From Nitrospinales bacterium (GTDB lineage: Bacteria > Nitrospinota > Nitrospinia > Nitrospinales > JAJDAT01), in assembly GCA_046757665.1 (NCBI GenBank), contig JBHHYO010000005.1:1-64000 (forward strand): a stretch of DNA of 64,000 nucleotides. The letters run 5' to 3'. Positions 1-64,000 of this stretch are shown here, one piece after another. The notes beneath the pieces were generated by a model. The model saw nothing but the letters and a program-made list of their open reading frames with translations. It did not search any database and was not told where the DNA came from. Position 1 is the first letter of the stretch; every line of letters begins with the position of its first letter. A program made the translations under genes and the position numbers.

Positions 1-97
1 CTAGATTTGTCAGTGAAGTTCGTCAAAAAATGGGTGGATAAGGATATAAAAAACTTGAACATATCTATTTTGACAAAATGAGGCTGGCTGGCTCGTT

Positions 98-1054
98 ATG
101 AACATATTGGTTACCGGCGGCGCCGGATTGTATGGAATCCACCTCATCGACATACTGGTGCGGCGGCCGGACATCGCCCGCGTCATCTGCGTCGATGATT
201 TTTCCAGGCAGTATTTCCAGGATGACCCCTTCATCAAGTCCCCGGAGTTCGACGCAAAATTCACCCTGATCAAAAAAAAGTTTTACGACCTGACGGTGGA
301 CGAACTGGACCGGATGGACCTGGACGCGGTGGTTCACCTGGCGGCGTTTATTTCCATTCCCGAGTCCATGGGGCGGGCGGACGACTATTTCCGCAACAAC
401 GAGTGGGGAACCTTTCACCTGATGCAGACGCTGTTGCGAACCAAAAACTGGCCGCTCATCGTTTACGCTTCCTCGCCGGAGGTTTACGGCAACCCCATCT
501 ATACGCCCATGGACACCAACCACCCCATGTTGCCACGCAGTATTTACGCCGTGACCAAGCTGGCGGCGGAAAAACATTGCAAAGCCATGCACGAATGGTA
601 TAAATATCCGGTAATCGTGATTCGCAATTTCAACACCTTCGGCGAAAACCAGGATATCGCCGGCAATGCCGGGGTGGTTTCCGCCTTCATTTTAAAGGCC
701 CTGAAAAACGAGCCGCTGGTCATCCACGACAACGGCCAACAAACCCGCGACTTCCAGTACGTAAAGGACGCCGTGCGCGCCTATTCCCTGGTCATCACCA
801 AGAACAAGCAACTCGCCGGAGAGGTCTTTAATATCGGCACCAAAAGGCAAACCTCCATCAAGGATTTGGCGTATCTGATCCGGTCGCTGGCGGGCTCGAA
901 CTCCGAAATCCTTTTCCAGCCCGGGCGGGCGGCGGACTTGATGTCCCTGGAGGCCGACTACACGCACATCCACGAAAAAACCGGGTGGAAACCGGAATAC
1001 AGCCTCGAAGAAGGTTTGAAACCCACCATCGAATGGTATAAAACATTAATATGA
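98..1054 (+). CDS. NAD-dependent epimerase/dehydratase (extended SDR, nucleotide-sugar modifying)
   Basis: N-terminal TGGAGLYG Rossmann motif, HLAA, ASSPEVYG, YAVTK (YxxxK), RNFNTFG, RDFQYV. Confidence 0.9.
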   Translation: MNILVTGGAGLYGIHLIDILVRRPDIARVICVDDFSRQYFQDDPFIKSPEFDAKFTLIKKKFYDLTVDELDRMDLDAVVHLAAFISIPESMGRADDYFRNNEWGTFHLMQTLLRTKNWPLIVYASSPEVYGNPIYTPMDTNHPMLPRSIYAVTKLAAEKHCKAMHEWYKYPVIVIRNFNTFGENQDIAGNAGVVSAFILKALKNEPLVIHDNGQQTRDFQYVKDAVRAYSLVITKNKQLAGEVFNIGTKRQTSIKDLAYLIRSLAGSNSEILFQPGRAADLMSLEADYTHIHEKTGWKPEYSLEEGLKPTIEWYKTLI

Positions 1055-2001
1055 AAAAAGCATTGGTAACAGGCGGCGCGGGCTTCATCGGCCGATGGCT
1101 GGTCAAGCGGCTGTTGCACGAGGACATCCGGGTCTGGGTTATCGACAACCTGGAAAACGGCCTCGAAAGCAACCTCGACGAGTTCAAGAACCACCCTCTG
1201 TTGGAGGAAGTGGTCATCGGCGATATCCTCGACGCGCGCCTGCTGAATTCCATGTTCAAGGAGAAGCCGGATATCGTGTACCACCTGGCGGCGCAGATCA
1301 ATGTCCACGAAAGCCTTCAGGACCCGAAAAAATCCTACGAAGCCAACGTCCGCGGCGCCTACAACGTGCTGGAAGCCTGCCGGCCGGACAAGATCAAGCT
1401 CATGCTCATGGGCACCTGCATGGTCTACGACGTCGCGCACAGCCGCGGGCCGATCAACGAGGAGCATCGTCTCAAGCCGGCGTCTCCCTATGCCGGGTCG
1501 AAGCTGGCGGCGGAGGTGCTGGCGGAATCGTATTGCCACGGCTATGGCCTGCCGCTGGTGACTTGCCGCCCTTTCAACACCTACGGGCCGTTTCAAAAAA
1601 GCAACATGGAAGGCGGCGTCGTTTCCATTTTCGTCAAACAAAGCGTTAACGGCGAAACCCTCAACGTGTACGGCGACGGATCGCAAACCCGCGACCTGCT
1701 TTACGTGGAAGACTGCGTCGAATTTCTTTACCGCGCTTCCCGGTGCGACCGGGCCGTGGGCCAGGTCATCAACGCGGGCCTGGGCAAGGACATCGCCATC
1801 AAGGATTTGGCCCGCCTGGTCTGCCCCGACGAAACCCGCATCCGCTTTGTCCCGCACCATCATCCCCAGTCGGAAATCCAGAAGCTGGTGTGCGATTATT
1901 CCCGGGCGCGCGCCCTGCTGGACTGGGAGCCCCGGATCGATCTGAAAACCGGGATCGGCAAAATGCGCGCATGGGTTCAGGAAAAATGCGTGTCGGCATA
2001 A
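1051..2001 (+). CDS. NAD-dependent epimerase/dehydratase (extended SDR)
   Basis: TGGAGFIG, HLAAQ, PYAGSK (YxxxK), RPFNTYGP; 4-nt overlap with the upstream gene. Confidence 0.9.
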   Translation: MKKALVTGGAGFIGRWLVKRLLHEDIRVWVIDNLENGLESNLDEFKNHPLLEEVVIGDILDARLLNSMFKEKPDIVYHLAAQINVHESLQDPKKSYEANVRGAYNVLEACRPDKIKLMLMGTCMVYDVAHSRGPINEEHRLKPASPYAGSKLAAEVLAESYCHGYGLPLVTCRPFNTYGPFQKSNMEGGVVSIFVKQSVNGETLNVYGDGSQTRDLLYVEDCVEFLYRASRCDRAVGQVINAGLGKDIAIKDLARLVCPDETRIRFVPHHHPQSEIQKLVCDYSRARALLDWEPRIDLKTGIGKMRAWVQEKCVSA

Positions 2002-2843
2002 CGGGAGCTTCCGGGTTCATCGGCTCCCATCTGTTGCGCGCCCTGGAGCGGCAAGCCGATGTTGTGGCCGCCGCGTTCCGCCGCCCCCGCCCGGCCCGTC
2101 CCCCCGGCGTCCAGGACCTCATCCCGTTCGTTAAAGACAAAGACATCATTTACCACCTGGCCGGAGTCAACCGGGGCGGCGATGCGGACCTCATCGAAGG
2201 CAACATCATGGGAACCTTCAATCTGATTCGGGCGGTGCAAGCCGCGGGCCAACCCGCGCGCATCATCTTCGCCTCTTCGGCACAGGTGTACAAACCGCCG
2301 CGCACGGCCCTGCCCCTGCGGGAAACCCACACGGCGCAACCCGCCACGCTCTACGGCGTTTGCAAAAAAACCGCCGAGGATCTGATCCGCCTGTCCGGAC
2401 TGGATTACACCCTCCTGCGGTTGACGAACGTTTACGGACCGGGGTGCCGCCCGAATTACAACTCGGTAGTGGCCACCTTCTGCCGCCGGGCGGCGGACGG
2501 GCTTCCTCTCACCGTCAGCGGCAACGGCAGGCAGGGACGCGACTTCATCTACATCGACGACGTGGTGCGGGCCTTTCTGCTGGCCGCGACGCGGCGCGGA
2601 AAACCCTCCGCTTACAATGTCGGTTCGGGACGGGTCACTTCACTGAGAACCATCCTGCAAAACATCCGCCGTATCCTGCCGGACACGCAGGTGACTTACC
2701 GGACGGAAACGGTGGGAGACGAAACTTCTTATTGTTGTGACAACTCCCGTTTCATGAAACAATATGGCTGGAAAACACGCACCTCCCTCCGCAAGGGAAT
2801 CGAGATAACGCTTGCCCACGCCCGGCAGAAGACCAACCCATGA
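1986..2843 (+). CDS. NAD-dependent epimerase/reductase, similar to the N-terminal domain of CapF/WbjC
   Basis: Start placed at ATG 1986 (MRVGITGASGFIG); HLAGVNR, YGVCK and NVYGPGCRPNYNSVVATFC recall CapF/WbjC. Confidence 0.8.
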   Translation: MRVGITGASGFIGSHLLRALERQADVVAAAFRRPRPARPPGVQDLIPFVKDKDIIYHLAGVNRGGDADLIEGNIMGTFNLIRAVQAAGQPARIIFASSAQVYKPPRTALPLRETHTAQPATLYGVCKKTAEDLIRLSGLDYTLLRLTNVYGPGCRPNYNSVVATFCRRAADGLPLTVSGNGRQGRDFIYIDDVVRAFLLAATRRGKPSAYNVGSGRVTSLRTILQNIRRILPDTQVTYRTETVGDETSYCCDNSRFMKQYGWKTRTSLRKGIEITLAHARQKTNP

Positions 2844-3244
2844 AAGACATCAAGATCACCAGCCTGGAAAAAAAATCCGACGAGAGAGGCTGGCTCATTG
2901 AAATGTTGCGCGGCGACGCCCTGAGCCCCGACAGGGAGTTCGGGCAAATCTTCGTGTCCGTCGCCCCTCCCGGCAAGGTGCGGGGCAACCACTATCACCG
3001 CCGGAAAATCGAATGGTTCTGCGTACCCACCGGAACCAGCCTCCTGCTCCTCAAGGACCGGGAGACCGGCGAGGAAATGGAAATCGGCATGGGAGAAAAC
3101 GATCCCAAGACCGTCAAGATCACCCCCGGCGTGGTGCACGCCATCAAAAACATCGGCGATAAGGACATGGTACTGCTGGTGTACGTCAACGAGCCGTTCG
3201 ACCCCGCCGACCCGGATACGTTCTATCAAAAAATTCTTGAATAA
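2840..3244 (+). CDS. Cupin-domain sugar epimerase/isomerase (WxcM/FdtA/CapF C-terminal-like)
   Basis: DERG, GQIFVS, RGNHYHRRKIEWF cupin motif, PGVVHAIKN, NEPFDPADPDTF. Confidence 0.85.
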   Translation: MKDIKITSLEKKSDERGWLIEMLRGDALSPDREFGQIFVSVAPPGKVRGNHYHRRKIEWFCVPTGTSLLLLKDRETGEEMEIGMGENDPKTVKITPGVVHAIKNIGDKDMVLLVYVNEPFDPADPDTFYQKILE

Positions 3245-3257
3245 CATGAGGGCGCTT

Positions 3258-3926
3258 ATGAAAAGCCGTTATCTCCGTTCCAGCTCGCCGCGTTGGGTCT
3301 TCACGCTTCTTTTTCTTTTAATCGCCGCAGTCCCCGCCGCCGGCGCGCCCAAGCCCCAGGAGCACATGGCGCTGATCCCCGCCGGGCCGTTCATGGCGGG
3401 AGAAATCGAGGCCCCAAAAAAAATGACGCTGGACACCTTCTACATGGACCAATACGAAGTCACGCAAAAAAAATTTCAATCCCTCATGGGAAACAACCCC
3501 TCGGACATGAAAGGCCCCGACCGCCCCGTCGAATCGGTGACCTGGTTTGAGGCCCGGGAATACTGCAACAAGCTGGGCAAGCGTCTGCCTACCGAATGGG
3601 AATGGGAAAAGGCCGCCCGGGCAGGCTCGACCACCAAGTTTTTCTGGGGAAACCGGGCGATGCCGGGGTACACCGAGTTCCTGGGCATGTGGAAGGAGGG
3701 GCACAACCCCGTCGGATCATTCAAACCAAATGCCTACGGACTCTACGACATGGCCGGCAATGTTTGGGAATGGACCGCCACCGACGAGGACGGGAAAAAA
3801 GTGATGCGCGGCGGCTCCTGGTACAACGGCGCCCATAACCAGCGCCATGCCAACCGCATTACCAACCCGCCGGGAAGACGTAACGCGGACATGGGGTTTC
3901 GTTGCGCCGCGGACCGTCAACCCTGA
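3258..3926 (+). CDS. Secreted formylglycine-generating-enzyme (FGE-sulfatase/SUMF1) family protein
   Basis: Signal peptide; YEVT, RLPTEWEWEKAAR, PNAYGLYDMAGNVWEW, RGGSW, GFRCA; start could be 3237 or 3246. Confidence 0.85.
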   Translation: MKSRYLRSSSPRWVFTLLFLLIAAVPAAGAPKPQEHMALIPAGPFMAGEIEAPKKMTLDTFYMDQYEVTQKKFQSLMGNNPSDMKGPDRPVESVTWFEAREYCNKLGKRLPTEWEWEKAARAGSTTKFFWGNRAMPGYTEFLGMWKEGHNPVGSFKPNAYGLYDMAGNVWEWTATDEDGKKVMRGGSWYNGAHNQRHANRITNPPGRRNADMGFRCAADRQP

Positions 3927-3969
3927 ACGGCTTCCCCCTCCTGCCCAGCCTGCCCCCAGGCCCTTCGAC

Positions 3970-4983
3970 ATGAAAAAAGTCTCCGCCATCATCGTCAACT
4001 GGAACGGCAAGGATGTCCTGCTGGATTGCCTCGAATCCCTGTCCCAGCAGGACTACCCCAACCTGGAAATCATCGTCAGCGACAACGGTTCCACGGACGG
4101 CTCGGTGGAAGCGGTGCGTGAGCGCTATCCGGATGCGCGGCTGTTGCAAAACGACGCCAACCTGGGGTTCGGCCCCGCCGTCAACCGCGGCCTCGCCCAG
4201 GCCGCCGGCGACTGCTTCCTTTTTCTGAACAACGATCTGTACCTCCAACCGGACAGCATCCGCCAACTCGTCGAGACACTCGAGGCCGAACCACAAACCG
4301 GCGCGGCGGTGCCGAAAATCCTCTACTACGAAAAACGCGACACCATCAATTCCTTCGGCGTGCGGGTGAACTACACCGGAATCTGTTACCCGCATCTCAT
4401 CGACTGCAAGGATTCGGACGATCTGCAATGCCTGGAAACGGCGTGCGGCGGAATTTTCATGTTCAAGCGGCAAGTGTACGAAACGGTCGGCGGGTTCGAC
4501 GAAGACCTGTTCCTCTACCACGAAGACCACGACCTGTCATGGAGAATCCGCCTGGCCGGATGGAACATCATGACCGCCCCGGCGGCGGTGATTTATCATC
4601 ACTACCATTTCCACAAGGGCAATTTTAAATACTACTCGTCCGAGAAAAATCGGCTCCACCTACTGCTGAAAAACCTGGAATGCAAAACCCTCCTGCTGGC
4701 CGCGCCCGCGCTGGCGCTGGTCGAAGCCGCGCAACTGGCGCATTCCCTCATGCACGGCTGGTTTTTGCAAAAAGTGAAAAGTTATTTTGAAATCCTCGCC
4801 CTCCTGCCGCGCATCCTCAAAAAACGCCGCGAGATACAAGCTCGGCGCAAGGTGGACGACACCGAAATCGTCCGCCTGTACCAGGGCGAACTGAAAGTCA
4901 GCGGCATGAAAAACCCTCTGCTGAGCCACCTCCTCAGCCCGGCGCTGAACTGCTACTGGCGGACGATCAAGAGGTGGATTTAA
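3970..4983 (+). CDS. Glycosyltransferase family 2
   Basis: AIIVNWNG, SDNGSTDGS, NLGFGPAVNRG, FLNND, GGFDEDLFLYHEDHDL. Confidence 0.9.
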   Translation: MKKVSAIIVNWNGKDVLLDCLESLSQQDYPNLEIIVSDNGSTDGSVEAVRERYPDARLLQNDANLGFGPAVNRGLAQAAGDCFLFLNNDLYLQPDSIRQLVETLEAEPQTGAAVPKILYYEKRDTINSFGVRVNYTGICYPHLIDCKDSDDLQCLETACGGIFMFKRQVYETVGGFDEDLFLYHEDHDLSWRIRLAGWNIMTAPAAVIYHHYHFHKGNFKYYSSEKNRLHLLLKNLECKTLLLAAPALALVEAAQLAHSLMHGWFLQKVKSYFEILALLPRILKKRREIQARRKVDDTEIVRLYQGELKVSGMKNPLLSHLLSPALNCYWRTIKRWI

Positions 4984-4993
4984 GGAGACAGCC

Positions 4994-5248
4994 ATGAAAT
5001 TTAATGTCAAGGCATATGCGCTTACCTTTGGGATTTGGTGGGGAGTGGGACTCTTTTTGTTGACGTGGTGGATTATTTTTCTTGAGGGCGCCAGCGGAGA
5101 CCCCACCCTAATCGGCAGAATTTATCCCGGGTACAACATCAGCCCGGTCGGCAGTGGTGTGGGCCTGATCTGGGGATTCGCGGACGGGTTTGTTTTCGGC
5201 GGAATTTTCGCCTGGCTGTATAACCTGCTCACCGCCAGGTTAAGTTAA
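4994..5248 (+). CDS. Small two-TM membrane protein (84 aa)
   Basis: AAGGAG RBS; two hydrophobic segments flanking YPGY; ends AWLYN. Confidence 0.75.
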   Translation: MKFNVKAYALTFGIWWGVGLFLLTWWIIFLEGASGDPTLIGRIYPGYNISPVGSGVGLIWGFADGFVFGGIFAWLYNLLTARLS

Positions 5249-5285
5249 TCATCGCGGGCCTGGAGGACGTCTTAAAAATTTTTCT

Positions 5286-5472
5286 GGTTCCTACGCTCTG
5301 CGTAGGAACCCTTTTGGAGACGCTCCCGCGTCATGGAAAATTTTGGGAACCCTTCGTTTCCAGGCGATAAGCCGCGGAGCGGCAAAAACCTCGTTCCCAC
5401 GCAGAGAGAACGAGATGAAGGCCCGGAACGTGGGAACGAGATGAAGGCCCGGAACGTGGGAACGAGATGAAG
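5286..5472. repeat. REP-like palindrome cluster plus 2.5 tandem copies of a 26-bp unit
   Basis: Perfect 11-bp stem GGTTCCTACGC-tct-GCGTAGGAACC (5286-5310); small hairpins at about 5319-5332 and 5371-5383; CTCGTTCCCACGC at 5390; GAACGAGATGAAGGCCCGGAACGTGG at 5408-5433 and 5434-5459, partial copy to 5472. Confidence 0.8.
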
Positions 5473-5477
5473 TCGGT

Positions 5478-6398
5478 TTAATGAGAAGGGCCGCATATTT
5501 CCCGCAGGGCGCTCTTGATGTCGGGATAATGAAATTCGTATCCGGCTTGCAAAATCTTGTCGGACGAAACGCGGGGATTGGAAAGTAGCAACTGCGACAT
5601 TTCTCCCAGCGCCAGTTTGAGGGCAAGGGCGGGGACGGGCAAGAAGGCGGGGCGGTTCAGGGTTTGTGCCAGGGCGCGGGTAAACTCCGCGTTGGACACC
5701 GTATTCGGGCCGGCGGCGTTATAAGCTCCTTGCATGGACGGGGTTTCCAGGGCATGGAGGACGATTCCCGCCGCGTCCCGGACATGGATCCAGCTCATCG
5801 GCTGTCCGCCGCCGCCCAATGGCCCGCCGAGGCCCAGCCGGAACACGGGCAGTATGCGGTTCATCGCCGCGCCGTTTCTGCCGATGACAAAAGCCAGCCG
5901 CAACACGACAACGCGAATGCCAAGCGATTCGGCGCGCACCGCTTCGCGCTCCCACTCCCGGCAGACGCCGGCGAGGAATCCCGTACCGGGCGGCGCGTCC
6001 TCGCGCATCACCGCGCCACTGTCCCCGCCGTAGTAACCGATGGCCGACGCGCAAACCAGAACCTCCGGTTTGGCCTCGAGCGCCGCCAGGGCATCGACGA
6101 GATGGCGGGTGGACTGGACTCGCGACCGCCTGATTTCCTCCTTGCGCGCCGCCGTCCAGCGGCGTTCCGCCACTCCGGCCCCGGCCAGGTGTATGACGGC
6201 GCGCACGCCTCGAAACGCCTCCGCCGGAGGCGCGGCGTGAGCAGGCCGCCAGGGGAAAATCGCGCATGGAACCGCCAGGCGCGCAGACGCCGTCTGCGGG
6301 TCGCGGCTCAACACAACGAGGTCATGACCCCTGTCCCGCAAAATAGCGGCAACCTGCCTGCCGATGAAACCCGCGGCGCCGGTGACGAGAACTTTCAT
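5478..6398 (-). CDS. TIGR01777/YfcH-family NAD-dependent epimerase-like oxidoreductase
   Basis: MKVLVTGAAGFIG, HLAGAGVAERRWT, ASAIGYYG, GFLAGVCREWE, GGPLGGGGQPMSWIH. Confidence 0.9.
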   Translation of the reverse strand: MKVLVTGAAGFIGRQVAAILRDRGHDLVVLSRDPQTASARLAVPCAIFPWRPAHAAPPAEAFRGVRAVIHLAGAGVAERRWTAARKEEIRRSRVQSTRHLVDALAALEAKPEVLVCASAIGYYGGDSGAVMREDAPPGTGFLAGVCREWEREAVRAESLGIRVVVLRLAFVIGRNGAAMNRILPVFRLGLGGPLGGGGQPMSWIHVRDAAGIVLHALETPSMQGAYNAAGPNTVSNAEFTRALAQTLNRPAFLPVPALALKLALGEMSQLLLSNPRVSSDKILQAGYEFHYPDIKSALREICGPSH

Positions 6399-6442
6399 GG
6401 ATGGAATGTGACTCGGCGTGTTTTGCGCGGCATGGAGCGCAC

Positions 6443-8023
6443 TCAGGATTTTCCCTTGTCCGCCAGACCGCTGAGCTTGTACTGAATGCTGTCCACCAGC
6501 GCCTGCCAACTGGCTTCGATGATGTTTTCGGAAACCCCGACCGTTTCCCACTTGGCCTGATGGTCGCCGGACTCGATCAGCACCCGGGTCTTCGCCTCCG
6601 TGCCTTTTTTCCCTTCGAGGATTCTCACCTTGTAATCCAGCAGGCTCATTTCCTTGAGTTCGGGATAGAACTTGATCAACGCCTTGCGGATAGCCTGGTC
6701 CAGAGCGTTGACCGGCCCGGAGCCCTCGGCGGCCATCACTTCCTGGACGCCGTTGACCTTGATTTTCACCGTGGCCTCGGAAATGGGCGTTTCATCCTCG
6801 CGCCGTTTTTCGACGATCACCCGGAACCCGATAAAATCGAAGAACAGCTCCTTTTTCCCCAGTGCGTCGCGCATGAGCAGTTCAAAGGAACCCTCCGCGC
6901 CCTCGTACTGAAACCCCAGGTTCTCCGCCTGCTTCAAATCGGCGAGGATTTTCTTGATTTTCTTGTCCTGGCCGTCGAGGTCCACCCCGTATTCCCGGGC
7001 TTTGTACTGGATACTGCTTTTGCCGGAGAGGTCGGAGATCAAAATCCGGGTATGGTTGCCGACGAATTCCGGATCGATATGCTCATAGGTGGCGCGGTTT
7101 TTACGGACGCCGCTGACATGGATTCCTCCCTTGTGAGCGAAGGCGCTTTTGCCCACAAAGGGCTGATGGTTCCAATGCGCCCGGTTGGCCAACTCGTCGA
7201 CGAAGGCGGAAATTTCTTTCAGCCGTTTCATTTGCTCATCGGAAACGCAGTCGAGTTTCAACTTGAGTTTGATATTGGCGATGAGGGAGACGAGGTTGGC
7301 GTTGCCGCAACGTTCGCCCAGGCCGTTGATGGTGCCCTGCACCTGTTGCGCGCCGGCCTCCAGCGCGGCGATGGCGTTTGCCACGCCCAACTCCGAATCG
7401 TTGTGCGTGTGGATGCCCAGTTTCGTATCGACGGATTGCCGCGCCGTTTTGAAAATGGAATAAATCTCGGACGGCAGAGATCCGCCATTGGTGTCGCACG
7501 GGACAATCCAGTCGGCGCCCGCCGACGCCGCCGCACCGATAACCTGCATGGCGTAATCGGGATTGTTTTTGTAGCCGTCGAAGAAATGCTCCGCGTCGAA
7601 GATCACTTCCCGTCCGTGTTTTTTGAGGAACGCGATGGTTTCGCCCACCATGTTCAGGTTTTCCTCCAGACTGGTGTTCAAGGCTTCCAGAACATGCAGG
7701 TCCCACGACTTTCCGAAAATGGTCACCGTTTCCGTTTCCGACCGGAGCAGGTCGGCGAGGTTGGGGTCGTCCTCGGCTTTTTTCCCCACTCGCCGCGTAC
7801 TGCCGAAGGCGACCATTTTCGCGTGACGGAAACCGGCGTGCTTGACCTTGCCGAAAAATTCGATGTCCCGCGGGTTGGCCCCCGGCCAGCCGCCTTCGAT
7901 GTAGTGCACCCCCAGTTCGTCCAGTTTGTGGGCGATGCGGATTTTATCCTCAACCGTAAAAGACACCTCCTCGGACTGGGAACCGTCGCGAAGCGTCGTA
8001 TCGTAAATCGTGATGGTTCGCAT
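6443..8023 (-). CDS. cimA: Citramalate synthase (LeuA/CimA family)
   Basis: YDTTLRDGSQ, EGGWPGANP, FDAEHFFDG, HTHND, GERCGNANL, AHKGGIH, C-terminal regulatory domain. Confidence 0.9.
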   Translation of the reverse strand: MRTITIYDTTLRDGSQSEEVSFTVEDKIRIAHKLDELGVHYIEGGWPGANPRDIEFFGKVKHAGFRHAKMVAFGSTRRVGKKAEDDPNLADLLRSETETVTIFGKSWDLHVLEALNTSLEENLNMVGETIAFLKKHGREVIFDAEHFFDGYKNNPDYAMQVIGAAASAGADWIVPCDTNGGSLPSEIYSIFKTARQSVDTKLGIHTHNDSELGVANAIAALEAGAQQVQGTINGLGERCGNANLVSLIANIKLKLKLDCVSDEQMKRLKEISAFVDELANRAHWNHQPFVGKSAFAHKGGIHVSGVRKNRATYEHIDPEFVGNHTRILISDLSGKSSIQYKAREYGVDLDGQDKKIKKILADLKQAENLGFQYEGAEGSFELLMRDALGKKELFFDFIGFRVIVEKRREDETPISEATVKIKVNGVQEVMAAEGSGPVNALDQAIRKALIKFYPELKEMSLLDYKVRILEGKKGTEAKTRVLIESGDHQAKWETVGVSENIIEASWQALVDSIQYKLSGLADKGKS

Positions 8024-8025
8024 GG

Positions 8026-9297
8026 TCAGACGGTTTCCGTTTTGGGTTGCGGGGTGGAGGAGGATTCGGCGGGCGCGTCCGACTCCAGGTTAAACTCCTG
8101 ATGCAGGGCGCGCACCGCCAGTTCGGTGTATTTGCTGTCGATGAGGCACGAGATACGAATTTCCGAAGTGCTGATCATCATGATGTTGACGTTTTCCCGT
8201 GAAAGGGTTTGAAACATTTTCGCGGCGACGCCGGAGTGACTGCGCATTCCCGCGCCGACGATGGAAATTTTGCTGATGTTGGAATCGAAGAAAACGTCAC
8301 GGGCCTTGATCTCCCGGGCCGTCTTTTTCACAACCTCGGCGGCTTGCGCCACGTCGGCGGTCGGCAGAGTGAAGGAGATATCGGTCAACCCGTCGGCGCT
8401 CACATTTTGAATGATCATGTCCAGGGAAAGGGACGTTTCCGCCAGGGGGCCGAAAATTTTCGCGGCGATCCCCGGCTGGTCCGGCACGCCCCGGATGGTG
8501 ATCTTGGATTGATTTTTGTCGTGCATGACTCCGGAAACTACCGGTTGTTCCATTCTTGGATCCTCCCTGCCGATCAGTGTTCCTTCGTCCCGTTCATTGA
8601 AGGACGATCTCACGACCAGCGGCATATTGAAGTTTCTGGCAAATTCCACGGCGCGGATTTGCACCACCTTGGCGCCCAGGCTGGCCATTTCCAGCATTTC
8701 GTCGTAAGACACCGAAAGCAATTTCCGGGCATCGGGGACGATCCGCGGGTCGGCGGTGTAAACGCCGTCGACGTCGGTGTAAATTTCACACCGCTGGGCT
8801 TCCAGGGCCACGGCCAGCGCCACCGCCGTGGTGTCCGAGCCGCCGCGGCCCAGCGTGGTGACGTCGCCCTGTTCGTTGATCCCCTGAAATCCGGCGACCA
8901 CGACCACATGGTTTTCCCGCAACAGGCTTTTGGCGCGCGCGCTGTTGATCTGCTTGATGCGGGCGCGTGTGTGCGCGTCGTCGGTCAGCATCCCCATTTG
9001 CCGCCCGGTGAGGGAAACCGCCGGACAGCCCAGGGCGTGCAGTGCCAGGGTGAGCAGAGCGCAGGAAATACGCTCGCCCGACGACAGCAGTAAATCGATT
9101 TCGCGCTGGCTGGGAGTTGCGGAAATCTCGTGAGCCAAGCCCAGCAATTTGTTGGTTTCGCCGGACATGGCGGAAACCACGACAACAATGTCCCGTCCCG
9201 ACCGCCGGGTGGCCGCGACCTTGGCGGCTACGGACTTTATTTTTTGCGTGTCGGCCACCGAGGTGCCGCCGAACTTTTGCACCACCAAACCCGGCAT
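8026..9297 (-). CDS. lysC: Aspartate kinase
   Basis: QKFGGTSV, VVVSAMSG, TTLGRGGSDTTA, YTDVDGVYTADP, two ACT domains (STSEI). Confidence 0.95.
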   Translation of the reverse strand: MPGLVVQKFGGTSVADTQKIKSVAAKVAATRRSGRDIVVVVSAMSGETNKLLGLAHEISATPSQREIDLLLSSGERISCALLTLALHALGCPAVSLTGRQMGMLTDDAHTRARIKQINSARAKSLLRENHVVVVAGFQGINEQGDVTTLGRGGSDTTAVALAVALEAQRCEIYTDVDGVYTADPRIVPDARKLLSVSYDEMLEMASLGAKVVQIRAVEFARNFNMPLVVRSSFNERDEGTLIGREDPRMEQPVVSGVMHDKNQSKITIRGVPDQPGIAAKIFGPLAETSLSLDMIIQNVSADGLTDISFTLPTADVAQAAEVVKKTAREIKARDVFFDSNISKISIVGAGMRSHSGVAAKMFQTLSRENVNIMMISTSEIRISCLIDSKYTELAVRALHQEFNLESDAPAESSSTPQPKTETV

Positions 9298-10493
9298 CAC
9301 AGCTCTCCCTTGAAAAAGGCGTCCATCAACGCCGGTCCGCCCGCGAAATGTTCACTGCCTTCCGTAACGATTGCCTCGTCGAACCGCCGGACGGAGTCGG
9401 CTCCCGAGACCGCGGGGAATACCGCGAAGGGCACGGGGTCCCGGGTATACTTCATGAGGTTCGCCGAACACATATGGTTGACCGTCAACAATATCTTAAC
9501 ATCTTTGCCGTCCGGCAGTGCCTGAAGAATTGCGCCCACGACATGCCGGTCGAAATCCTCCACCGCCAGCACCTTGTCGTCCACCCGGCCCTGCATGGAA
9601 ACCATTTCCGGAGCGGAAACGTGCAGGTAAACGAGGTCCCGGTTTTCAAGTTCGCGCAAGGCGGCATCGACCTTGCCGCGGTAATCGGTGTCCATGAATC
9701 CCGTTGCTCCCGCCACGGCCACCGGGTGCAAGCCGGCGCACTGGCCCACGCCCAGGAAAAGCGGCGAGGCCGCGACCACCGCCCCGTTCAATCCACGGCG
9801 TCCGGAAAAAGACGGCAGAGCCGGACGCGGACCGTTGCCCGACAGCCAGATACTATTCACCGTGTCCCGGCCCTTTCTCTTGCGTATTTTGTTGTAAGCG
9901 TGGTTATGCAAAATAATCTGCGCCTGGCTCATAATGGAAACCAGCTCCGGCGCGCCGGACGGCATATACTGCCTGATCCCCTCGCCGATCAACTCGTCGG
10001 GCGGCGTCAATCCGTTTTTGAGCGGCGGATTTTTGAGGGTCAGGACGTTGCGGTATCCCCGGGCCGAATGAAACGCGGCGCCCGCATCGGCGATTTGCTC
10101 TTGCAGTGCATTCAGCAATACCCCCGCGTCCTCGCTGGAAATCTGCCCCGCCGTGTAATCCTTCATGACCATATCGTTATGGCTGGACTGCAGGTTGACA
10201 AAGTCGCAACATAAGGATATTTCATCTTCTTTCGGAGCGATCCCCAGTCCGGCGGCCACGAACTCACCGGCGCCGGCGGAATATTTTTCCGGGTCGTATC
10301 CCAGCAGGGAGAGCAGAGAAACCTCGTTGCCGGGGGCGCGGTTTTCCGGAACGGTTTGCACGGACCCCGTCCGGCCCTCCGCCGCCAGGCGGTCGAGGTT
10401 CGGCGTCTCGGCCATTTGCAAAACGGTCTTGTTGTCTTTGTGCGCGATCGGCTGGTCGGTCAAGCCGCTACCGATAATTACCAGGTATTTCAT
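9297..10493 (-). CDS. ApgM-family (archaeal-type cofactor-independent phosphoglycerate mutase / proposed homoserine kinase) homologue with degenerate active site
   Basis: Scaffold motifs TPNLDRLAAEG, LSLLGYDP, NSIWL, GATGFMDTDYRGK, DPVPF; catalytic Ser and metal ligands substituted (see findings). Confidence 0.85.
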   Translation of the reverse strand: MKYLVIIGSGLTDQPIAHKDNKTVLQMAETPNLDRLAAEGRTGSVQTVPENRAPGNEVSLLSLLGYDPEKYSAGAGEFVAAGLGIAPKEDEISLCCDFVNLQSSHNDMVMKDYTAGQISSEDAGVLLNALQEQIADAGAAFHSARGYRNVLTLKNPPLKNGLTPPDELIGEGIRQYMPSGAPELVSIMSQAQIILHNHAYNKIRKRKGRDTVNSIWLSGNGPRPALPSFSGRRGLNGAVVAASPLFLGVGQCAGLHPVAVAGATGFMDTDYRGKVDAALRELENRDLVYLHVSAPEMVSMQGRVDDKVLAVEDFDRHVVGAILQALPDGKDVKILLTVNHMCSANLMKYTRDPVPFAVFPAVSGADSVRRFDEAIVTEGSEHFAGGPALMDAFFKGEL

Positions 10494-10603
10494 CTCAAAG
10501 TTCGCCGTGGGCCGTTAATTGGCGGTTGAAATTATGGATTATAACGTATATTCGATTAAAAGCATTGCCTAAAAGAATTCCCTTTAACGACTTGGAGGAA
10601 AGC

Positions 10604-10873
10604 ATGAAAGAGCTTTGGATCGTGTTTGTTACGGTTTTTCTCGCCGAACTGGGCGACAAGACGCAAGTGGCGACGCTTCTGTTTGCCTCGGACGACAAGC
10701 TGAGCCGGGCGGGCGTGTTCGGCGCCGCCTCTCTCGCCCTGGTCCTCAGCAGTTTGCTGGCGGTCGTTTTCGGGACCTCCCTTGCCGGGTTCATCTCGCC
10801 GGAAAAAATCAAGTGGCTGGCCGGCGCGGGGTTTATCGCCGTCGGTATCTGGACCCTGATGGACGCCGGGTAA
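10604..10873 (+). CDS. TMEM165/GDT1 (UPF0016) family single-repeat membrane protein, putative Mn2+/Ca2+ transporter
   Basis: FLAELGDKTQ signature; GGAGG RBS before ATG 10604; about 3 TM segments. Confidence 0.9.
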   Translation: MKELWIVFVTVFLAELGDKTQVATLLFASDDKLSRAGVFGAASLALVLSSLLAVVFGTSLAGFISPEKIKWLAGAGFIAVGIWTLMDAG

Positions 10874-11085
10874 ACCTCCGCGATGGGATTTCAATTTCAG
10901 TGTACCGATTGACTTTGGCGATAAGCTGTTTTAGCCTATTAGGAAAAAAAAGGACACCGGGCTTGCGGATTGGTTTATTCTTCTTTCTGTTAACTACATC
11001 CACTCCGGGCCTGCAACAGGTTTTCCGCACACTTTCCACCGTTCTTATTTTCGGTTGAAGTGGCCCAGAAAACAAGGGATCGGCC

Positions 11086-11976
11086 ATGGTGAAAATCAAT
11101 GAAATCCTGAAAAACGGTGACCCTCTACCCTTGACCACCGACGACGGTCATTTGCGCATCATTTTTATTGGGGTCGGTTCCGCGTTTGCCAAACGCAACC
11201 GCCAGTCCAACATACTCATCATCCAGGGCGACCATCACATTCTGGTGGACTGCGGCACCCAGGGGCCGTTGGCGCTGGACGACCTGGGGCTGGACGTTCT
11301 CCAGGTGCGATGCTACCTGCCCACCCACAGCCACGCCGACCACATCGGCGGGTTGGAGGAAGTCGCCCTGACCAACCGGTACATAGCCCACAATAACGGC
11401 AAACCGCAGATGATTATCCTGCACGATTATCAGGACCTGCTGTGGACCAAGAGCCTGTCCGGCGGCGCGGAGTTTTGCGAGGCCAACCATGGGAAGTACC
11501 TGCAACTCAGCGATTTCTTCGATATCCTGCGTCCCTATCCCGTTCAGGTCAAGGGCCGGAAATTCTGGGTTTACAAACACGGCCCCATAGAAATCATGAT
11601 CATGAAGACCCGGCACGCCCCGGGCTCCGCGCTCAATATAGACGAATCGCAATGGTGTTGCGGCGTATTCGTCAACCGCCGCGTATGGATTTCCGGCGAC
11701 ACCATGTTCGACGCCGAGTATCCGACCCGGTTCGCCCAGGATGCGGAAGTCATGTTTCACGATACGCAAATGTTTGTCGGCGGCGTACACGCCTCCTACA
11801 GTGAATTGACGACCCTGCCGCCCGAAATTCGGGCCAAGATGTATCTCTACCACTATGACGACAACTGGGACCACCCGGAAAAGTGGGTTAAAGACTCCGA
11901 TCCCTTTACCGGCAACCCCGTCAAGGACGGTTTTCTGGGTTGGGCCCGGCAACAAGTCGCCTACGACTTCGACTGA
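11086..11976 (+). CDS. MBL-fold metallo-hydrolase (RNase Z/phosphodiesterase-like)
   Basis: GVGSAF, LVDCG, THSHADHIGG (HxHxDH), SGDT, FHD, VHAS, LYHY. Confidence 0.85.
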   Translation: MVKINEILKNGDPLPLTTDDGHLRIIFIGVGSAFAKRNRQSNILIIQGDHHILVDCGTQGPLALDDLGLDVLQVRCYLPTHSHADHIGGLEEVALTNRYIAHNNGKPQMIILHDYQDLLWTKSLSGGAEFCEANHGKYLQLSDFFDILRPYPVQVKGRKFWVYKHGPIEIMIMKTRHAPGSALNIDESQWCCGVFVNRRVWISGDTMFDAEYPTRFAQDAEVMFHDTQMFVGGVHASYSELTTLPPEIRAKMYLYHYDDNWDHPEKWVKDSDPFTGNPVKDGFLGWARQQVAYDFD

Positions 11977-12014
11977 CCGGCAGAACACAAAGTGGGCCGA
12001 TTGAGGATAAGTGA

Positions 12015-12986
12015 ATGATTGTCGTAACCGGCGGCGCGGGGTTTATCGGTAGCGCCCTGACCGCCGAACTCAATGCCCGCGGCCTCTCCGACATTCTGCT
12101 GGTGGACCAGGTTGACCACCCGGAAAAAGAGAAAAACCTGGCGCCCCTCGCATTCCGGGAACTGCGCTCGAAGGAACAGTTCCTCCAGGATGTCTTGACC
12201 CGTTCCCTGCGCGGCGTGGACGTCCTTTTTCATCTGGGGGCGTGTTCCTCCACCACGGAAACCGACGAAGCCTACCTGCGAAAAAACAACTTCGAATATA
12301 CCCGCGATCTTGCCGGCTATGCGCTGGAGAACGACGTCCGGTTCATTTACGCCTCCAGCGCCGCCACCTACGGCGACGGCAGTCTCGGCTACGCCGACGA
12401 CGAATCCCGGCTCGAAACCCTGCGGCCGCTCAATTCCTACGGCAACAGCAAACAGATGTTCGACCTGTGGGCGCACCGGCAAAACATCCTGCACCGGATC
12501 GTCGGACTAAAATATTTCAATGTGTACGGGCCCAACGAGTACCACAAGGAGGAGATGCAGAGCCTGGTTCGTAAAGGATTTTTCCAGATTCGGGAGACCG
12601 GCAAGGTGCGGTTGTTCAAATCCTACAAGCCCGAATACCCGGACGGCGGCCAGGTGCGGGACTTCATCTATATCAAGGACGCCGTGGCCATGACCCTGTT
12701 TTTTGCCGACCACCCCGGCCTGGGCGGGATATTCAACGTCGGCGCCGGAACCGCCCGCAGTTGGAACGAGTTGGCGCAAGCCCTGTTCACCGCCCAGGGC
12801 CGCGACACCCATATTGAATACATCGAAATGCCGGAATCCATCCGCCCCCAATATCAATATCACACCTGCGCGGAGATGGACAAGATCCGCCGGGCGGGGT
12901 ACACCGCGCCTTGCCTGTCGCTGGAGGCGGGGGTCGCGGATTATGTGCAAAATTACCTCCTGCCCGGCAAATACCTGGGCGAATAA
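12015..12986 (+). CDS. hldD: ADP-L-glycero-D-manno-heptose 6-epimerase
   Basis: MIVVTGGAGFIGS, FHLGACSSTTETD, YASSAATYG, PLNSYGNSK, YFNVYGPNEYHK. Confidence 0.93.
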   Translation: MIVVTGGAGFIGSALTAELNARGLSDILLVDQVDHPEKEKNLAPLAFRELRSKEQFLQDVLTRSLRGVDVLFHLGACSSTTETDEAYLRKNNFEYTRDLAGYALENDVRFIYASSAATYGDGSLGYADDESRLETLRPLNSYGNSKQMFDLWAHRQNILHRIVGLKYFNVYGPNEYHKEEMQSLVRKGFFQIRETGKVRLFKSYKPEYPDGGQVRDFIYIKDAVAMTLFFADHPGLGGIFNVGAGTARSWNELAQALFTAQGRDTHIEYIEMPESIRPQYQYHTCAEMDKIRRAGYTAPCLSLEAGVADYVQNYLLPGKYLGE

Positions 12987-13174
12987 AACACGCCCGCCAA
13001 CCCGTCACCGGCAGTCGCACCCCCCTCCCACCGGCCCGGCAAAAAAAAATGGCGGGCCGCAACCCGCGAACCTATATTAAATATTAAGAGGAAATCCGGG
13101 TTAAATTCCCGTAGCGAAAAAAGCCTCGGCAAACCCGCTCTTCAACGATCCACTTTTTCATCGGGAGGTGGACA

Positions 13175-13582
13175 ATGGATGACACCATGCAGGAAATCGG
13201 CCATTACATGAGTTCGCCCGTACTGAGCATAGAGTCCGAGGCAACCGTCCAGGAAGCGGCACAGTACATGCGCGCCCAGCATGTCGGCGCGCTTCTGGTC
13301 AAGGAATTCGACGAGTATGTGGGCATCATCAGCGAATCGGATTTGAGCCACCGGGTTATCGGCGGCGGATTGAACCCCGAAACCACCCTGGTTTCAACGG
13401 TCATGACCCGGACCATACATTCCATGGACCGCTACCTGCCCGCGGAAGAGGCTGACGAGTTCATGCGCAAACACAAGATTCACCATCTCGCCATCACTCA
13501 GGAGGACAAAATCGTCGGTATGGTTTCCATCAAGGATTTTATTTCCTTCTACTACACCCGATCCTTCCAGATGATGGAATAG
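13175..13582 (+). CDS. CBS-pair domain protein
   Basis: Two CBS motifs (YVGIISESD; IVGMVSIKD); GGAGG RBS. Confidence 0.9.
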   Translation: MDDTMQEIGHYMSSPVLSIESEATVQEAAQYMRAQHVGALLVKEFDEYVGIISESDLSHRVIGGGLNPETTLVSTVMTRTIHSMDRYLPAEEADEFMRKHKIHHLAITQEDKIVGMVSIKDFISFYYTRSFQMME

Positions 13583-13761
13583 CCCTCCCTGGCGCGGACC
13601 GGAACACGGGTTCCTCCTGTCCGGTCCGCGGACGAAGCCATCTTCCCACCTCGGAACAATCGCCACAGCGCTTGCCGGGAAAATCCTTCAAGGTGGCTCG
13701 TTTTGTTTTATACTGGTTATGTTCATTAATGCACGCCAATCCATCGGTAGAGGAGCGCCTT

Positions 13762-14916
13762 GTGAAAGCCCTGGTTCTGGACATCAAGCGGGAAGACTGG
13801 GAGCGCACTACGGGATTGACCCTAACCCGCATGAGCGAGCCGCGGCTGAGTGAATCCAAACACCCGGAAGACGCCGACAAGGTTATCGTCAAACCCCGGT
13901 TTACGGGCTTTTGCGGATCGGACAAGGGAATATGGTTTCGCCACGCCTTCAAGGACATGATTTTCGATTCGCTGGAGGCGAATGGCCAGCCGTACCGCAT
14001 TTGCGGACACGAGCTTTTGGGAGAGATTGTCGATGCCGGTTCGACGGCCTCGAAGGCTTATGGGTGCCAACCCGGCGACATGGTTTCCGCCGAGTCGCAT
14101 ATCTTTTGCGGCCATTGCCACCAGTGCCGGATCGGCGATGCCCACGTCTGCGCCAATCACTTGATTATCGGTATCTCCACCGACGGTTGCTTCGCGGAAT
14201 ACGTGAAACTGCCCGCCCGGGAGCTTTGGAAAACGGACACGGAGCGCATCCGTCCGGAAGTGGCGGCGATACAGGAGCCGCTGGGCAATGCGGTCCATGC
14301 CTGCTCGCGGGTGGACCTGCGCGGCAGGACCGTCGCGGTGTTCGGTTGCGGCACCATCGGCTTGTTGACTATTCTGGTGGCGCGCGCCATGGGCGCCGCC
14401 TTCATCGTCGGCGTTGACCCCAACACCGCCAACCTGGAGCTGGCGCAAAAACTGGACGTGGATTTGGCCCTGCGCGTCGCGGCGCCTGAAAACGCCCGTT
14501 GCCTCCCCGACCGGGAAATCGTCGAGCGGATCAAACAAAACTGCTTCGGCGAAGGCGTCGATCTGGCCCTGGAAATGTCCGGCAGCAACCAGGCGCTGAA
14601 CACCGCCATCGCCGCCACCCGCGCCGGCGGCGACGTCATCCTTTTCGGCATCTCCGCGGGCGACTACACCATAACCGATTTCCAGCAGATCATCATGTAT
14701 GGGAAAACCCTGCACAGCGTCGTCGGCAGAAAAGTGTTTCAAACCTGGTACACCCTGAGCAACTTGCTTCAGTCCCGGGGCCATAATCTCCAGGACAAAA
14801 TTTACGAGGTGATTCTGAACCGGGGCCGCGGAACCATTTTCCCTTTCCGAAAATTTGAAAAGGAAACATTCGAGCAGGCCCTCCGGAAACACCCGAAAAT
14901 CATTTTGCAATATTGA
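13762..14916 (+). CDS. tdh: Zn-dependent dehydrogenase, L-threonine 3-dehydrogenase-like
   Basis: GFCGSD, GHE, AESHIFCGHCHQC...C, QEPLGNAVH, FGCGTIG; adjacent to kbl; GTG start inferred from AGGAG RBS. Confidence 0.75.
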   Translation: MKALVLDIKREDWERTTGLTLTRMSEPRLSESKHPEDADKVIVKPRFTGFCGSDKGIWFRHAFKDMIFDSLEANGQPYRICGHELLGEIVDAGSTASKAYGCQPGDMVSAESHIFCGHCHQCRIGDAHVCANHLIIGISTDGCFAEYVKLPARELWKTDTERIRPEVAAIQEPLGNAVHACSRVDLRGRTVAVFGCGTIGLLTILVARAMGAAFIVGVDPNTANLELAQKLDVDLALRVAAPENARCLPDREIVERIKQNCFGEGVDLALEMSGSNQALNTAIAATRAGGDVILFGISAGDYTITDFQQIIMYGKTLHSVVGRKVFQTWYTLSNLLQSRGHNLQDKIYEVILNRGRGTIFPFRKFEKETFEQALRKHPKIILQY

Positions 14917-14936
14917 AATTTATTAGGTGATTCGTC

Positions 14937-16121
14937 GTGGCAGACCCTTTCCTCGATATGATCCGGGCGGAACTGGAGCAGATCCGCCAGGCGGGGTTGT
15001 ACAAGGACGAGCGCGTCCTGCAATCGCCGCAACAAACGCATATCACGGTTCCCGGTGGAGAGGTCATCAACTTTTGCGCCAACAATTATCTCGGCCTCGC
15101 CAACCATCCGGAAATCCTGCGCGCCGCAAAAGACGCTCTGGACCGTTTCGGATACGGCATGGCGTCGGTGCGGTTCATTTGCGGAACCCAGGAAGCGCAC
15201 AAACGGCTCGAGCGGAAAATTTCCGGGTTTTTGCGAACCGAGGACACGATTCTTTACTCGTCCTGCTTTGACGCCAACGCCGGTTTGTTCGAGGCTTTAT
15301 TGAGCGAAAAAGACGCCGTTATCAGCGACAAATTGAATCACGCCAGCATTATCGACGGCATCCGGTTGTGCAAAGCCGAGCGGCGGCGTTTCCGGCACGC
15401 GGATATGGGTCACCTGGAAACGCAATTGAAAAAACCGGCCCGATTCCGTTTGATCGCCACCGACGGCGTGTTCAGCATGGATGGCGACGTGGCGGACCTT
15501 GCCGGCATCTGCGCCCTGGCGGAGCAATACGGCGCCCTGGTGATGGTGGACGACTCGCACGCCACGGGGTTTTTCGGCCCCACCGGCCGCGGCAGTATCG
15601 AATACCGCGGCGTCATGGGCCGGGTCGATCTCATCACCTCCACGTTCGGCAAGGCGCTCGGCGGCGCCTCCGGCGGTTTTGTCTCCGGCAAACGGGAGAT
15701 TGTCGAATACCTGCGCCAGCGGTCGCGGCCCTATCTGTTTTCCAACTCCCTGTCCCCCGTGATCGCCGCCACCACGTCGGCGGCCATTGATTTGATCACG
15801 CGGTCCGGGGAGCTGATTCAAAAACTCCAGAGCAACGTCGGTTATTTTCGGGACAAGATCGGCCAGGCCGGATTCGACATCCGGCCCGGCGACCATCCGA
15901 TTATTCCCATCATGCTGGGCGAGGCTCGCCTGGCGCATGACATGGCCGGCGCATTGCTGAAGGAGGGGATTTACGTCATCGGCTTCAGCCATCCCGTGGT
16001 TCCGCGGAACCAGGCGCGTATCCGCATCCAGATTTCCGCCGCCCACGAGCGCGAGGACCTGGACCGCGCCGTGGCCGCCTTCCGCAAGGTAGGGAAACAA
16101 CTCAATGTCCTCGCCCGCTGA
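14937..16121 (+). CDS. kbl: Glycine C-acetyltransferase (2-amino-3-ketobutyrate CoA ligase)
   Basis: [62 protein letters not shown]. Confidence 0.95.
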
Positions 16122-16229
16122 ACGCAACTCCATTCCGGGAAATGGCGGCAAAGCTTTCCTTGTAATGAGCGCGGAGGGGATTTATATTAACCTCATGCCT
16201 TCACAAACACGTTCCTTGCGGGAAAAACC

Positions 16230-17126
16230 ATGAACCGTTTGTGCGCGGGTTTGGCGTTGCTGGCCTGGCTGGTGTCCTGCGCCACGGCGCCGGAGCGTCT
16301 GCCGCGTGCGTGGAAATCCCCAGGCACCGGCAATCCCGCCAGCTCTGTCCAGTCCGTGTTACCACGCGACCGGGAACCCGTTTTCCCGAATGAAGCAAGA
16401 TTGCTACGCAACGCGGAAAAAGTCCTGCAAGACATGACCGCCCGCTCCCGGCCGGGGATTCCCTTCAAATTGCGAATCCATGCAAAAGCCGTCGTTGTGA
16501 TCCCCCGCCTGGCGCAAGTGCCTGCGGGCGCAAGGCGCGGCAAGGTGAGAGGCATTGCCGTGATGCGTTCGCCGAAAACCGGAAAATGGGGCCGTCCGAT
16601 GTTCGTCAAAACATCCGCCGCCGGCTGGGAACTGCCCGCGGACGCCCGCGTGGCCAAACTCGCGTTGCTGGCCGTTACCCCAAAGGGCGCCGAACACCTG
16701 CTCAACGCCTCCTTCAACCAGGCTCCCGGCCCCAAAATCGCCCTCGGCCCCCGCGGCGCCACCGGCCAATTGAATATACAGCAACTGCAACTGGCGAATG
16801 ACATTTACGCCTATGCCCAGGTGGATGGCGCCTATGTCGGACTGGCGTTCCACGCGCCATCCCTGGTGGCCGACAGGGATTCCGACGACAGGTTTTACGG
16901 TCCCGGCGCCCTGCGCGGCGCAAGCTTCGATTCCCGGCGGCAAAGACTGCCGGAAGCGGCCGAACATTTGATGGCCCTGCTGGACAAAATCGCTCCACCT
17001 TCGCGAAAAGTTTTCCGGACGGTGCGGGCGTCGAGCCCGCGGGAGCGCGTTTCTCCACCCGCCTTCGACCGGCCCACCATGCCCTTCACGAAAAATAGAA
17101 ATCGCTCTAAAAATATTTACAACTAA
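16230..17126 (+). CDS. Lipoprotein with SYLF/Ysc84-like lipid-binding domain
   Basis: Lipobox LVSC; AKAVVVIP, W-x-x-P-MFV, DIYAYA..GAYVG, FYG pattern. Confidence 0.6.
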   Translation: MNRLCAGLALLAWLVSCATAPERLPRAWKSPGTGNPASSVQSVLPRDREPVFPNEARLLRNAEKVLQDMTARSRPGIPFKLRIHAKAVVVIPRLAQVPAGARRGKVRGIAVMRSPKTGKWGRPMFVKTSAAGWELPADARVAKLALLAVTPKGAEHLLNASFNQAPGPKIALGPRGATGQLNIQQLQLANDIYAYAQVDGAYVGLAFHAPSLVADRDSDDRFYGPGALRGASFDSRRQRLPEAAEHLMALLDKIAPPSRKVFRTVRASSPRERVSPPAFDRPTMPFTKNRNRSKNIYN

Positions 17127-17191
17127 CTGAATCCTTTTGAAGCACCCGGCATCTCAATAATTAATAGGCAGTTCGAGTTTTCTCCTCGTTT

Positions 17192-17225
17192 AAAAGGGAC
17201 GTCCCCCCCCGGGCGTCCCTTTTTT
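17192..17225. terminator. Bidirectional Rho-independent terminator
   Basis: AAAAGGGACGTCC-loop-GGGCGTCCCTTTTTT between convergent genes. Confidence 0.8.
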
Positions 17226-17235
17226 CATTTGCCGG

Positions 17236-18111
17236 TCAAACGAACCGATTAACAATGCGTTCCACCGAGGAGAGGTAGGAGCCGCCGAACAGGTTGAGGT
17301 GGTTGAGCAGATGGTAAAGGTTAAACAAGTCCTTCCGTTCATCATAGCCGGGGTTCAGGGGAAAAGCTTCGTCATAGGCGTTGTAGAAACTTTGGGGGAG
17401 TCTGCCGAACAGTTCCGTCATGGCCAAATCGGCCTCCCGCAGGCCGAAGTGGGCGGCGGGATCGAAGATGCACGGGGCCTGGCCCGGCCCGGCAAAACAG
17501 TTCCCCGACCACAAATCGCCATGCAGGAGCGCCGGACGTTCGCCGGTAACGTCGAGCAGGCCGTCCAGTTTTTCGCAAAGTTTGTCGAGTTTCCGGTCCA
17601 GCCCGGCGGGCAATAACCGCGATTTTCTAGCCAGTTCCTGCTGAAAGCGGATGCGGCGCTCCCGGAAAAAGACGATCGGGTCTTTTTCCGGCGTGTTTTT
17701 TTGCGGAGTTTTACCGATAAAGTTATCCCGGTCAAGACCGTACCGGTCCTGTGTTTTGCGGTGCAGTGCGGCCAGGGCGCGGCCGAAATTCACATAAAAA
17801 TCCTTGCCCGGCGGTTCTTCCGGCAGATATTCCAGCACGATAAAGCGTGGGTTGGGGGCGGACGGCAAGGCCAGAACGGCGGGAACGCGGGGCGCGCCAA
17901 CGGCGCTTCGCAACAGATCCAGCCCCTCGGCCTCGCGGCGAAAAAAATCCTGCGGCGGGCGCGGATGCGATTTAAAAAAAACCCGCCGGCCGTTGGACAG
18001 GGAAAGGATTTCCGTCCGGCTGATACAGCCACCGCCGCCGGCAACGCTCGTCAAAATCCGAATGGGTTCGGCAAGGGTTTGCGAAAGCAGTGTCTGGATT
18101 TCGTCTTTCAC
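17236..18111 (-). CDS. Fructosamine kinase family protein
   Basis: GGGCIS, EAEGL, DNFIG, LLHGDLWSGN, FDPA, EADLAMTELFG, YHLLNHLNLFG. Confidence 0.93.
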   Translation of the reverse strand: MKDEIQTLLSQTLAEPIRILTSVAGGGGCISRTEILSLSNGRRVFFKSHPRPPQDFFRREAEGLDLLRSAVGAPRVPAVLALPSAPNPRFIVLEYLPEEPPGKDFYVNFGRALAALHRKTQDRYGLDRDNFIGKTPQKNTPEKDPIVFFRERRIRFQQELARKSRLLPAGLDRKLDKLCEKLDGLLDVTGERPALLHGDLWSGNCFAGPGQAPCIFDPAAHFGLREADLAMTELFGRLPQSFYNAYDEAFPLNPGYDERKDLFNLYHLLNHLNLFGGSYLSSVERIVNRFV

Positions 18112-18608
18112 GGCGACAGGGAAAACCGTTTTTTCACATAGTCGAGAATGTTGGGACAGGTGCGGTTGACGATGTGAAACACCGTGTCGAAGCCATTTGC
18201 ACCGCCGTAATAAGGATCGGGGACATCCAGCCCATTCCCCTTGACCGGATCGAACGACCGGAAGAGTTTCAGTTTTTCGCCGGCCTCGCCGGTGGGGCAG
18301 ATCGACCTCAAGCTGTCCAGGTTGATCCGGTCCATGGCAATGACCAGGTCGAACCGCTTGAAATCTCCGGGCGTAAACTGACGGGCTCTGGAGTTGAGAA
18401 TGACACCTTTTTTCATGGCCGTTTCGCTCATTCGGGAATCGGCCGGTTCGCCGACGTGCCAGGCGCCCGTGCCGGCGGAATCGGTGAGAATTTTTCCCGC
18501 CAGCCCCTGCCGGTCCACCAGGGCTTCAAATACGCCATGCGCCAATGGCGACCGGCAAATATTGCCGAGGCAGACAAAGCAAACCCGTACGGTTTTGGTT
18601 GTTTTCAT
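18108..18608 (-). CDS. Low-molecular-weight protein-tyrosine phosphatase
   Basis: FVCLGNICRS P-loop, DSAGT, DVPDPYYG. Confidence 0.95.
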   Translation of the reverse strand: MKTTKTVRVCFVCLGNICRSPLAHGVFEALVDRQGLAGKILTDSAGTGAWHVGEPADSRMSETAMKKGVILNSRARQFTPGDFKRFDLVIAMDRINLDSLRSICPTGEAGEKLKLFRSFDPVKGNGLDVPDPYYGGANGFDTVFHIVNRTCPNILDYVKKRFSLSP

Positions 18609-18723
18609 TTCGTCAATTGATTTAATCGAGGTTTCTGTTTAATATGCCCCTTGCCGGACGTTTCCATTGTATAGAACCGTTTCGGCCGCATCAACCCCGC
18701 AGAAATCACGACGGAGAAGAAAC

Positions 18724-20016
18724 TTGATCAGCCGCTACACGCTTCCGGAGATGGCCGCGGTTTGGGAACCGGAAAGCAAATTCGCTCTCTGGTTGAAAAT
18801 CGAAATCCACGCCTGCGAGGCCCTGGCGGCTCGGGGGAAGATTCCCAGGGCCGCCGTGGCCGAGATCAAACGAAAAGCAAAATTCGATGTCGCCCGGATC
18901 GACGCCATCGAAAAAGAAACGCGCCACGACGTCATCGCGTTCACCACCTGCGTGGCGGAATACGTCGGCGAGGCGGCGCGTTACATTCATCTGGGGCTGA
19001 CCTCGTCGGACGTGGTGGACACCGCTTTCGCCGCGCAATTGAAACAGGCCGCCAACCTGATCCTGCGGCAGTTGCGGCAATTCCACCGGGTTCTTAAAAC
19101 ACGCGCCCTGCAACACAAGGGCGCCGTCATGATCGGCCGGTCGCACGGCATCCACGGGGAGCCGATCACCTTCGGATTGAAGCTGGCCAACTGGTACGCG
19201 GAAACCGGACGCAATATCGAAAGGATGACGCGCGCCCGCGCCGCAATCAGCGTCGGGCAAATCTCCGGCGCGGTGGGGACGTTCGCCAACGTCGAACCGG
19301 AAGTCGAGGCTTACGTCTGCAAAAAACTCGGCTTGAAACCCGCGCCGATCTCCAACCAGGTGATCCAGCGGGACCGCCATGCGGAATATTTTGCGACGCT
19401 TGCCGTGATCGCCGGCTCCCTCGAAAAATTCGCGCTGGAAATCCGCCACTTGCAACGCACGGAGGTTCTGGAGGCGGAAGAGTTTTTTGCCGCCGGGCAG
19501 AAAGGCTCCTCCGCCATGCCGCACAAAAGGAATCCGGTGGTCTCCGAGCAGATGTGCGGGCTGGCCCGGGTGGTGCGCGCCAATGCCGGCGCCGCCATGG
19601 AAAACATGGCGCTTTGGCACGAGCGCGACATCAGCCATTCCTCCGTCGAACGGGTCATCGCCCCGGACAGCACCATTCTCGTGCATTACATGCTGACGAA
19701 GATGACCGGCCTGATCGACCGGTTGATCGTGTATCCTGAAAACATGCGCCGCAACCTGGAAAAAACCGGCGGCCTGATTTTTTCCCAAAACGTTCTTCTC
19801 GCGCTCACGCGCAAGGGTGTCACGCGGGAAGACGCCTACCGCATGGTGCAGAGAAACGCCATGGAGACCTGGAAAAAAGGCGGCAAATTCCTCGCCCGCC
19901 TGAAAAAGGACCGTGACATCAAACGGCACTTGTCTGTCAGCGAATTGAACGCGGCGTTTGATCTGCAAGGCCACCTCAAAAACATCGATCACATTTTCAA
20001 AAGAGTTTTTGGATAA
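18724..20016 (+). CDS. purB: Adenylosuccinate lyase
   Basis: TTG start (ISRYT), TRHDVIAF, HLGLTSSDV, GRSHGIH, GSSAMPHKRNP. Confidence 0.96.
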   Translation: MISRYTLPEMAAVWEPESKFALWLKIEIHACEALAARGKIPRAAVAEIKRKAKFDVARIDAIEKETRHDVIAFTTCVAEYVGEAARYIHLGLTSSDVVDTAFAAQLKQAANLILRQLRQFHRVLKTRALQHKGAVMIGRSHGIHGEPITFGLKLANWYAETGRNIERMTRARAAISVGQISGAVGTFANVEPEVEAYVCKKLGLKPAPISNQVIQRDRHAEYFATLAVIAGSLEKFALEIRHLQRTEVLEAEEFFAAGQKGSSAMPHKRNPVVSEQMCGLARVVRANAGAAMENMALWHERDISHSSVERVIAPDSTILVHYMLTKMTGLIDRLIVYPENMRRNLEKTGGLIFSQNVLLALTRKGVTREDAYRMVQRNAMETWKKGGKFLARLKKDRDIKRHLSVSELNAAFDLQGHLKNIDHIFKRVFG

Positions 20017-20038
20017 ATCCGGGAGGGTGAAGAGCTTT

Positions 20039-20752
20039 ATGGAAGCATTGGAAAAACTTTACGAAGGCAAGGCCAAGATACTTTACGCCACCAAGGACCC
20101 CGACCGGGTCATCCAGTATTTCAAGGATGACGCTTCCGCGTTTAACGGAATCAAGAAAGGCACGATCGCGGATAAGGGCATCATCAACAATCAGGTCTCT
20201 TGCCGGATTTTTCAACACCTGGAGGACAAGGGCATTCCCACCCACTTTGTAAAATCGCTGAGCGACCGGGAGATGCTGGTCAAAAAGCTGGACATGATTC
20301 CCGTGGAGGTTGTCATGCGCAATGTCGCGGCGGGCAGTTTGTGCAAGCGCATGGGGGTGCCGGAGGGAACGCCGTTGAAGCAGTCTATCATGGAATTCTA
20401 TTACAAGGATGACGCCCTGGGCGACCCGATGATCAACGAAAACCACATCGCCGCGTTTGAGCTGATGGCGCGGGACGACGTCGAGGTGATCAAATCCCTG
20501 GGATTCAAGATCAACGAATTGATGAGCGAATTTTTCCGGGCGCGCAAGATTCTTCTTGTGGATTTCAAGCTGGAATTCGGCCGCCACAAGGGCCGGATAT
20601 TGCTGGGCGATGAAATCAGCCCCGACGCCTGCCGGTTATGGAACCGGGAAACGCATGAAAAGCTGGACAAGGACCGGTTTCGCTTTGACCTGGGGCAGGT
20701 TGCGGAAAAATACCGCGAACTCCATCAACTCGTCTGCGGAGAAGAAAAATAG
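20039..20752 (+). CDS. purC: SAICAR synthetase
   Basis: LYEGKAK, FKDDASAFNG, IPVEVVMRN, LVDFKLEFG, DEISPD, LDKDRFR. Confidence 0.96.
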   Translation: MEALEKLYEGKAKILYATKDPDRVIQYFKDDASAFNGIKKGTIADKGIINNQVSCRIFQHLEDKGIPTHFVKSLSDREMLVKKLDMIPVEVVMRNVAAGSLCKRMGVPEGTPLKQSIMEFYYKDDALGDPMINENHIAAFELMARDDVEVIKSLGFKINELMSEFFRARKILLVDFKLEFGRHKGRILLGDEISPDACRLWNRETHEKLDKDRFRFDLGQVAEKYRELHQLVCGEEK

Positions 20753-20767
20753 AACGGCACGGTCCCG

Positions 20768-21034
20768 TTACAAGTTTTTACAGACGACTTTTACGGGCGG
20801 GGTGTTGCTACACTCGATATTTTCCGTCCTCCCACTGGCCGCGCCTCCACACGCGGTGCTGACCCCCATCATCACGGTTTCCTGTTTTTCCATGCCGGTG
20901 ACTTTCTGGCATACTTCCTTGTCGTTGTACACAATACAGACCTCGCACTCATACCTGGCGCTTGTCATCAATGAATAGGAAATGTAGACGATGAATGCCA
21001 GAAACCCGACTGTCAGTATGGCGCCTTTTTTCAT
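20768..21034 (-). CDS. Small exported six-cysteine hypothetical protein
   Basis: N-terminal TM/signal segment, then CEVC...C...C...C...C in 88 aa. Confidence 0.65.
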   Translation of the reverse strand: MKKGAILTVGFLAFIVYISYSLMTSARYECEVCIVYNDKEVCQKVTGMEKQETVMMGVSTACGGAASGRTENIECSNTPPVKVVCKNL

Positions 21035-21185
21035 GGAAACCTTTGCATAACCCGAGATTCTTCGCTACCCCCGGTGTCATCGCGAGCCGCGACAAGCGGC
21101 GTGGCGATCCAGCCTTCTGGATTGCTTCGTCGGCTTCGCCTCCTCGCAATGACGATCAAACAAGGATACTTATGCAAAAGCTTCC
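21035..21185. repeat. 151-bp palindromic MITE/RPE-like element
   Basis: Terminal inverted repeats GGAAACCTTTGCATAA / TTATGCAAAAGCTTCC (14/16 match); inner GTCATCGCGAG (21076-21086) and CTCGCAATGAC (21143-21153) with GCGATCCAG/CTGGATTGC stem. Confidence 0.8.
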
Positions 21186-21215
21186 TTTTCATGGGCAAAA
21201 TTCCGCACTGCGGGG

Positions 21216-21776
21216 TTAGTGATGGTTGTTGGCAATAAAATAATGTTTGCGATAAAACTTCAACTCCTCGATCGATTCCCGAACATCCGTCAACGCCAGG
21301 TGCAAATCGCTTTTCTTGGGCAGTTTCACCCCATTCGGATACCAGCGGGTGATCAATTCCTTGATGGACGTGACATCAATATTACGATAATGCAGGTAAT
21401 CGTGCAGAGTCTTCATGTATTTGGCAAGAAATTTTCTGTCGTGGCTGATGGTATTGCCGCATAAAGGCACCGCATGAGGCGGGCAATGTTTTTTGATGAA
21501 GTTCAACGTCGCTTGCTCCGCCTCGGAGACGGTAATGCGGGATTCCTTCACCCGTTGCCACAGGCCAGACGCCGTATGTTGCTTCTTGTTCCAGTCATCC
21601 ATCCGGGACAGAATTGCCTCACCTTGATGAATGACCATGGCGGGGCCTTCTTCCAGAATATTCAGGCTACTGTCCGTGACGATCGTGGCGATTTCAATAA
21701 TCACCTCGGTTTCCACGTCGAGGCCGGTCATTTCCAGGTCCAACCACACCAGGTTTTTCGAGCTTTTTCTACCCAT
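21216..21776 (-). CDS. orn: Oligoribonuclease
   Basis: LVWLDLEMTGL, IIEIATIVTD, LCGNTI, HYRNIDV, HLALTDVRESIEEL. Confidence 0.95.
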   Translation of the reverse strand: MGRKSSKNLVWLDLEMTGLDVETEVIIEIATIVTDSSLNILEEGPAMVIHQGEAILSRMDDWNKKQHTASGLWQRVKESRITVSEAEQATLNFIKKHCPPHAVPLCGNTISHDRKFLAKYMKTLHDYLHYRNIDVTSIKELITRWYPNGVKLPKKSDLHLALTDVRESIEELKFYRKHYFIANNHH

Positions 21777-21835
21777 CGTTTTTCCAGTCAAGAGCCAGGG
21801 GATATCAAGAAAATAACACGGGAGGGAGTTTCACT

Positions 21836-22369
21836 TTACTGGGCTTTTTCCAAGAGTTTTCCTAGTGTTTTGTTTCTCATCAGAGATTGAATCTTTGGAT
21901 CGGTGGCCAGGCGTTCCAGGTCCTGACGGTCAATGGCGCGCATCAGTTCCCGGTCCTTGAGGATGCCCTTCACCGAGGGATCGTTGCTGAGCGATTGAAT
22001 AAGGCGCAGGGCATCGGGGTCCTGCATCAGCCGATCGGTCATTTCCCGGACTTGCTGTTGAACCGGTTGTCCGCCGGTAGCCGAAAAATTACCTCCCGGA
22101 ACATTCCGGGAAGACGCGCCCCGCGGCGGACTGTTGGCGCTCCCGGACTGTTTAAACCGAATGGAGCGGATTTTTTTCTCGTCGATGGAAAAGACGCCCA
22201 GGGTATTCGACTTGAGCCGGTAAATGCCGTTCGAAAAAGATAACACTTCCGCTTGAATAACGCTTCCGTCGGTGAGTTCGATTTCTTTCGGCGTCCCGCC
22301 GCCGGCATGGGCAAACGAAACCAGCCAAACCATCAGGCAGGCAATGGCTACCGGGTATTTTGCTTTCAT
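21836..22369 (-). CDS. Secreted hypothetical protein with C-terminal DP-repeat (STI1-like) helices
   Basis: Signal peptide ending AHA; IELTDGSVI beta domain; LMQDPD/LSNDPS/LATDPK repeats. Confidence 0.7.
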   Translation of the reverse strand: MKAKYPVAIACLMVWLVSFAHAGGGTPKEIELTDGSVIQAEVLSFSNGIYRLKSNTLGVFSIDEKKIRSIRFKQSGSANSPPRGASSRNVPGGNFSATGGQPVQQQVREMTDRLMQDPDALRLIQSLSNDPSVKGILKDRELMRAIDRQDLERLATDPKIQSLMRNKTLGKLLEKAQ

Positions 22370-22564
22370 GGGAATTCCATTTTTCGGGTTAAAGGGCGGA
22401 AACCTGGCAATCACCGCTCTCCCTGATTGTACCCCATTTCGGAGCAAGTATTGAATTAAATCCCGTTGTTGCAGAAGTTTATTTTCTTATTGCGTGAGGG
22501 CAGGAAGGGAGGGGTGCGGCAAAACAACCAAAAACGAACGGTTAACCGCCGGAGCGCCAGGGAT

Positions 22565-25291
22565 TCAAACCACTTCGACGGGCTCTTCCCATAAAATCGA
22601 CTGCGGGTTTTTCAGCCGGTTTAACGCCTGCCGGAGTTTGTTTTTAAAATTTTCTTCTCCAAGGATGATTTGCCGGACATCCCGCGGCCTGAGGTAGAAA
22701 ATATTGGATGCGGTTTCCTGGTGTGTGTGCAGGACCGCCCGTTGAACCTCCAGGTTCAGATCGGAAAAAACCTTGGTTTCCATCATAAAAGTTCCCAGGG
22801 CATCGTGGGTTTCTATGCTGATGGAACGGCCGATGATCGTGATCTTGAGTTTGCCGTCGTCGTACCGGGCGGCCTTGGCCTTTGTGGCCAGGCGCCGGCC
22901 CTTGTAGATTGACGATATGGGCTGGTGGTCCACGAGGATTTTGCGCAACTCCTCCTTGATCTTTTTCTGCAGGAAATAGTAATTGGAAAATTCGATGGGC
23001 GCGCCCGAAGCGTCATACACCTTAAACACGTCGAACACATTGTTTCCCCGTGTATGAATCTTGGCTTCGACGATGCTCATCTGGTTAAAAAAGAGGACCG
23101 TAGCAACCTTGAACAGCACGCCTTTCATGTCGGGCAGGCAGATGACCAGGTCGCAAGCCTGACCGGGTTTAAAAAACATTTCCACGGCGAACTTTTCCCG
23201 GGAGCGCAGAAACTCGTTGTAAATTTCCAATTGCGATTGCAGGTCCCGCGGCAGGTGAATCATATCCATAAACTCCATCTTGACGGAGTTCGGAATGCTT
23301 TGCCGTTTTTTATGTTGCAGGGTGTACTGGTAAAAATTCCGGAGTTGTTCGATCTGGCCGGCGGACATGTTCATTTTTGTTCCTCCGCGGTCGGCGTAGG
23401 TCAGCAGGATCAACATTTTTAACCGCTCCTGATCGTTGTCCACCAGGTCCCAGATCATTTCATTGGTTTCGTCCTCTTCCGGGTCCAGGAACATGAGGTC
23501 TTTCATGGTCAGGTGTTTTTCGACCAGAAACGCCACATCCCTGATACGTTTTTTTTGTTTGTGGCGGTATCCGAGATTTTCCAGAATACCCGGCGCCATC
23601 TCGGCTCCCAGCATCTCTTCATTTTGTCCCGGCGCCTTTGCGCCCTTGCCGATGTCGTGCAACAAAACCGCGAGTTTCAGCGCCGTTTTGTCCTTTAAGG
23701 ATTGATACAGCTCGACGAGGAAGGGGTCCGCATCCATGCCCAGTTCCAGTTCGTTGAGAACGTCCAGCGCAAAAAGCACGTGGATATCCGTCGGAAATTT
23801 GTGGACGTAAATATCCTGCAACAGTCCGCAAAGATCCTTGAATTCGGGAATGAAATACTGTTGCAGAAGCCCGAATTCATGCAACAGGCGAATGGCCTTG
23901 GCGAAATATTTGCCCTTGATGATCGTTTTAAACTGGGTTCGGATTTCCTTCTTCTTGCCTTCCGTCAGGAAAATGGGGCCTATCCGGTTGGTGCTTTGTT
24001 CGATGGCGCGAATGACGGGAAGGGACAAAACATAATTTCCCCGGGCCACCCAGACGGGAATTTGAAACATGGCTTCGGGGTACTCTTCAAGGTATTGTTC
24101 TCCGCCCGGCAGAAAGATGATTTGTTTGCCCGCATTCACCGCGAGAAACTGATTCAGGTCCTTAACTTTTTTCGGATCAACACTGGTCAACTCCAGGAAG
24201 AGGTTGCGGCTGTACTTTTTCAGGGGATAGGCGGCTTCGTAATAATATTCCCGGTAAAACTGTTTCAACTCGAATCCCATCGACTTCGCCACCTGTTCCC
24301 GGACTTCGAAACACAGCACATCGCGTTGCGTGCCTTTCTGACTGCAATGCAGTAACAACCGGACTTTCGATAAAAAGTTGAGACAGTTCTGCATGTTTTT
24401 GAACGTGATCCCGCTCAAATGACCATTGTTGTACAGTTCCTGAAGCAATTCAAACGAGTTGGTTTTTTCGAGTTTGTACCGGATTCGTGCCAGGAACAAC
24501 GCCCAATACAGCCGGCGCATTTCCGTTTTCACATTGGGTTCCTGGTTGAAAACCGTGTTTTGAACGTCGTAATAGCTTTTGTGGGTTTTGCAGTAATCCA
24601 GAATTTTTTCCTGATTGAGAAGGCTTGCCGTCTTGACCAAACTTTTAAATTCGTTGTAAACCCAGATATTGCCCGCAACAAACCGGTGCTCCATCTGGGA
24701 GATCAGCGTGCTGGGGATTTGCGGATCAAATTCGATATCCTCGCCGGGGATGTGCGAATGCGCGACACTGCTCGCCGCCGGGAAGATGTCCTGATGAACA
24801 AACAGGTACTCGAAGTATTCGAGAATTTTTGCCAGGGCATCGTCCTGGTCCGCGCCGAATTTGGAAACGACCTGGATGTCCACGTCGGAGCGGAAATACA
24901 TTTCCTCCCGTCCATAGCCGCCCCGGGCGACAACGGCTATCGCAACGTCGTTGTCGCGCAGTTCGGTTTGATGGTTGCGGTTGTAAAACCACAAGGCGGT
25001 TTTGAAGCTGGTTTTTATCACCGCATCCACCAGGGCCGTGTGTTTCAGCAAAATGAGGTGGCAGTTGCCGCCATGGACGATCTCGTTTTTTAATTGTTCG
25101 GTTTCGCGGTTCGCCAGGGCGGTGACCCGCTTTTTGAATTCCAGATAAAACGCCTGCGACTCGATATCGCCCGCGGGAGTGAATTCTTCCGGACGGATCG
25201 AGGCATCCAGGGTATTTAAAAGTTCTTGCTGGTAGTTTTGGGCCTGGGTTCTGTTGGCGAGGAAAAAATCAAGCATGGGGTTGACGCTCAT
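22565..25291 (-). CDS. glnD: [Protein-PII] uridylyltransferase-like protein (NTase-HD-ACT)
   Basis: GGYGR and SDVD NTase motifs, EPNVK, HKFPTDIH, LLHDIGKG, C-terminal ACT-like domains (EAKIHT...DVF). Confidence 0.8.
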   Translation of the reverse strand: MSVNPMLDFFLANRTQAQNYQQELLNTLDASIRPEEFTPAGDIESQAFYLEFKKRVTALANRETEQLKNEIVHGGNCHLILLKHTALVDAVIKTSFKTALWFYNRNHQTELRDNDVAIAVVARGGYGREEMYFRSDVDIQVVSKFGADQDDALAKILEYFEYLFVHQDIFPAASSVAHSHIPGEDIEFDPQIPSTLISQMEHRFVAGNIWVYNEFKSLVKTASLLNQEKILDYCKTHKSYYDVQNTVFNQEPNVKTEMRRLYWALFLARIRYKLEKTNSFELLQELYNNGHLSGITFKNMQNCLNFLSKVRLLLHCSQKGTQRDVLCFEVREQVAKSMGFELKQFYREYYYEAAYPLKKYSRNLFLELTSVDPKKVKDLNQFLAVNAGKQIIFLPGGEQYLEEYPEAMFQIPVWVARGNYVLSLPVIRAIEQSTNRIGPIFLTEGKKKEIRTQFKTIIKGKYFAKAIRLLHEFGLLQQYFIPEFKDLCGLLQDIYVHKFPTDIHVLFALDVLNELELGMDADPFLVELYQSLKDKTALKLAVLLHDIGKGAKAPGQNEEMLGAEMAPGILENLGYRHKQKKRIRDVAFLVEKHLTMKDLMFLDPEEDETNEMIWDLVDNDQERLKMLILLTYADRGGTKMNMSAGQIEQLRNFYQYTLQHKKRQSIPNSVKMEFMDMIHLPRDLQSQLEIYNEFLRSREKFAVEMFFKPGQACDLVICLPDMKGVLFKVATVLFFNQMSIVEAKIHTRGNNVFDVFKVYDASGAPIEFSNYYFLQKKIKEELRKILVDHQPISSIYKGRRLATKAKAARYDDGKLKITIIGRSISIETHDALGTFMMETKVFSDLNLEVQRAVLHTHQETASNIFYLRPRDVRQIILGEENFKNKLRQALNRLKNPQSILWEEPVEVV

Positions 25292-25326
25292 CGCTTCATG
25301 GCTTTCAGCCCGGCGGGCTGTCGATT

Positions 25327-26343
25327 CTACAAGCTCCTGCCCATCAGCGCGGCAAGGGGTTTCAGTTTTTTCACCAGCGCGGCGAATTTTTTGGGTTTCA
25401 GGGATTGCGGACCGTCCGACAAGGCATTTGCAGGATCGGGGTGCACCTCGATCATCAGCCCATCGGCGCCGGCGGCGATGGACGCGCACGACATGGCGGC
25501 CACCAAGTCCCAATGCCCCGTGGCGTGGCTGGGATCGACGAGGATGGGAAGATGGCTTTCTTTTTTCAATACCGGAATGGCATTGATGTCCAGCGTATTG
25601 CGGGTCAGGGTTTCAATGGTGCGGATTCCCCGTTCGCACAGGATAACTTCCTTGTTGCCGGCGGACAAAACGTATTCGGCGGACATGAGATATTCCTTGA
25701 TGGTGATCATCATGCCGCGTTTCAGGAGGATGGGCTTTGGGATGCCGCCCAGCTCCTTCAACAGGGAAAAATTTTGCACATTGCGCGCCCCCACTTGCAG
25801 AACGTCGGCGTATTGCGCGACCAGTTCCACCTCTTTCGGATTCATCACTTCCGTGACGATGGGGAGACCGGTTTGCCTTTTCGCCTCCAGCAGTAGCTTG
25901 AGGCCTTCCTCCTCCAAGCCCTGGAAACTGTAAGGCGAGGTTCGGGGTTTGAAGGCGCCGCCGCGCAGAAAATGGGCTCCCGCCTCCTTGACCAACTCGG
26001 CCGTCGCGCAAATCTGTTCTTTGCTCTCCACCGAGCAGGGGCCGGCAATCAAGACGATCCGCTCACCGCCGACCGGCATTCCGTCAATCTGGATCACCGT
26101 GTCCTCCGGCTTGAACTCGCGGCTCGCCAGCTTGTACGGTTTGAGTATGGAAATGGTCGTCTCGACGCCGGGCATGGTCTCCACCGCTTGCAGTTGCTCC
26201 TTGAACCGCTCGTCTCCCACGGCGCCCACTATTTTCCGTTCGACTCCGGCGATCTCATGAGGCGTGTAACCCAGCAACCGGATTTTATCCTCTACGGCCC
26301 GGATTTCTTCCGGAGTAGCATTTTTTTTGAAAACAATGACCAT
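25327..26343 (-). CDS. aroF: DAHP synthase, class I-beta
   Basis: [54 protein letters not shown]-terminal regulatory domain. Confidence 0.95.
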
Positions 26344-26550
26344 CGTTCAACCTGTTTCATAGATCAGGCAAGTCCGACCGGGGCGGCGCCAATTTTTAGA
26401 TTACCCTTATTTCCAAAAAGATGCCAACATTTTCGGCACGTCCGGGCCACAAGCGCGCTACAAATATAATTTTGACAGTTTTTTTGATTTGTGCTAAAAA
26501 AATCAGTTAGCATTAACCCCGCCTTACAGCCGTCCAGGGAGAATTGCCAA

Positions 26551-27657
26551 ATGGAAATCAGGATCAACCGCGAAAATTTACTCGCCGGCGTGCAACGTGT
26601 TCAGGGAATCGTCGAGGTCAAGGGCGCAATGCCCATTCTCTCTTATCTCCTTATTTCCACCGATAAAGAAGGCATCTATATTCAGGCCACCGACCTGGAA
26701 ATCGGCATCAAGGGTTATTACTCCGCCAATGTAACGGTGCCGGGGAAAGTGGCCCTGAACGCCAGAAAACTGCACGACATTATCCGGGAACTTCCCGACC
26801 ATAAGGAAATCCACCTGGTGCGGGAGGAAAACGACTGGGTCACCCTGAAATGCGAGAAGTCCGTGTTTCGTCTGCCGGGCCTGCCCGCCGCCGACTTCCC
26901 CGTGCTCCCCGATTACAGCGAGGAAAGCCTGATAGAGTTCAAGGGCTCCTTCCTGAAGGAAATGATCCGCAAAACGGCTTTTGCCGTTTCCCCGGACGAA
27001 ACCCGAAAGGGCATCAGCGGCCTGTTGCTGGAAATGGACAACGGCCACGCCACCATGGTGGGAACCGACGGGCACCGGCTGGCGTTCATCACCCGGCCCT
27101 TGTTGAAATCCACCGTTTCGGAAAAAACCCCTTTCATCCTGCCCAAAAAAACGCTGGCCGAGCTTGTCAAGCTCATGGATGAAGACGACTCCACCTGCTC
27201 CTTCTCCGTCAAGAAAAACCACTTCGCCTTCATCCAGGACCGGCAGGTGATCGTGTCCCGGGCCATTGACGGCAAGTTCCCCAATTATCAACAGGTGATT
27301 CCCACCGACAATAATGTTCAGGTCGTGGTCAACAGGGACAACCTGCTTCATGCCCTGAGGCGGGTCGCCCTGCTCGCGGACGAACAATCCAAAATGGTCC
27401 GTTTTGAAATCAAAACGGGAACCCTGACCCTCATTTCCGACAGCACCGAACTGGGCGCCGCAAACGAGGAAATCGCCGCCAAGCACGAAGGCGAGGAAAT
27501 CTGCATCGGACTCAACGCAAGATACGTTCTGGAAATCTTGGGCGTGATTGACGAAGAAGAGATCGTCATTCATCTAAAAGACAAAGACCACTCCTGCCTC
27601 ATCAAAGTCAATGAGGACCAAAACTTTCTCGGCCTCGTCATGCCCATGCGGCTGTAA
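26551..27657 (+). CDS. dnaN: DNA polymerase III beta subunit (sliding clamp)
   Basis: PILS, ATDLEI, GTDGHRLA, GKFPNYQQVIP, C-terminal VMPMRL. Confidence 0.95.
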   Translation: MEIRINRENLLAGVQRVQGIVEVKGAMPILSYLLISTDKEGIYIQATDLEIGIKGYYSANVTVPGKVALNARKLHDIIRELPDHKEIHLVREENDWVTLKCEKSVFRLPGLPAADFPVLPDYSEESLIEFKGSFLKEMIRKTAFAVSPDETRKGISGLLLEMDNGHATMVGTDGHRLAFITRPLLKSTVSEKTPFILPKKTLAELVKLMDEDDSTCSFSVKKNHFAFIQDRQVIVSRAIDGKFPNYQQVIPTDNNVQVVVNRDNLLHALRRVALLADEQSKMVRFEIKTGTLTLISDSTELGAANEEIAAKHEGEEICIGLNARYVLEILGVIDEEEIVIHLKDKDHSCLIKVNEDQNFLGLVMPMRL

Positions 27658-27707
27658 CCTGCCTGACCCTGCCCGTCTTCGCCACAGGAGAAACGGGCAT
27701 CCCTTTC

Positions 27708-28034
27708 CTACATTGCGAGTGCGGCGCGCAATAAAGCATCGATCGCCCGCTTGAGTACAGCCGTGTCGCGCCCGCGCGATTCCGCACGGTCGTGCCGGGG
27801 ATCGTCCTCCAGGGAAATTACCCCGGAACCCAGGTAATTGCAGTAAAATGAACCCAAGGGAGCCAGTTTCCCCAAACCGCCCGCATCGGCATTAACAACG
27901 ACCATCGCACGGTCTTGCCTTTCGGGGTCGGAATACACCTCGAAGAGCCCGCCGGTTTGCGTTGTGCGCGCGCGGCAATAGGCCAGGATGCGTTCCAGGT
28001 CCTCGGGAGACACTCTTTTATAGATAACCTGCAT
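27708..28034 (-). CDS. Hypothetical protein
   Basis: ORF fills the gap; start ATG 28034 (MQVIYKRV); GSFYCNYLG segment. Confidence 0.6.
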   Translation of the reverse strand: MQVIYKRVSPEDLERILAYCRARTTQTGGLFEVYSDPERQDRAMVVVNADAGGLGKLAPLGSFYCNYLGSGVISLEDDPRHDRAESRGRDTAVLKRAIDALLRAALAM

Positions 28035-28059
28035 TCGACAACCTGAACCGGGTGACACC

Positions 28060-28695
28060 ATGAGCAGAGCAAACGCTGAAGACAAGTTTCTCGAATTGAT
28101 GAAAAAAATCAAACGGCTGGAAGATGAACTGGCCTTTGAAATCCAGAAAAAAGAAGACGAGTTTTTTTACGAAATTCATGCCAAAAGGGTCAAGTTCCAG
28201 CGCACGGCGAAAATCCACCATAAACTTCTGATCAAAAAAATACGTTACTATTTGCGCGACGCCGCCGTCATGAACATCGTCACGGCGCCGGTGATTTATG
28301 CCGTGGTCGTTCCGGCCTTTTTTCTCGACCTGTTTATCACCCTTTATCAATCGATCTGTTTCCCGATTTACGGCATCCCCAAGGTCCGGCGGCAGGACTA
28401 TATCGTAACGGACCGCAAATATCTTCACTACCTGAATTTGATCGAAAAAATCAATTGCTACTATTGCGGCTATTTTAACGGCTTGATGGGCTACACCCAG
28501 GAAATAGCCGGCAGGACCGAGCAGTACTGGTGCCCCATCAAACACGCCCGGAAACTGGCGTTCATTCACGGCCGCTACCGGAAATTTTTTGAGTACGGCG
28601 ATGCCGATACCTACCGCGAAAACCTGGAAAAAGTCCGGCGGGAGTTTGACGATCTTCTCCCCGGCAAAAACCCGGTTGACAAGTCCGGCAAATAA
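28060..28695 (+). CDS. Hypothetical membrane protein with Cys motifs
   Basis: N-terminal coiled coil, one TM segment, NCYYCGYFNG and EQYWCPIKH. Confidence 0.8.
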   Translation: MSRANAEDKFLELMKKIKRLEDELAFEIQKKEDEFFYEIHAKRVKFQRTAKIHHKLLIKKIRYYLRDAAVMNIVTAPVIYAVVVPAFFLDLFITLYQSICFPIYGIPKVRRQDYIVTDRKYLHYLNLIEKINCYYCGYFNGLMGYTQEIAGRTEQYWCPIKHARKLAFIHGRYRKFFEYGDADTYRENLEKVRREFDDLLPGKNPVDKSGK

Positions 28696-28746
28696 GTTGA
28701 CCATGCGGTTTTTCGTTGCCCGCCGACAACGTTTGAAAGGAGAGCC

Positions 28747-29652
28747 GTGAATTTTCAGGATGTCATATTAAGCTTGCAGAATTTCTGGGGCGCCCGCGGA
28801 TGCCTGATCCACCAACCTTACGATATCGAAGTGGGCGCCGGCACCTTTAATCCCAGCACCTTTTTCCGGGCGCTCGGCCCGGAACCCTATCGGGCCGCCT
28901 ACGTCGAACCGTCCCGCAGACCCACGGACGGGCGATACGGCGAAAACCCCAATCGGCTTCAGCATTATTACCAGTTCCAGGTGATCGTCAAACCCTCGCC
29001 GAACGATATCCAGGACCAGTATCTGCAAAGCCTCTCCGAGCTGGGCATCGACCCCCTGCAACACGACATCCGGTTCGTCGAGGATGACTGGGAGTCGCCC
29101 ACCCTGGGCGCATGGGGACTGGGTTGGGAGGTCTGGCTCGACGGAATGGAAATCACCCAGTTCACCTATTTCCAGCAGGTCGGCGGCATCGACCTTTCGC
29201 CGGTGACGGTGGAGTTGACCTACGGCCTCGAACGCATCGCCATGTACCTGCAAGACATCGACAACGTGTTTGAACTGAAATGGAACGACCACCTCAAATA
29301 CGGCGACGTGCACCTGGAAACGGAAAAACAGTTTTCCCGCTACAACTTCGAGGAATCCAGCAAGGACCGCTTGTTTCAATGGTTCGACATGTACGAGAAA
29401 GAAGCCGAGGCCCTGCTCGAAAAAGACCTGGTCTTGCCGGGCTACGATTACACCCTGAAATGCTCCCACACCTTCAACCTGCTGGATGCCCGCGGCGCCA
29501 TCAGCGTGACCGAGCGCACCGGGTTTATCACCCGAGTGCGAAAACTGGCGCGCCTGTGCGCGGAAGGCTACGTCCGCCACCGCGAAACCCTGGGACACCC
29601 TCTGCTCCACCGCTGGAACAAGTCCCCGGCAACCCATCCCCCATCCACCTGA
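28747..29652 (+). CDS. glyQ: Glycine--tRNA ligase alpha subunit
   Basis: [52 protein letters not shown]. Confidence 0.97.
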
Positions 29653-29735
29653 CCCGATACCGCCGGCGCATCTCACTCCGACCTTAAGGGGTGGGTATCA
29701 CATGAGCCTGCCGAAGCACCCAAACTTTTTTGTGG

Positions 29736-29764
29736 TTGACATCGTCCTTCCACATTTAGATAAT
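29736..29764 (+). promoter_or_regulatory. Sigma70-type promoter of the AT-rich insert
   Basis: TTGACA-N17-GATAAT. Confidence 0.6.
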
Positions 29765-29967
29765 TCTATACTTTCTTTTTTGTCTTTGCTCATATGCGCT
29801 ACCCAAGCCACAACATGCGAAGACCACTCAAGTTAAACAAAAGTCCACAGCACAAACCACGCAAGACACGCCTAAGCTGAAACGTGAATATTTCTATGCC
29901 TTTTTTTGGGACGGCGTAGTTGTTTTTGGAATAGACTATTTATAGGAAAACAATTGGAGGTCGGGCC

Positions 29968-30174
29968 ATGACAAAACCAGAAGACTTAGATTACATCCCA
30001 GAGGAGGATCGTGAAATGGTAGCAGAATTGGTTACCACAGGGGCTTTAAATGGAGAGATGGCGGCATCACACACAACCAGCAATAGCTGGGATGATGGCG
30101 ACTACCCAGAGATCAAAGAGGAAATCTTCTCCGCTATAGCTGACCGATTGCTGGGAAAAAGGAAAGATGCGTAA
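29968..30174 (+). CDS. Small acidic hypothetical protein (AT-rich insert)
   Basis: GGAGGT RBS; 17 of 68 residues are D/E; overlaps the next ORF by 8 nt. Confidence 0.65.
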   Translation: MTKPEDLDYIPEEDREMVAELVTTGALNGEMAASHTTSNSWDDGDYPEIKEEIFSAIADRLLGKRKDA

Positions 30175-30766
30175 GTCCATTACAGAGGACTATGGAATAC
30201 AGTTCAACAAGTCCCACGAAGAAACACTAAAATCCTCGGAAGCTGAAAAATGGAGAAACTGGGCATTAAAGATTACTGTTTGGGGTTATAAATCAATCCT
30301 GGAAAGAACCCCTGATCAAACTAAGGAAGTTTTGCGGTTAGATTATAGAATCGTCATAGAATCTTTAAACTCTGCCTACTTGGGACTGCAACAGTTTAAG
30401 CAATTTCACAAAATACAAAATCATATTGCCCCAGCTAACAAGGCGGCGGCGTACACTTGTTGGATAAACAGATTTTGCCCGATTCAATTCACTGGTAAGT
30501 GGCTGGGGAAAGAACCTCTTTTCTACAACTCTATTCTCGCTTTAGAAGTAGGTTATGCGATAGTGATAGCCCATCAGGAAGCTTATGCAGGCGGTATTCC
30601 TATAAGCGAAATAAAGAAATTGCCCGACACGATTTTAGGCCATTATCGTAAAAATTCGCTTATTTACGCTTTGATGTGGCGTAACCCAAGTTTTAAAGAA
30701 CTCCAAATAATTTTCGAGCTATTGACCAATAGCGACGCAGATAGAAAAAGGTCTGATAACCGCTGA
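30167..30766 (+). CDS. Hypothetical helical protein (AT-rich insert)
   Basis: 199-aa ORF in low-GC DNA; KAAAYTCWINRFCPIQ segment. Confidence 0.75.
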   Translation: MRKSITEDYGIQFNKSHEETLKSSEAEKWRNWALKITVWGYKSILERTPDQTKEVLRLDYRIVIESLNSAYLGLQQFKQFHKIQNHIAPANKAAAYTCWINRFCPIQFTGKWLGKEPLFYNSILALEVGYAIVIAHQEAYAGGIPISEIKKLPDTILGHYRKNSLIYALMWRNPSFKELQIIFELLTNSDADRKRSDNR

Positions 30767-30864
30767 AAACATAATTGCCTTCCAAGCACAGATCAAGGCT
30801 GTCACACCCCAATTACCGCCGAACGTTGAACACTTTGAAGCCATAGATAATCGCGATCTGTGCC

Positions 30865-31380
30865 TCAATCCTCATCGTCCGCGTAGCCGTAATCGAACTC
30901 TTCGATCTCGTCCAGGAACAGGTGGCAGAGCCGGGTGCGGCATTTGGCTTTTTTCAGGGCTTCGATACCTTCCCGGCGCACGCGGTTATTGTTCAAGTAC
31001 AGGTAGGTCAGTTTCGACAGGGTGGCGGATTCGGCGATGGCAATAGCGCCTTCGTCCTCCACCAGGTTGCCGAACAGTCCCAGCTTTTTCAGTTTGCCGA
31101 GGTGAGGCGAGCCGGCGACGGCCTTGACTCCTTCATCGCCGATCACGTTGCCGTACAGTTCCAGGTCGGTGAGGTTCCGGAAGGTTTCGGAGCCGGCAAT
31201 CGCCGCCAGCCCCTCGTCGCCGATATTGTTGTTGGGCAGGCTCAAGCGCCGGAGTTTCGACAGGCTTTTGGCCCTTGCCAGGCCGGCGGCGCCCTTGTCG
31301 CCGAAATTGAAATTGCTCAAGTCCAGGCTTCTTTTGTCCGGACTCAGGTATTGCTTGATCAGGTATTCGATGCTTGCCAC
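30865..31380 (-). CDS. Leucine-rich-repeat protein (RI/GALA-like)
   Basis: About five 27-aa repeats LxxLxLxxNxIGDEG; acidic tail. Confidence 0.88.
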   Translation of the reverse strand: MASIEYLIKQYLSPDKRSLDLSNFNFGDKGAAGLARAKSLSKLRRLSLPNNNIGDEGLAAIAGSETFRNLTDLELYGNVIGDEGVKAVAGSPHLGKLKKLGLFGNLVEDEGAIAIAESATLSKLTYLYLNNNRVRREGIEALKKAKCRTRLCHLFLDEIEEFDYGYADDED

Positions 31381-31397
31381 GGTAATCGCTCCGCCGG

Positions 31398-34025
31398 TTA
31401 CAGGTTGAGAAACCGCGTTTTCACCAACGCCGTTTCGTCTTCCCGGTTTTTCACCTGGCCGTTCAGCCGCGCCTCGCGCAGGGCGGCAAAAACATCCTGA
31501 AAAACCGGGCCGGGTTTTAATCCCAATTGCACCAGGTCGTCGCCCGTCAGGTCGGGAACGGTGGCGTCCCGGTACTGCGTAAAATAAGCCAAGGCGTACT
31601 GGTTCATCCGGTCGCTGTCGGCGACGGCCATCAGAAACACCACAGCCTCGGACGAAAGCCCGGAAAATACGCGGTAGATATCCGCCGGCTGGGGATTTTT
31701 ATTTTCCCTGAAAACCCGCAAGGCCTCGCGGCATCCTGCCAGATCATTTTGCAGGCGGGCGCGCATTTTCGCGGGTATTTGCAACCGGTCGGCGGCCTCC
31801 CGGAATGCCGTGCCGTCCAGCGAATCGAACAAGGCGAGACCGCAAACGAACCAGGCCTCGGGTTCCGGTTCCAGCGGCACGATTTTCCAGCCGGCCAGCG
31901 CCTTCTCCGCCTTCGCCAGGGTTTCCCAATCGCGCCGGGACGAAAGCAGTTGCGGATGAATGCACCGCAAAAGGCCGCAATCCGCCATCCGCCGGAGACA
32001 GCGGAGCGGTTTGCGTTCCTTGAGGATCAGGATCAATTCGTTCCACAACCGATGCCCGCTCAACTGGTCGATCAAGCCTTTTTTGACGGCGCTTTTCAAA
32101 AACGCCTCCGTCTGTTTGCCGATGACGAACCGAAAACGCTGTTCAAAACGGATGGCGCGAAACGCCCGGCAGGGGTCTTCGACAAAACTCAGATTGTGAA
32201 GCGTCCGAATCACTTTGTCCTTCAGGTCCCTTTGCCCGTTGAAAAAATCGATGAGGCAAAAAGCGTCATGGCCGTTCAGTTTAACGGCCAGGCTGTTGAT
32301 GGAAAAATCGCGCCGGAACAGGTCGGACTTGATCGAGCTTTTCTCCACGGTGGGCAGGGCGCCGGGGTGTTTGTAATATTCCATGCGGGCGGTGGCGACA
32401 TCGATTTTGAAGCCGTCCGGCAGTACAATCACGGCCGTGCGGAACTTGGCGTGACTGCGCACCCGGCCGCCGAGTTTCGCTCCCAGCTTGTTGGCGAAGA
32501 CAATGCCGTCCCCTTCGACGACGATGTCCAGGTCGAAATTTTCAATGCCGATGAGCAGGTCGCGGACAAAGCCGCCCACCACGTAGGCGGACATGGCCGC
32601 CTTGTCGGCGGTGGCCGCGGTCACCTCCAGCAGGCGGATGATATGTTTTGGCAGTCGCTCCTTGATCAGGCTTTTCAGGTTTTTCAAGGCCGGCGCGCTT
32701 TCCCCGAACAAGGGAGCGTCAAGGTCTCCCTCCTGGCTCTGCATATCGCTGTACAACACGCGCAACAAGTCGCCCCGGCTGATGACCCCCACCAGACCGC
32801 CGGACTCATCCACCACCGGAATCAACTTTTGCTTGTCCTCGATGACGATGGGCACGGCGGTTTTGAAAAACGACTCCGGAGCAGTCACCGAAAATTCCCG
32901 GATCATGAACTCCTCCGCCGGCTCGCCGCCCATCTTGTGATGAATCGCCTTTTCCACGATCTGCCGGGTGATCAGTCCCGCGGGTTTCCCCTCCGCGACA
33001 ACCGGCAGAGTGTTCAGGTTAAACCGGGTCAACACCGTTTCAACGGTTTCGATCGAGTCGGTTTTTTTTACGGCAACCACGGGGAAGTGCATGATATCCC
33101 TGACCCGCCGCAACGGGCGCGCTTTTTCGCCCAACACGGCGATCAGTTTTTCCTTGACTTGGACGGGCGTCATATCGCGGATGCTGGCAGACGCCGCCTG
33201 CTGGTGCCCGTTGCCGCCGAAGCACCGCGCGATTTCCGCGACGTCCATCTCCCGGCCCCGGGAACGCGCAATGAGGTACACCCGGCGCTCCATGCCCACC
33301 ACCGCAAACAACGCGGCAAGGTTTTCCAACTCCCGAATCTTGTGCACCGCGAACGCCAGGTCATCGACATAATGATCGACCTCCGCCGAGGCCAGCGCCA
33401 CATCGATCCCGTTAAAATTGTGCACCTTCAGATCGCGGATCAATTCATTCATCACATCGATCTGCTCGCGGCTCAAGCGGGGCACGACAAAGCGGGACAC
33501 CCGATCCAAATCCGCGCCCATTTCCAGCAACCTGCCGACGGCAAAACAATCCGCCGCGGTCGTGGAGCCCGCCGACAACGAATGGGTGTCCTCGTAGATA
33601 CCCAGAACCAGCAAAGTGCAATCCTCCGGCGTGAGCGGGATTTTTTTTTCGGCCAGGATTTCATACAAAACCGTTGCCGAGGCGCCGCGCGGCGCCACCA
33701 CGGCCCGGTGCGCGGGAATGGTCTCCGTCACACCGGGATGATGGTCATACACATGAACCTGCACGCCGGGTTTCCCCAGCAGGCTCTTGAATACGCCGAT
33801 CCGGTCGGCATTCTGCGTATCGACAACCACCAGGAGCCGCACTTGCTCCAGGTCGATTTCCTTGATCCGGCAAACAGGATATTCCGCGTGGCGCAAAAAT
33901 GCGCTCACCCGTTTTTCCATGGAGCCGGAGAACACCATCTTTGCGCCGGGGTATAGTTTCCTTGCGGCGACCATGGAGGCCAGGCAGTCGAAGTCGGCAT
34001 TCAAATGGGTGGTGATGATTTGCAT
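31398..34025 (-). CDS. DHH-CBS-fused tRNA nucleotidyltransferase (CCA- or A-adding)
   Basis: HLNADFD and DHH motifs, GGNGH, CBS pair, VGGFVRD, DLDIVV, RRDFSIN, EDPCR. Confidence 0.92.
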   Translation of the reverse strand: MQIITTHLNADFDCLASMVAARKLYPGAKMVFSGSMEKRVSAFLRHAEYPVCRIKEIDLEQVRLLVVVDTQNADRIGVFKSLLGKPGVQVHVYDHHPGVTETIPAHRAVVAPRGASATVLYEILAEKKIPLTPEDCTLLVLGIYEDTHSLSAGSTTAADCFAVGRLLEMGADLDRVSRFVVPRLSREQIDVMNELIRDLKVHNFNGIDVALASAEVDHYVDDLAFAVHKIRELENLAALFAVVGMERRVYLIARSRGREMDVAEIARCFGGNGHQQAASASIRDMTPVQVKEKLIAVLGEKARPLRRVRDIMHFPVVAVKKTDSIETVETVLTRFNLNTLPVVAEGKPAGLITRQIVEKAIHHKMGGEPAEEFMIREFSVTAPESFFKTAVPIVIEDKQKLIPVVDESGGLVGVISRGDLLRVLYSDMQSQEGDLDAPLFGESAPALKNLKSLIKERLPKHIIRLLEVTAATADKAAMSAYVVGGFVRDLLIGIENFDLDIVVEGDGIVFANKLGAKLGGRVRSHAKFRTAVIVLPDGFKIDVATARMEYYKHPGALPTVEKSSIKSDLFRRDFSINSLAVKLNGHDAFCLIDFFNGQRDLKDKVIRTLHNLSFVEDPCRAFRAIRFEQRFRFVIGKQTEAFLKSAVKKGLIDQLSGHRLWNELILILKERKPLRCLRRMADCGLLRCIHPQLLSSRRDWETLAKAEKALAGWKIVPLEPEPEAWFVCGLALFDSLDGTAFREAADRLQIPAKMRARLQNDLAGCREALRVFRENKNPQPADIYRVFSGLSSEAVVFLMAVADSDRMNQYALAYFTQYRDATVPDLTGDDLVQLGLKPGPVFQDVFAALREARLNGQVKNREDETALVKTRFLNL

Positions 34026-34041
34026 GACATGAATTGTCGGC

Positions 34042-34608
34042 CTACTGAACCCGTGCGGCAACGACTCGAACCGCGGTTTGAAAAAGCGCTTCCCGGGGCA
34101 GGTAACAGACCTTGTTGTCGCACAGCCGGTAGATCAGGGTTCCAGCGATGGGGAAAACTCCCGGAGCCAGGTCCCGGGGCGCCTGCATCCGCAAGCTGAA
34201 TTCCGCCGTTTTCTCGTGAGTCTTGACGAGGCTTTGCAAAACCCCGTCCATGGCCATTGTTGGAGGAGATTCCTCCCACTCGCCCTGCCGGGCAAAGCGG
34301 GTTGTCTCCAGCTCGATCCGCGTCGGCAGAGTGTCCCGCCGACCCTCCAGCGAATAAATATGCCATTCGGCCGGCAGTTGAACCCGCACGTAAAGGGTAA
34401 AACGACCGCCCGGCTCGACCGGGTCCGGCAGGACGGCGGCGGTAACCGCTACAATGATTTCCCGGCCGCCGTGCTTGAACTCCTCAAACGATTGGAAATT
34501 CGTAAGCGGCTGGGCGAAAACCGTCGTGGCGAACATCAGCCCTATGACAAGGGCCGGCGGAACCAACCTCTTGACGACGAAAAATTTGTCTGCGGTTGCC
34601 ATGGCCAT
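34042..34608 (-). CDS. Exported DsbD N-terminal (DsbC-type Ig) domain protein
   Basis: Signal segment; WHIYS and YRLCDNKVCYLP motifs. Confidence 0.75.
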   Translation of the reverse strand: MAMATADKFFVVKRLVPPALVIGLMFATTVFAQPLTNFQSFEEFKHGGREIIVAVTAAVLPDPVEPGGRFTLYVRVQLPAEWHIYSLEGRRDTLPTRIELETTRFARQGEWEESPPTMAMDGVLQSLVKTHEKTAEFSLRMQAPRDLAPGVFPIAGTLIYRLCDNKVCYLPREALFQTAVRVVAARVQ

Positions 34609-34634
34609 CGGCGGCGGGTTCGGGTGGCGGGAGG

Positions 34635-35693
34635 TCAGCCCTTGGGCGCGGCCCGGGATAGAGAAAGATACTTTTCGATCATCCGGACGAACTTGTCCTC
34701 GGATACCGCGCCGGAAAACATCTCGCCGCTTACGGTCGCGGATTTGGAATCGTAAATCCCCACAACAAACGTCGGAGTAGCTTGAACTCCGATCTGGTTG
34801 CCTTCCTCCCAATCCGCAAACACCCGGTCCTTGTATTTTCCCTCGCTCCAGCAAGTTTCAAAATCGTCCAGATTGCTGATGCCCACTTTGCGGGCAAGTT
34901 TCAGGATATAGGCTTTGTTCAGATTCCTGGGAGCGTTTTTGTAAATCACGGACTGAAGTTGCCAGAAACGGTTCTGCTCCCGGGCGCATTCGACGGCTTC
35001 CGCCAACTTGTGCGCTTCCTTGTGAATGGGCAGGGGAAAATGCCGGTAACCGAATTGCACATTGTCGGCAAAACGGACGCGCAGTTTGCTCAGCGTGCCC
35101 TGCACCAGCTTGCAAAAGGGGCACTGAAAATCGGAATACTCCAGGACAAACACTTTCCTCGCCGGCGGCTTGGTTTCATCAAACCACAACATGGCGGAAC
35201 CCAGGCTGGTTACCACGGTGAAATCGTTCGGCGCCTTCAGATAATCCTCAATCCAGCCTTTGCTCACGGCTCGTTTATAAATTTTCTCGATATAGGTCTG
35301 CTCATACATTCTGACCAGGTAGTCGTGGATTTCATCCTTCATTTTCTTGAAACTGCCCATCTCGCTGATGCCGGGAGTGCTTTTGTAAAAATGAAACACG
35401 TCGCCGGGGGTCACCTTGGAAACCAGCTCCTTTTTCAGTTCCGGATGCTCCACCAGAAGCAACTTGACGGCTTTCTGCTTCAGATTATGCTTTTGCATCT
35501 GATGAAGCTGAAGCATGGCGTCGTGCATCTTGGCGTTCTTCAAATCGTCCAGCATGACGGGCTTCCCATCCACCGTGGCGACGACGGGATTGTTATTATA
35601 TTTGGCTGAGGCCACGGGGTCCGCGGCGGCGGGAACCGAAGGAAGAAAAAAACAAGCGGCGAAAAACATCGCGGATAACAACAGGTTCATCAT
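34635..35693 (-). CDS. DsbA/thioredoxin-fold exported protein
   Basis: Signal peptide; EYSDFQCPFC, RHFPL, GVQATPTF. Confidence 0.88.
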   Translation of the reverse strand: MMNLLLSAMFFAACFFLPSVPAAADPVASAKYNNNPVVATVDGKPVMLDDLKNAKMHDAMLQLHQMQKHNLKQKAVKLLLVEHPELKKELVSKVTPGDVFHFYKSTPGISEMGSFKKMKDEIHDYLVRMYEQTYIEKIYKRAVSKGWIEDYLKAPNDFTVVTSLGSAMLWFDETKPPARKVFVLEYSDFQCPFCKLVQGTLSKLRVRFADNVQFGYRHFPLPIHKEAHKLAEAVECAREQNRFWQLQSVIYKNAPRNLNKAYILKLARKVGISNLDDFETCWSEGKYKDRVFADWEEGNQIGVQATPTFVVGIYDSKSATVSGEMFSGAVSEDKFVRMIEKYLSLSRAAPKG

Positions 35694-35761
35694 TTGCCTA
35701 ACCCTAAGGATTCATGATTAGTAGATTAGCGGGTGACGGGAAGATACGATTGGGAGCCCTC

Positions 35762-36667
35762 TCAACCAGCCTTGAGCGATTCTTCCGGATTTAAAAACTT
35801 GTGGCAATTGTCGGCCAGTTCCAGAAAGGCTTTGGCCGCCGGCGAATCCGGCCGGGACAGCACGACGGGGTCTCCCTGATCCGACTGGACGGTAATGTCC
35901 CGATCCAGGGGAATGGATCCCAAATAAGGCAACACCATCTCCTCGGCCAGGCGCTTGCCGCCGCCGGTTTTGAAAACATCGATTTCCCCGGAACAGTGAG
36001 GGCAAGTCATGACGCTCATGTTTTCGATGATGCCGACGATGGGAACATTGCTGTCCATGGAAAAGGAAATCATCTTTCTGGCATCGAGGAGCGCCAGGTC
36101 CTGCGGGGTGGTCACAATGACCGCGCCGCCCACGTCGCCGATAAAATCGATGATGGTGATCTGCTCGTTGCCCGTGCCGGGAGGCAGGTCGACCAGCAGG
36201 TAATCCAGCTCTCCCCAGTCGATGTTTCCCAGCAACTCGATGATAAAATCGTATTTGACCGCGTCGCGCCAGGCGATGTGCATGTTGGGGTCCTCGATCA
36301 GGAAACCCAGGGAAGCCACGCGCACTCCATTTGCGGTTTTAAAGGGCACGATCCCGGATTCCTCGGCGCGCAGGCGGACGTTTTCGGCTTTCAGCAGTTT
36401 GGGAATGTTGGGGCCGTGCAAATCCGCATCCGCCAGGCCGACCTGAAAACCCTTCTCCGCCAAAGCGCAGGCCAAATTGGTAGTGACGGTGCTTTTGCCA
36501 ACACCGCCCTTGTTACTGCCGACCAGAATCTTGTGCTTGATTCCGTCCATTCGCTTATTGACCAACCAGCGATTGTGCTCGTTGTGATCGGCTTTGCAGT
36601 CCGTTTCATTGTTGTATTCACACATCTCGCAGGTATGGAGAAACCTGCATTCTCCCGTAATCGCCAC
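35762..36667 (-). CDS. Mrp/NBP35 (ApbC) Fe-S cluster carrier ATPase
   Basis: KGGVGKS, DADLHGP, DLPPGTG, VTTPQ, ENMS...CPHC; GTG start at 36667 follows GGAGG. Confidence 0.92.
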   Translation of the reverse strand: MAITGECRFLHTCEMCEYNNETDCKADHNEHNRWLVNKRMDGIKHKILVGSNKGGVGKSTVTTNLACALAEKGFQVGLADADLHGPNIPKLLKAENVRLRAEESGIVPFKTANGVRVASLGFLIEDPNMHIAWRDAVKYDFIIELLGNIDWGELDYLLVDLPPGTGNEQITIIDFIGDVGGAVIVTTPQDLALLDARKMISFSMDSNVPIVGIIENMSVMTCPHCSGEIDVFKTGGGKRLAEEMVLPYLGSIPLDRDITVQSDQGDPVVLSRPDSPAAKAFLELADNCHKFLNPEESLKAG

Positions 36668-36903
36668 GGAAACCTCCCTGAGGATATTTTTCCCAACCGG
36701 TTTGAAATATTCTCTGACAGCCCCTTCCGGAGCCGCAATCAAACTTTAAAAGGGTACTTAACGAGATTAAGTAACAATGTTTTCCATGTCAAGAAAAATA
36801 GGCCCCTGAGGCCGCAAATTAACCCTCCGGCCCGCAAGCCGTCCGTTGACTTTTCCTTTTTCTTGCCGCTCCCGCCGCAACCGATTAAACTGAAAACAAC
36901 GAG

Positions 36904-37791
36904 ATGAAAATTACCGAAGTCCGGTGCCGTTCCATCCTCACCCGCGCCGGCGGATATTTGAAACCCGTCGTTTCCCATTCGCTGAATCCCTATGTCGGAT
37001 GCGGGTTCGGACGGTCGGCCTGCGGCGTCGCCTGCTATGTCCGGCACAATCCCTGGCTAAGCCGCGGCCGCGTCTGGGGAGAATTCGTCGATGTCAAAAC
37101 CAACGCGGCGGAAGTGTACTTGCGAACCTGCGGGGTGGAGAAATCCTGGGCGCATAAACGGTCCCGGCCTTTCGCGATTTTCTTCTCCAGCTCCACCGAC
37201 CCCTGGCAACCGCTGGAGCAAACGTACCGGATCACCCGCGGCCTGTTGCAGGCGATGCGGGAGCGCCCGCCGGACCGGTTGATCCTGCAAACCCACGGCA
37301 CGGCGGTGCGCGAGGATTTTTCGCTCATTGCCGAACTTGCACGGCAGTGCGACCTGGCGGTGCACGTATCCGTCGAGGGTGACCGGGAGCGGCTTCCCGG
37401 TCTGCCGCCGCCGCCCTGCTCGCTGGCGAGCCGCCTGCATCTGCTGAGCGAGCTGGCCGCCGCGGGCATCAACGCCGTGGCCTGCCTGTCGCCGCTGTAT
37501 CCCATGAAAAACCCGGAAGCGTTTTTTGCGTCCCTGGCGAAAACAGGCATCCGCGGCGTGGTCATCGACCACTTTATCCGGGGCGACGGCACGCCGGACG
37601 GCGCGCGCACCCGCCAAACCGCACTGCCGGCGGCCATGGCGGCCGTCGATGCCGAATCGACGCAACTGGACTACCGGGACAAAATCGCGCGCATTGCCGT
37701 CCGCTATCTGCCGGTGGGAATTTCATCGTCGGGCTTCGCGGGAAACTTCGCCGCGCCGGGTTCCCGGCCCTCGCCTACCTTCTTACCGTAA
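36904..37791 (+). CDS. Radical SAM protein, spore-photoproduct-lyase-like family
   Basis: [13 protein letters not shown]...C...[19 protein letters not shown]; Cys spacing CX6CX3C. Confidence 0.8.
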
Positions 37792-38611
37792 CGCCCCTGG
37801 AGTGCAGGTAGTCCTTGGTTTCGGGAATGGTGTATTCCTTGAAATGAAAAATGGAAGCGGCCAGCACGGCATCGGCCTTGCCCCGGTCGAGCGCTTCGTA
37901 GAGGTGCTCCAGCGTTCCGGCGCCGCCGGAGGCGATCACGGGGATGGACACGGCCTCCGCCACGACGCGGTTGAGCGGGATGTCGTACCCCTGTTTGGTG
38001 CCGTCACGGTCCATGCTGGTCAGCAGAATTTCCCCGGCGCCGTAACACTCCATCAGTTTCGCCCACTTGACGGCGTCGATACCCATGGGGTTGCGTCCGC
38101 CGTGGGTGTACACCTCCCAGGCGGGTTGGGGAACGGGTTCGGCGAAAAACAGTTCCGGATGCCGTTCCCGCCAGTCCAGCGAAGCCGGGGTTGGCGCGGC
38201 GCCGGGAGAAACTTGCTTGGCGTCGATGGCCACGACGATGCACTGACTGCCGAAACGCTCGGCGGCGCGGCGGACGAATTCCGGGTCGTGCACGGCGGCG
38301 GTGTTGATGCCTACCTTGTCGGCTCCGGCTTTCAACAGGGCGCGAATATCGTCCGGCGTACGGACGCCGCCGCCGACGGTCAGCGGCATGAACACTTTCT
38401 CCGCCGTACGCGCCACCACGTCGAGGATGATGCCGCGTTTTTCGTGCGAGGCGGTGATGTCCAGAAACGTCAACTCATCGGCGCCTTCCCGTTCGTAGGC
38501 GGCGGCGATCTCCACCGGGTCTCCGGCGTCGCGCAACTTCACGAAGTTGACGCCCTTCACCACCCGCCCGTCCTTGACGTCGAGGCAGGGAATGATTCTT
38601 TTAGCCAGCAT
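37775..38611 (-). CDS. hisF: Imidazole glycerol phosphate synthase cyclase subunit
   Basis: [54 protein letters not shown]. Confidence 0.97.
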
Positions 38612-39335
38612 GATCGCGGATGAGTTTCAGGGCTTCCTTGAAATCGAGAGTTTTGTCGTAAAGCGCCTTGCCAACGATGATGCCGGCCACCCCAGCGGGT
38701 TTCAGGGTGAGCAGGGCGGCGATATCCTGCAAACAGCCCACGCCGCCGGAGGCGATGACCGGCAGGCGGGTACTTTCGGCAAAATCGCGGATGGCGTCGA
38801 TGTTCGGTCCCCGCAACATGCCGTCGCGGCGGATATCGGTGAAAACGAATCCGGCGACGCCCGCGGATTCCAGGGTGCGGGCGAGATCGACGGCCTTGCG
38901 TTCGGAAACCTCCACCCAGCCCTTGACGGCAACGCAACCGTCACGCGCATCAATGCCGACGACGATTTTCCCCGGGAAGCGTTTGCAGGCATCCGCCACG
39001 AATTGCGGGTTCCGCAAGGCCACGGTTCCCAGGACGACCCGTGACACGCCGTAATCGACGTAGGTGGCGATGGCTTCGAGAGTGCGGATGCCGCCGCCGA
39101 CCTGGATACCCGCCGAGCTGGAATTGACGATGGCCTTGATCAACCCGGCGTTCACCGGCTGGCCCGAAAACGCGCCGTCCAGGTCCACCACGTGGATCAA
39201 GCCGGCTCCCACTTCGTCCCAGTGGCAGGCCATGGAAACCGGGTCGTCCGAGTAAACCGTTTCCTGGTCGGCCTGGCCCTGGGCCAGCCGGACGCACCGG
39301 CCTCCCTTGATGTCAACGGCGGGAATCAATCGCAT
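38601..39335 (-). CDS. hisA: ProFAR isomerase
   Basis: [49 protein letters not shown]. Confidence 0.96.
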
Positions 39336-39486
39336 GGGATTTCTTTGTTCGGCAAGAATGAGTTTCCGGTTTGCAAAAGTAGATTATAGGCGGTTGCGGC
39401 AGTCCAGTCAATTTTCCATTGCCCGGGGGAGCCGGAAAACAAGGAGCGCTTGATAAATGGGACGGCGAAAGGGTAGGATTGACGCC

Positions 39487-40674
39487 ATGGAACGCACCGT
39501 CCGCATATTGGACCGAATCATTGAGGCGAGTTTGCTGGCATTCGCGGCGTTTTCTCTGTTTTCCATCAGCGTCACCCAGATCAGCTTCACCCTCGGCGCC
39601 CTCGCCTGGCTGGCCAAGGTGCAGATCACCCATTCCTGGAGCCAGGTGAAACGCCCCCTGGGATGGGCCTTCCTGTTTTTTGTTCTCGCCTCGGCGCTGG
39701 CCGTCATTACCGCCGTCGAACCGGGGCACAGTTTCAAATCCCTCAAAAAACTGTTGCAGATCATTATTTTCTTCTGGGTGGTCAACAGTATCAAGGACGA
39801 CAGGCAAACGGAGCGGCTGGTCGCGGTGCTGATCGCCGCCGCCTGCGTGGCGTCGTTGTACGGGTTTTACCAGGCGCTGACTCAGGGCGTGAGCACCTTC
39901 TCCCGGGTGGCGGGCACCATGAGCATTTACATGACCTTCGCCGGACTCGTCATGCTGGTGGCGCTGATGGCGTTGAGCCGCTTTCTGTTCCAGCGACCGC
40001 GCGAAAAATGGCTTGGGGCCGCCGTGGTTCTCCTCATCACCTGCCTGCTCCTGACCCTGACCCGGCAGGCCTGGCTGGGTTGCCTGGCGGGATCGGCTTT
40101 GCTCCTGTGGATTTACCAACGCAAACTGCTGATCGCCCTGCCGGGGGTTTTGATCGCGATCCTGCTCCTGGCTCCCGTCCCGGTGAAAGACCGGGTGCTG
40201 AGCGCCGTCGATTTCAAGGAAGACCAGACTTTTTTGATCCGCGTGAAACTGTGGAGCGCCGGCTGGCTGATCTTCAAGGATCATCCTCTGACGGGGTGCG
40301 GCTTCAAATGCGTGGACTCGGTCTATCAGGATTATCCGGAGTACGCCAACATCCTTTACAAATATTTGGGGATGCACAATAATCTTGTGCAGATCGCCGT
40401 GGACACGGGGATGGTGGGTTTATGCGCCTGGCTGGCAATCTGGGTCGGCTATTTTTTTTCCCTGTACCGGCAAAGCGTTTCCGGCGCGGGAAATTCCAGG
40501 CGATGGGTTATACTGGGAAGCGCCGCTACCGTCACCGGGTTTCTGGCGGGAGGAATTTTCGAGGTGAACTTTTACGATTCCGAGGTCGCCATGCTACTGT
40601 ATTTTCTCATGGCACTGCCGTTCGCCGCGCCCGCGGAACGGTTGAATAATCCACAAAGCGAAGGCACGACATGA
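39487..40674 (+). CDS. O-antigen ligase (Wzy_C) family membrane protein
   Basis: Many TM segments; RVAGT, TLTRQAW, HPLTGCG, MHNN; followed by rmlC. Confidence 0.85.
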   Translation: MERTVRILDRIIEASLLAFAAFSLFSISVTQISFTLGALAWLAKVQITHSWSQVKRPLGWAFLFFVLASALAVITAVEPGHSFKSLKKLLQIIIFFWVVNSIKDDRQTERLVAVLIAAACVASLYGFYQALTQGVSTFSRVAGTMSIYMTFAGLVMLVALMALSRFLFQRPREKWLGAAVVLLITCLLLTLTRQAWLGCLAGSALLLWIYQRKLLIALPGVLIAILLLAPVPVKDRVLSAVDFKEDQTFLIRVKLWSAGWLIFKDHPLTGCGFKCVDSVYQDYPEYANILYKYLGMHNNLVQIAVDTGMVGLCAWLAIWVGYFFSLYRQSVSGAGNSRRWVILGSAATVTGFLAGGIFEVNFYDSEVAMLLYFLMALPFAAPAERLNNPQSEGTT

Positions 40675-41228
40675 AAGTCGAACCCACATCCCTCGAAGGC
40701 GTGTTACTGATTCATCCCCGGGTTTTCCGCGACCCGCGCGGGCTGTTCCTGGAAAGCTATACCAAGAAGAAGTACCAGGACATCGGCATCGGCGTGGAGT
40801 TTGTCCAGGACAACCATTCCGTATCGGAGAAAAACGTCGTCCGCGGGCTTCATTACCAGGCGCGCAACGCCCAGGACAAACTGGTGCGGGTGACGAAGGG
40901 GGAAATTTTCGACGTCGCCGTGGACCTGCGGCCCGGGTCGCCGACGTTCGGGAAATGGACCGGGCACCGGCTCTCCGCCGACAACATGCTACAAATGTTC
41001 ATCCCCGCCGGGTTAGCGCACGGCTTTGCCGTCCTGAGCGACATCGCCGAACTCCAGTACAAATGCTCCGATTATTATTCCCCCGCCGACGAACGCGGCA
41101 TCATCTGGAACGACCCGGACCTTGCCATCGACTGGCCCGTTGACGATCCGATTCTTTCCGAGAAAGACAGCCGCTACCCCCGCCTGCGTGACCTGTTCGA
41201 TTTGCAACAACCGCCTCTCAAGACTTGA
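40671..41228 (+). CDS. rmlC: dTDP-4-dehydrorhamnose 3,5-epimerase
   Basis: DPRGLF, FVQDNHS, RGLHYQ, DVAVDLRPGSPTFG, AHGF, WNDPDL. Confidence 0.95.
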   Translation: MKVEPTSLEGVLLIHPRVFRDPRGLFLESYTKKKYQDIGIGVEFVQDNHSVSEKNVVRGLHYQARNAQDKLVRVTKGEIFDVAVDLRPGSPTFGKWTGHRLSADNMLQMFIPAGLAHGFAVLSDIAELQYKCSDYYSPADERGIIWNDPDLAIDWPVDDPILSEKDSRYPRLRDLFDLQQPPLKT

Positions 41229-41229
41229 G

Positions 41230-42243
41230 TCAGAACTGTTTCAGGAACCGCAGGTCATTTTCAAAAAATAATCGAATGTCGTTGATGCCGAATTTAAGCA
41301 TGGCGATGCGTTCGATGCCCAGCCCGAAAGCGAAGCCGGTCCATTTTTCGGGATCGTAATTCACCGCCTGAAACACGGCGGGGTCCACCATGCCGGCGCC
41401 CAGGATTTCCAGCCAGCCCGTGTTCGAGCAGACCCGGCACCCCGTGCCGGAACACATGACGCATTGAATATCCACCTCGGCGCTGGGGCTGGTGAAAGGA
41501 AAAAAACTGGGCCGGAACCGCAGGGCCGTTTGCTCTCCGAAAATCCGGTGAAGGAATATCTCCATGACGCCCTTGAGGTCGCTGAAGGAAACATTCTCGT
41601 CCACCATCAGCCCTTCGATCTGGTGGAACATGGGCGTGTGCGAAACGTCCGAATCGCAACGGTAAACCTTGCCGGGGGCAATGATGCGCAGGGGCGGCGA
41701 CTGGCGCTCCATCGTGTGAATCTGCACCGGTGAGGTGTGGGTCCGCAGGAGGGCCGAGCCGCCGATGTAAAACGTGTCCTGCATGTCCCGAGCCGGATGG
41801 TCGGGAGGAATGTTGAGAGCCTCGAAATTATAATAATCGCTTTCGATTTCCGGACCTTCCTCCACCTGAAATCCCAAACCAAAAAACACCTCTATGATCT
41901 CATCCATCACCTGGGTGATGGGATGCAGTGAGCCGGCGGTTTCCTTTCTGCCCGGCAGGCTGATGTCGAACGCGCCTTCTTCTCCGGCCGCGACGGATTG
42001 GCGCGTCAGTTCCCGCGTCTTTTCCTGGAGCCGGGTTTCGACCCGTTGCTTGAAGGTGTTGATATGTTTCCCCAGCAGGGGTTTTTCCTCGGGCGGCACC
42101 TCGCGCAAGCCTTTCATCATCGAGGGAATGCACCCCTTGCGGCCCAGATACTCGGTTTTCAACTGCTTGATTTCGTCGAGGGAGGACGCCCCGGCGATAG
42201 CCGAGTCGAATCGGGTCTGATGTTTTTTCAGGGTTTCGATCAT
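41230..42243 (-). CDS. pheS: Phenylalanine--tRNA ligase alpha subunit
   Basis: HPARDMQDTF, LRTHTSPVQ, HTPMFHQIEG, FPFTSPS, GFAFGLGIER. Confidence 0.97.
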   Translation of the reverse strand: MIETLKKHQTRFDSAIAGASSLDEIKQLKTEYLGRKGCIPSMMKGLREVPPEEKPLLGKHINTFKQRVETRLQEKTRELTRQSVAAGEEGAFDISLPGRKETAGSLHPITQVMDEIIEVFFGLGFQVEEGPEIESDYYNFEALNIPPDHPARDMQDTFYIGGSALLRTHTSPVQIHTMERQSPPLRIIAPGKVYRCDSDVSHTPMFHQIEGLMVDENVSFSDLKGVMEIFLHRIFGEQTALRFRPSFFPFTSPSAEVDIQCVMCSGTGCRVCSNTGWLEILGAGMVDPAVFQAVNYDPEKWTGFAFGLGIERIAMLKFGINDIRLFFENDLRFLKQF

Positions 42244-42300
42244 GGGAGGCCGGGACGCCGGTCACCCGGCCGGCGGATGTTTCGGTGGGTCGTTTCGCCG

Positions 42301-42663
42301 CTAACCGGCGGCGATTTTCACACGCGCGGTTTCCAGCAGGGTTTTGAAGGAATCTTCATTCCGGATCGCCAGATCGGACAACACTTTCCGGTCCAATTCG
42401 ATCTCCGCCAGTTTCAAGCCGTGCATGAACTGGCTGTAGGTCAACCCGCCCTGTCGGGCGGCGGCGTTGATTCGGGCGATCCACAGGCGGCGGAAATCAC
42501 GTTTCCTGGCGCGCCGGTCACGGTAGGCATAACACAAGGCCTTTTCCACCGTCTCCCGCGCCGCGCGGTAATGTTTGCGGCGAGCGCCGCGAAACCCCTT
42601 GGCGAGCTTTAAGATTTTCTTTCTCCGGTTCCTCGCCACCGTTCCATTGACAGCTCTTGGCAT
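42301..42663 (-). CDS. rplT: 50S ribosomal protein L20
   Basis: [40 protein letters not shown]. Confidence 0.98.
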
Positions 42664-42690
42664 GAATCTTTTCTCCTGGTAAAGACTGCT

Positions 42691-42885
42691 TTAATGAGGC
42701 AGTAGTATTTTCATTCGTTTTTGGTCGCCGGACCCCATGGTCCTGGATTTTCTCAGGTTTCGCTTCCGCTTCGTGGTCTTGCTACTGAGGATGTGGCTTC
42801 TGAAAGCGGAAAACCGTTTGATCTTCCCCGTTCCGGTTTTCTTGAAGCGCTTGGCGGCGCCGCGGTTCGTTTTCATCTTTGGCAT
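42691..42885 (-). CDS. rpmI: 50S ribosomal protein L35
   Basis: [25 protein letters not shown]; lies between infC and rplT. Confidence 0.97.
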
Positions 42886-42964
42886 GTCTGGCCTCTTTCG
42901 ATTTAAAACCGGCGGTGCGCCGCCGGGTTCTTGTGTTTTTGGTTGATAACGCCGCCAACGCGCT

Positions 42965-43486
42965 TCAGGGTTTCTTTTTCTTGGCCTTCGGCGCAAGCAC
43001 CATGACCAGAGTGCGCCCCTCTTTCTTGGCCGGTTGTTCGATAACCCCGACGTCCTCAATGGCCGCGGCAACACGCTCCAGAATCTTTACCCCCTGTTCC
43101 GGATGAATGATTTCACGGCCCTTGAAAAAAATCACGACCTTGGCTTTGTCGCCCTGCTCCAGAAACCGCTGTACGTGTTTCAGTTTGAAATCGTAATCAT
43201 GGTCGTCCGTCTTGGGCCGGAACTTGACCTCCTTGAGGTGAACGACTTTTTGATTCTTCTTCGCTTCGTGCGCCCGTTTGCTTTGCTTGTATTTGAATTT
43301 GCCGTAATCCATGATCTTGCAGACGGGAGGGTTGGCGAATGGCGCAACTTCCACCAGGTCCAGGCTTTGTTCCCGCGCCATGTTCAAGGCGTCGCGGGTC
43401 GAAAAAACCCCCATGGGCTCTCCCTCGTCACTGATAACAGTCACTTCCTTAACGCGGATCATGGAATTGATGCGTTGTTTTTTAAT
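42965..43486 (-). CDS. infC: Translation initiation factor IF-3 (AUU start)
   Basis: [38 protein letters not shown] then ATT at 43486 giving (M)[10 protein letters not shown]. Confidence 0.96.
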
Positions 43487-43559
43487 AAAACCTCCTTCGA
43501 TATCCCGCCATTGCGGCTATGTGTTTCAATCCGTTCCTCCCTCGTTGATTGTCATTTTT

Positions 43560-45302
43560 CTAAACCTTGTCTTGAATCTCGCTGTGCAACTCACTCATAA
43601 AAGCGTCGAGGTCCAGAGTCCGGGTTTCCTTGGAGCGGCGTCTTCTCGCCGCAACGGTTTGCGATTCGACTTCTTTTTCTCCCAGAACCAGCATATAGGG
43701 AATCTTGGCGATTTGAGCTTCTCTAATTTTGAAGCCAATCTTTTCATTTCGCAAGTCTTTTTCGACGCGAATATCCGCCTTGGCCAGCCGTTGCCGGATT
43801 TTTTCCGCATAATCGTGCTGTTTGTCCGTAATGGGAAGCAGAATCACCTGCACCGGAGCCAGCCACAAGGGAAACGCCCCGGCATAATGCTCGATGAGGC
43901 AACCGAAAAACCGCTCGATCGACCCCATCAGGGCACGGTGAATCATGATCGGGCGGTGCGGTCGGCTGTCCTCGCCAATGTAACTGATTTCAAACCGCTG
44001 GGGAAGGTTGAAATCCACCTGAATCGTGGAAACCTGCCAGTACCGGCCCAGGCTGTCCTTGATTTTGATGTCGATTTTAGGCCCGTAAAATACGCCCTCA
44101 CCGGGGTCCACCTGGTAATCGAGCTTGATCTTCTCCAAACCGTTCTTGAGGGCGGCAGTGGCCCGCTCCCACTCCTCTTCCGAGCCAACGAACTTTTCCG
44201 GCCGGGTGCTCAGATACACTTTGTATTCGTCAAACCCGAATGCCTTGAGGATGAACAGCACAAAGTCGATGACCTTGACAATTTCATCCTCCAGCTGGTC
44301 CGGACGGCAGAACAGATGCGCGTCGTCCTGGGTGAACCCGCGCACCCGCAACAGCCCGTGCAGGACGCCGGAGCGCTCGTACCGGTAAACCGTCCCCAGT
44401 TCCGCCCAGCGCAAGGGCAGGTCGCGGTAGCTCCGCAAACCCGTCTTGTAAATCTGGATATGAAACGGGCAGTTCATCGGCTTGAGAATGTACTCCTTGC
44501 CCTCGACCTCCATGCCGGAGAACATGTTGTCCTTGTAAAAATCCGTATGCCCGCTGGTGTGCCACAGATCGATTTTTGCGGTATGGGGGCTGGCGACTAG
44601 GTCATAGCCGTTCCGGTAATGTTCCTTTTTCCAGAATTCCTCGATCAGGTAACGCACCCGGGCGCCCTTGGGATGCCACAGGATAAGGCCGGGGCCGACC
44701 TCTTCCGAAACGGTGTACAGGTCCAGCTCCTTGCCCAGTTTGCGGTGGTCCCGTTTCTTGGCTTCTTCCAGCCGGTTCAGGTACGCCTTGAGTTCTTTCG
44801 GGTTGTGCCAGCAGGTGCCGTAAATCCTTTGCAGACCCGCCTTGGTTTCATCGCCGCGCCAGTAGGATGCCGACGTGTGCAGTAACTTGAACGCCTTGAT
44901 GAATTTCGTGGAAGGCACGTGCGGCCCCTCGCACAGGTCGGTGAACTCGCCCTGGCTGTAAGTCGAAACCACGTCGCTGTCGATGCCGTCGAGAATTTCT
45001 TTTTTGAACGGTTCGCCCGCTTCCTCGAAAAACTGGTATGCCTTTTCCTTGCTGATCTCCCGGCGCTCGATTTCCAGTCCCTGCTTGGCGATTTCCCGCA
45101 TCCGGTTTTCGATTTTTTCCAGATCTTCGGGGACAAAGGGCGTGTCCCGCTGAAAATCGTAGTAAAACCCGTCCTCGATGGTCGGGCCGATGGTCAGCCG
45201 GGTTTCCGGAAACAACTGTTTCACCGCCTGCGCCATTAAATGGGCGGCGCTGTGCCGAAGAGTATCCAGATCGATGCTATTTGGGTTGACGTTTTGTTTC
45301 AT
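43560..45302 (-). CDS. thrS: Threonine--tRNA ligase (short form)
   Basis: LRHSAAHL, DLCEGPH, RDHRKLG, KPMNCPFH, RVRGFTQDDAH, FYGPKID, HRALMGSIERF. Confidence 0.97.
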   Translation of the reverse strand: MKQNVNPNSIDLDTLRHSAAHLMAQAVKQLFPETRLTIGPTIEDGFYYDFQRDTPFVPEDLEKIENRMREIAKQGLEIERREISKEKAYQFFEEAGEPFKKEILDGIDSDVVSTYSQGEFTDLCEGPHVPSTKFIKAFKLLHTSASYWRGDETKAGLQRIYGTCWHNPKELKAYLNRLEEAKKRDHRKLGKELDLYTVSEEVGPGLILWHPKGARVRYLIEEFWKKEHYRNGYDLVASPHTAKIDLWHTSGHTDFYKDNMFSGMEVEGKEYILKPMNCPFHIQIYKTGLRSYRDLPLRWAELGTVYRYERSGVLHGLLRVRGFTQDDAHLFCRPDQLEDEIVKVIDFVLFILKAFGFDEYKVYLSTRPEKFVGSEEEWERATAALKNGLEKIKLDYQVDPGEGVFYGPKIDIKIKDSLGRYWQVSTIQVDFNLPQRFEISYIGEDSRPHRPIMIHRALMGSIERFFGCLIEHYAGAFPLWLAPVQVILLPITDKQHDYAEKIRQRLAKADIRVEKDLRNEKIGFKIREAQIAKIPYMLVLGEKEVESQTVAARRRRSKETRTLDLDAFMSELHSEIQDKV

Positions 45303-45326
45303 AACAAAATTGTTCAAAGACCCGTT

Positions 45327-45363
45327 AAAAAAAAGGGCATCATGAGGATGGCGCATGATGCCC
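45327..45363 (-). terminator. Rho-independent terminator-like hairpin between tRNA-Val and thrS
   Basis: Minus strand GGGCATCATG-loop-CATGATGCCC (10-bp stem) followed by T8. Confidence 0.75.
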
Positions 45364-45418
45364 GAGCCTGATCACGACCAAATTTGTATGCTGTAACCGT
45401 AACGGTTAACGATGGCAA

Positions 45419-45490
45419 TAGGCACGGGCGGTTTCGAACCGCCGACCCCTTGCATGTCAAGCAAGTACTCTACCCCTGAGCTACGCGCCT
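45419..45490 (-). tRNA. tRNA-Val(GAC), CCA not encoded
   Basis: AGGCGCG/CGTGCCT acceptor stem, TAGCTCAG..GGTAGAG D arm, CTTGC-TTGACAT-GCAAG anticodon arm, GGTTCGAAA T loop. Confidence 0.95.
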
Positions 45491-45507
45491 GTTTTTCATA
45501 TTCTCCT

Positions 45508-45535
45508 ATTCTATTTCGCGGCGCGGATTTGTCAA
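45508..45535 (-). promoter_or_regulatory. Sigma70-type promoter for tRNA-Val/thrS
   Basis: Minus strand TTGACA-N16-TAGAAT, 17 nt upstream of the tRNA. Confidence 0.65.
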
Positions 45536-45728
45536 GAAGAAAGACGCGGCGCAAACCCGTCTCCCGCCTCACCGGAAAATTTCGACAACGGCGGATTTTG
45601 TGGTACCATGGCCGAGACGGTCGATGCCGGAATCATCCGGCGCCCGTCGCGGCGGGCGACAGCCTGCCCCGCATGTGCGGTTCGTCCGTGTCCGAACAAC
45701 ATCCCGTTTGCCTTCCTTCGAGTCAACC

Positions 45729-47168
45729 ATGAGACGCACCCTCAACAAACTGGCCGACGACCTGATCCGGGAAGCCCGCGCCCCATTCACCGCGGAGGAT
45801 TTCCTGCGCCGCATCCAGGCTCGCTGGGGCCGGAAAATTTCCGCGTCCACGCTGGACCGGCTCAAAAAAAACCTGCCGCAACACCAGGGCCTGATCGGTA
45901 TGGAGTCCGATGACTTTCTGCCGTGCCGCGCCGTGCTGGAAAAAATGGGCCATATCCCCCTGGCCGTTCCCCTCAGCCCGCTGGAACTGCAAGAGCAAAT
46001 TTTGATCCCCGGTTGCCGCCTGATCCCGCTCCTCTCGGGCGAACTGTCCGAAGACCGCTTGACGTTTCTCGACGGCCGGGGGAACAAAATCCCCAAACGG
46101 CAACAAACGTTTTTACTGGAAGAAGTCTTCGATTTTTACCGCTACTCGAACGAACAGCACTTTCCCGAACCCATCAAGATCAATGAATGGATTCCCGGCA
46201 AGAGTTCGCTGACGGTGACGGTTTGGAACATGCGCGAAGTGTTTGCCGACTTTCACTGCCGTCCGGGAGACAGTCTGCTGGCGGAGCTGGCGGATTACGG
46301 CCGCGGCGTCTTTCGCCTGCGCCCCTACCCCGCCGGGCTGGAACGCCGGCACCGGCTGAAAATGCGCTCCCTGCATGTCCGCCTGGAGGAGATGTTGATT
46401 CACCTGAGCCGCCGTTACGACTTCTCTTCCGACAGCATGGAAAAACAACTGTTGCGCGCCTTTTACAATCTGCAAGCGGCGGATTTGCAAGTCCCCGCGT
46501 TTTCCCTGAACCGGTTTCTCGACTTCCTGGAAAAACTGTCCGTCGTCGGCAGTGAGTGGGGCTATCCCCGATTCATGCCCGCCGGCAAATTCAAGCGCTG
46601 GGAACTGTCCCTGGAGCTGGCCCCAAAAAAACTCGCCGGGCGATGCAACTCCCTCAATCAAATTCTGGAAGACCTGGGGATGCCCTTTGACGCCGCCGAG
46701 TTCCGGGCCATCCTGCGCAGCACAATCGCCAGGAACGACGATATGGAACTGCTGGTCGATCTTTTGTTCGGCGGCAAGGGAGACCTGTTTTGCAACAAAA
46801 AACAGGAAACCGCCTTTTACCGGCTTCTCAGAAAAATGATGACCGCCCTGCACCAGGAGGTCGAAAGCCCCGAACTGCGAATCGTCTCCGAACTCAGGCG
46901 AAAAACCGTGCAGGTGAAACTGGGTTTGATCCGCATCCTCAAAATCCTGGAAGTCAACGACCTGGACCTGGCCGACCTGCCGCTGGACCTGCTGGACCAG
47001 GTGATTGACCTGGACAGCTTCTGCGTCGAAACCCTGTATTTTCTGGAGGAGCATGGAAGGCCCATGGACCTGAAAACGATCCGCGACATCCAGCAGGCCC
47101 ACAAAATCATCGGCCCCAAACTGGCGGCCCTGGAAGAAGACGTGCTCTACGAACTGGGAATCGACTGA
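45729..47168 (+). CDS. Hypothetical protein (479 aa)
   Basis: Long ORF with host-like GC3 codon usage; no motif recognised. Confidence 0.75.
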   Translation: MRRTLNKLADDLIREARAPFTAEDFLRRIQARWGRKISASTLDRLKKNLPQHQGLIGMESDDFLPCRAVLEKMGHIPLAVPLSPLELQEQILIPGCRLIPLLSGELSEDRLTFLDGRGNKIPKRQQTFLLEEVFDFYRYSNEQHFPEPIKINEWIPGKSSLTVTVWNMREVFADFHCRPGDSLLAELADYGRGVFRLRPYPAGLERRHRLKMRSLHVRLEEMLIHLSRRYDFSSDSMEKQLLRAFYNLQAADLQVPAFSLNRFLDFLEKLSVVGSEWGYPRFMPAGKFKRWELSLELAPKKLAGRCNSLNQILEDLGMPFDAAEFRAILRSTIARNDDMELLVDLLFGGKGDLFCNKKQETAFYRLLRKMMTALHQEVESPELRIVSELRRKTVQVKLGLIRILKILEVNDLDLADLPLDLLDQVIDLDSFCVETLYFLEEHGRPMDLKTIRDIQQAHKIIGPKLAALEEDVLYELGID

Positions 47169-47190
47169 CTCCCCAGCACACCGTTTTCTT

Positions 47191-49989
47191 CTAAATCTTA
47201 TTACACTTACCCAAAATCTCAGCAATGTCCGAAGGCGCAAACGAGACGCCCCACATCCATTTGCCAAACCCACCGTGCTGGTTAACAGCCTTCACCCACT
47301 CATCCAACGCATTTCTTTTCGTTTTTTCTTTTTGGGTGTCCTGTCCCTTAACCTCAAGCACAAGCATCTCTCCATTTGTCAGCCGAATCAGGAAATCGGG
47401 CCGGTACTTGTGAACAACTCCTTTATAAACATAATGTATCTCAAAACCGAGATGGTCGTTTTTGACCCACGCCGCAACATTCTTTTTATCATTTTCAATG
47501 TGGAAGGCTTCCGTGGATTCCCACGCGCTGTCAAACACACAAAAATTAATATGCGACCGTTTAGTACGCTCGCACGGCTTTCCTGAATACCAGGGAAGCA
47601 TGTCTCCCGTTGACCGAATCGGGTTTTCGGAATCGAATACGGGAATCAACTCCAGTGAGTTATCAAAATTAATCGTCTCCCAAATATGATGCACCAGATT
47701 AGTCATGCGAAGAATCAAAAGAATTCGCTTTCTCATGGGGTCCTGATTGAACAGAGGAGGGGTGATTTCTACTCTGTCGGAATTGATGAATTTTTCCACC
47801 AGACAGATGACCTGGCCCAGCAAATATTCCCGGTTCCCCTTTTCTTTCCAGCCGGATTTCATTTGGTCAAAGATGCTCGCCGATACTTTGAATATGATCC
47901 TCTGTAGTCGGGATTCCCGCCCTAATTTCTCAAGGGCAATTTGGCTTATTTTGGTTACGTCCGGCTTTCCCGCAATGGTAGGGGCCATTTCCGCCAGTTC
48001 TATGATTTTGCTGGCGTCAATTCGCAAAAGGTCAACCTTTTCCAAGTCAAGTTCCAGTTTCGGCTTGTAAACATGGTTGATCCGGATAATATTCGGCCAG
48101 GATATTTCAAATTCCTTTTTCTCCACAACAGGTTCGATCCTGGTTTTAGGAGTCGGGGGCGGTGGCGGCGGACCGTCGCCTTCCTCATGCGGCAAAAATG
48201 TAAAAGGGACTCCAAAGATATTCACATATTCCGCTTGAAACAAACCATCGGAGCCAACCTCATACGATGTTCTTCTTAACCCGCGCCCTATCACTTGTTC
48301 ACAAAGCAACTGGCTGGAAAACGCTCTCAGTCCCATAATATGCGTGACGGTTTTTGTGTCCCATCCCTCCGAAAGCATTCCCACGGAAATCACGTTTTGT
48401 ATCTTTCCCCCAAGCTTGCCAATATCCCCGATGGTATTAACTTTTTGACGAAGTATTTCCGCCGCTTTCTGTTTGGTTATTTTCGGTTTGAATTTTTCGT
48501 CCGTCCCCTCATCGCCGTCGTCGCCATTAAAAAATACCGGCTCTTCCACTTCCTCCGCTTTTTTTAAGACACTGGAATCAATATGAAGAGTTAAATCCGG
48601 ATTGCATAATTCATCGATATCGATCTTTCCTTTATCGAATGAATATTTTATCCGCGCCGCGGTTTCAGTGCGATTGGCTACCGTAATCATTACGGGAGGA
48701 GCCTCCAGTTTGCTCTTCTTCCAACTTTTTGCCGTTTCCCTCCAATCCAGCCCCAACAAAAGATAGGCATTCAAAACGAGGTCGGGAAGCGGCTCCTGTT
48801 CTTCTGCTTTCTTGTTTAGGCCATCCTTGACTTCATCGGCCATGTAAAGGTGGTACAGTTTGGATTTATACGTTTTGGCGTCGGGGACGGCATCGTCCCG
48901 CACCACCACTCTGGGGGTTTTTACCAGCCCGGATTCAATAGCGTCGTTCAGTCCAAAATCGCTGACAACCCAGGGAAACAAAGCCTCTTCCCGCGCCTGT
49001 TTGCCGGAAGGGGCGAAAGGGGTGGCGGAAAGATCATAACAGGTCAATATCCCCCTGGCCTTATGGATTCGGTCCAGCCCGCCGAGCCACTTGGTAGCCT
49101 CCTCAATTTCTTCCTTCTTCACATCGCGAATCTTCGATTCGGCGGGAACCCGCCAGGCGTGATGGGCTTCGTCGTTAATCACCAAAATGTTGCGGGCATT
49201 GGCCATGTCGCCCAAAACTTCCCGCACATAGGCTTCATCACTTTTAGCTCCCCGCTTATCGACGCCTTTTTTCCTGGCGATTCTTTCTTCCTCTTCCCAG
49301 TTAAGCTTATGCCAGTTGTGAATGCGTATTTTCCCCTGCCGCAGTTTTTCCCGAAGACCCAGCGGAACGATATTAAATTCATCGTAATAATTGCCTTCTC
49401 CCGAATGATGTAAAACCTGCAAACGGCTTTTGACCGTCAGGCCGGGGGCCACGATGAAAACATATTTTGAGAATCGCTTGTCTTGCGGGTAGGTGACTTT
49501 ATTGATGACTTGCCAGGCGATCATCATTGCCATGACAATGGTTTTGCCGGAACCGGTCGCCATCTTGGAGCAAAGGCGGGTGAAAGGACCGCCGTCATCG
49601 GGGACCGCAATCCCCTGCCTTTCCGCCGCCGGGGCTTCATTGAGCCAGATCAGGGTTTCAATGGCTTCCAGTTGGCAGAAGAAGAATTTACGATGATCCC
49701 GCTCCTCCTCATTTCGCCAATGCTCCAGTAGCCTTTTGGTGATGCCGGTAACTCCGGGATACCCCGCCTCCCGCCACGCCTTTATACGGGGTCTGATTTT
49801 ATTAACCAGGGGAAGCTCAATGAATTGGCCGGGATCGTCGAAGGACTTGGAGCCGGGCGTGGCGACTACATATCCGGCGGGCCGCCGCCCTTCTTCCTTG
49901 GAGAATAAACGGGTCTCGCGGTCGTATTTCCAATACCTGGCAGGCTCTTTGTACGGAGAGTTGATAATGAGTTGGTCAATTTGTTTCAC
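47191..49989 (-). CDS. Type III restriction enzyme Res subunit (SF2 helicase plus PD-(D/E)xK nuclease)
   Basis: MATGSGKT Walker A, INDEAHH, LSATP, SEGWD, EQVIGRGLRR, YRPDF...LEVKG. Confidence 0.92.
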   Translation of the reverse strand: MKQIDQLIINSPYKEPARYWKYDRETRLFSKEEGRRPAGYVVATPGSKSFDDPGQFIELPLVNKIRPRIKAWREAGYPGVTGITKRLLEHWRNEEERDHRKFFFCQLEAIETLIWLNEAPAAERQGIAVPDDGGPFTRLCSKMATGSGKTIVMAMMIAWQVINKVTYPQDKRFSKYVFIVAPGLTVKSRLQVLHHSGEGNYYDEFNIVPLGLREKLRQGKIRIHNWHKLNWEEEERIARKKGVDKRGAKSDEAYVREVLGDMANARNILVINDEAHHAWRVPAESKIRDVKKEEIEEATKWLGGLDRIHKARGILTCYDLSATPFAPSGKQAREEALFPWVVSDFGLNDAIESGLVKTPRVVVRDDAVPDAKTYKSKLYHLYMADEVKDGLNKKAEEQEPLPDLVLNAYLLLGLDWRETAKSWKKSKLEAPPVMITVANRTETAARIKYSFDKGKIDIDELCNPDLTLHIDSSVLKKAEEVEEPVFFNGDDGDEGTDEKFKPKITKQKAAEILRQKVNTIGDIGKLGGKIQNVISVGMLSEGWDTKTVTHIMGLRAFSSQLLCEQVIGRGLRRTSYEVGSDGLFQAEYVNIFGVPFTFLPHEEGDGPPPPPPTPKTRIEPVVEKKEFEISWPNIIRINHVYKPKLELDLEKVDLLRIDASKIIELAEMAPTIAGKPDVTKISQIALEKLGRESRLQRIIFKVSASIFDQMKSGWKEKGNREYLLGQVICLVEKFINSDRVEITPPLFNQDPMRKRILLILRMTNLVHHIWETINFDNSLELIPVFDSENPIRSTGDMLPWYSGKPCERTKRSHINFCVFDSAWESTEAFHIENDKKNVAAWVKNDHLGFEIHYVYKGVVHKYRPDFLIRLTNGEMLVLEVKGQDTQKEKTKRNALDEWVKAVNQHGGFGKWMWGVSFAPSDIAEILGKCNKI

Positions 49990-50333
49990 GTTTCTTTGGT
50001 TCGAAGAATTTTTTCAAGTTCATCCGCCAAGGGCGGCAGGTCCTGGATCACCGTATTCCACACCACGTCCAGGTTGATGTCGAAATAGGCATGGATCAGC
50101 CGGTTTCTCATGGTAACGATATTGTCCCAGGGGATACGGGGAAATTTCTCCCGGCATTCCTTGCTCAACCGAGACGCCGCCTCGCCGGTAATTTCAATGG
50201 ACTTGACCAGGGCCAGCGCCAGCATCCTATCCGTGTCAAGCTCTTCCCGGCTCCTGTTGTGGGCAAAGGAAACCGCTTCCCTGGAGGCATCAAGCATGTG
50301 TTGCAGGCGGACCAGGTCCTTCCTATCGCACAT
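49986..50333 (-). CDS. HEPN (HepT/DUF86) ribonuclease toxin
   Basis: ITGEAA, IPW, MRNRLIHAYF (RX4H-x-Y), VVW...DLP. Confidence 0.92.
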   Translation of the reverse strand: MCDRKDLVRLQHMLDASREAVSFAHNRSREELDTDRMLALALVKSIEITGEAASRLSKECREKFPRIPWDNIVTMRNRLIHAYFDINLDVVWNTVIQDLPPLADELEKILRTKET

Positions 50334-50631
50334 ACAGCGCCTCCGCGGATTCCACGACCTCCTTGCGGAAGTACCGGCTCAAGTCCTCGGGCGTTCTCAA
50401 GTCCACTTTTCGCCCGACGATTCCGCCCAGCTCGATTTCCATGCCGGAAAGTTCGATCAGGCCCGGAACGTGGCCGGGCTCGAACTCCACCAGCACGTCA
50501 ACATCGCTTTCCGGACGAAAATTTTCGCCCAGAATCGAGCCAAACAGCGAAAGCTTGCGGATATGATTTCGCTTGCAGAAGGGAGCAACCTTGTCCTGGG
50601 GAATACGGATTTTTTTGCTTGCCGAAATCAT
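50323..50631 (-). CDS. Minimal nucleotidyltransferase (MNT/MntA) antitoxin
   Basis: LFGSILGENFRPESDVDVLVEF (GSX10DXD), GRKVDL. Confidence 0.92.
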   Translation of the reverse strand: MISASKKIRIPQDKVAPFCKRNHIRKLSLFGSILGENFRPESDVDVLVEFEPGHVPGLIELSGMEIELGGIVGRKVDLRTPEDLSRYFRKEVVESAEALYVR

Positions 50632-53600
50632 GCCTCTACCTTTAATATCTTCAAGCTCTCGATTCCCCGGTCATCGACGATCTTGACCGCCACCTGCCCG
50701 TGCTTTCCGGGTTCAAATGGCAGGGATACCGTTCCCCGGTAGGCTTCGATCAGTTCCTCGTCAATCTCGGCCCTTAAATTTTTCGCCAGCCGCGACCAGC
50801 CGTCTTTTTCGCCGGACATGGGGAAGAATACTTGCCGGGGGTACAGGCTCCTTTCATCGTAATCCATGTCCAGCATCCACAGGGCGATCTTCCCGGTGTC
50901 GCCCGACTCAATGGCTCCGGTCCTGGTGTTGTAGTAATCGAATCCATGCACTTCCACCTCGAATTTTCCCTTGTCCTCCCCCTTGCCGATTCGGCGAAGC
51001 TCCACGTCCGGCTGGCCGATCAGCCAGAACGACTGGTTGCCGGAGCGTCTCTTTTTGAGGTCGTCGGTCAGCAAGTCGGTGTTCATTTGCACCTTGAGGA
51101 AGATCATACCGGTTTTTTCTTCCGTCAGTTCGTCAATGTCTTTTGCCGCTTCCGGATCAAACTGGAACGATGCGAAGAGGATGATGGCGGGCTTGGGAAT
51201 CAGGGCCCGGGCTTCATGCCAGGCCATCTCCACCTGTTTCTGCTCCAGCGGCGCGTGTTCCGGACCGTAGGAAATGACCACCCTCTGCGGCTTGCCGTAG
51301 ATGACATCTTTTTCCTTGACCGTATCCTTGCCCTTGTCGTTGGGCCGGGTCTCGGCGTCGGCATGGAGCCAGCGCGTGCCGGCCAGCGGCTCGACGCGGG
51401 AGAACAAAATCATCTGCCCGTTCTTGCCGCGCACCCCGGTTTTTAGCAATTCGCTCCGCCATTCATCATGACGTTGCGTTTCTCCCGATCTTGCAACCGA
51501 CTCATCGGCGTCAAATCCCCTCTCCCCATGGGAGAGGGTTGGGGTGAGGGCATCATAAATACTCTGCAACACCCCTTCTGTCTGGGCGAACACCTCGTTA
51601 TTCCAGAATCGCAGGACATGAACACCTTTTTGCTCGAAAAAAGCCGTGCGTTTCCGGTCGTCGGCCTCCCTTTTCGGCTCGTTGTGTTGACCACCGTCGA
51701 GTTCGATGCCCAAGCGCGCCTCGTGGCAGTAAAAATCCAGAACATAGGGATCAACCGGGTGTTGCCGCCGAAATTTGCATCCCGCCAGGCGGCGGTCGCG
51801 CAACAGCGCCCAAAGCAGTTGTTCCGCCTGCGTTTGTTCCTTGCGGAGTTTGCGCGCAAATTCCAGAAGATCGGCGGGCAGGGGTTTCTTCCCCTCACCC
51901 TTCCCCCTCTCCCCATGGGAGAGGGTTGGGGTGAGGGCTTCCTCTAATGGTTTGACCATCGGGGCGGGCACGGCCTCGACGGTGAACGGGCCGGTGACCC
52001 TGGCGCGGGATTTATCCAGTTCAGGCTGATCGTACAGGGTTTCCCGTCCAGGCGGCTCGTTGTTAGCGATGGATTTCAGGGTGATGTGCGGCACCGTCTT
52101 GTAAACGAACCCGCTCCCCACCCCCTCGTCCGGGTGCGCCAGCTTGTAATAGTCGTACAAGGCCGTCATGATCCTCTGCTTGGCCAGCGTGACGGCAACT
52201 CGTGAAGTATCGCAGGTAATCCACCGCCGCCCCCACTGCTCCGCCACGTACGCCGTCGTTCCCGAACCGCAAGTCGGATCGAACACCAAATCGCCGGGGT
52301 CCGTCGTCATGAGGAGGCAACGCTGGATTACCTTGGTCGAAGTCATCACAACATACCGGACACCTTCATTAAATCTAAATACCGTGGTGTCCTCCCATAA
52401 ATGGGAAAGTCCTTGATATGGAAAATCTTCGATATAACGTTTATAACAAAGGCGTTTTTCGCCACGAATCACTAATCTTTTTAATTGCTTTAATCTATCT
52501 AGGCCCTCGATAGAACAGCTCCAGTGTCTGTCTTTCCCGGGGTGAAAACATTTGTCCTTGTATTCATAATTAGTGGTTCTATTTGGAGAAGGATTTTGGG
52601 AAGTAAGGTCAGACATCCAAAAACGCTTTCCATTGGGAATTGGTTCAAAACCCTCCAACTGTTTTTTAGTAAGCGCACACCATGTACCATTCGGCTTTTC
52701 CACATATTTATAATTTTCCAGAATGGCATCCCTGGGTTTTGGAATGAAAAGCGAACGATACTTCACATGTTTTTTTTCCTTTCCATACCAAAGAACATAA
52801 TCCATAACTGTAGGGATGAGGTTTGATGTTGCGCTACTGGTTTTTACAAATTGGATTTGGGAACAAAAATTTTTTACCCCAAAAACCTCATCCATCAAAT
52901 TTCGCACGAGGTGCACATTCTCGTCGCTGATCTGCACGAAGCACGAGCCGCTTTCGTGGAGCAGTTCGCGGGCCAGCAGTAAGCGGTCGCGCAGGTAAGT
53001 CAAATACGAGTGAATCCCCAGTTCCCAGGTGTCGCGGAAGGCGCGGATCATTTCCGGCTCCTGGTTCAAGTCGTCGTCCTTGCCGTCCTTCACGTCCCGC
53101 TTATTGACGAACGGCTGGAAATTGGAGCCGTATTTGATGCCGTAAGGCGGGTCGATATAGACCATCTGCACCTGTCCCGCCATGCCCTCCTTCTCCAGCA
53201 GGGAGTTCATGACCAGCAGGGAATCCCCGGCAATCAACCGGTTCGACCAGTTATGGGCGTGTTTGTAAAAGTCCAGAGCTTCTCTTAATGGCGGGTTTTC
53301 CTCCGGCGACTCGAACAATCCCATTTGCCCGTGGTCGTTGCCGTTGCGCCTTTTAACGGCTTCCATGACGGTTTTGGGGTCCATGCGTTCATGAACGTGC
53401 AGGGAGACGGTGGGGACTTCAAAACTGGTATGCTCGGTTTTCCCTGCCCATTGCAGGGCGGGGTCGAGGTGGGGATCGTAGGAGTATTTCTTCTTGCCCG
53501 ATTCTTTATCCGTGGCGGGAGTGACGAGTCCTACCGGAGGGTTGTTCTTCCGCTTCTTGTCCTCATGGCCGTATTGTTCGATGGGTTTTTTGGAAGATTT

Positions 53601-53633
53601 AACTTTGGATTTGACATTCTTTTGGCGAGCCAT
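50628..53633 (-). CDS. Type III R-M Mod subunit (N6-adenine DNA methyltransferase) with in-frame DUF559 insertion
   Basis: YIDPPYG motif IV, TRD, DPTCGSGTT motif I (beta-class order); extra DUF559-like domain in the C-terminal half. Confidence 0.92.
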   Translation of the reverse strand: MARQKNVKSKVKSSKKPIEQYGHEDKKRKNNPPVGLVTPATDKESGKKKYSYDPHLDPALQWAGKTEHTSFEVPTVSLHVHERMDPKTVMEAVKRRNGNDHGQMGLFESPEENPPLREALDFYKHAHNWSNRLIAGDSLLVMNSLLEKEGMAGQVQMVYIDPPYGIKYGSNFQPFVNKRDVKDGKDDDLNQEPEMIRAFRDTWELGIHSYLTYLRDRLLLARELLHESGSCFVQISDENVHLVRNLMDEVFGVKNFCSQIQFVKTSSATSNLIPTVMDYVLWYGKEKKHVKYRSLFIPKPRDAILENYKYVEKPNGTWCALTKKQLEGFEPIPNGKRFWMSDLTSQNPSPNRTTNYEYKDKCFHPGKDRHWSCSIEGLDRLKQLKRLVIRGEKRLCYKRYIEDFPYQGLSHLWEDTTVFRFNEGVRYVVMTSTKVIQRCLLMTTDPGDLVFDPTCGSGTTAYVAEQWGRRWITCDTSRVAVTLAKQRIMTALYDYYKLAHPDEGVGSGFVYKTVPHITLKSIANNEPPGRETLYDQPELDKSRARVTGPFTVEAVPAPMVKPLEEALTPTLSHGERGKGEGKKPLPADLLEFARKLRKEQTQAEQLLWALLRDRRLAGCKFRRQHPVDPYVLDFYCHEARLGIELDGGQHNEPKREADDRKRTAFFEQKGVHVLRFWNNEVFAQTEGVLQSIYDALTPTLSHGERGFDADESVARSGETQRHDEWRSELLKTGVRGKNGQMILFSRVEPLAGTRWLHADAETRPNDKGKDTVKEKDVIYGKPQRVVISYGPEHAPLEQKQVEMAWHEARALIPKPAIILFASFQFDPEAAKDIDELTEEKTGMIFLKVQMNTDLLTDDLKKRRSGNQSFWLIGQPDVELRRIGKGEDKGKFEVEVHGFDYYNTRTGAIESGDTGKIALWMLDMDYDERSLYPRQVFFPMSGEKDGWSRLAKNLRAEIDEELIEAYRGTVSLPFEPGKHGQVAVKIVDDRGIESLKILKVEA
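51517..51551. repeat. 35-bp palindromic direct repeat, copy 1
   Basis: CCCCTCTCCCCATGGGAGAGGGTTGGGGTGAGGGC. Confidence 0.95.
51904..51938. repeat. 35-bp palindromic direct repeat, copy 2 (part of a longer hairpin starting at 51892)
   Basis: Identical to copy 1; upstream CCCTCACCC (51892-51900) pairs with GGGTGAGGG (51929-51937). Confidence 0.95.
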
Positions 53634-53699
53634 CCCAGTATCTCCAGTGGGACACGATTTTAACTTCAGGCTGATTAAACTACACGGGCGGGTGGAAAG

Positions 53700-55052
53700 T
53701 CAACAAGGAGCTTCGGCGTTCCGACCGGCAAGGCAAGCGCCCTTGAGGACGTGGCCGGAGGCCTCTTGCACCTTGACGGTCACGAAGTCGCCGGGTTTGA
53801 GGGCGCCGGTTGCGCCGTTGACATGCACCATCCAGTAGTGTGCGTTGCGGCCCTTGAAGTCGGCGCCGTCACGGCCGGCGCGTCCCTCGATCAACACCTC
53901 CACCTCACCGCCGACGTACTTGGCGCCGTTTTGCGCCGTCAGGCGTTTTTGCAGTTCGAGGACGGTTTGCAGGCGTTCCTTCTTCACCGCGTCGGGCACG
54001 GTGTCCGGCAGGTTCTCCGCCGGCGTGCCGGGGCGCGGGCTGTAGGCGAACATATAACTGCTGTCGTAACCGACGCGCTCCATCAGGCGCAATGTCTCCC
54101 GAAACTCCGCGTCGGTTTCGCCGGGGAAGCCGACGATGATGTCGGTGGACAGGGCGATATCCGGGACGGCGGATTTCAGGTCATCGACGAGCCGCAGGTA
54201 TTCCGCCGACGTGTAACCGCGGCGCATCGCCCGCAGAACCCGGTCGCCGCCGCACTGCACGGGCAGGTGAAGGTGGTTCGCCAAGACGCCGAGGTCGCGG
54301 TAGGCGCGGACGGTTTGCGGCGTGAAATCATTGGGATGGCTGGTGGTGAAGCGCAATCGCTCGACGCCGGGGATTGCCGCCACGCCGTACAGCAGTTCGT
54401 GAAACGCCGTGGGCCGGCGCAGGCCGTGTTTGCCGTAGGCGTTGACGTTTTGCCCCAGCAAAATGATTTCGCGCGCGCCGCGGCGCACCAACTGCCGCGC
54501 TTCGGCGTAAATTTCCCCGGCCTCCCGCGACTTCTCCCGCCCGCGGGTCAGCGGCACAATGCAGAAGCTGCAAAACTTGTCGCAACCTTTGATGATGTTG
54601 ACGAACGCCGACGGCCCCGGCGTCCGCGGGCCTTCCAGCGCCGGGATGGAATATTCTTTTTCCTTGTCGAACTCCGTCCAGACCAGCGGCCGGCTCCGGG
54701 TTTGCACCCGGTCGATGGCCGTGGCGATGCGTTCCACCGTGTCCGGCCCCAAAACGAAATCCAGCCAGGGAAATTTCCTGACCAGCCGGTCGCCCTCCTG
54801 TTGCGCCAGGCACCCCGTCAGCCCCAGCATCAATCCGGGATTGCTCTTCTTGAGCGGTCGAAAACTGCCCAGCAGTGACACGATTTTGTGCTCGGCCTTT
54901 TCCCGCACGGAGCAGGTGTTGACCAGAATAAGATCCGCGTCTTCCTTGCGGAGCGTGCGCAGGTAACCGGAATGGAACAGCAGAAGCTCCATACGGTCGG
55001 TGTCCGCCACGTTCATCTGGCAACCGAAAGTTTGCAGGTAAACTTGTTTCAT
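53700..55052 (-). CDS. miaB: tRNA-2-methylthio-N6-dimethylallyladenosine synthase
   Basis: TFGCQMN, NTCSVREKAE, GCDKFCSFCIVP, RLRFTTSHP, DIIVGFPGET, TRAM domain. Confidence 0.95.
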   Translation of the reverse strand: MKQVYLQTFGCQMNVADTDRMELLLFHSGYLRTLRKEDADLILVNTCSVREKAEHKIVSLLGSFRPLKKSNPGLMLGLTGCLAQQEGDRLVRKFPWLDFVLGPDTVERIATAIDRVQTRSRPLVWTEFDKEKEYSIPALEGPRTPGPSAFVNIIKGCDKFCSFCIVPLTRGREKSREAGEIYAEARQLVRRGAREIILLGQNVNAYGKHGLRRPTAFHELLYGVAAIPGVERLRFTTSHPNDFTPQTVRAYRDLGVLANHLHLPVQCGGDRVLRAMRRGYTSAEYLRLVDDLKSAVPDIALSTDIIVGFPGETDAEFRETLRLMERVGYDSSYMFAYSPRPGTPAENLPDTVPDAVKKERLQTVLELQKRLTAQNGAKYVGGEVEVLIEGRAGRDGADFKGRNAHYWMVHVNGATGALKPGDFVTVKVQEASGHVLKGACLAGRNAEAPC

Positions 55053-55090
55053 ACGAGACGAGTGAGAGGAAATTATCGGACCCGGGCGGG

Positions 55091-55588
55091 TTATTTCCCG
55101 GAGACCGCTATGCGACCGGCCAGCAGAGGGGTGTCCTTGGCAAACACTTTCGCCGAAACGATTTTTTCCTGGTTCAGGACAAAAATCAAATGGCGCTTCG
55201 GATAACGGGCCACGCCGGATTTAAACGACTCCGGCACGCCGTATTTTTCGATCATGGTTTTAAAACTGTCGCCAATCTTGATCCCGGCGGCAAAACGGCC
55301 CGCGAATCTCAGGCTCACCTCGATACCCTCGACTACGCTTCCCTTGTTTACGGCATGGATGACGACTCCGTGGTCTACATACGCAATGGCGATGCCGTCG
55401 GATAAGCGGTCGGTTCCCCGTCTCACCTGGATTCTTTTGGGAAGGCCCAACAGTTTAAAAGCATCCGTCAGGGGCATACCGACTTTCAGGTTTTCCCCGA
55501 CGACCAACTCGTTTTCGTTTTCAGCCCCGGCGGGAATCGCGGAACAAGCAACAAACAGCGCAAGGAAAATCAGTTTGACGAATTTCAC
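55091..55588 (-). CDS. Exported hypothetical protein
   Basis: GAGGGAG RBS, GTG start, signal peptide; internal duplication LKVGM...LGLP / IKIGD...YGVP. Confidence 0.7.
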   Translation of the reverse strand: MKFVKLIFLALFVACSAIPAGAENENELVVGENLKVGMPLTDAFKLLGLPKRIQVRRGTDRLSDGIAIAYVDHGVVIHAVNKGSVVEGIEVSLRFAGRFAAGIKIGDSFKTMIEKYGVPESFKSGVARYPKRHLIFVLNQEKIVSAKVFAKDTPLLAGRIAVSGK

Positions 55589-55758
55589 GGGTTCTCCCTC
55601 GGAATATGGCGTTGATCACCGATGCCGCTAGCGGCGCGGCTTTTTATTATAACCCCTGACGGGCGTTTTACTAAAAAATTAGAGTCTGTCATTTTACCAA
55701 AAGAAGCCCCGCATTGGCGACATGAAAAATCCGCGGCGCTTTTCCCTCCTTTTGTTCG

Positions 55759-57084
55759 CTACGAGAATGGTTCTCCCATGTTTTTCCGGCGGTCGCGTTT
55801 CTTTTTGGTTTTGTCTTTTTGATATTTCCGCCATTGAGCCGGGTCGTCTTTTTTGGAAACGGCGATTTCCTCCGAAACGCTTGCCAGAACCGGCGGCGGG
55901 ACTTTGCGCGCCGGGGCCCTGGGTTTGCGGATCGCGTATTTTCTTTTGCCCTCGCACTCCTTGAGCGTCAGGCCGGACTCCATTTCATACAGGTCCTTGA
56001 GCGCCGGGGAGCGCCGTTTGGCGAACAGGGCTTCGCCGCGGCTTTTGATTTCCCCGGCGTTGACGAGCCCCGTCCGCCAGTCCCGCGGAATGCGCGCAAA
56101 CCCGTAAAGCGCCCCGGCGAGGGCTCCGGTCACCGCGCCCAGCCTGTCCGCCTCGCCCCCCCGGTTGAGGACAGAAGTCAGGACGGGGGCAAAACCGTTC
56201 CCGGCTTGCAACAGCGTGGCCACGGCCAAGGGCAACAGGGTCAGCGTATACCCCTGGGCCGCGTGGGAGACGGGTTGCCGGGTAAAGTCCGAGGCGTAGC
56301 GGCAGATCAGGCGGGCAAGCTCCGGCAGTTCCACTCGTCCGAGGTTTTCTTCCAGCAGGCTGAATACGCCGTCCAGCGCCAGGCTTTCCTTGTCCTGCAT
56401 GTCGTTGCCCAGTCGGGTTTGCAGGCCGGCGCGGATTTCCCGGCAAAACGCCGCCGCCGCCGGCAGAACGCCTTCCAGAGCTGTCGCCGGCGCCTCTTCC
56501 GGGCCGATTTCCAGGGGCAAAAACCGGTTGATGAGAAAAGCGGTCAGCGCCACGCCCATCAATTCCACGGGGTTCCGGGTCAGCAGTATACCGAGGTCCA
56601 GGCAACGCTCGCGGATGACGCCGGGCCGCCCGCGGTAGTAGAGCGCAATGGGAACGGCCAGGGCGAGATACGCGCCGTTACACACGTTCGCATCTGCCCG
56701 CGTCAGGTCATCCCGCCGGGACAGCTCTTCCGCCGTCTTGCGAAACCAGGCGTCCGGGTTGCGGTAAACGCCGAAATAAGTTTCCGGTCCGCCCTGGCTC
56801 AACTCCTGAAAGCGGCCGGCGGCTTCCGGCAAATCGATACCCTTGTGCTGAAGAAGCGTATCGCAAACGACCAGGGCCATCTGCGTCTGCCAGCCGTAGA
56901 GCCCCTGCATCCTGTAATGGCGAACGCCCCGGCCGAGGAACGGACGCACGTCCTTGTACCCGTCCATCACGCGGAAACACTGAGCGATGGTCGCCGGCTT
57001 GAGGCCACGCGCTGTCGAGCCCATGGCATCGCCCACCGCCATGCCGAACCAGCTTCCCAACACCTTGTCCTGGGTTGTTTTCAT
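55759..57084 (-). CDS. ADP-ribosylglycohydrolase (DraG/ARH) family protein with atypical motifs
   Basis: GMAVGDAMG, TQMAL, NGA, GGEAD...GALAGALYG..RIP..W; basic C-terminal tail. Confidence 0.82.
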   Translation of the reverse strand: MKTTQDKVLGSWFGMAVGDAMGSTARGLKPATIAQCFRVMDGYKDVRPFLGRGVRHYRMQGLYGWQTQMALVVCDTLLQHKGIDLPEAAGRFQELSQGGPETYFGVYRNPDAWFRKTAEELSRRDDLTRADANVCNGAYLALAVPIALYYRGRPGVIRERCLDLGILLTRNPVELMGVALTAFLINRFLPLEIGPEEAPATALEGVLPAAAAFCREIRAGLQTRLGNDMQDKESLALDGVFSLLEENLGRVELPELARLICRYASDFTRQPVSHAAQGYTLTLLPLAVATLLQAGNGFAPVLTSVLNRGGEADRLGAVTGALAGALYGFARIPRDWRTGLVNAGEIKSRGEALFAKRRSPALKDLYEMESGLTLKECEGKRKYAIRKPRAPARKVPPPVLASVSEEIAVSKKDDPAQWRKYQKDKTKKKRDRRKNMGEPFS

Positions 57085-57102
57085 GAAATCATCCCCGCGA
57101 TT

Positions 57103-57867
57103 TCAGCGGATGGCGAGAAGGTCCGTGGGCCGGTCCTGCCGGGCCAGAATCATGTCCGCGGAGCTTCGTTGCAGACTCTGCCGCACCGTCACTTCCGCGA
57201 TGGCGGGATGGTTGTTCTTCTCGCTCAGGTGCATCAAAACCACCGTTTGCAGGCCGTCGTGGTTGACCGCGGACAAAAGGTCGGCGCAGGCTTCATTGGA
57301 AAGGTGCCCCAGGTCGCTTTTGATCCTTCTCTTCAAAGCCCAGGGGTAGGCTCCGGCGTCGAGCATTTCGACATCGTGGTTGGCCTCCAGCAGAAGCGCG
57401 TCGGCGTTTTTCAGTTTTTCGCGCACCAGCGGGGTGACGGAGCCCAGGTCGGTGGCGTGTCCCAGCTTGCGGTTTCCGCAACCGATAACGAAGGCCACCG
57501 GTTCCGCCGCGTCGTGAGGGGTGGCGTAGGCCTCCACGCACAGGTCACCGATCATGACCCGGCACGAGGGTTTCAGTACCCGCCGGTCGGCAATGTTCTG
57601 CTTGCCGGTTTCCTGGTGCGTTCCCGCCGTGCCATAAACAGGCAAGCGATATTTCCGCGTCACCGGGCCAAGCCCCTTGACGTGGTCGCTGTGTTCGTGC
57701 GTCAGAAACACCGCGTCCACATCCTCCGGCGCGCGGCCGATGGCCTGAAGCCTGGCGGTCAACTCCTTCTGGCTCAGCCCGGCGTCGATCAGGATTCGCG
57801 AGCCGGGAGATTCGACATAGATGCAGTTGCCCTTGCTACCGCTGGAAAGTACGGAGAATCTGAAAAT
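57103..57867 (-). CDS. MBL-fold metallo-hydrolase, YycJ/WalJ-like (probable ATT start)
   Basis: FSVLSSGSKGNC, LIDAGLS, THEHSDH, TPHDA, ATDLG, EANHD, GHLSN, HLSEKNN. Confidence 0.9.
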   Translation of the reverse strand: MFRFSVLSSGSKGNCIYVESPGSRILIDAGLSQKELTARLQAIGRAPEDVDAVFLTHEHSDHVKGLGPVTRKYRLPVYGTAGTHQETGKQNIADRRVLKPSCRVMIGDLCVEAYATPHDAAEPVAFVIGCGNRKLGHATDLGSVTPLVREKLKNADALLLEANHDVEMLDAGAYPWALKRRIKSDLGHLSNEACADLLSAVNHDGLQTVVLMHLSEKNNHPAIAEVTVRQSLQRSSADMILARQDRPTDLLAIR

Positions 57868-57933
57868 GACGTCTCCTTAAGGTTGTGGGGGTTGACGGCG
57901 CCCGGCGCAACGGACGCGGCGGGGGAAACCGGT

Positions 57934-59418
57934 TCAGTCCTCGATCTGCGCTTTCTGAAGTGTGCCGCTGTAATCCACGTACACCGATTTCCATTCGGTA
58001 AAAATGTCCAGGGCCGCCGTGCCGGCTTCGCGGTGGCCGTTGCCGGTTCCCTTGGTTCCTCCGAAGGGAAGCTGGATTTCCGCGCCGATGGTGGATGAGT
58101 TGATATAAACGATGCCCGTGTCCAGGCGCTCCATCGCCCGAAACGCCCGGTTCACATCCTGAGTATAAATCGCCGAGGACAGGCCGTACCGGGAGTCGTT
58201 AACAATTTCCACGGCGTGTTCCAGCGATTTGCAGGAGATCAGGCCCAGAACGGGGCCGAAAATTTCCTCCTGGGCGATGCGCATTTTCGGATGCACGTCG
58301 GCGAACAGCGTCGGTTTGTAAAAATAGCCTGCCTTGCATTCCTTGCCGCCGTGGTAGCCGCCGCCGACCAGCAACTCTGCGCCCTCTTCCTTGCCGAGGA
58401 CGACATAGCGGTGAACTCTTTCCCGTTGCGTCGCGTTGATCAGGGGGCCGACGTCGGTTTTCGGGTTCAGTCCGTCGCCGCATTTCAGGGTTTTGACGCG
58501 CCGCACCAGCAGGTCGGTGAATTTTTTAATGATCTTCCGGCTGACGATGACGCGGCTACAAGCGGTGCACCGTTGTCCCGTGGTTCCGAAAGCGCCCCAG
58601 ACCACGCCTTCGACGGCGGACTCCAGATTGGCATCTTCCAAAACGATGATGGCGTTCTTGCCCCCCATTTCCAGCGAAAACTGTTTCATCTGCCGGGCGC
58701 AGTCACTGGCAATCGCGCCGCCGGTTTCCGTCGAACCGGTGAACGACACCAGATTGACTTCCGGATGGTTGACCAGGGGCACGCCGACATGCTCTCCCGA
58801 TCCTGTGACCAGGTTCAACACGCCGGGCGGCAGGCCGGCTTCCTCGAACAGCTTGACGAAATTGCAGGCGGAGAGCGGCGTATCGCTGGCGGGCTTGAAC
58901 ACCACGGTGTTGCCGGTCACCAAGGCGGGAATCAGTTTCCACGACGGGATGGCGATGGGAAAATTCCAGGGGGTAATGGCGGCGGCCAGGCCGACCGGCA
59001 TCCGCACCGACAGGCAAAACTTGTTCGTCAACTCGGAGGGGCAAGTCTGCCCGTGCAACCGCCTTCCCTCGCCGGCGGTGAAATAGGCCAGGTCGATGCC
59101 TTCCTGAACGTCGCCGCGGGTTTCTTTGAGGATTTTCCCCATTTCGCGGGTCATTTGTTGGGCGAGGGGTTCTTTTTGCCGCGCCAGCATCTCGGCAACG
59201 CGGTAAAGAATTTCGGCGCGTTTGGGAGCCGGGGTGTTGCGCCAGGAGGCGCGCGCCTGCGCTGCGGCGGCGACGGCCATATTGACGTCCTCCGCCGTCG
59301 ATTGCTGAAACCGGCCCAGCACCTCCTGGTGGTTGGCGGGGTTTCTGTTCTCAAACGTTTCGCCGCCGGCGGACGGGCGCCACTCACCGTTGATAAAATT
59401 GTGATAGGTCTTGGTCAT
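57934..59418 (-). CDS. Aldehyde dehydrogenase family protein
   Basis: [43 protein letters not shown]. Confidence 0.95.
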
Positions 59419-59449
59419 CCTCGGCAGAATAGCAAATGCCCCTAGGTTG

Positions 59450-60673
59450 TCAAGTCGATTGCCCGCCCTCCCCGCTTGCCCCGGCGGGCCGTGGTTTTGC
59501 GGGGAAACCGGGGACGGCGCACCGGCTCAACAAGCTGAACGCGATCAGGCCCACCAGCATTGTGGGAGCAATATGCGCCGGGAAATTGACCGTCGCTGAA
59601 CCGCCGAACAAAAGAAGTGAACACAGCAAAATCCATTTCTCCCGGTTCAACGGTTTCAAGTTTCCCAAAGGAATGGCCACGGCGCCGACCAGCAAGATCA
59701 TGCCCACAAGGCCCGCCTCATACAGGAATTGCAGGAAATCGTTGTGCGCGTAGGTGAAGACGCCGTACGTCTTCATTTTCTGTTGCCGCGGAAATTGTTC
59801 CTTGAACGTGCCCAGACCATGGCCCAGGAGCCAATGGGTTTTGTATTGCTCAAGGATTTCGGCGTAAATGATTTTGCGGATTTTGATGGATTGAATCGGC
59901 CCGGCTTCCCGGTTCACGCCGCGGCCCGCGGCGGGCGAATATTTTTCCGCAATCACTGCCGCCAGCACGGCCGTCATGACGACCCCCGCCACCAGGGCGC
60001 GCTTCTTGTTCAGGAAAAAAAAGACGAAAGGGAAACCGACCAGGACAAAACTCATCCAGTCGTTGGGGTTGCCGAATACTCCGTTGACCCGCAAATGCGG
60101 AACCACCTCGGGCAGTTGCAGGTCCATGGCGACATCCATGCGGTCGCCGACTTTCCGGTAAGTGATTTTTTTGAGATAGTTGTTGCCCGGCACCGCGTGC
60201 TCCCCTTCCTCGAGTTTTCCGGCGCGGATCAGTTCGTCGGTGTATTGCTTGACATACCGTGCGCTGTCATAGCGAATCGCCGCGTTCACCACGGAAAGAA
60301 TGGGATGCAGGTGGAAATACTGAAGAGCGCCGTACCCCAGCACCACGCAGAACGACAGGGCGACGGCTTTTTTCAGCCAGTGAAAATCGTCCTCGGCCCA
60401 CTGGATGAACAGGTAGAGGCCGGAGAAAGCCAGCACCGGGATCAACGCGGCGAAGGACACGTCGTTGTCACGGAAAACGGAAAAGAGGTCGAGGTAGGCG
60501 AGCAGGCAGGCGTAACTTTTGTTGTAAAACCAGATGCCATAAACCAGGAGGAGGGCCAGGATGCCGACAACGGCTTTCTCCTTGACCTGCCGGCTCCAGT
60601 CGCCCTCCATGGGCATGGAAAATATCCACGGCGAAAGGAGCACGGCGGCGGCGATGACGTATTTGTAGAACAT
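59450..60673 (-). CDS. O-antigen ligase / oligosaccharyltransferase-like (Wzy_C) membrane protein
   Basis: Multiple TM segments; [32 protein letters not shown]. Confidence 0.75.
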
Positions 60674-60690
60674 GGGGGACGGGCCCCGGC

Positions 60691-61335
60691 CTAAAAAACC
60701 TTCACGATCAGGGAGGCGACTGTATCCTGCGACTGGGCGGTGAAAATCGCCGATCCGGTTTCCGCGCCTGTTAAGGTAACCGAGAAAATGACTTCCCGTG
60801 TCGTCTCGCCGGGGATCGTGGCTACCGGGGGCGAGGCGCTGGGAACGGCCCTCGTCCCCTCTGCCAGGGTAAGCGTGTTCGTGTTCTGGGAAATCGTCGC
60901 CGCCGGCGATATGGAATAGTTGGCGGTAACAGACGTTGACTTCTGCGGCGAGGCGGCGGTCGTGTCAAACTCTGTGGGCCGGGCCGCAAAGACCAGCGTT
61001 CCAAGCGCCCCGGAACTGAGCGTGCAGTCCTTCTTGTTGGTGTCGATGTTGCTGGCGGAGGTGGCGCAAATACAGTCCTTGCTGTCGACGCTGGTGCAGG
61101 TCAGGGACACCGTGATCAAGGCGGTGTCCTTTACCTTGACCTCGTTGCGGTTGGTGGTCGTCAACTTGATCGTGCGGTCGCCTCCCACCGCGATGGTCCC
61201 GCCCACGGTGGTGGTCACGCTACCGTCCACTCCGCTTGCTTCGTTCTTAACCGACCCGCACCCGGAAACCGCGCCCATCAGGGAAAAGACGAGCACGGCA
61301 ATTCCCCAACTTCGGCTTGATTGGCTGATCTTCAT
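60691..61335 (-). CDS. Ser/Thr-rich lipoprotein, hypothetical
   Basis: Lipobox VSGC; beta-rich, T/S-rich body with four clustered Cys. Confidence 0.75.
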   Translation of the reverse strand: MKISQSSRSWGIAVLVFSLMGAVSGCGSVKNEASGVDGSVTTTVGGTIAVGGDRTIKLTTTNRNEVKVKDTALITVSLTCTSVDSKDCICATSASNIDTNKKDCTLSSGALGTLVFAARPTEFDTTAASPQKSTSVTANYSISPAATISQNTNTLTLAEGTRAVPSASPPVATIPGETTREVIFSVTLTGAETGSAIFTAQSQDTVASLIVKVF

Positions 61336-61352
61336 AACGCAAACCCTCTCAT

Positions 61353-62429
61353 TTAATTTTCCAACACTTTTTTCAAGACCGCATCCGGGACCTGGTCCAC
61401 AATTTCGACGGCGCCGATTTCCTTTGCCAGGACAAATCGTATGCGTTCGTCGTGGGACTTTTTATCCAGGTGCATGGATTCGATTAATTGCCTGGCCGGC
61501 AAATCCGGCACACGGGACGGCAGGCCGAATTTTTCCACCAGGGAGGCCAGTCGGCGGCACACCGTATCCGGACACAGCCCCATTTCCCGGGAAAGCCTGG
61601 CCGCGTAAACCATGCCGATGGCTATGGCCTCGCCGTGTTTATAGACCGCATAATTCGTTACAGCTTCAATCGCATGTCCCAGAGTATGGCCAAAGTTAAG
61701 GATCATCCGCAAACGGTTTTCCTTTTCGTCTCTTTGCACCACCCGGCCCTTGATGGCACAGGAGGTTTCGACAATATGCTCCAGGCACGCGGGGTCCCGT
61801 TGCAGGATATTTTCCGCATGGTCGTCGAGATAGTCGAACAATTGGGCGTCGGCGATGACGCCATACTTGATGACCTCGGCCAGCCCCGCCCGGAATTCCT
61901 CCTGGGGCAGGGTGTTCAGGGTGTCGAGGTCGATGACAACCGCCCTGGGCTGATAAAAGACGCCGATCATGTTTTTCCCCAGAGAATGATTGACGGCGGT
62001 TTTGCCGCCGACACTGCTGTCCACCTGGGCCAGGAGGGTGGTGGGCGCCTGGATGAAAGGGATTCCTCTCATGAACGTCGCCGCCACAAACCCGGTGAGG
62101 TCGCCGATCACACCGCCGCCGAGAGCCACCAGCACCGACCGGCGGTCGCAATTCAATTCCAGAAGCCGGCCAAACAGTTTTTCCGCCTCTCCCAGGGATT
62201 TGTGCTCTTCTCCCTCGGGCACCTGGATGCAATCCGTTTTCAATCCCGCACGGTGCAGGCCGCCGACGGTTTTCTCGCCATGCAACCGGTCGATGGACGG
62301 ATGCGTCACCACCACCGCCCGCGAGGTTTGCACCGCTTCGCACAGCAAGCGCCCGGTGTGTTCCAAAAGGCCCTGGCCGATCAGTATTTCATAACTTCTT
62401 TCTCCCAGATCGACGTTCAACCGCTTCAT
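61353..62429 (-). CDS. aroB: 3-dehydroquinate synthase
   Basis: GEEHKS, ALGGGVIGD, PTTLLAQVDSSVGGKT, LNFGHTLGHAIE, HGEA. Confidence 0.97.
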   Translation of the reverse strand: MKRLNVDLGERSYEILIGQGLLEHTGRLLCEAVQTSRAVVVTHPSIDRLHGEKTVGGLHRAGLKTDCIQVPEGEEHKSLGEAEKLFGRLLELNCDRRSVLVALGGGVIGDLTGFVAATFMRGIPFIQAPTTLLAQVDSSVGGKTAVNHSLGKNMIGVFYQPRAVVIDLDTLNTLPQEEFRAGLAEVIKYGVIADAQLFDYLDDHAENILQRDPACLEHIVETSCAIKGRVVQRDEKENRLRMILNFGHTLGHAIEAVTNYAVYKHGEAIAIGMVYAARLSREMGLCPDTVCRRLASLVEKFGLPSRVPDLPARQLIESMHLDKKSHDERIRFVLAKEIGAVEIVDQVPDAVLKKVLEN

Positions 62430-64000
62430 CGAGACGCCGGCAGTTCGATGTTTTCGACAATCGTCGGAGTGATGAAAATCAACAGTTCGTTGACGACATC
62501 CTGGTTGGATTGACGCCGGAACAACGCACCCAGCAAGGGAATCTTGCCGAACAAGGGAACCATGTCGCGGGTTTCGTTGACGGTGTTTTCATAGAGTCCG
62601 CCAAGCACCGTGGTCTCGCCGTTTTTCACCAGGACTTCGGTCTGCGCTTCCTTGGTCGTAATGGACGGCACGTTGTCGACGGACATGGCAAAGTCGGCGG
62701 CGTTCTTGGTCGCCAGGATTCTCATGTAAATATTGCCGTCCGCCGTAATATGCGGCGTAACCGTCAGACTGATATCGGCGTCGACGAACTGGATTTGCGT
62801 GCCGTCCTGGGAGACCGTTTTGAAAGGGATTCTGCGGCCGCTACGTATGACGGCCTTCCGGTTGTTGAGCGTGGTGACTTTGGGACTGGACAGGATTCTT
62901 CCTTTTCCCTGCGTTTCGATGGCGGACAATTGAATATCCAACTGGGTATTGCCGACAAAACTGCCCAGCGCCAGCCCCAGTCCCCCGGCGGTGCCGGCGG
63001 TTGACGGCAAATCCACGATGAATCCGGAAGGAGTCAGGGACGTGCCTGCCGTTCCCAGGCTGGGCGGCCCCAGGTTGACGGTATTGGGGAACTCGTTGGG
63101 CGTGATGCGCGTCAACCGCCCCCCCCACTGGATGCCCAGGCTTTGCACAAAATTTTTGTTGACCTCGACGATCCGCGCCTCGATCATCACCTGCCCCATA
63201 CGCACGTCCAATGTTTCGATCAACGCCGCCATGCGGTCGATTCGGGCTTGCGTATCGGTCAGAATGATGGTGTTGGTCTGCTTGTCCATGGTGATCTTCC
63301 CGCGGGGGGATGTCATCGGTTTCAGATTTTTGATCAACGCCAGGATATCGGCATAATTGATGCGCACGGTCTGGGTAATCATGTCGGCGGAGTCTTTTCC
63401 CGTCTGGACGGCGAGCGTACGCGCCTGCTCCACCGTTGCGCGGGTGGCGGCTTCCTGGTCCAGCGTGCTTTGCGTGGCGACTCTCAGAATGCCGTTAAAG
63501 CATTCGCGGCCGAGACCGTTATTCCTCATGACGGTGTTCAAGGCGACGTTCCACGGAACATTGATCAGTTTCATGGTGATGGTTCCCGCCACTTCCGGGG
63601 AAATCACGAGATTCAAGCCGCTTGTTTCGGCAATGATTCTCAGGATATTGCGCAAATCGGCCTGTTGGAAATCGAATGAGATTTTTCCCTTTTCGCCGTT
63701 GCCGGCCAGGATGGGATCGCAGGGGTCTCCGGTCGGGTTTTGCTCCGCCACGGCGCCGCGTTCGTCATTCGGGCGCGCCAGTTGTCCAACCACTTCCGTT
63801 GAGATGGGCACTGCGGGTTCCGCCACGGATTTTTTTGCCGGGGGTGATTGCCCGGCTTCCTGCGCCACCGGTTGCAACCTGATCAACAACCGGTTCTGCT
63901 TCGGTTGGCTGATCGAGTAGGACACCCGGCTGTTCAGGGAAACTTCCAGCCGCAACACTTCGGCTTCCTTGAAAAAAATCGGATGTATCGATTGGACGAC
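62426..64000 (-). CDS. pilQ: Type IV pilus secretin PilQ (5' end beyond the window)
   Basis: ISFDFQQADL, VPW, QVMIEARIVE, SSPKVTT, VTPHIT, VPLFGKIPLLGALF, ELLIFITP; frame stays open to the window edge. Confidence 0.92.
   Translation of the reverse strand, partial: VVQSIHPIFFKEAEVLRLEVSLNSRVSYSISQPKQNRLLIRLQPVAQEAGQSPPAKKSVAEPAVPISTEVVGQLARPNDERGAVAEQNPTGDPCDPILAGNGEKGKISFDFQQADLRNILRIIAETSGLNLVISPEVAGTITMKLINVPWNVALNTVMRNNGLGRECFNGILRVATQSTLDQEAATRATVEQARTLAVQTGKDSADMITQTVRINYADILALIKNLKPMTSPRGKITMDKQTNTIILTDTQARIDRMAALIETLDVRMGQVMIEARIVEVNKNFVQSLGIQWGGRLTRITPNEFPNTVNLGPPSLGTAGTSLTPSGFIVDLPSTAGTAGGLGLALGSFVGNTQLDIQLSAIETQGKGRILSSPKVTTLNNRKAVIRSGRRIPFKTVSQDGTQIQFVDADISLTVTPHITADGNIYMRILATKNAADFAMSVDNVPSITTKEAQTEVLVKNGETTVLGGLYENTVNETRDMVPLFGKIPLLGALFRRQSNQDVVNELLIFITPTIVENIELPASR

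Follow-up and report, generated by a model that had tools for sequence, protein, structure and literature searches.

A DUF559 nuclease cassette with BoxC/PIT/TMECO-type repeat ends, inserted in frame in the linker of a Type III Mod methyltransferase

The mod gene of a Type III restriction-modification operon from a Nitrospinales bacterium carries an in-frame cassette in which a complete DUF559 nuclease domain is enclosed by two identical 35-bp repeats. Comparison with related proteins and loci suggests that this cassette arrived in the Mod linker as a mobile, probably selfish element. The explanation that we favor, and consider probable, is that it represents one copy of a cassette family, consisting of a DUF559 nuclease with BoxC/PIT/TMECO-type ends, that was gained horizontally in a homing-like manner. 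All positions refer to the window, i.e., the whole 64,000-nucleotide stretch of DNA that was analysed, and the relevant features are as follows.

47191..49989, minus strand: Type III res, 932 aa (Pfam ResIII E 4.5e-8; PADLOC REase_III E 7.5e-12)
49986..50333, minus strand: HepT-like RNase, toxin-like, between the MNT gene and res (Pfam HepT-like E 2.8e-24)
50323..50631, minus strand: MNT-type nucleotidyltransferase, antitoxin-like (Pfam NTP_transf_2 E 1.4e-12; PADLOC PDC-S09)
50628..53633, minus strand: Type III mod, 1001 aa, host of the cassette (open reading frame; Pfam N6_N4_Mtase E 4.1e-29; PADLOC MTase_III E 3.1e-154)
51516..51938, minus strand: in-frame cassette (repeat, DUF559, repeat), 423 bp, Mod residues 566-706, 141 aa
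51517..51551, no strand assigned: 3' (gene-distal) cassette end, 35-mer copy 1, read as ALTPTLSHGERG
51546..51866, minus strand: DUF559 (Vsr-fold PD-(D/E)xK) nuclease domain, Mod residues 590-696
51892..51938, no strand assigned: 5' (gene-proximal) cassette end, nested palindrome CCCTCACCC / CCCTCTCCC / loop / GGGAGAGGG / GGGTGAGGG

The host was assigned to the Type III Mod proteins from its N6_N4 methyltransferase core together with the presence of res in the same operon. The core (Pfam N6_N4_Mtase) covers residues 155-485, and from around residue 708 onward Mod is again conserved. The cassette sits in the middle of a variable inter-domain Mod linker of 20-24 aa, replacing that middle, as judged from pairwise alignments with insert-free sisters and the linker lengths of 100 homologues. 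The MNT gene shares 4 nt with the end of mod, and res lies 639 bp downstream of the mod end with the MNT and HepT genes in the gap; at related loci, res homologues were found downstream of mod in 27 of 40 cases.

The two 35-mers, at 51517-51551 and 51904-51938, lie 387 bp (129 codons) apart from start to start, and no such match arose in 100 shuffles; the repeat reaches 38 nt if one mismatch is allowed. Read on the minus strand, both give ALTPTLSHGERG, at Mod residues 566-577 and 695-706, and the 35-mer is free of stop codons in five of its six frames. It is strongly supported that, in the frame used, the cassette ends contain no stop codon and code for linker-like peptides, ALTPTLSHGERG(KGEG). 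Each copy contains the hairpin CCCTCTCCC/GGGAGAGGG, and the 5' end of the cassette (51892..51938), which includes copy 2 and is read as ALTPTLSHGERGKGEG, extends it into a longer nested palindrome (51892-51937) with a computed DNA fold of -20 kcal/mol (z -3.0, equalled by 0-1 of 200 shuffles). The copy at 51517, which has no outer arm, reached -10.9 to -11.1 kcal/mol (z -2.4 to -2.8). The original prediction had described exactly this arrangement, with identical repeats translated in Mod around a complete DUF559 domain, a hairpin in each repeat and a longer one in copy 2, and it is borne out here in full. At the 3' end, the plus strand has first a pyrimidine arm, then a purine arm and then the arm of the third strand, which is the layout of a class II triplex motif; in a scripted check the third arm of this predicted triplex obeyed the G.G, A.A, T.A pairing rule.

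This layout belongs to a known repeat type, an identity that had been missed in the earlier description of the locus. The TMECO consensus, as given by Holder et al. 2015 (PMC4666352), is CCCTCNCCC-N3-6-GGGNGAGGG-N3-GGGNGAGGG, and both 35-mers fit it exactly and in the class II layout (51518-51550 and 51905-51937; no match in 100 shuffles). In that paper, TMECO repeats occur in many copies, invariably between genes and with no mobility gene nearby, whereas the repeats in the window are translated inside mod, are only two in number and bracket a nuclease domain; the word “endonuclease” is absent from PMC4666352. No further copies of the 35-mer were found in the 2.97-Mb assembly when up to 6 mismatches were allowed, and a genome-wide search with the 35-mer halves and with looser hairpin patterns likewise returned nothing beyond the two copies.

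The enclosed domain is a nearly complete match to Pfam DUF559 (PF04480; E 1.2e-37; 128.6 bits, the curated cut-off being 20.6; positions 4-108 of the 109 in the profile), and the only domains that Pfam detected were DUF559, MTES_1575 and N6_N4_Mtase. The family is large, with 25,638 representative proteins at E <=0.001, and the search of the whole genome returned a single DUF559 (133.6 bits). At the sequence level the domain matches PDB 3HRL (E 6.1e-21), and the predicted structure (pLDDT 89.6) gave the same protein as the best Foldseek hit (3hrl, 1.3e-8, target-normalised TM-score 0.89), followed by 3r3p, the catalytic domain of the homing endonuclease I-Bth0305I (1.6e-4), with E. coli Vsr at rank 15. 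That the nuclease folds as a domain of its own is strongly supported, so that Mod can remain a single chain with no splicing. All residues that are invariant in the family (W43, F56, R58, Q59, D68, E79, D81, H85, D94, R97 and R110 in cassette numbering) are present.

Several observations indicate that the cassette is an insertion. DUF559 is absent from 100 of the 120 best Mod homologues, and the pairwise gap against the insert-free sisters covers both repeats, so that two expectations of the original prediction, namely that DUF559 is extra to the usual Mod architecture and that a clean gap falls at the repeat boundaries, agree with the data. Insert-free alleles with a clean linker occur in two genomes of the same order (a three-way DNA alignment comparing filled with empty sites was poor in the left flank, and the empty linker was read from the sequences themselves), and the linker of one homologue, P0068, is clean although the protein is nested among carriers. 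The same cassette architecture recurs in other assemblies, in no fewer than 35 further Mod proteins. Among the short nearest relatives, P0123, P0127 and P0133 had been suspected of being Mod pieces; inspection by eye ruled this out for P0127 and P0133 and showed P0122 and P0142 to be Mod fragments.

To place the gain, a Mod tree was built without the insert columns. The window's Mod (P0001) falls with three insert-free sisters in a four-row clade (support 100) and is the sole carrier in the enclosing 43-row clade (support 100), while the 18 other linker carriers are found in one separate clade of 19 rows. A single clade of all 19 linker carriers was rejected by the AU test on 47 rows (delta lnL 224.75, p 0.0003), for a group that had been chosen after the first tree was viewed, and none of 17 further carriers falls in the sub-clade of the window's Mod. 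Both carrier groups have the cassette at an identical linker position, with matching junctions (...VKxL[DE]E | cassette | ...GER[EG]F[TD] | AD.S). Because a single clade is rejected and the linker position is the same in both groups, an independent gain of the cassette by the window's Mod appears the likeliest history on these phylogenetic data. The cassette is thus scattered among homologous genes at a single site, in a pattern for which the tree of the host gene does not account, and this is one of the traits by which a homing endonuclease gene is recognized. Measured against six carrier-clade members whose core identity is 68.5-70.8%, the DUF559 domain of the window reaches 73-74.8% identity, compared with a maximum of 67.6% among 99 within-clade pairs at 65-75% core identity, which is a modest excess. 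Within the carrier clade, sub-clades of the Mod tree reappear in the DUF559 tree (119 columns, with weak support around P0001), and there the cassette looks vertically inherited. A scan of three windows around the insert gave sister-like versus clade-like informative sites of 4/0, 4/0 and 3/0; no co-conversion of the Mod flanks was thus detected at the protein level over 25 columns on each side, and classical homing with long conversion tracts is accordingly not shown.

The pairing of nuclease and repeats extends well beyond Mod. We surveyed 29 loci with free-standing DUF559 genes from 40 related genomes, in which pyrimidine/purine hairpins occurred at 3.95/kb within 150 nt of DUF559 and at 0.14/kb beyond 400 nt, i.e., a difference of ~28-fold. 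Hairpins were present on both sides at 11 loci, on one side at 8 and on neither at 10, where “neither” means that no perfect hairpin of >=8 bp was nearby. Their orientation was regular: of 14 hairpins upstream, 12 had the third strand facing the gene, as did 14 of the 16 that lay downstream. Direct repeats of >=20 nt bracketed 12 of the 29 loci (displaced controls reached at most 14 nt), and the repeat variants differed from locus to locus. At L059 the repeat measures 64 nt and takes in host sequence. In protein sequences, peptide repeats of >=9 aa flanked DUF559 in 18 of 89 proteins, against 1-4 in shuffled pairings. The in-frame hosts of close DUF559 relatives include HsdS, Type IIG enzymes, tRNA synthetases, Maf, IGPS, OMP decarboxylase and MetH, and the 79 long representatives were distributed over restriction-modification or defence proteins (42), housekeeping proteins (23), proteins with no other domain (13) and one tandem triple. 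Repeat-type peptides stood on both sides of the domain in 24 of 27 HsdS, 10 of 15 other restriction-modification and 14 of 23 housekeeping hosts. The tie between hairpin repeats and DUF559 that had been anticipated for other genomes is therefore seen both at free-standing loci and in frame in unrelated proteins. Matches of >=70% identity in longer proteins (n = 26) comprised 17 N6_N4 methyltransferases, 8 proteins with no other domain and one DUF1156 protein, and in the DUF559 tree the 27 HsdS copies require 7 changes where 25.3 are expected. Judged from sequence, DUF559 lineages are host-gene-specific, and in this they resemble homing endonucleases.

A likeness to homing endonucleases had been proposed beforehand and is supported by the fold, which apart from the DUF559 crystal structure is nearest to a homing-endonuclease catalytic domain. 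The catalytic fold is shared with the Vsr-like/EDxHD homing endonucleases (I-Bth0305I, PDB 3R3P; PMC3239194 and PMC2677866), and the cassette likewise occurs patchily at one site of homologous genes, its gain being unexplained by the host-gene tree. Homing genes, however, lie within a self-splicing intron or an intein, or stand alone between genes, whereas the cassette lies in frame with neither intron nor intein, has no Hint domain, is translated within its host protein and has structured repeat ends. Like an intein, it brings an endonuclease in frame into a conserved host gene; unlike an intein, it begins with ALTP and closes with GERG, the next residue being F, and has no Cys/Ser start, His-Asn end or Hint domain. 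It must remain in the mature Mod. The palindromic elements of Rickettsia and other in-frame MITEs (PMC10969869) share with it palindromic repeats that are in frame in unrelated genes, translated and compatible with the host. According to that review, the Rickettsia elements are ~150 bp long, non-autonomous and restricted to Rickettsia, whereas the repeats of the cassette bracket a protein-coding nuclease module and are of a pan-bacterial type. An analogy to REP/REPIN-RAYT systems, which had also been put forward, holds in so far as a nuclease-type gene is flanked by its own hairpin repeats, with variants that differ between loci. It fails on the enzyme, which has a PD-(D/E)xK Vsr fold and is not an HUH (IS200/IS605-like) tyrosine transposase, and on the absence of a dispersed repeat population, REP sequences numbering tens to hundreds per genome against two copies here; since the genome-wide search gave only these two, the REP-like reading was dropped for this genome. 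Among the openly accessible papers searched, none connected DUF559 with repeats of the BoxC type or with insertion in frame, and a classification paper placed DUF559 with housekeeping Vsr enzymes, listed as showing no horizontal transfer.

In the homing-like explanation that we favor, the Mod lineage of the window would have received its cassette by horizontal transfer, the source being the DUF559 lineage resident at the same linker position in the other Mod clade, in a site-specific gain and not by vertical inheritance. The nuclease may nick or cut the cassette-free site or cognate structured repeats, after which repair or template switching between repeats could copy the cassette in, a route that would also account for the frequent bracketing by direct repeats. 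The two 35-mers may be identical because the insertion created them, or because conversion between the two quasi-palindromes followed later. Mobility was never seen directly, this genome holding two copies of the repeat and one of DUF559; with no other repeat copies to move to, the cassette would now be a resident, and possibly co-opted, domain of Mod.

A broader proposal, which we hold only tentatively, is that DUF559 cassettes with BoxC-type ends make up a mobile-element class of their own, that of in-frame homing elements that are “spliceless”. In such an element the Vsr-fold nuclease would attack cassette-free sites or solo repeats, repair or template switching would insert the cassette, and the repeat ends would double as stop-free code for flexible linkers, so that it could live in working proteins without an intron or intein; its main reservoir would be the specificity genes of restriction-modification systems (Mod, HsdS, Type IIG). 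To our knowledge, BoxC/PIT/TMECO repeats have been known since the 1990s with no function or partner enzyme. If the proposal is true, these orphan repeats gain their missing enzyme partner, selfish DNA has a new route to persist inside essential or defence genes, in-frame cassettes are a source of domain insertions in proteins, and in-frame nuclease cassettes cause routine misannotation. The present locus offers a clean test case, with one cassette, a defined empty site in sister genes and a host enzyme of assayable activity.

The persistence of the domain can also be read as domestication, in which DUF559 works within the restriction system, e.g., as a second nicking or cutting activity attached to the DNA-recognising subunit, and the repeats, wherever they came from, are mere linkers. 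Its invariant residues are intact in 19 of 19 linker carriers (the exceptions being G82, in 17 of 19, and R57, in 18 of 19), one Mod clade retains the cassette in 18 of its 19 members, and it is kept with intact catalytic residues down to ~65% Mod core identity. Such long-term retention leaves domestication open, and it would suit a useful domain no less than a selfish one that is active. The predominance of restriction-modification or defence proteins among the long relatives (42 of 79) points the same way, as does the Caulobacter free-standing DUF559 protein VsrA, which, according to PMC12907096, leads to a DNA-damage response upon deletion of a methyltransferase. On the other hand, the close DUF559 lineage also occurs in tRNA synthetases, Maf, IGPS, OMP decarboxylase and MetH, where a role for a nuclease is not obvious, 100 of the 120 close Mods work without DUF559, the linker of P0068 is clean amid carriers and the copy in the window looks separately gained. 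On balance we regard domestication as unlikely for this cassette, if the most serious of the alternatives.

The repeats themselves are not confined to cassettes. Repeat-type peptides occur singly in the same linker without DUF559 in P0028, P0071, P0109 (where the repeat was also found as DNA, in L051) and P0119, a Mod homologue that has DUF559 inside an intein-like insert, and also at other Mod positions. The four clear solo repeats, plus a doubtful fifth, came from inspection by eye of the 8 linkers of >=27 aa, a narrower regular expression having given 0 of 100. These cases favor two independent invasions, with BoxC-type repeats inserting alone and DUF559 being an unrelated fusion between two of them. 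We find this improbable in view of the ~28-fold higher hairpin density beside DUF559, the regular orientation of third strands toward the gene, the repeat peptides that flank DUF559 in most host proteins and the lack of any other repeat copy in this genome.

Recombination between the repeats had been predicted to switch Mod between forms, and the arithmetic stands, as 387 divides by three and the two identical repeats point the same way; relatives show direct-repeat brackets too. The expected trace, however, is missing: a single ALTPTLSxGER footprint, the predicted product of excision, was found in 0 of 100 DUF559-free linkers, and the solo repeats seen in such linkers use another frame or orientation (SPLxGEGxGEG). 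In Logan contigs from two runs, which may be the source of the window so that their agreement is not independent support, the same three pieces were recovered, broken at the repeat as expected for k=31. No deletion or circle joint appeared in these contigs, but a 387-bp deletion allele makes no new 31-mers and they are thus unable to show one; the depth of the inner piece was close to that of the flanks (13.8 versus 17.7 and 15.0 in X1; 11.7 versus 13.6 on the left and 11.4 on the right in X2). We therefore think it very improbable that the direct repeats serve mainly to let the 387 bp leave and return. The breaks at the 35-mer mean that the graph alone leaves the order of the pieces unfixed, but a misjoin at the repeat that created the duplication or insertion is scarcely credible given a frame unbroken over 1001 codons, the same architecture in Mod proteins of other assemblies and, in X2, a depth of 23 for the 35-nt repeat unitig, about twice that of its neighbors, which fits two copies per genome.

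The mod ORF (50628-53633, minus strand, 1001 codons), assigned to the Type III methyltransferases by PADLOC (E 3.1e-154), contains two identical 35-mers at 51517-51551 and 51904-51938, which lie 387 bp apart (0 in 100 shuffles) and are both translated as ALTPTLSHGERG (residues 566-577 and 695-706). The ORF, the Pfam matches and the shuffles confirm the original observation of identical, in-frame repeats that enclose a DUF559 domain within Mod, as listed below.

Features of the mod locus
Residues 590-696 of Mod, minus strand: complete DUF559 domain, between the 35-mers (Pfam, E 1.2e-37)
Upstream of DUF559 in Mod, minus strand: N6_N4 methyltransferase core (Pfam)
Downstream of mod, minus strand: MNT/HepT pair, then the Type III res gene (Pfam/PADLOC)

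Folding gives each 35-mer a 9-bp pyrimidine/purine hairpin; the gene-proximal copy grows into a nested palindrome (51892-51937, -20 kcal/mol, z -3.0), the outer arm of which is missing from the distal copy, and the 35-mer is open in five of six reading frames. Since both copies match exactly (shuffles: none) the TMECO (BoxC/PIT) consensus of E. coli, CCCTCNCCC-N3-6-GGGNGAGGG-N3-GGGNGAGGG (Holder et al. 2015, PMC4666352), the 35-mer is a predicted class II “intrastrand triplex motif” with a pyrimidine arm, a purine arm and a G/T-rich third arm. That paper describes TMECO repeats as invariably intergenic, present in many copies and with no mobility genes associated, and the word “endonuclease” is absent from it, whereas the repeats here lie in coding sequence, in just two copies, around a nuclease domain.

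On the best-supported reading, this Mod lineage gained a DUF559/BoxC-type cassette, inserted in frame, from a Mod-specific cassette branch. Among the best 120 Mod homologues (of 8000 scored), 20 carry DUF559, the query included, and 100 (~850-900 aa) do not; pairwise alignments with insert-free sisters show a gap that takes in both repeats and starts and stops immediately outside them, which bears out the predicted match between insertion and repeat boundaries. The cassette occupies a variable linker between VEAVPAPxVKPL and ADESVARSGET, which is 20-24 aa long in 91 of the 100 DUF559-free homologues and reads AVKSLDDMLPDTPPPADVSIVR in insert-free alleles from two genomes of the same order. It is probably tolerated owing to the variability of the linker, the stop-free linker peptides that the cassette ends encode, and the independent folding of the nuclease. 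By sequence, the cassette matches PDB 3HRL (E 6.1e-21), and an AlphaFold model from a 52-row alignment had a mean pLDDT of 89.6, with low confidence in the first 10-20 residues, i.e., the proximal repeat peptide. Foldseek ranked 3HRL first (1.3e-8) and E. coli Vsr only 15th, the second-best match to the predicted fold being the catalytic domain of the homing endonuclease I-Bth0305I (3R3P, 1.6e-4). The window copy has the family-invariant residues, as do 19/19 Mod-borne copies, except for G82 (17/19) and R57 (18/19).

The Mod tree (120 proteins, insert columns removed) requires four changes for DUF559 presence or absence. It places 18 carriers in one 19-row clade (support 99), whose sole insert-free member, P0068, has a clean linker, while the carrier P0119 holds DUF559 at another place, within an intein-like insert. 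The window’s Mod groups with three insert-free sisters (support 100) and is the only carrier in the enclosing 43-row clade (support 100). A tree uniting all 19 linker carriers was rejected by an AU test (delta lnL 224.75, p 0.0003) on a 47-row subset, which comprised these carriers and 28 others hand-picked across the tree, the tested group having been named once the first tree was seen. A second search gave 17 more carriers; placed on the tree, 11 fell inside the carrier clade and 6 outside, none of them in the window’s sub-clade. Because an ancestral cassette would need at least seven clean losses, a single gain in the window’s lineage would be the simpler history.

Hits in longer proteins at ≥70% identity to the cassette numbered 26, namely 17 N6_N4 methyltransferases, one DUF1156 protein and eight with no other domain (at least one of these a Mod fragment); HsdS, HsdM, HsdR, Type IIG, MetRS and other hosts appeared only below 70%. 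Window and carrier clade have the same junctions (host VKxL[DE]E, cassette ending GER[EG]F[TD], host AD.S), and the window’s DUF559 is 73-74.8% identical to that of six clade members at 68.5-70.8% core identity, compared with at most 67.6% DUF559 identity between clade members in 99 pairs whose core identity is 65-75%. The Mod residues flanking the insert are sister-like (the three windows closest to the insert score 4/0, 4/0 and 3/0 for sister-like/clade-like informative sites), with no co-conversion of the flanks at the protein level in these windows, and therefore any conversion tract was short. In the DUF559 tree (119 columns) the window’s domain lies among Mod-borne copies (weak support); the tree also contains lineages specific to their hosts, with 7 changes for the 27 HsdS copies where shuffling gave 25.3 on average, and four MetRS/tRNA_bind copies plus one further protein form a five-row group (support 95). 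Five carrier-clade proteins (P0003, P0004, P0014, P0015, P0022) have extra repeat-type peptide inserts without DUF559 at other positions, e.g., after the methyltransferase core and inside a 107-135-aa extra domain.

The repeat is tied to DUF559 elsewhere too, as originally proposed, both in other genomes and in unrelated proteins. DUF559 occurs in 28 of 40 related genomes, mostly as ORFs of 113-170 aa, and across 29 DUF559 loci perfect pyrimidine/purine hairpins of at least 8 bp reach 3.95 per kb within 150 nt of DUF559 vs. 0.14 per kb beyond 400 nt. They lie on both sides at 11 loci, upstream only at 3, downstream only at 5 and on neither side at 10, five of the latter belonging to a divergent DUF559 subfamily that lies within longer ORFs in one genus. 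Arm sequences vary by locus (CCYTCTCCC, CCCCCTTT, CCCCTCC, CCCTCTTT); the third arm faces the gene in 12/14 upstream and 14/16 downstream hairpins, so the cassette ends are inverted. The window cassette has the same layout, its peculiarity being an extra outward arm on the proximal end that creates the 35-nt direct repeat. Direct repeats of 20-69 nt bracket the gene at 12 of the 29 loci, against ≤14 nt in displaced controls (23 loci measurable), and flanking peptide repeats of at least 9 aa occur in 18 of 89 proteins vs. 1-4 in shuffled pairings. At L059 (4155-4791), a Mod locus of a Dehalococcoidia MAG, DUF559 lies between in-frame direct repeats of 64 nt (573 bp apart, 89% identical); the repeat contains ~22 nt of host linker and a triplex-type motif, and looks like a duplicated target. 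Movement of the cassette might begin with the nuclease attacking either empty sites or solo repeats, which are then repaired; alternatively, it might rely on template switching between repeats, which would account for the direct-repeat brackets and for the host sequence in some of them.

When 1.84 billion representative proteins were searched, 25,638 matched at E 0.001 or better, and domains were scanned in 79 of the 80 proteins of at least 278 aa among the top 150 hits. Restriction-modification or defence hosts made up 42 (27 HsdS, 4 N6_N4, 9 Type IIG/ISP/N6_Mtase, 1 DUF1156, 1 DUF7008) and housekeeping hosts 23 (five tRNA-synthetase pieces, two tRNA_bind, RecG, Mfd, DEAD helicase, Maf, FtsJ, EPSP synthase with NUDIX, CobT, small methyltransferase, aminotransferase, histidine kinase, nucleotidyl transferase, two GNATs, IGPS, OMP decarboxylase, MetH); 13 had nothing besides DUF559 and one had three tandem DUF559 domains. 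By our own approximate motif definition, repeat-type peptides (SPxGRGxGGEG, PLPxGEG, LTPxLSxGER) flank DUF559 on both sides in 24/27 HsdS, 10/15 other restriction-modification and 14/23 housekeeping hosts. The strong bias to restriction-modification hosts, like the fact that one Mod clade has long kept the domain with its residues intact, speaks for the main rival, domestication of DUF559 in restriction-modification proteins, which is compatible with insertion and mobility rather than exclusive of them. Multiple copies were seen in P0130 (377 aa, three tandem DUF559) and the Type IIG enzyme P0144 (two), and in P0124 the cassette, likewise flanked by direct repeat peptides, lies within an extra domain elsewhere in Mod.

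For the proposed excision switch the in-frame arithmetic is right, as deletion between the 35-mers would take out 129 codons and leave a single ALTPTLSHGERG, but no trace of this product was found, its footprint occurring in 0 of 100 DUF559-free linkers. Contigs of two sequencing runs end at the repeat, without joints, and such a deletion makes no new 31-mers. The REP/RAYT-like system originally suggested fails in this genome because it holds one DUF559 and two 35-mer copies, with none further at ≤6 mismatches and nothing added by looser hairpin patterns.

Returning to insertion, solo repeat-type peptides, read in another frame or orientation than the window’s, occur in the linkers of four Mod homologues (P0028, P0071, P0109, P0119) and perhaps a fifth (P0019); P0119 and its sister P0120 differ there by a 21-aa gap. 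The Mod linker is thus a place where the repeat has landed more than once, alone or together with the nuclease. P0119 also has a 312-aa insert (residues 493-804), absent from P0120, which starts with Cys, ends with His-Asn followed by Cys, and splits the SAM-binding motif between DPT and CGSGTT. With an in-frame DUF559 (residues 632-736) and a weak Pfam intein match (E 0.0096, below cut-off), it resembles a contiguous intein that has DUF559 as its endonuclease. According to a 2025 preprint (10.1101/2025.01.02.630785), Vsr-like endonucleases in inteins were known only from split inteins and, newly, from the antisense strand, and the P0119 arrangement is absent from its survey.

A published classification grouped DUF559 with Vsr and I-Bth0305I, stating “No HGT observed” (PMC3424549), a free-standing Caulobacter DUF559 protein is responsible for DNA damage in the absence of a cytosine methyltransferase (2026, PMC12907096), and Rickettsia is known to have in-frame palindromic elements (PMC10969869). 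Our literature search, which left most subscription journals outside, found nothing linking DUF559 with BoxC-type repeats or describing such in-frame cassettes. With its Type III Mod host, this locus contributes a second gain at a single site that was put to the test, as well as matching junctions, absent co-conversion, solo repeats in the same linker and recurrent direct-repeat brackets.

Between mod and res (49986-50631, minus strand) lies a toxin-antitoxin-like pair, an MNT nucleotidyltransferase and a HepT RNase; as neighbouring genes share 4 or 11 nt at their ends, the four look co-transcribed. Among related loci, res comes immediately after mod or is separated from it by 0.8-1.4 kb, and only at L064 does this gap contain MNT/HepT homologues. 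Within 47191-53633, GC content is 48.9% in res and 50.9% in the 5' part of mod, vs. 56.6% for the window mean and 63.3% in the neighbouring MiaB-like gene; the mod-res operon, with homologues in Planctomycetota, Verrucomicrobiota, Acidobacteriota, Chloroflexota and others, may have arrived horizontally. Mod residues 267-439 (window ~52317-52835), presumed to be the target-recognition part, are 33-47% identical to the three sisters, vs. 75-99% in most other windows of the protein, a pattern that would fit specificity-domain swapping.
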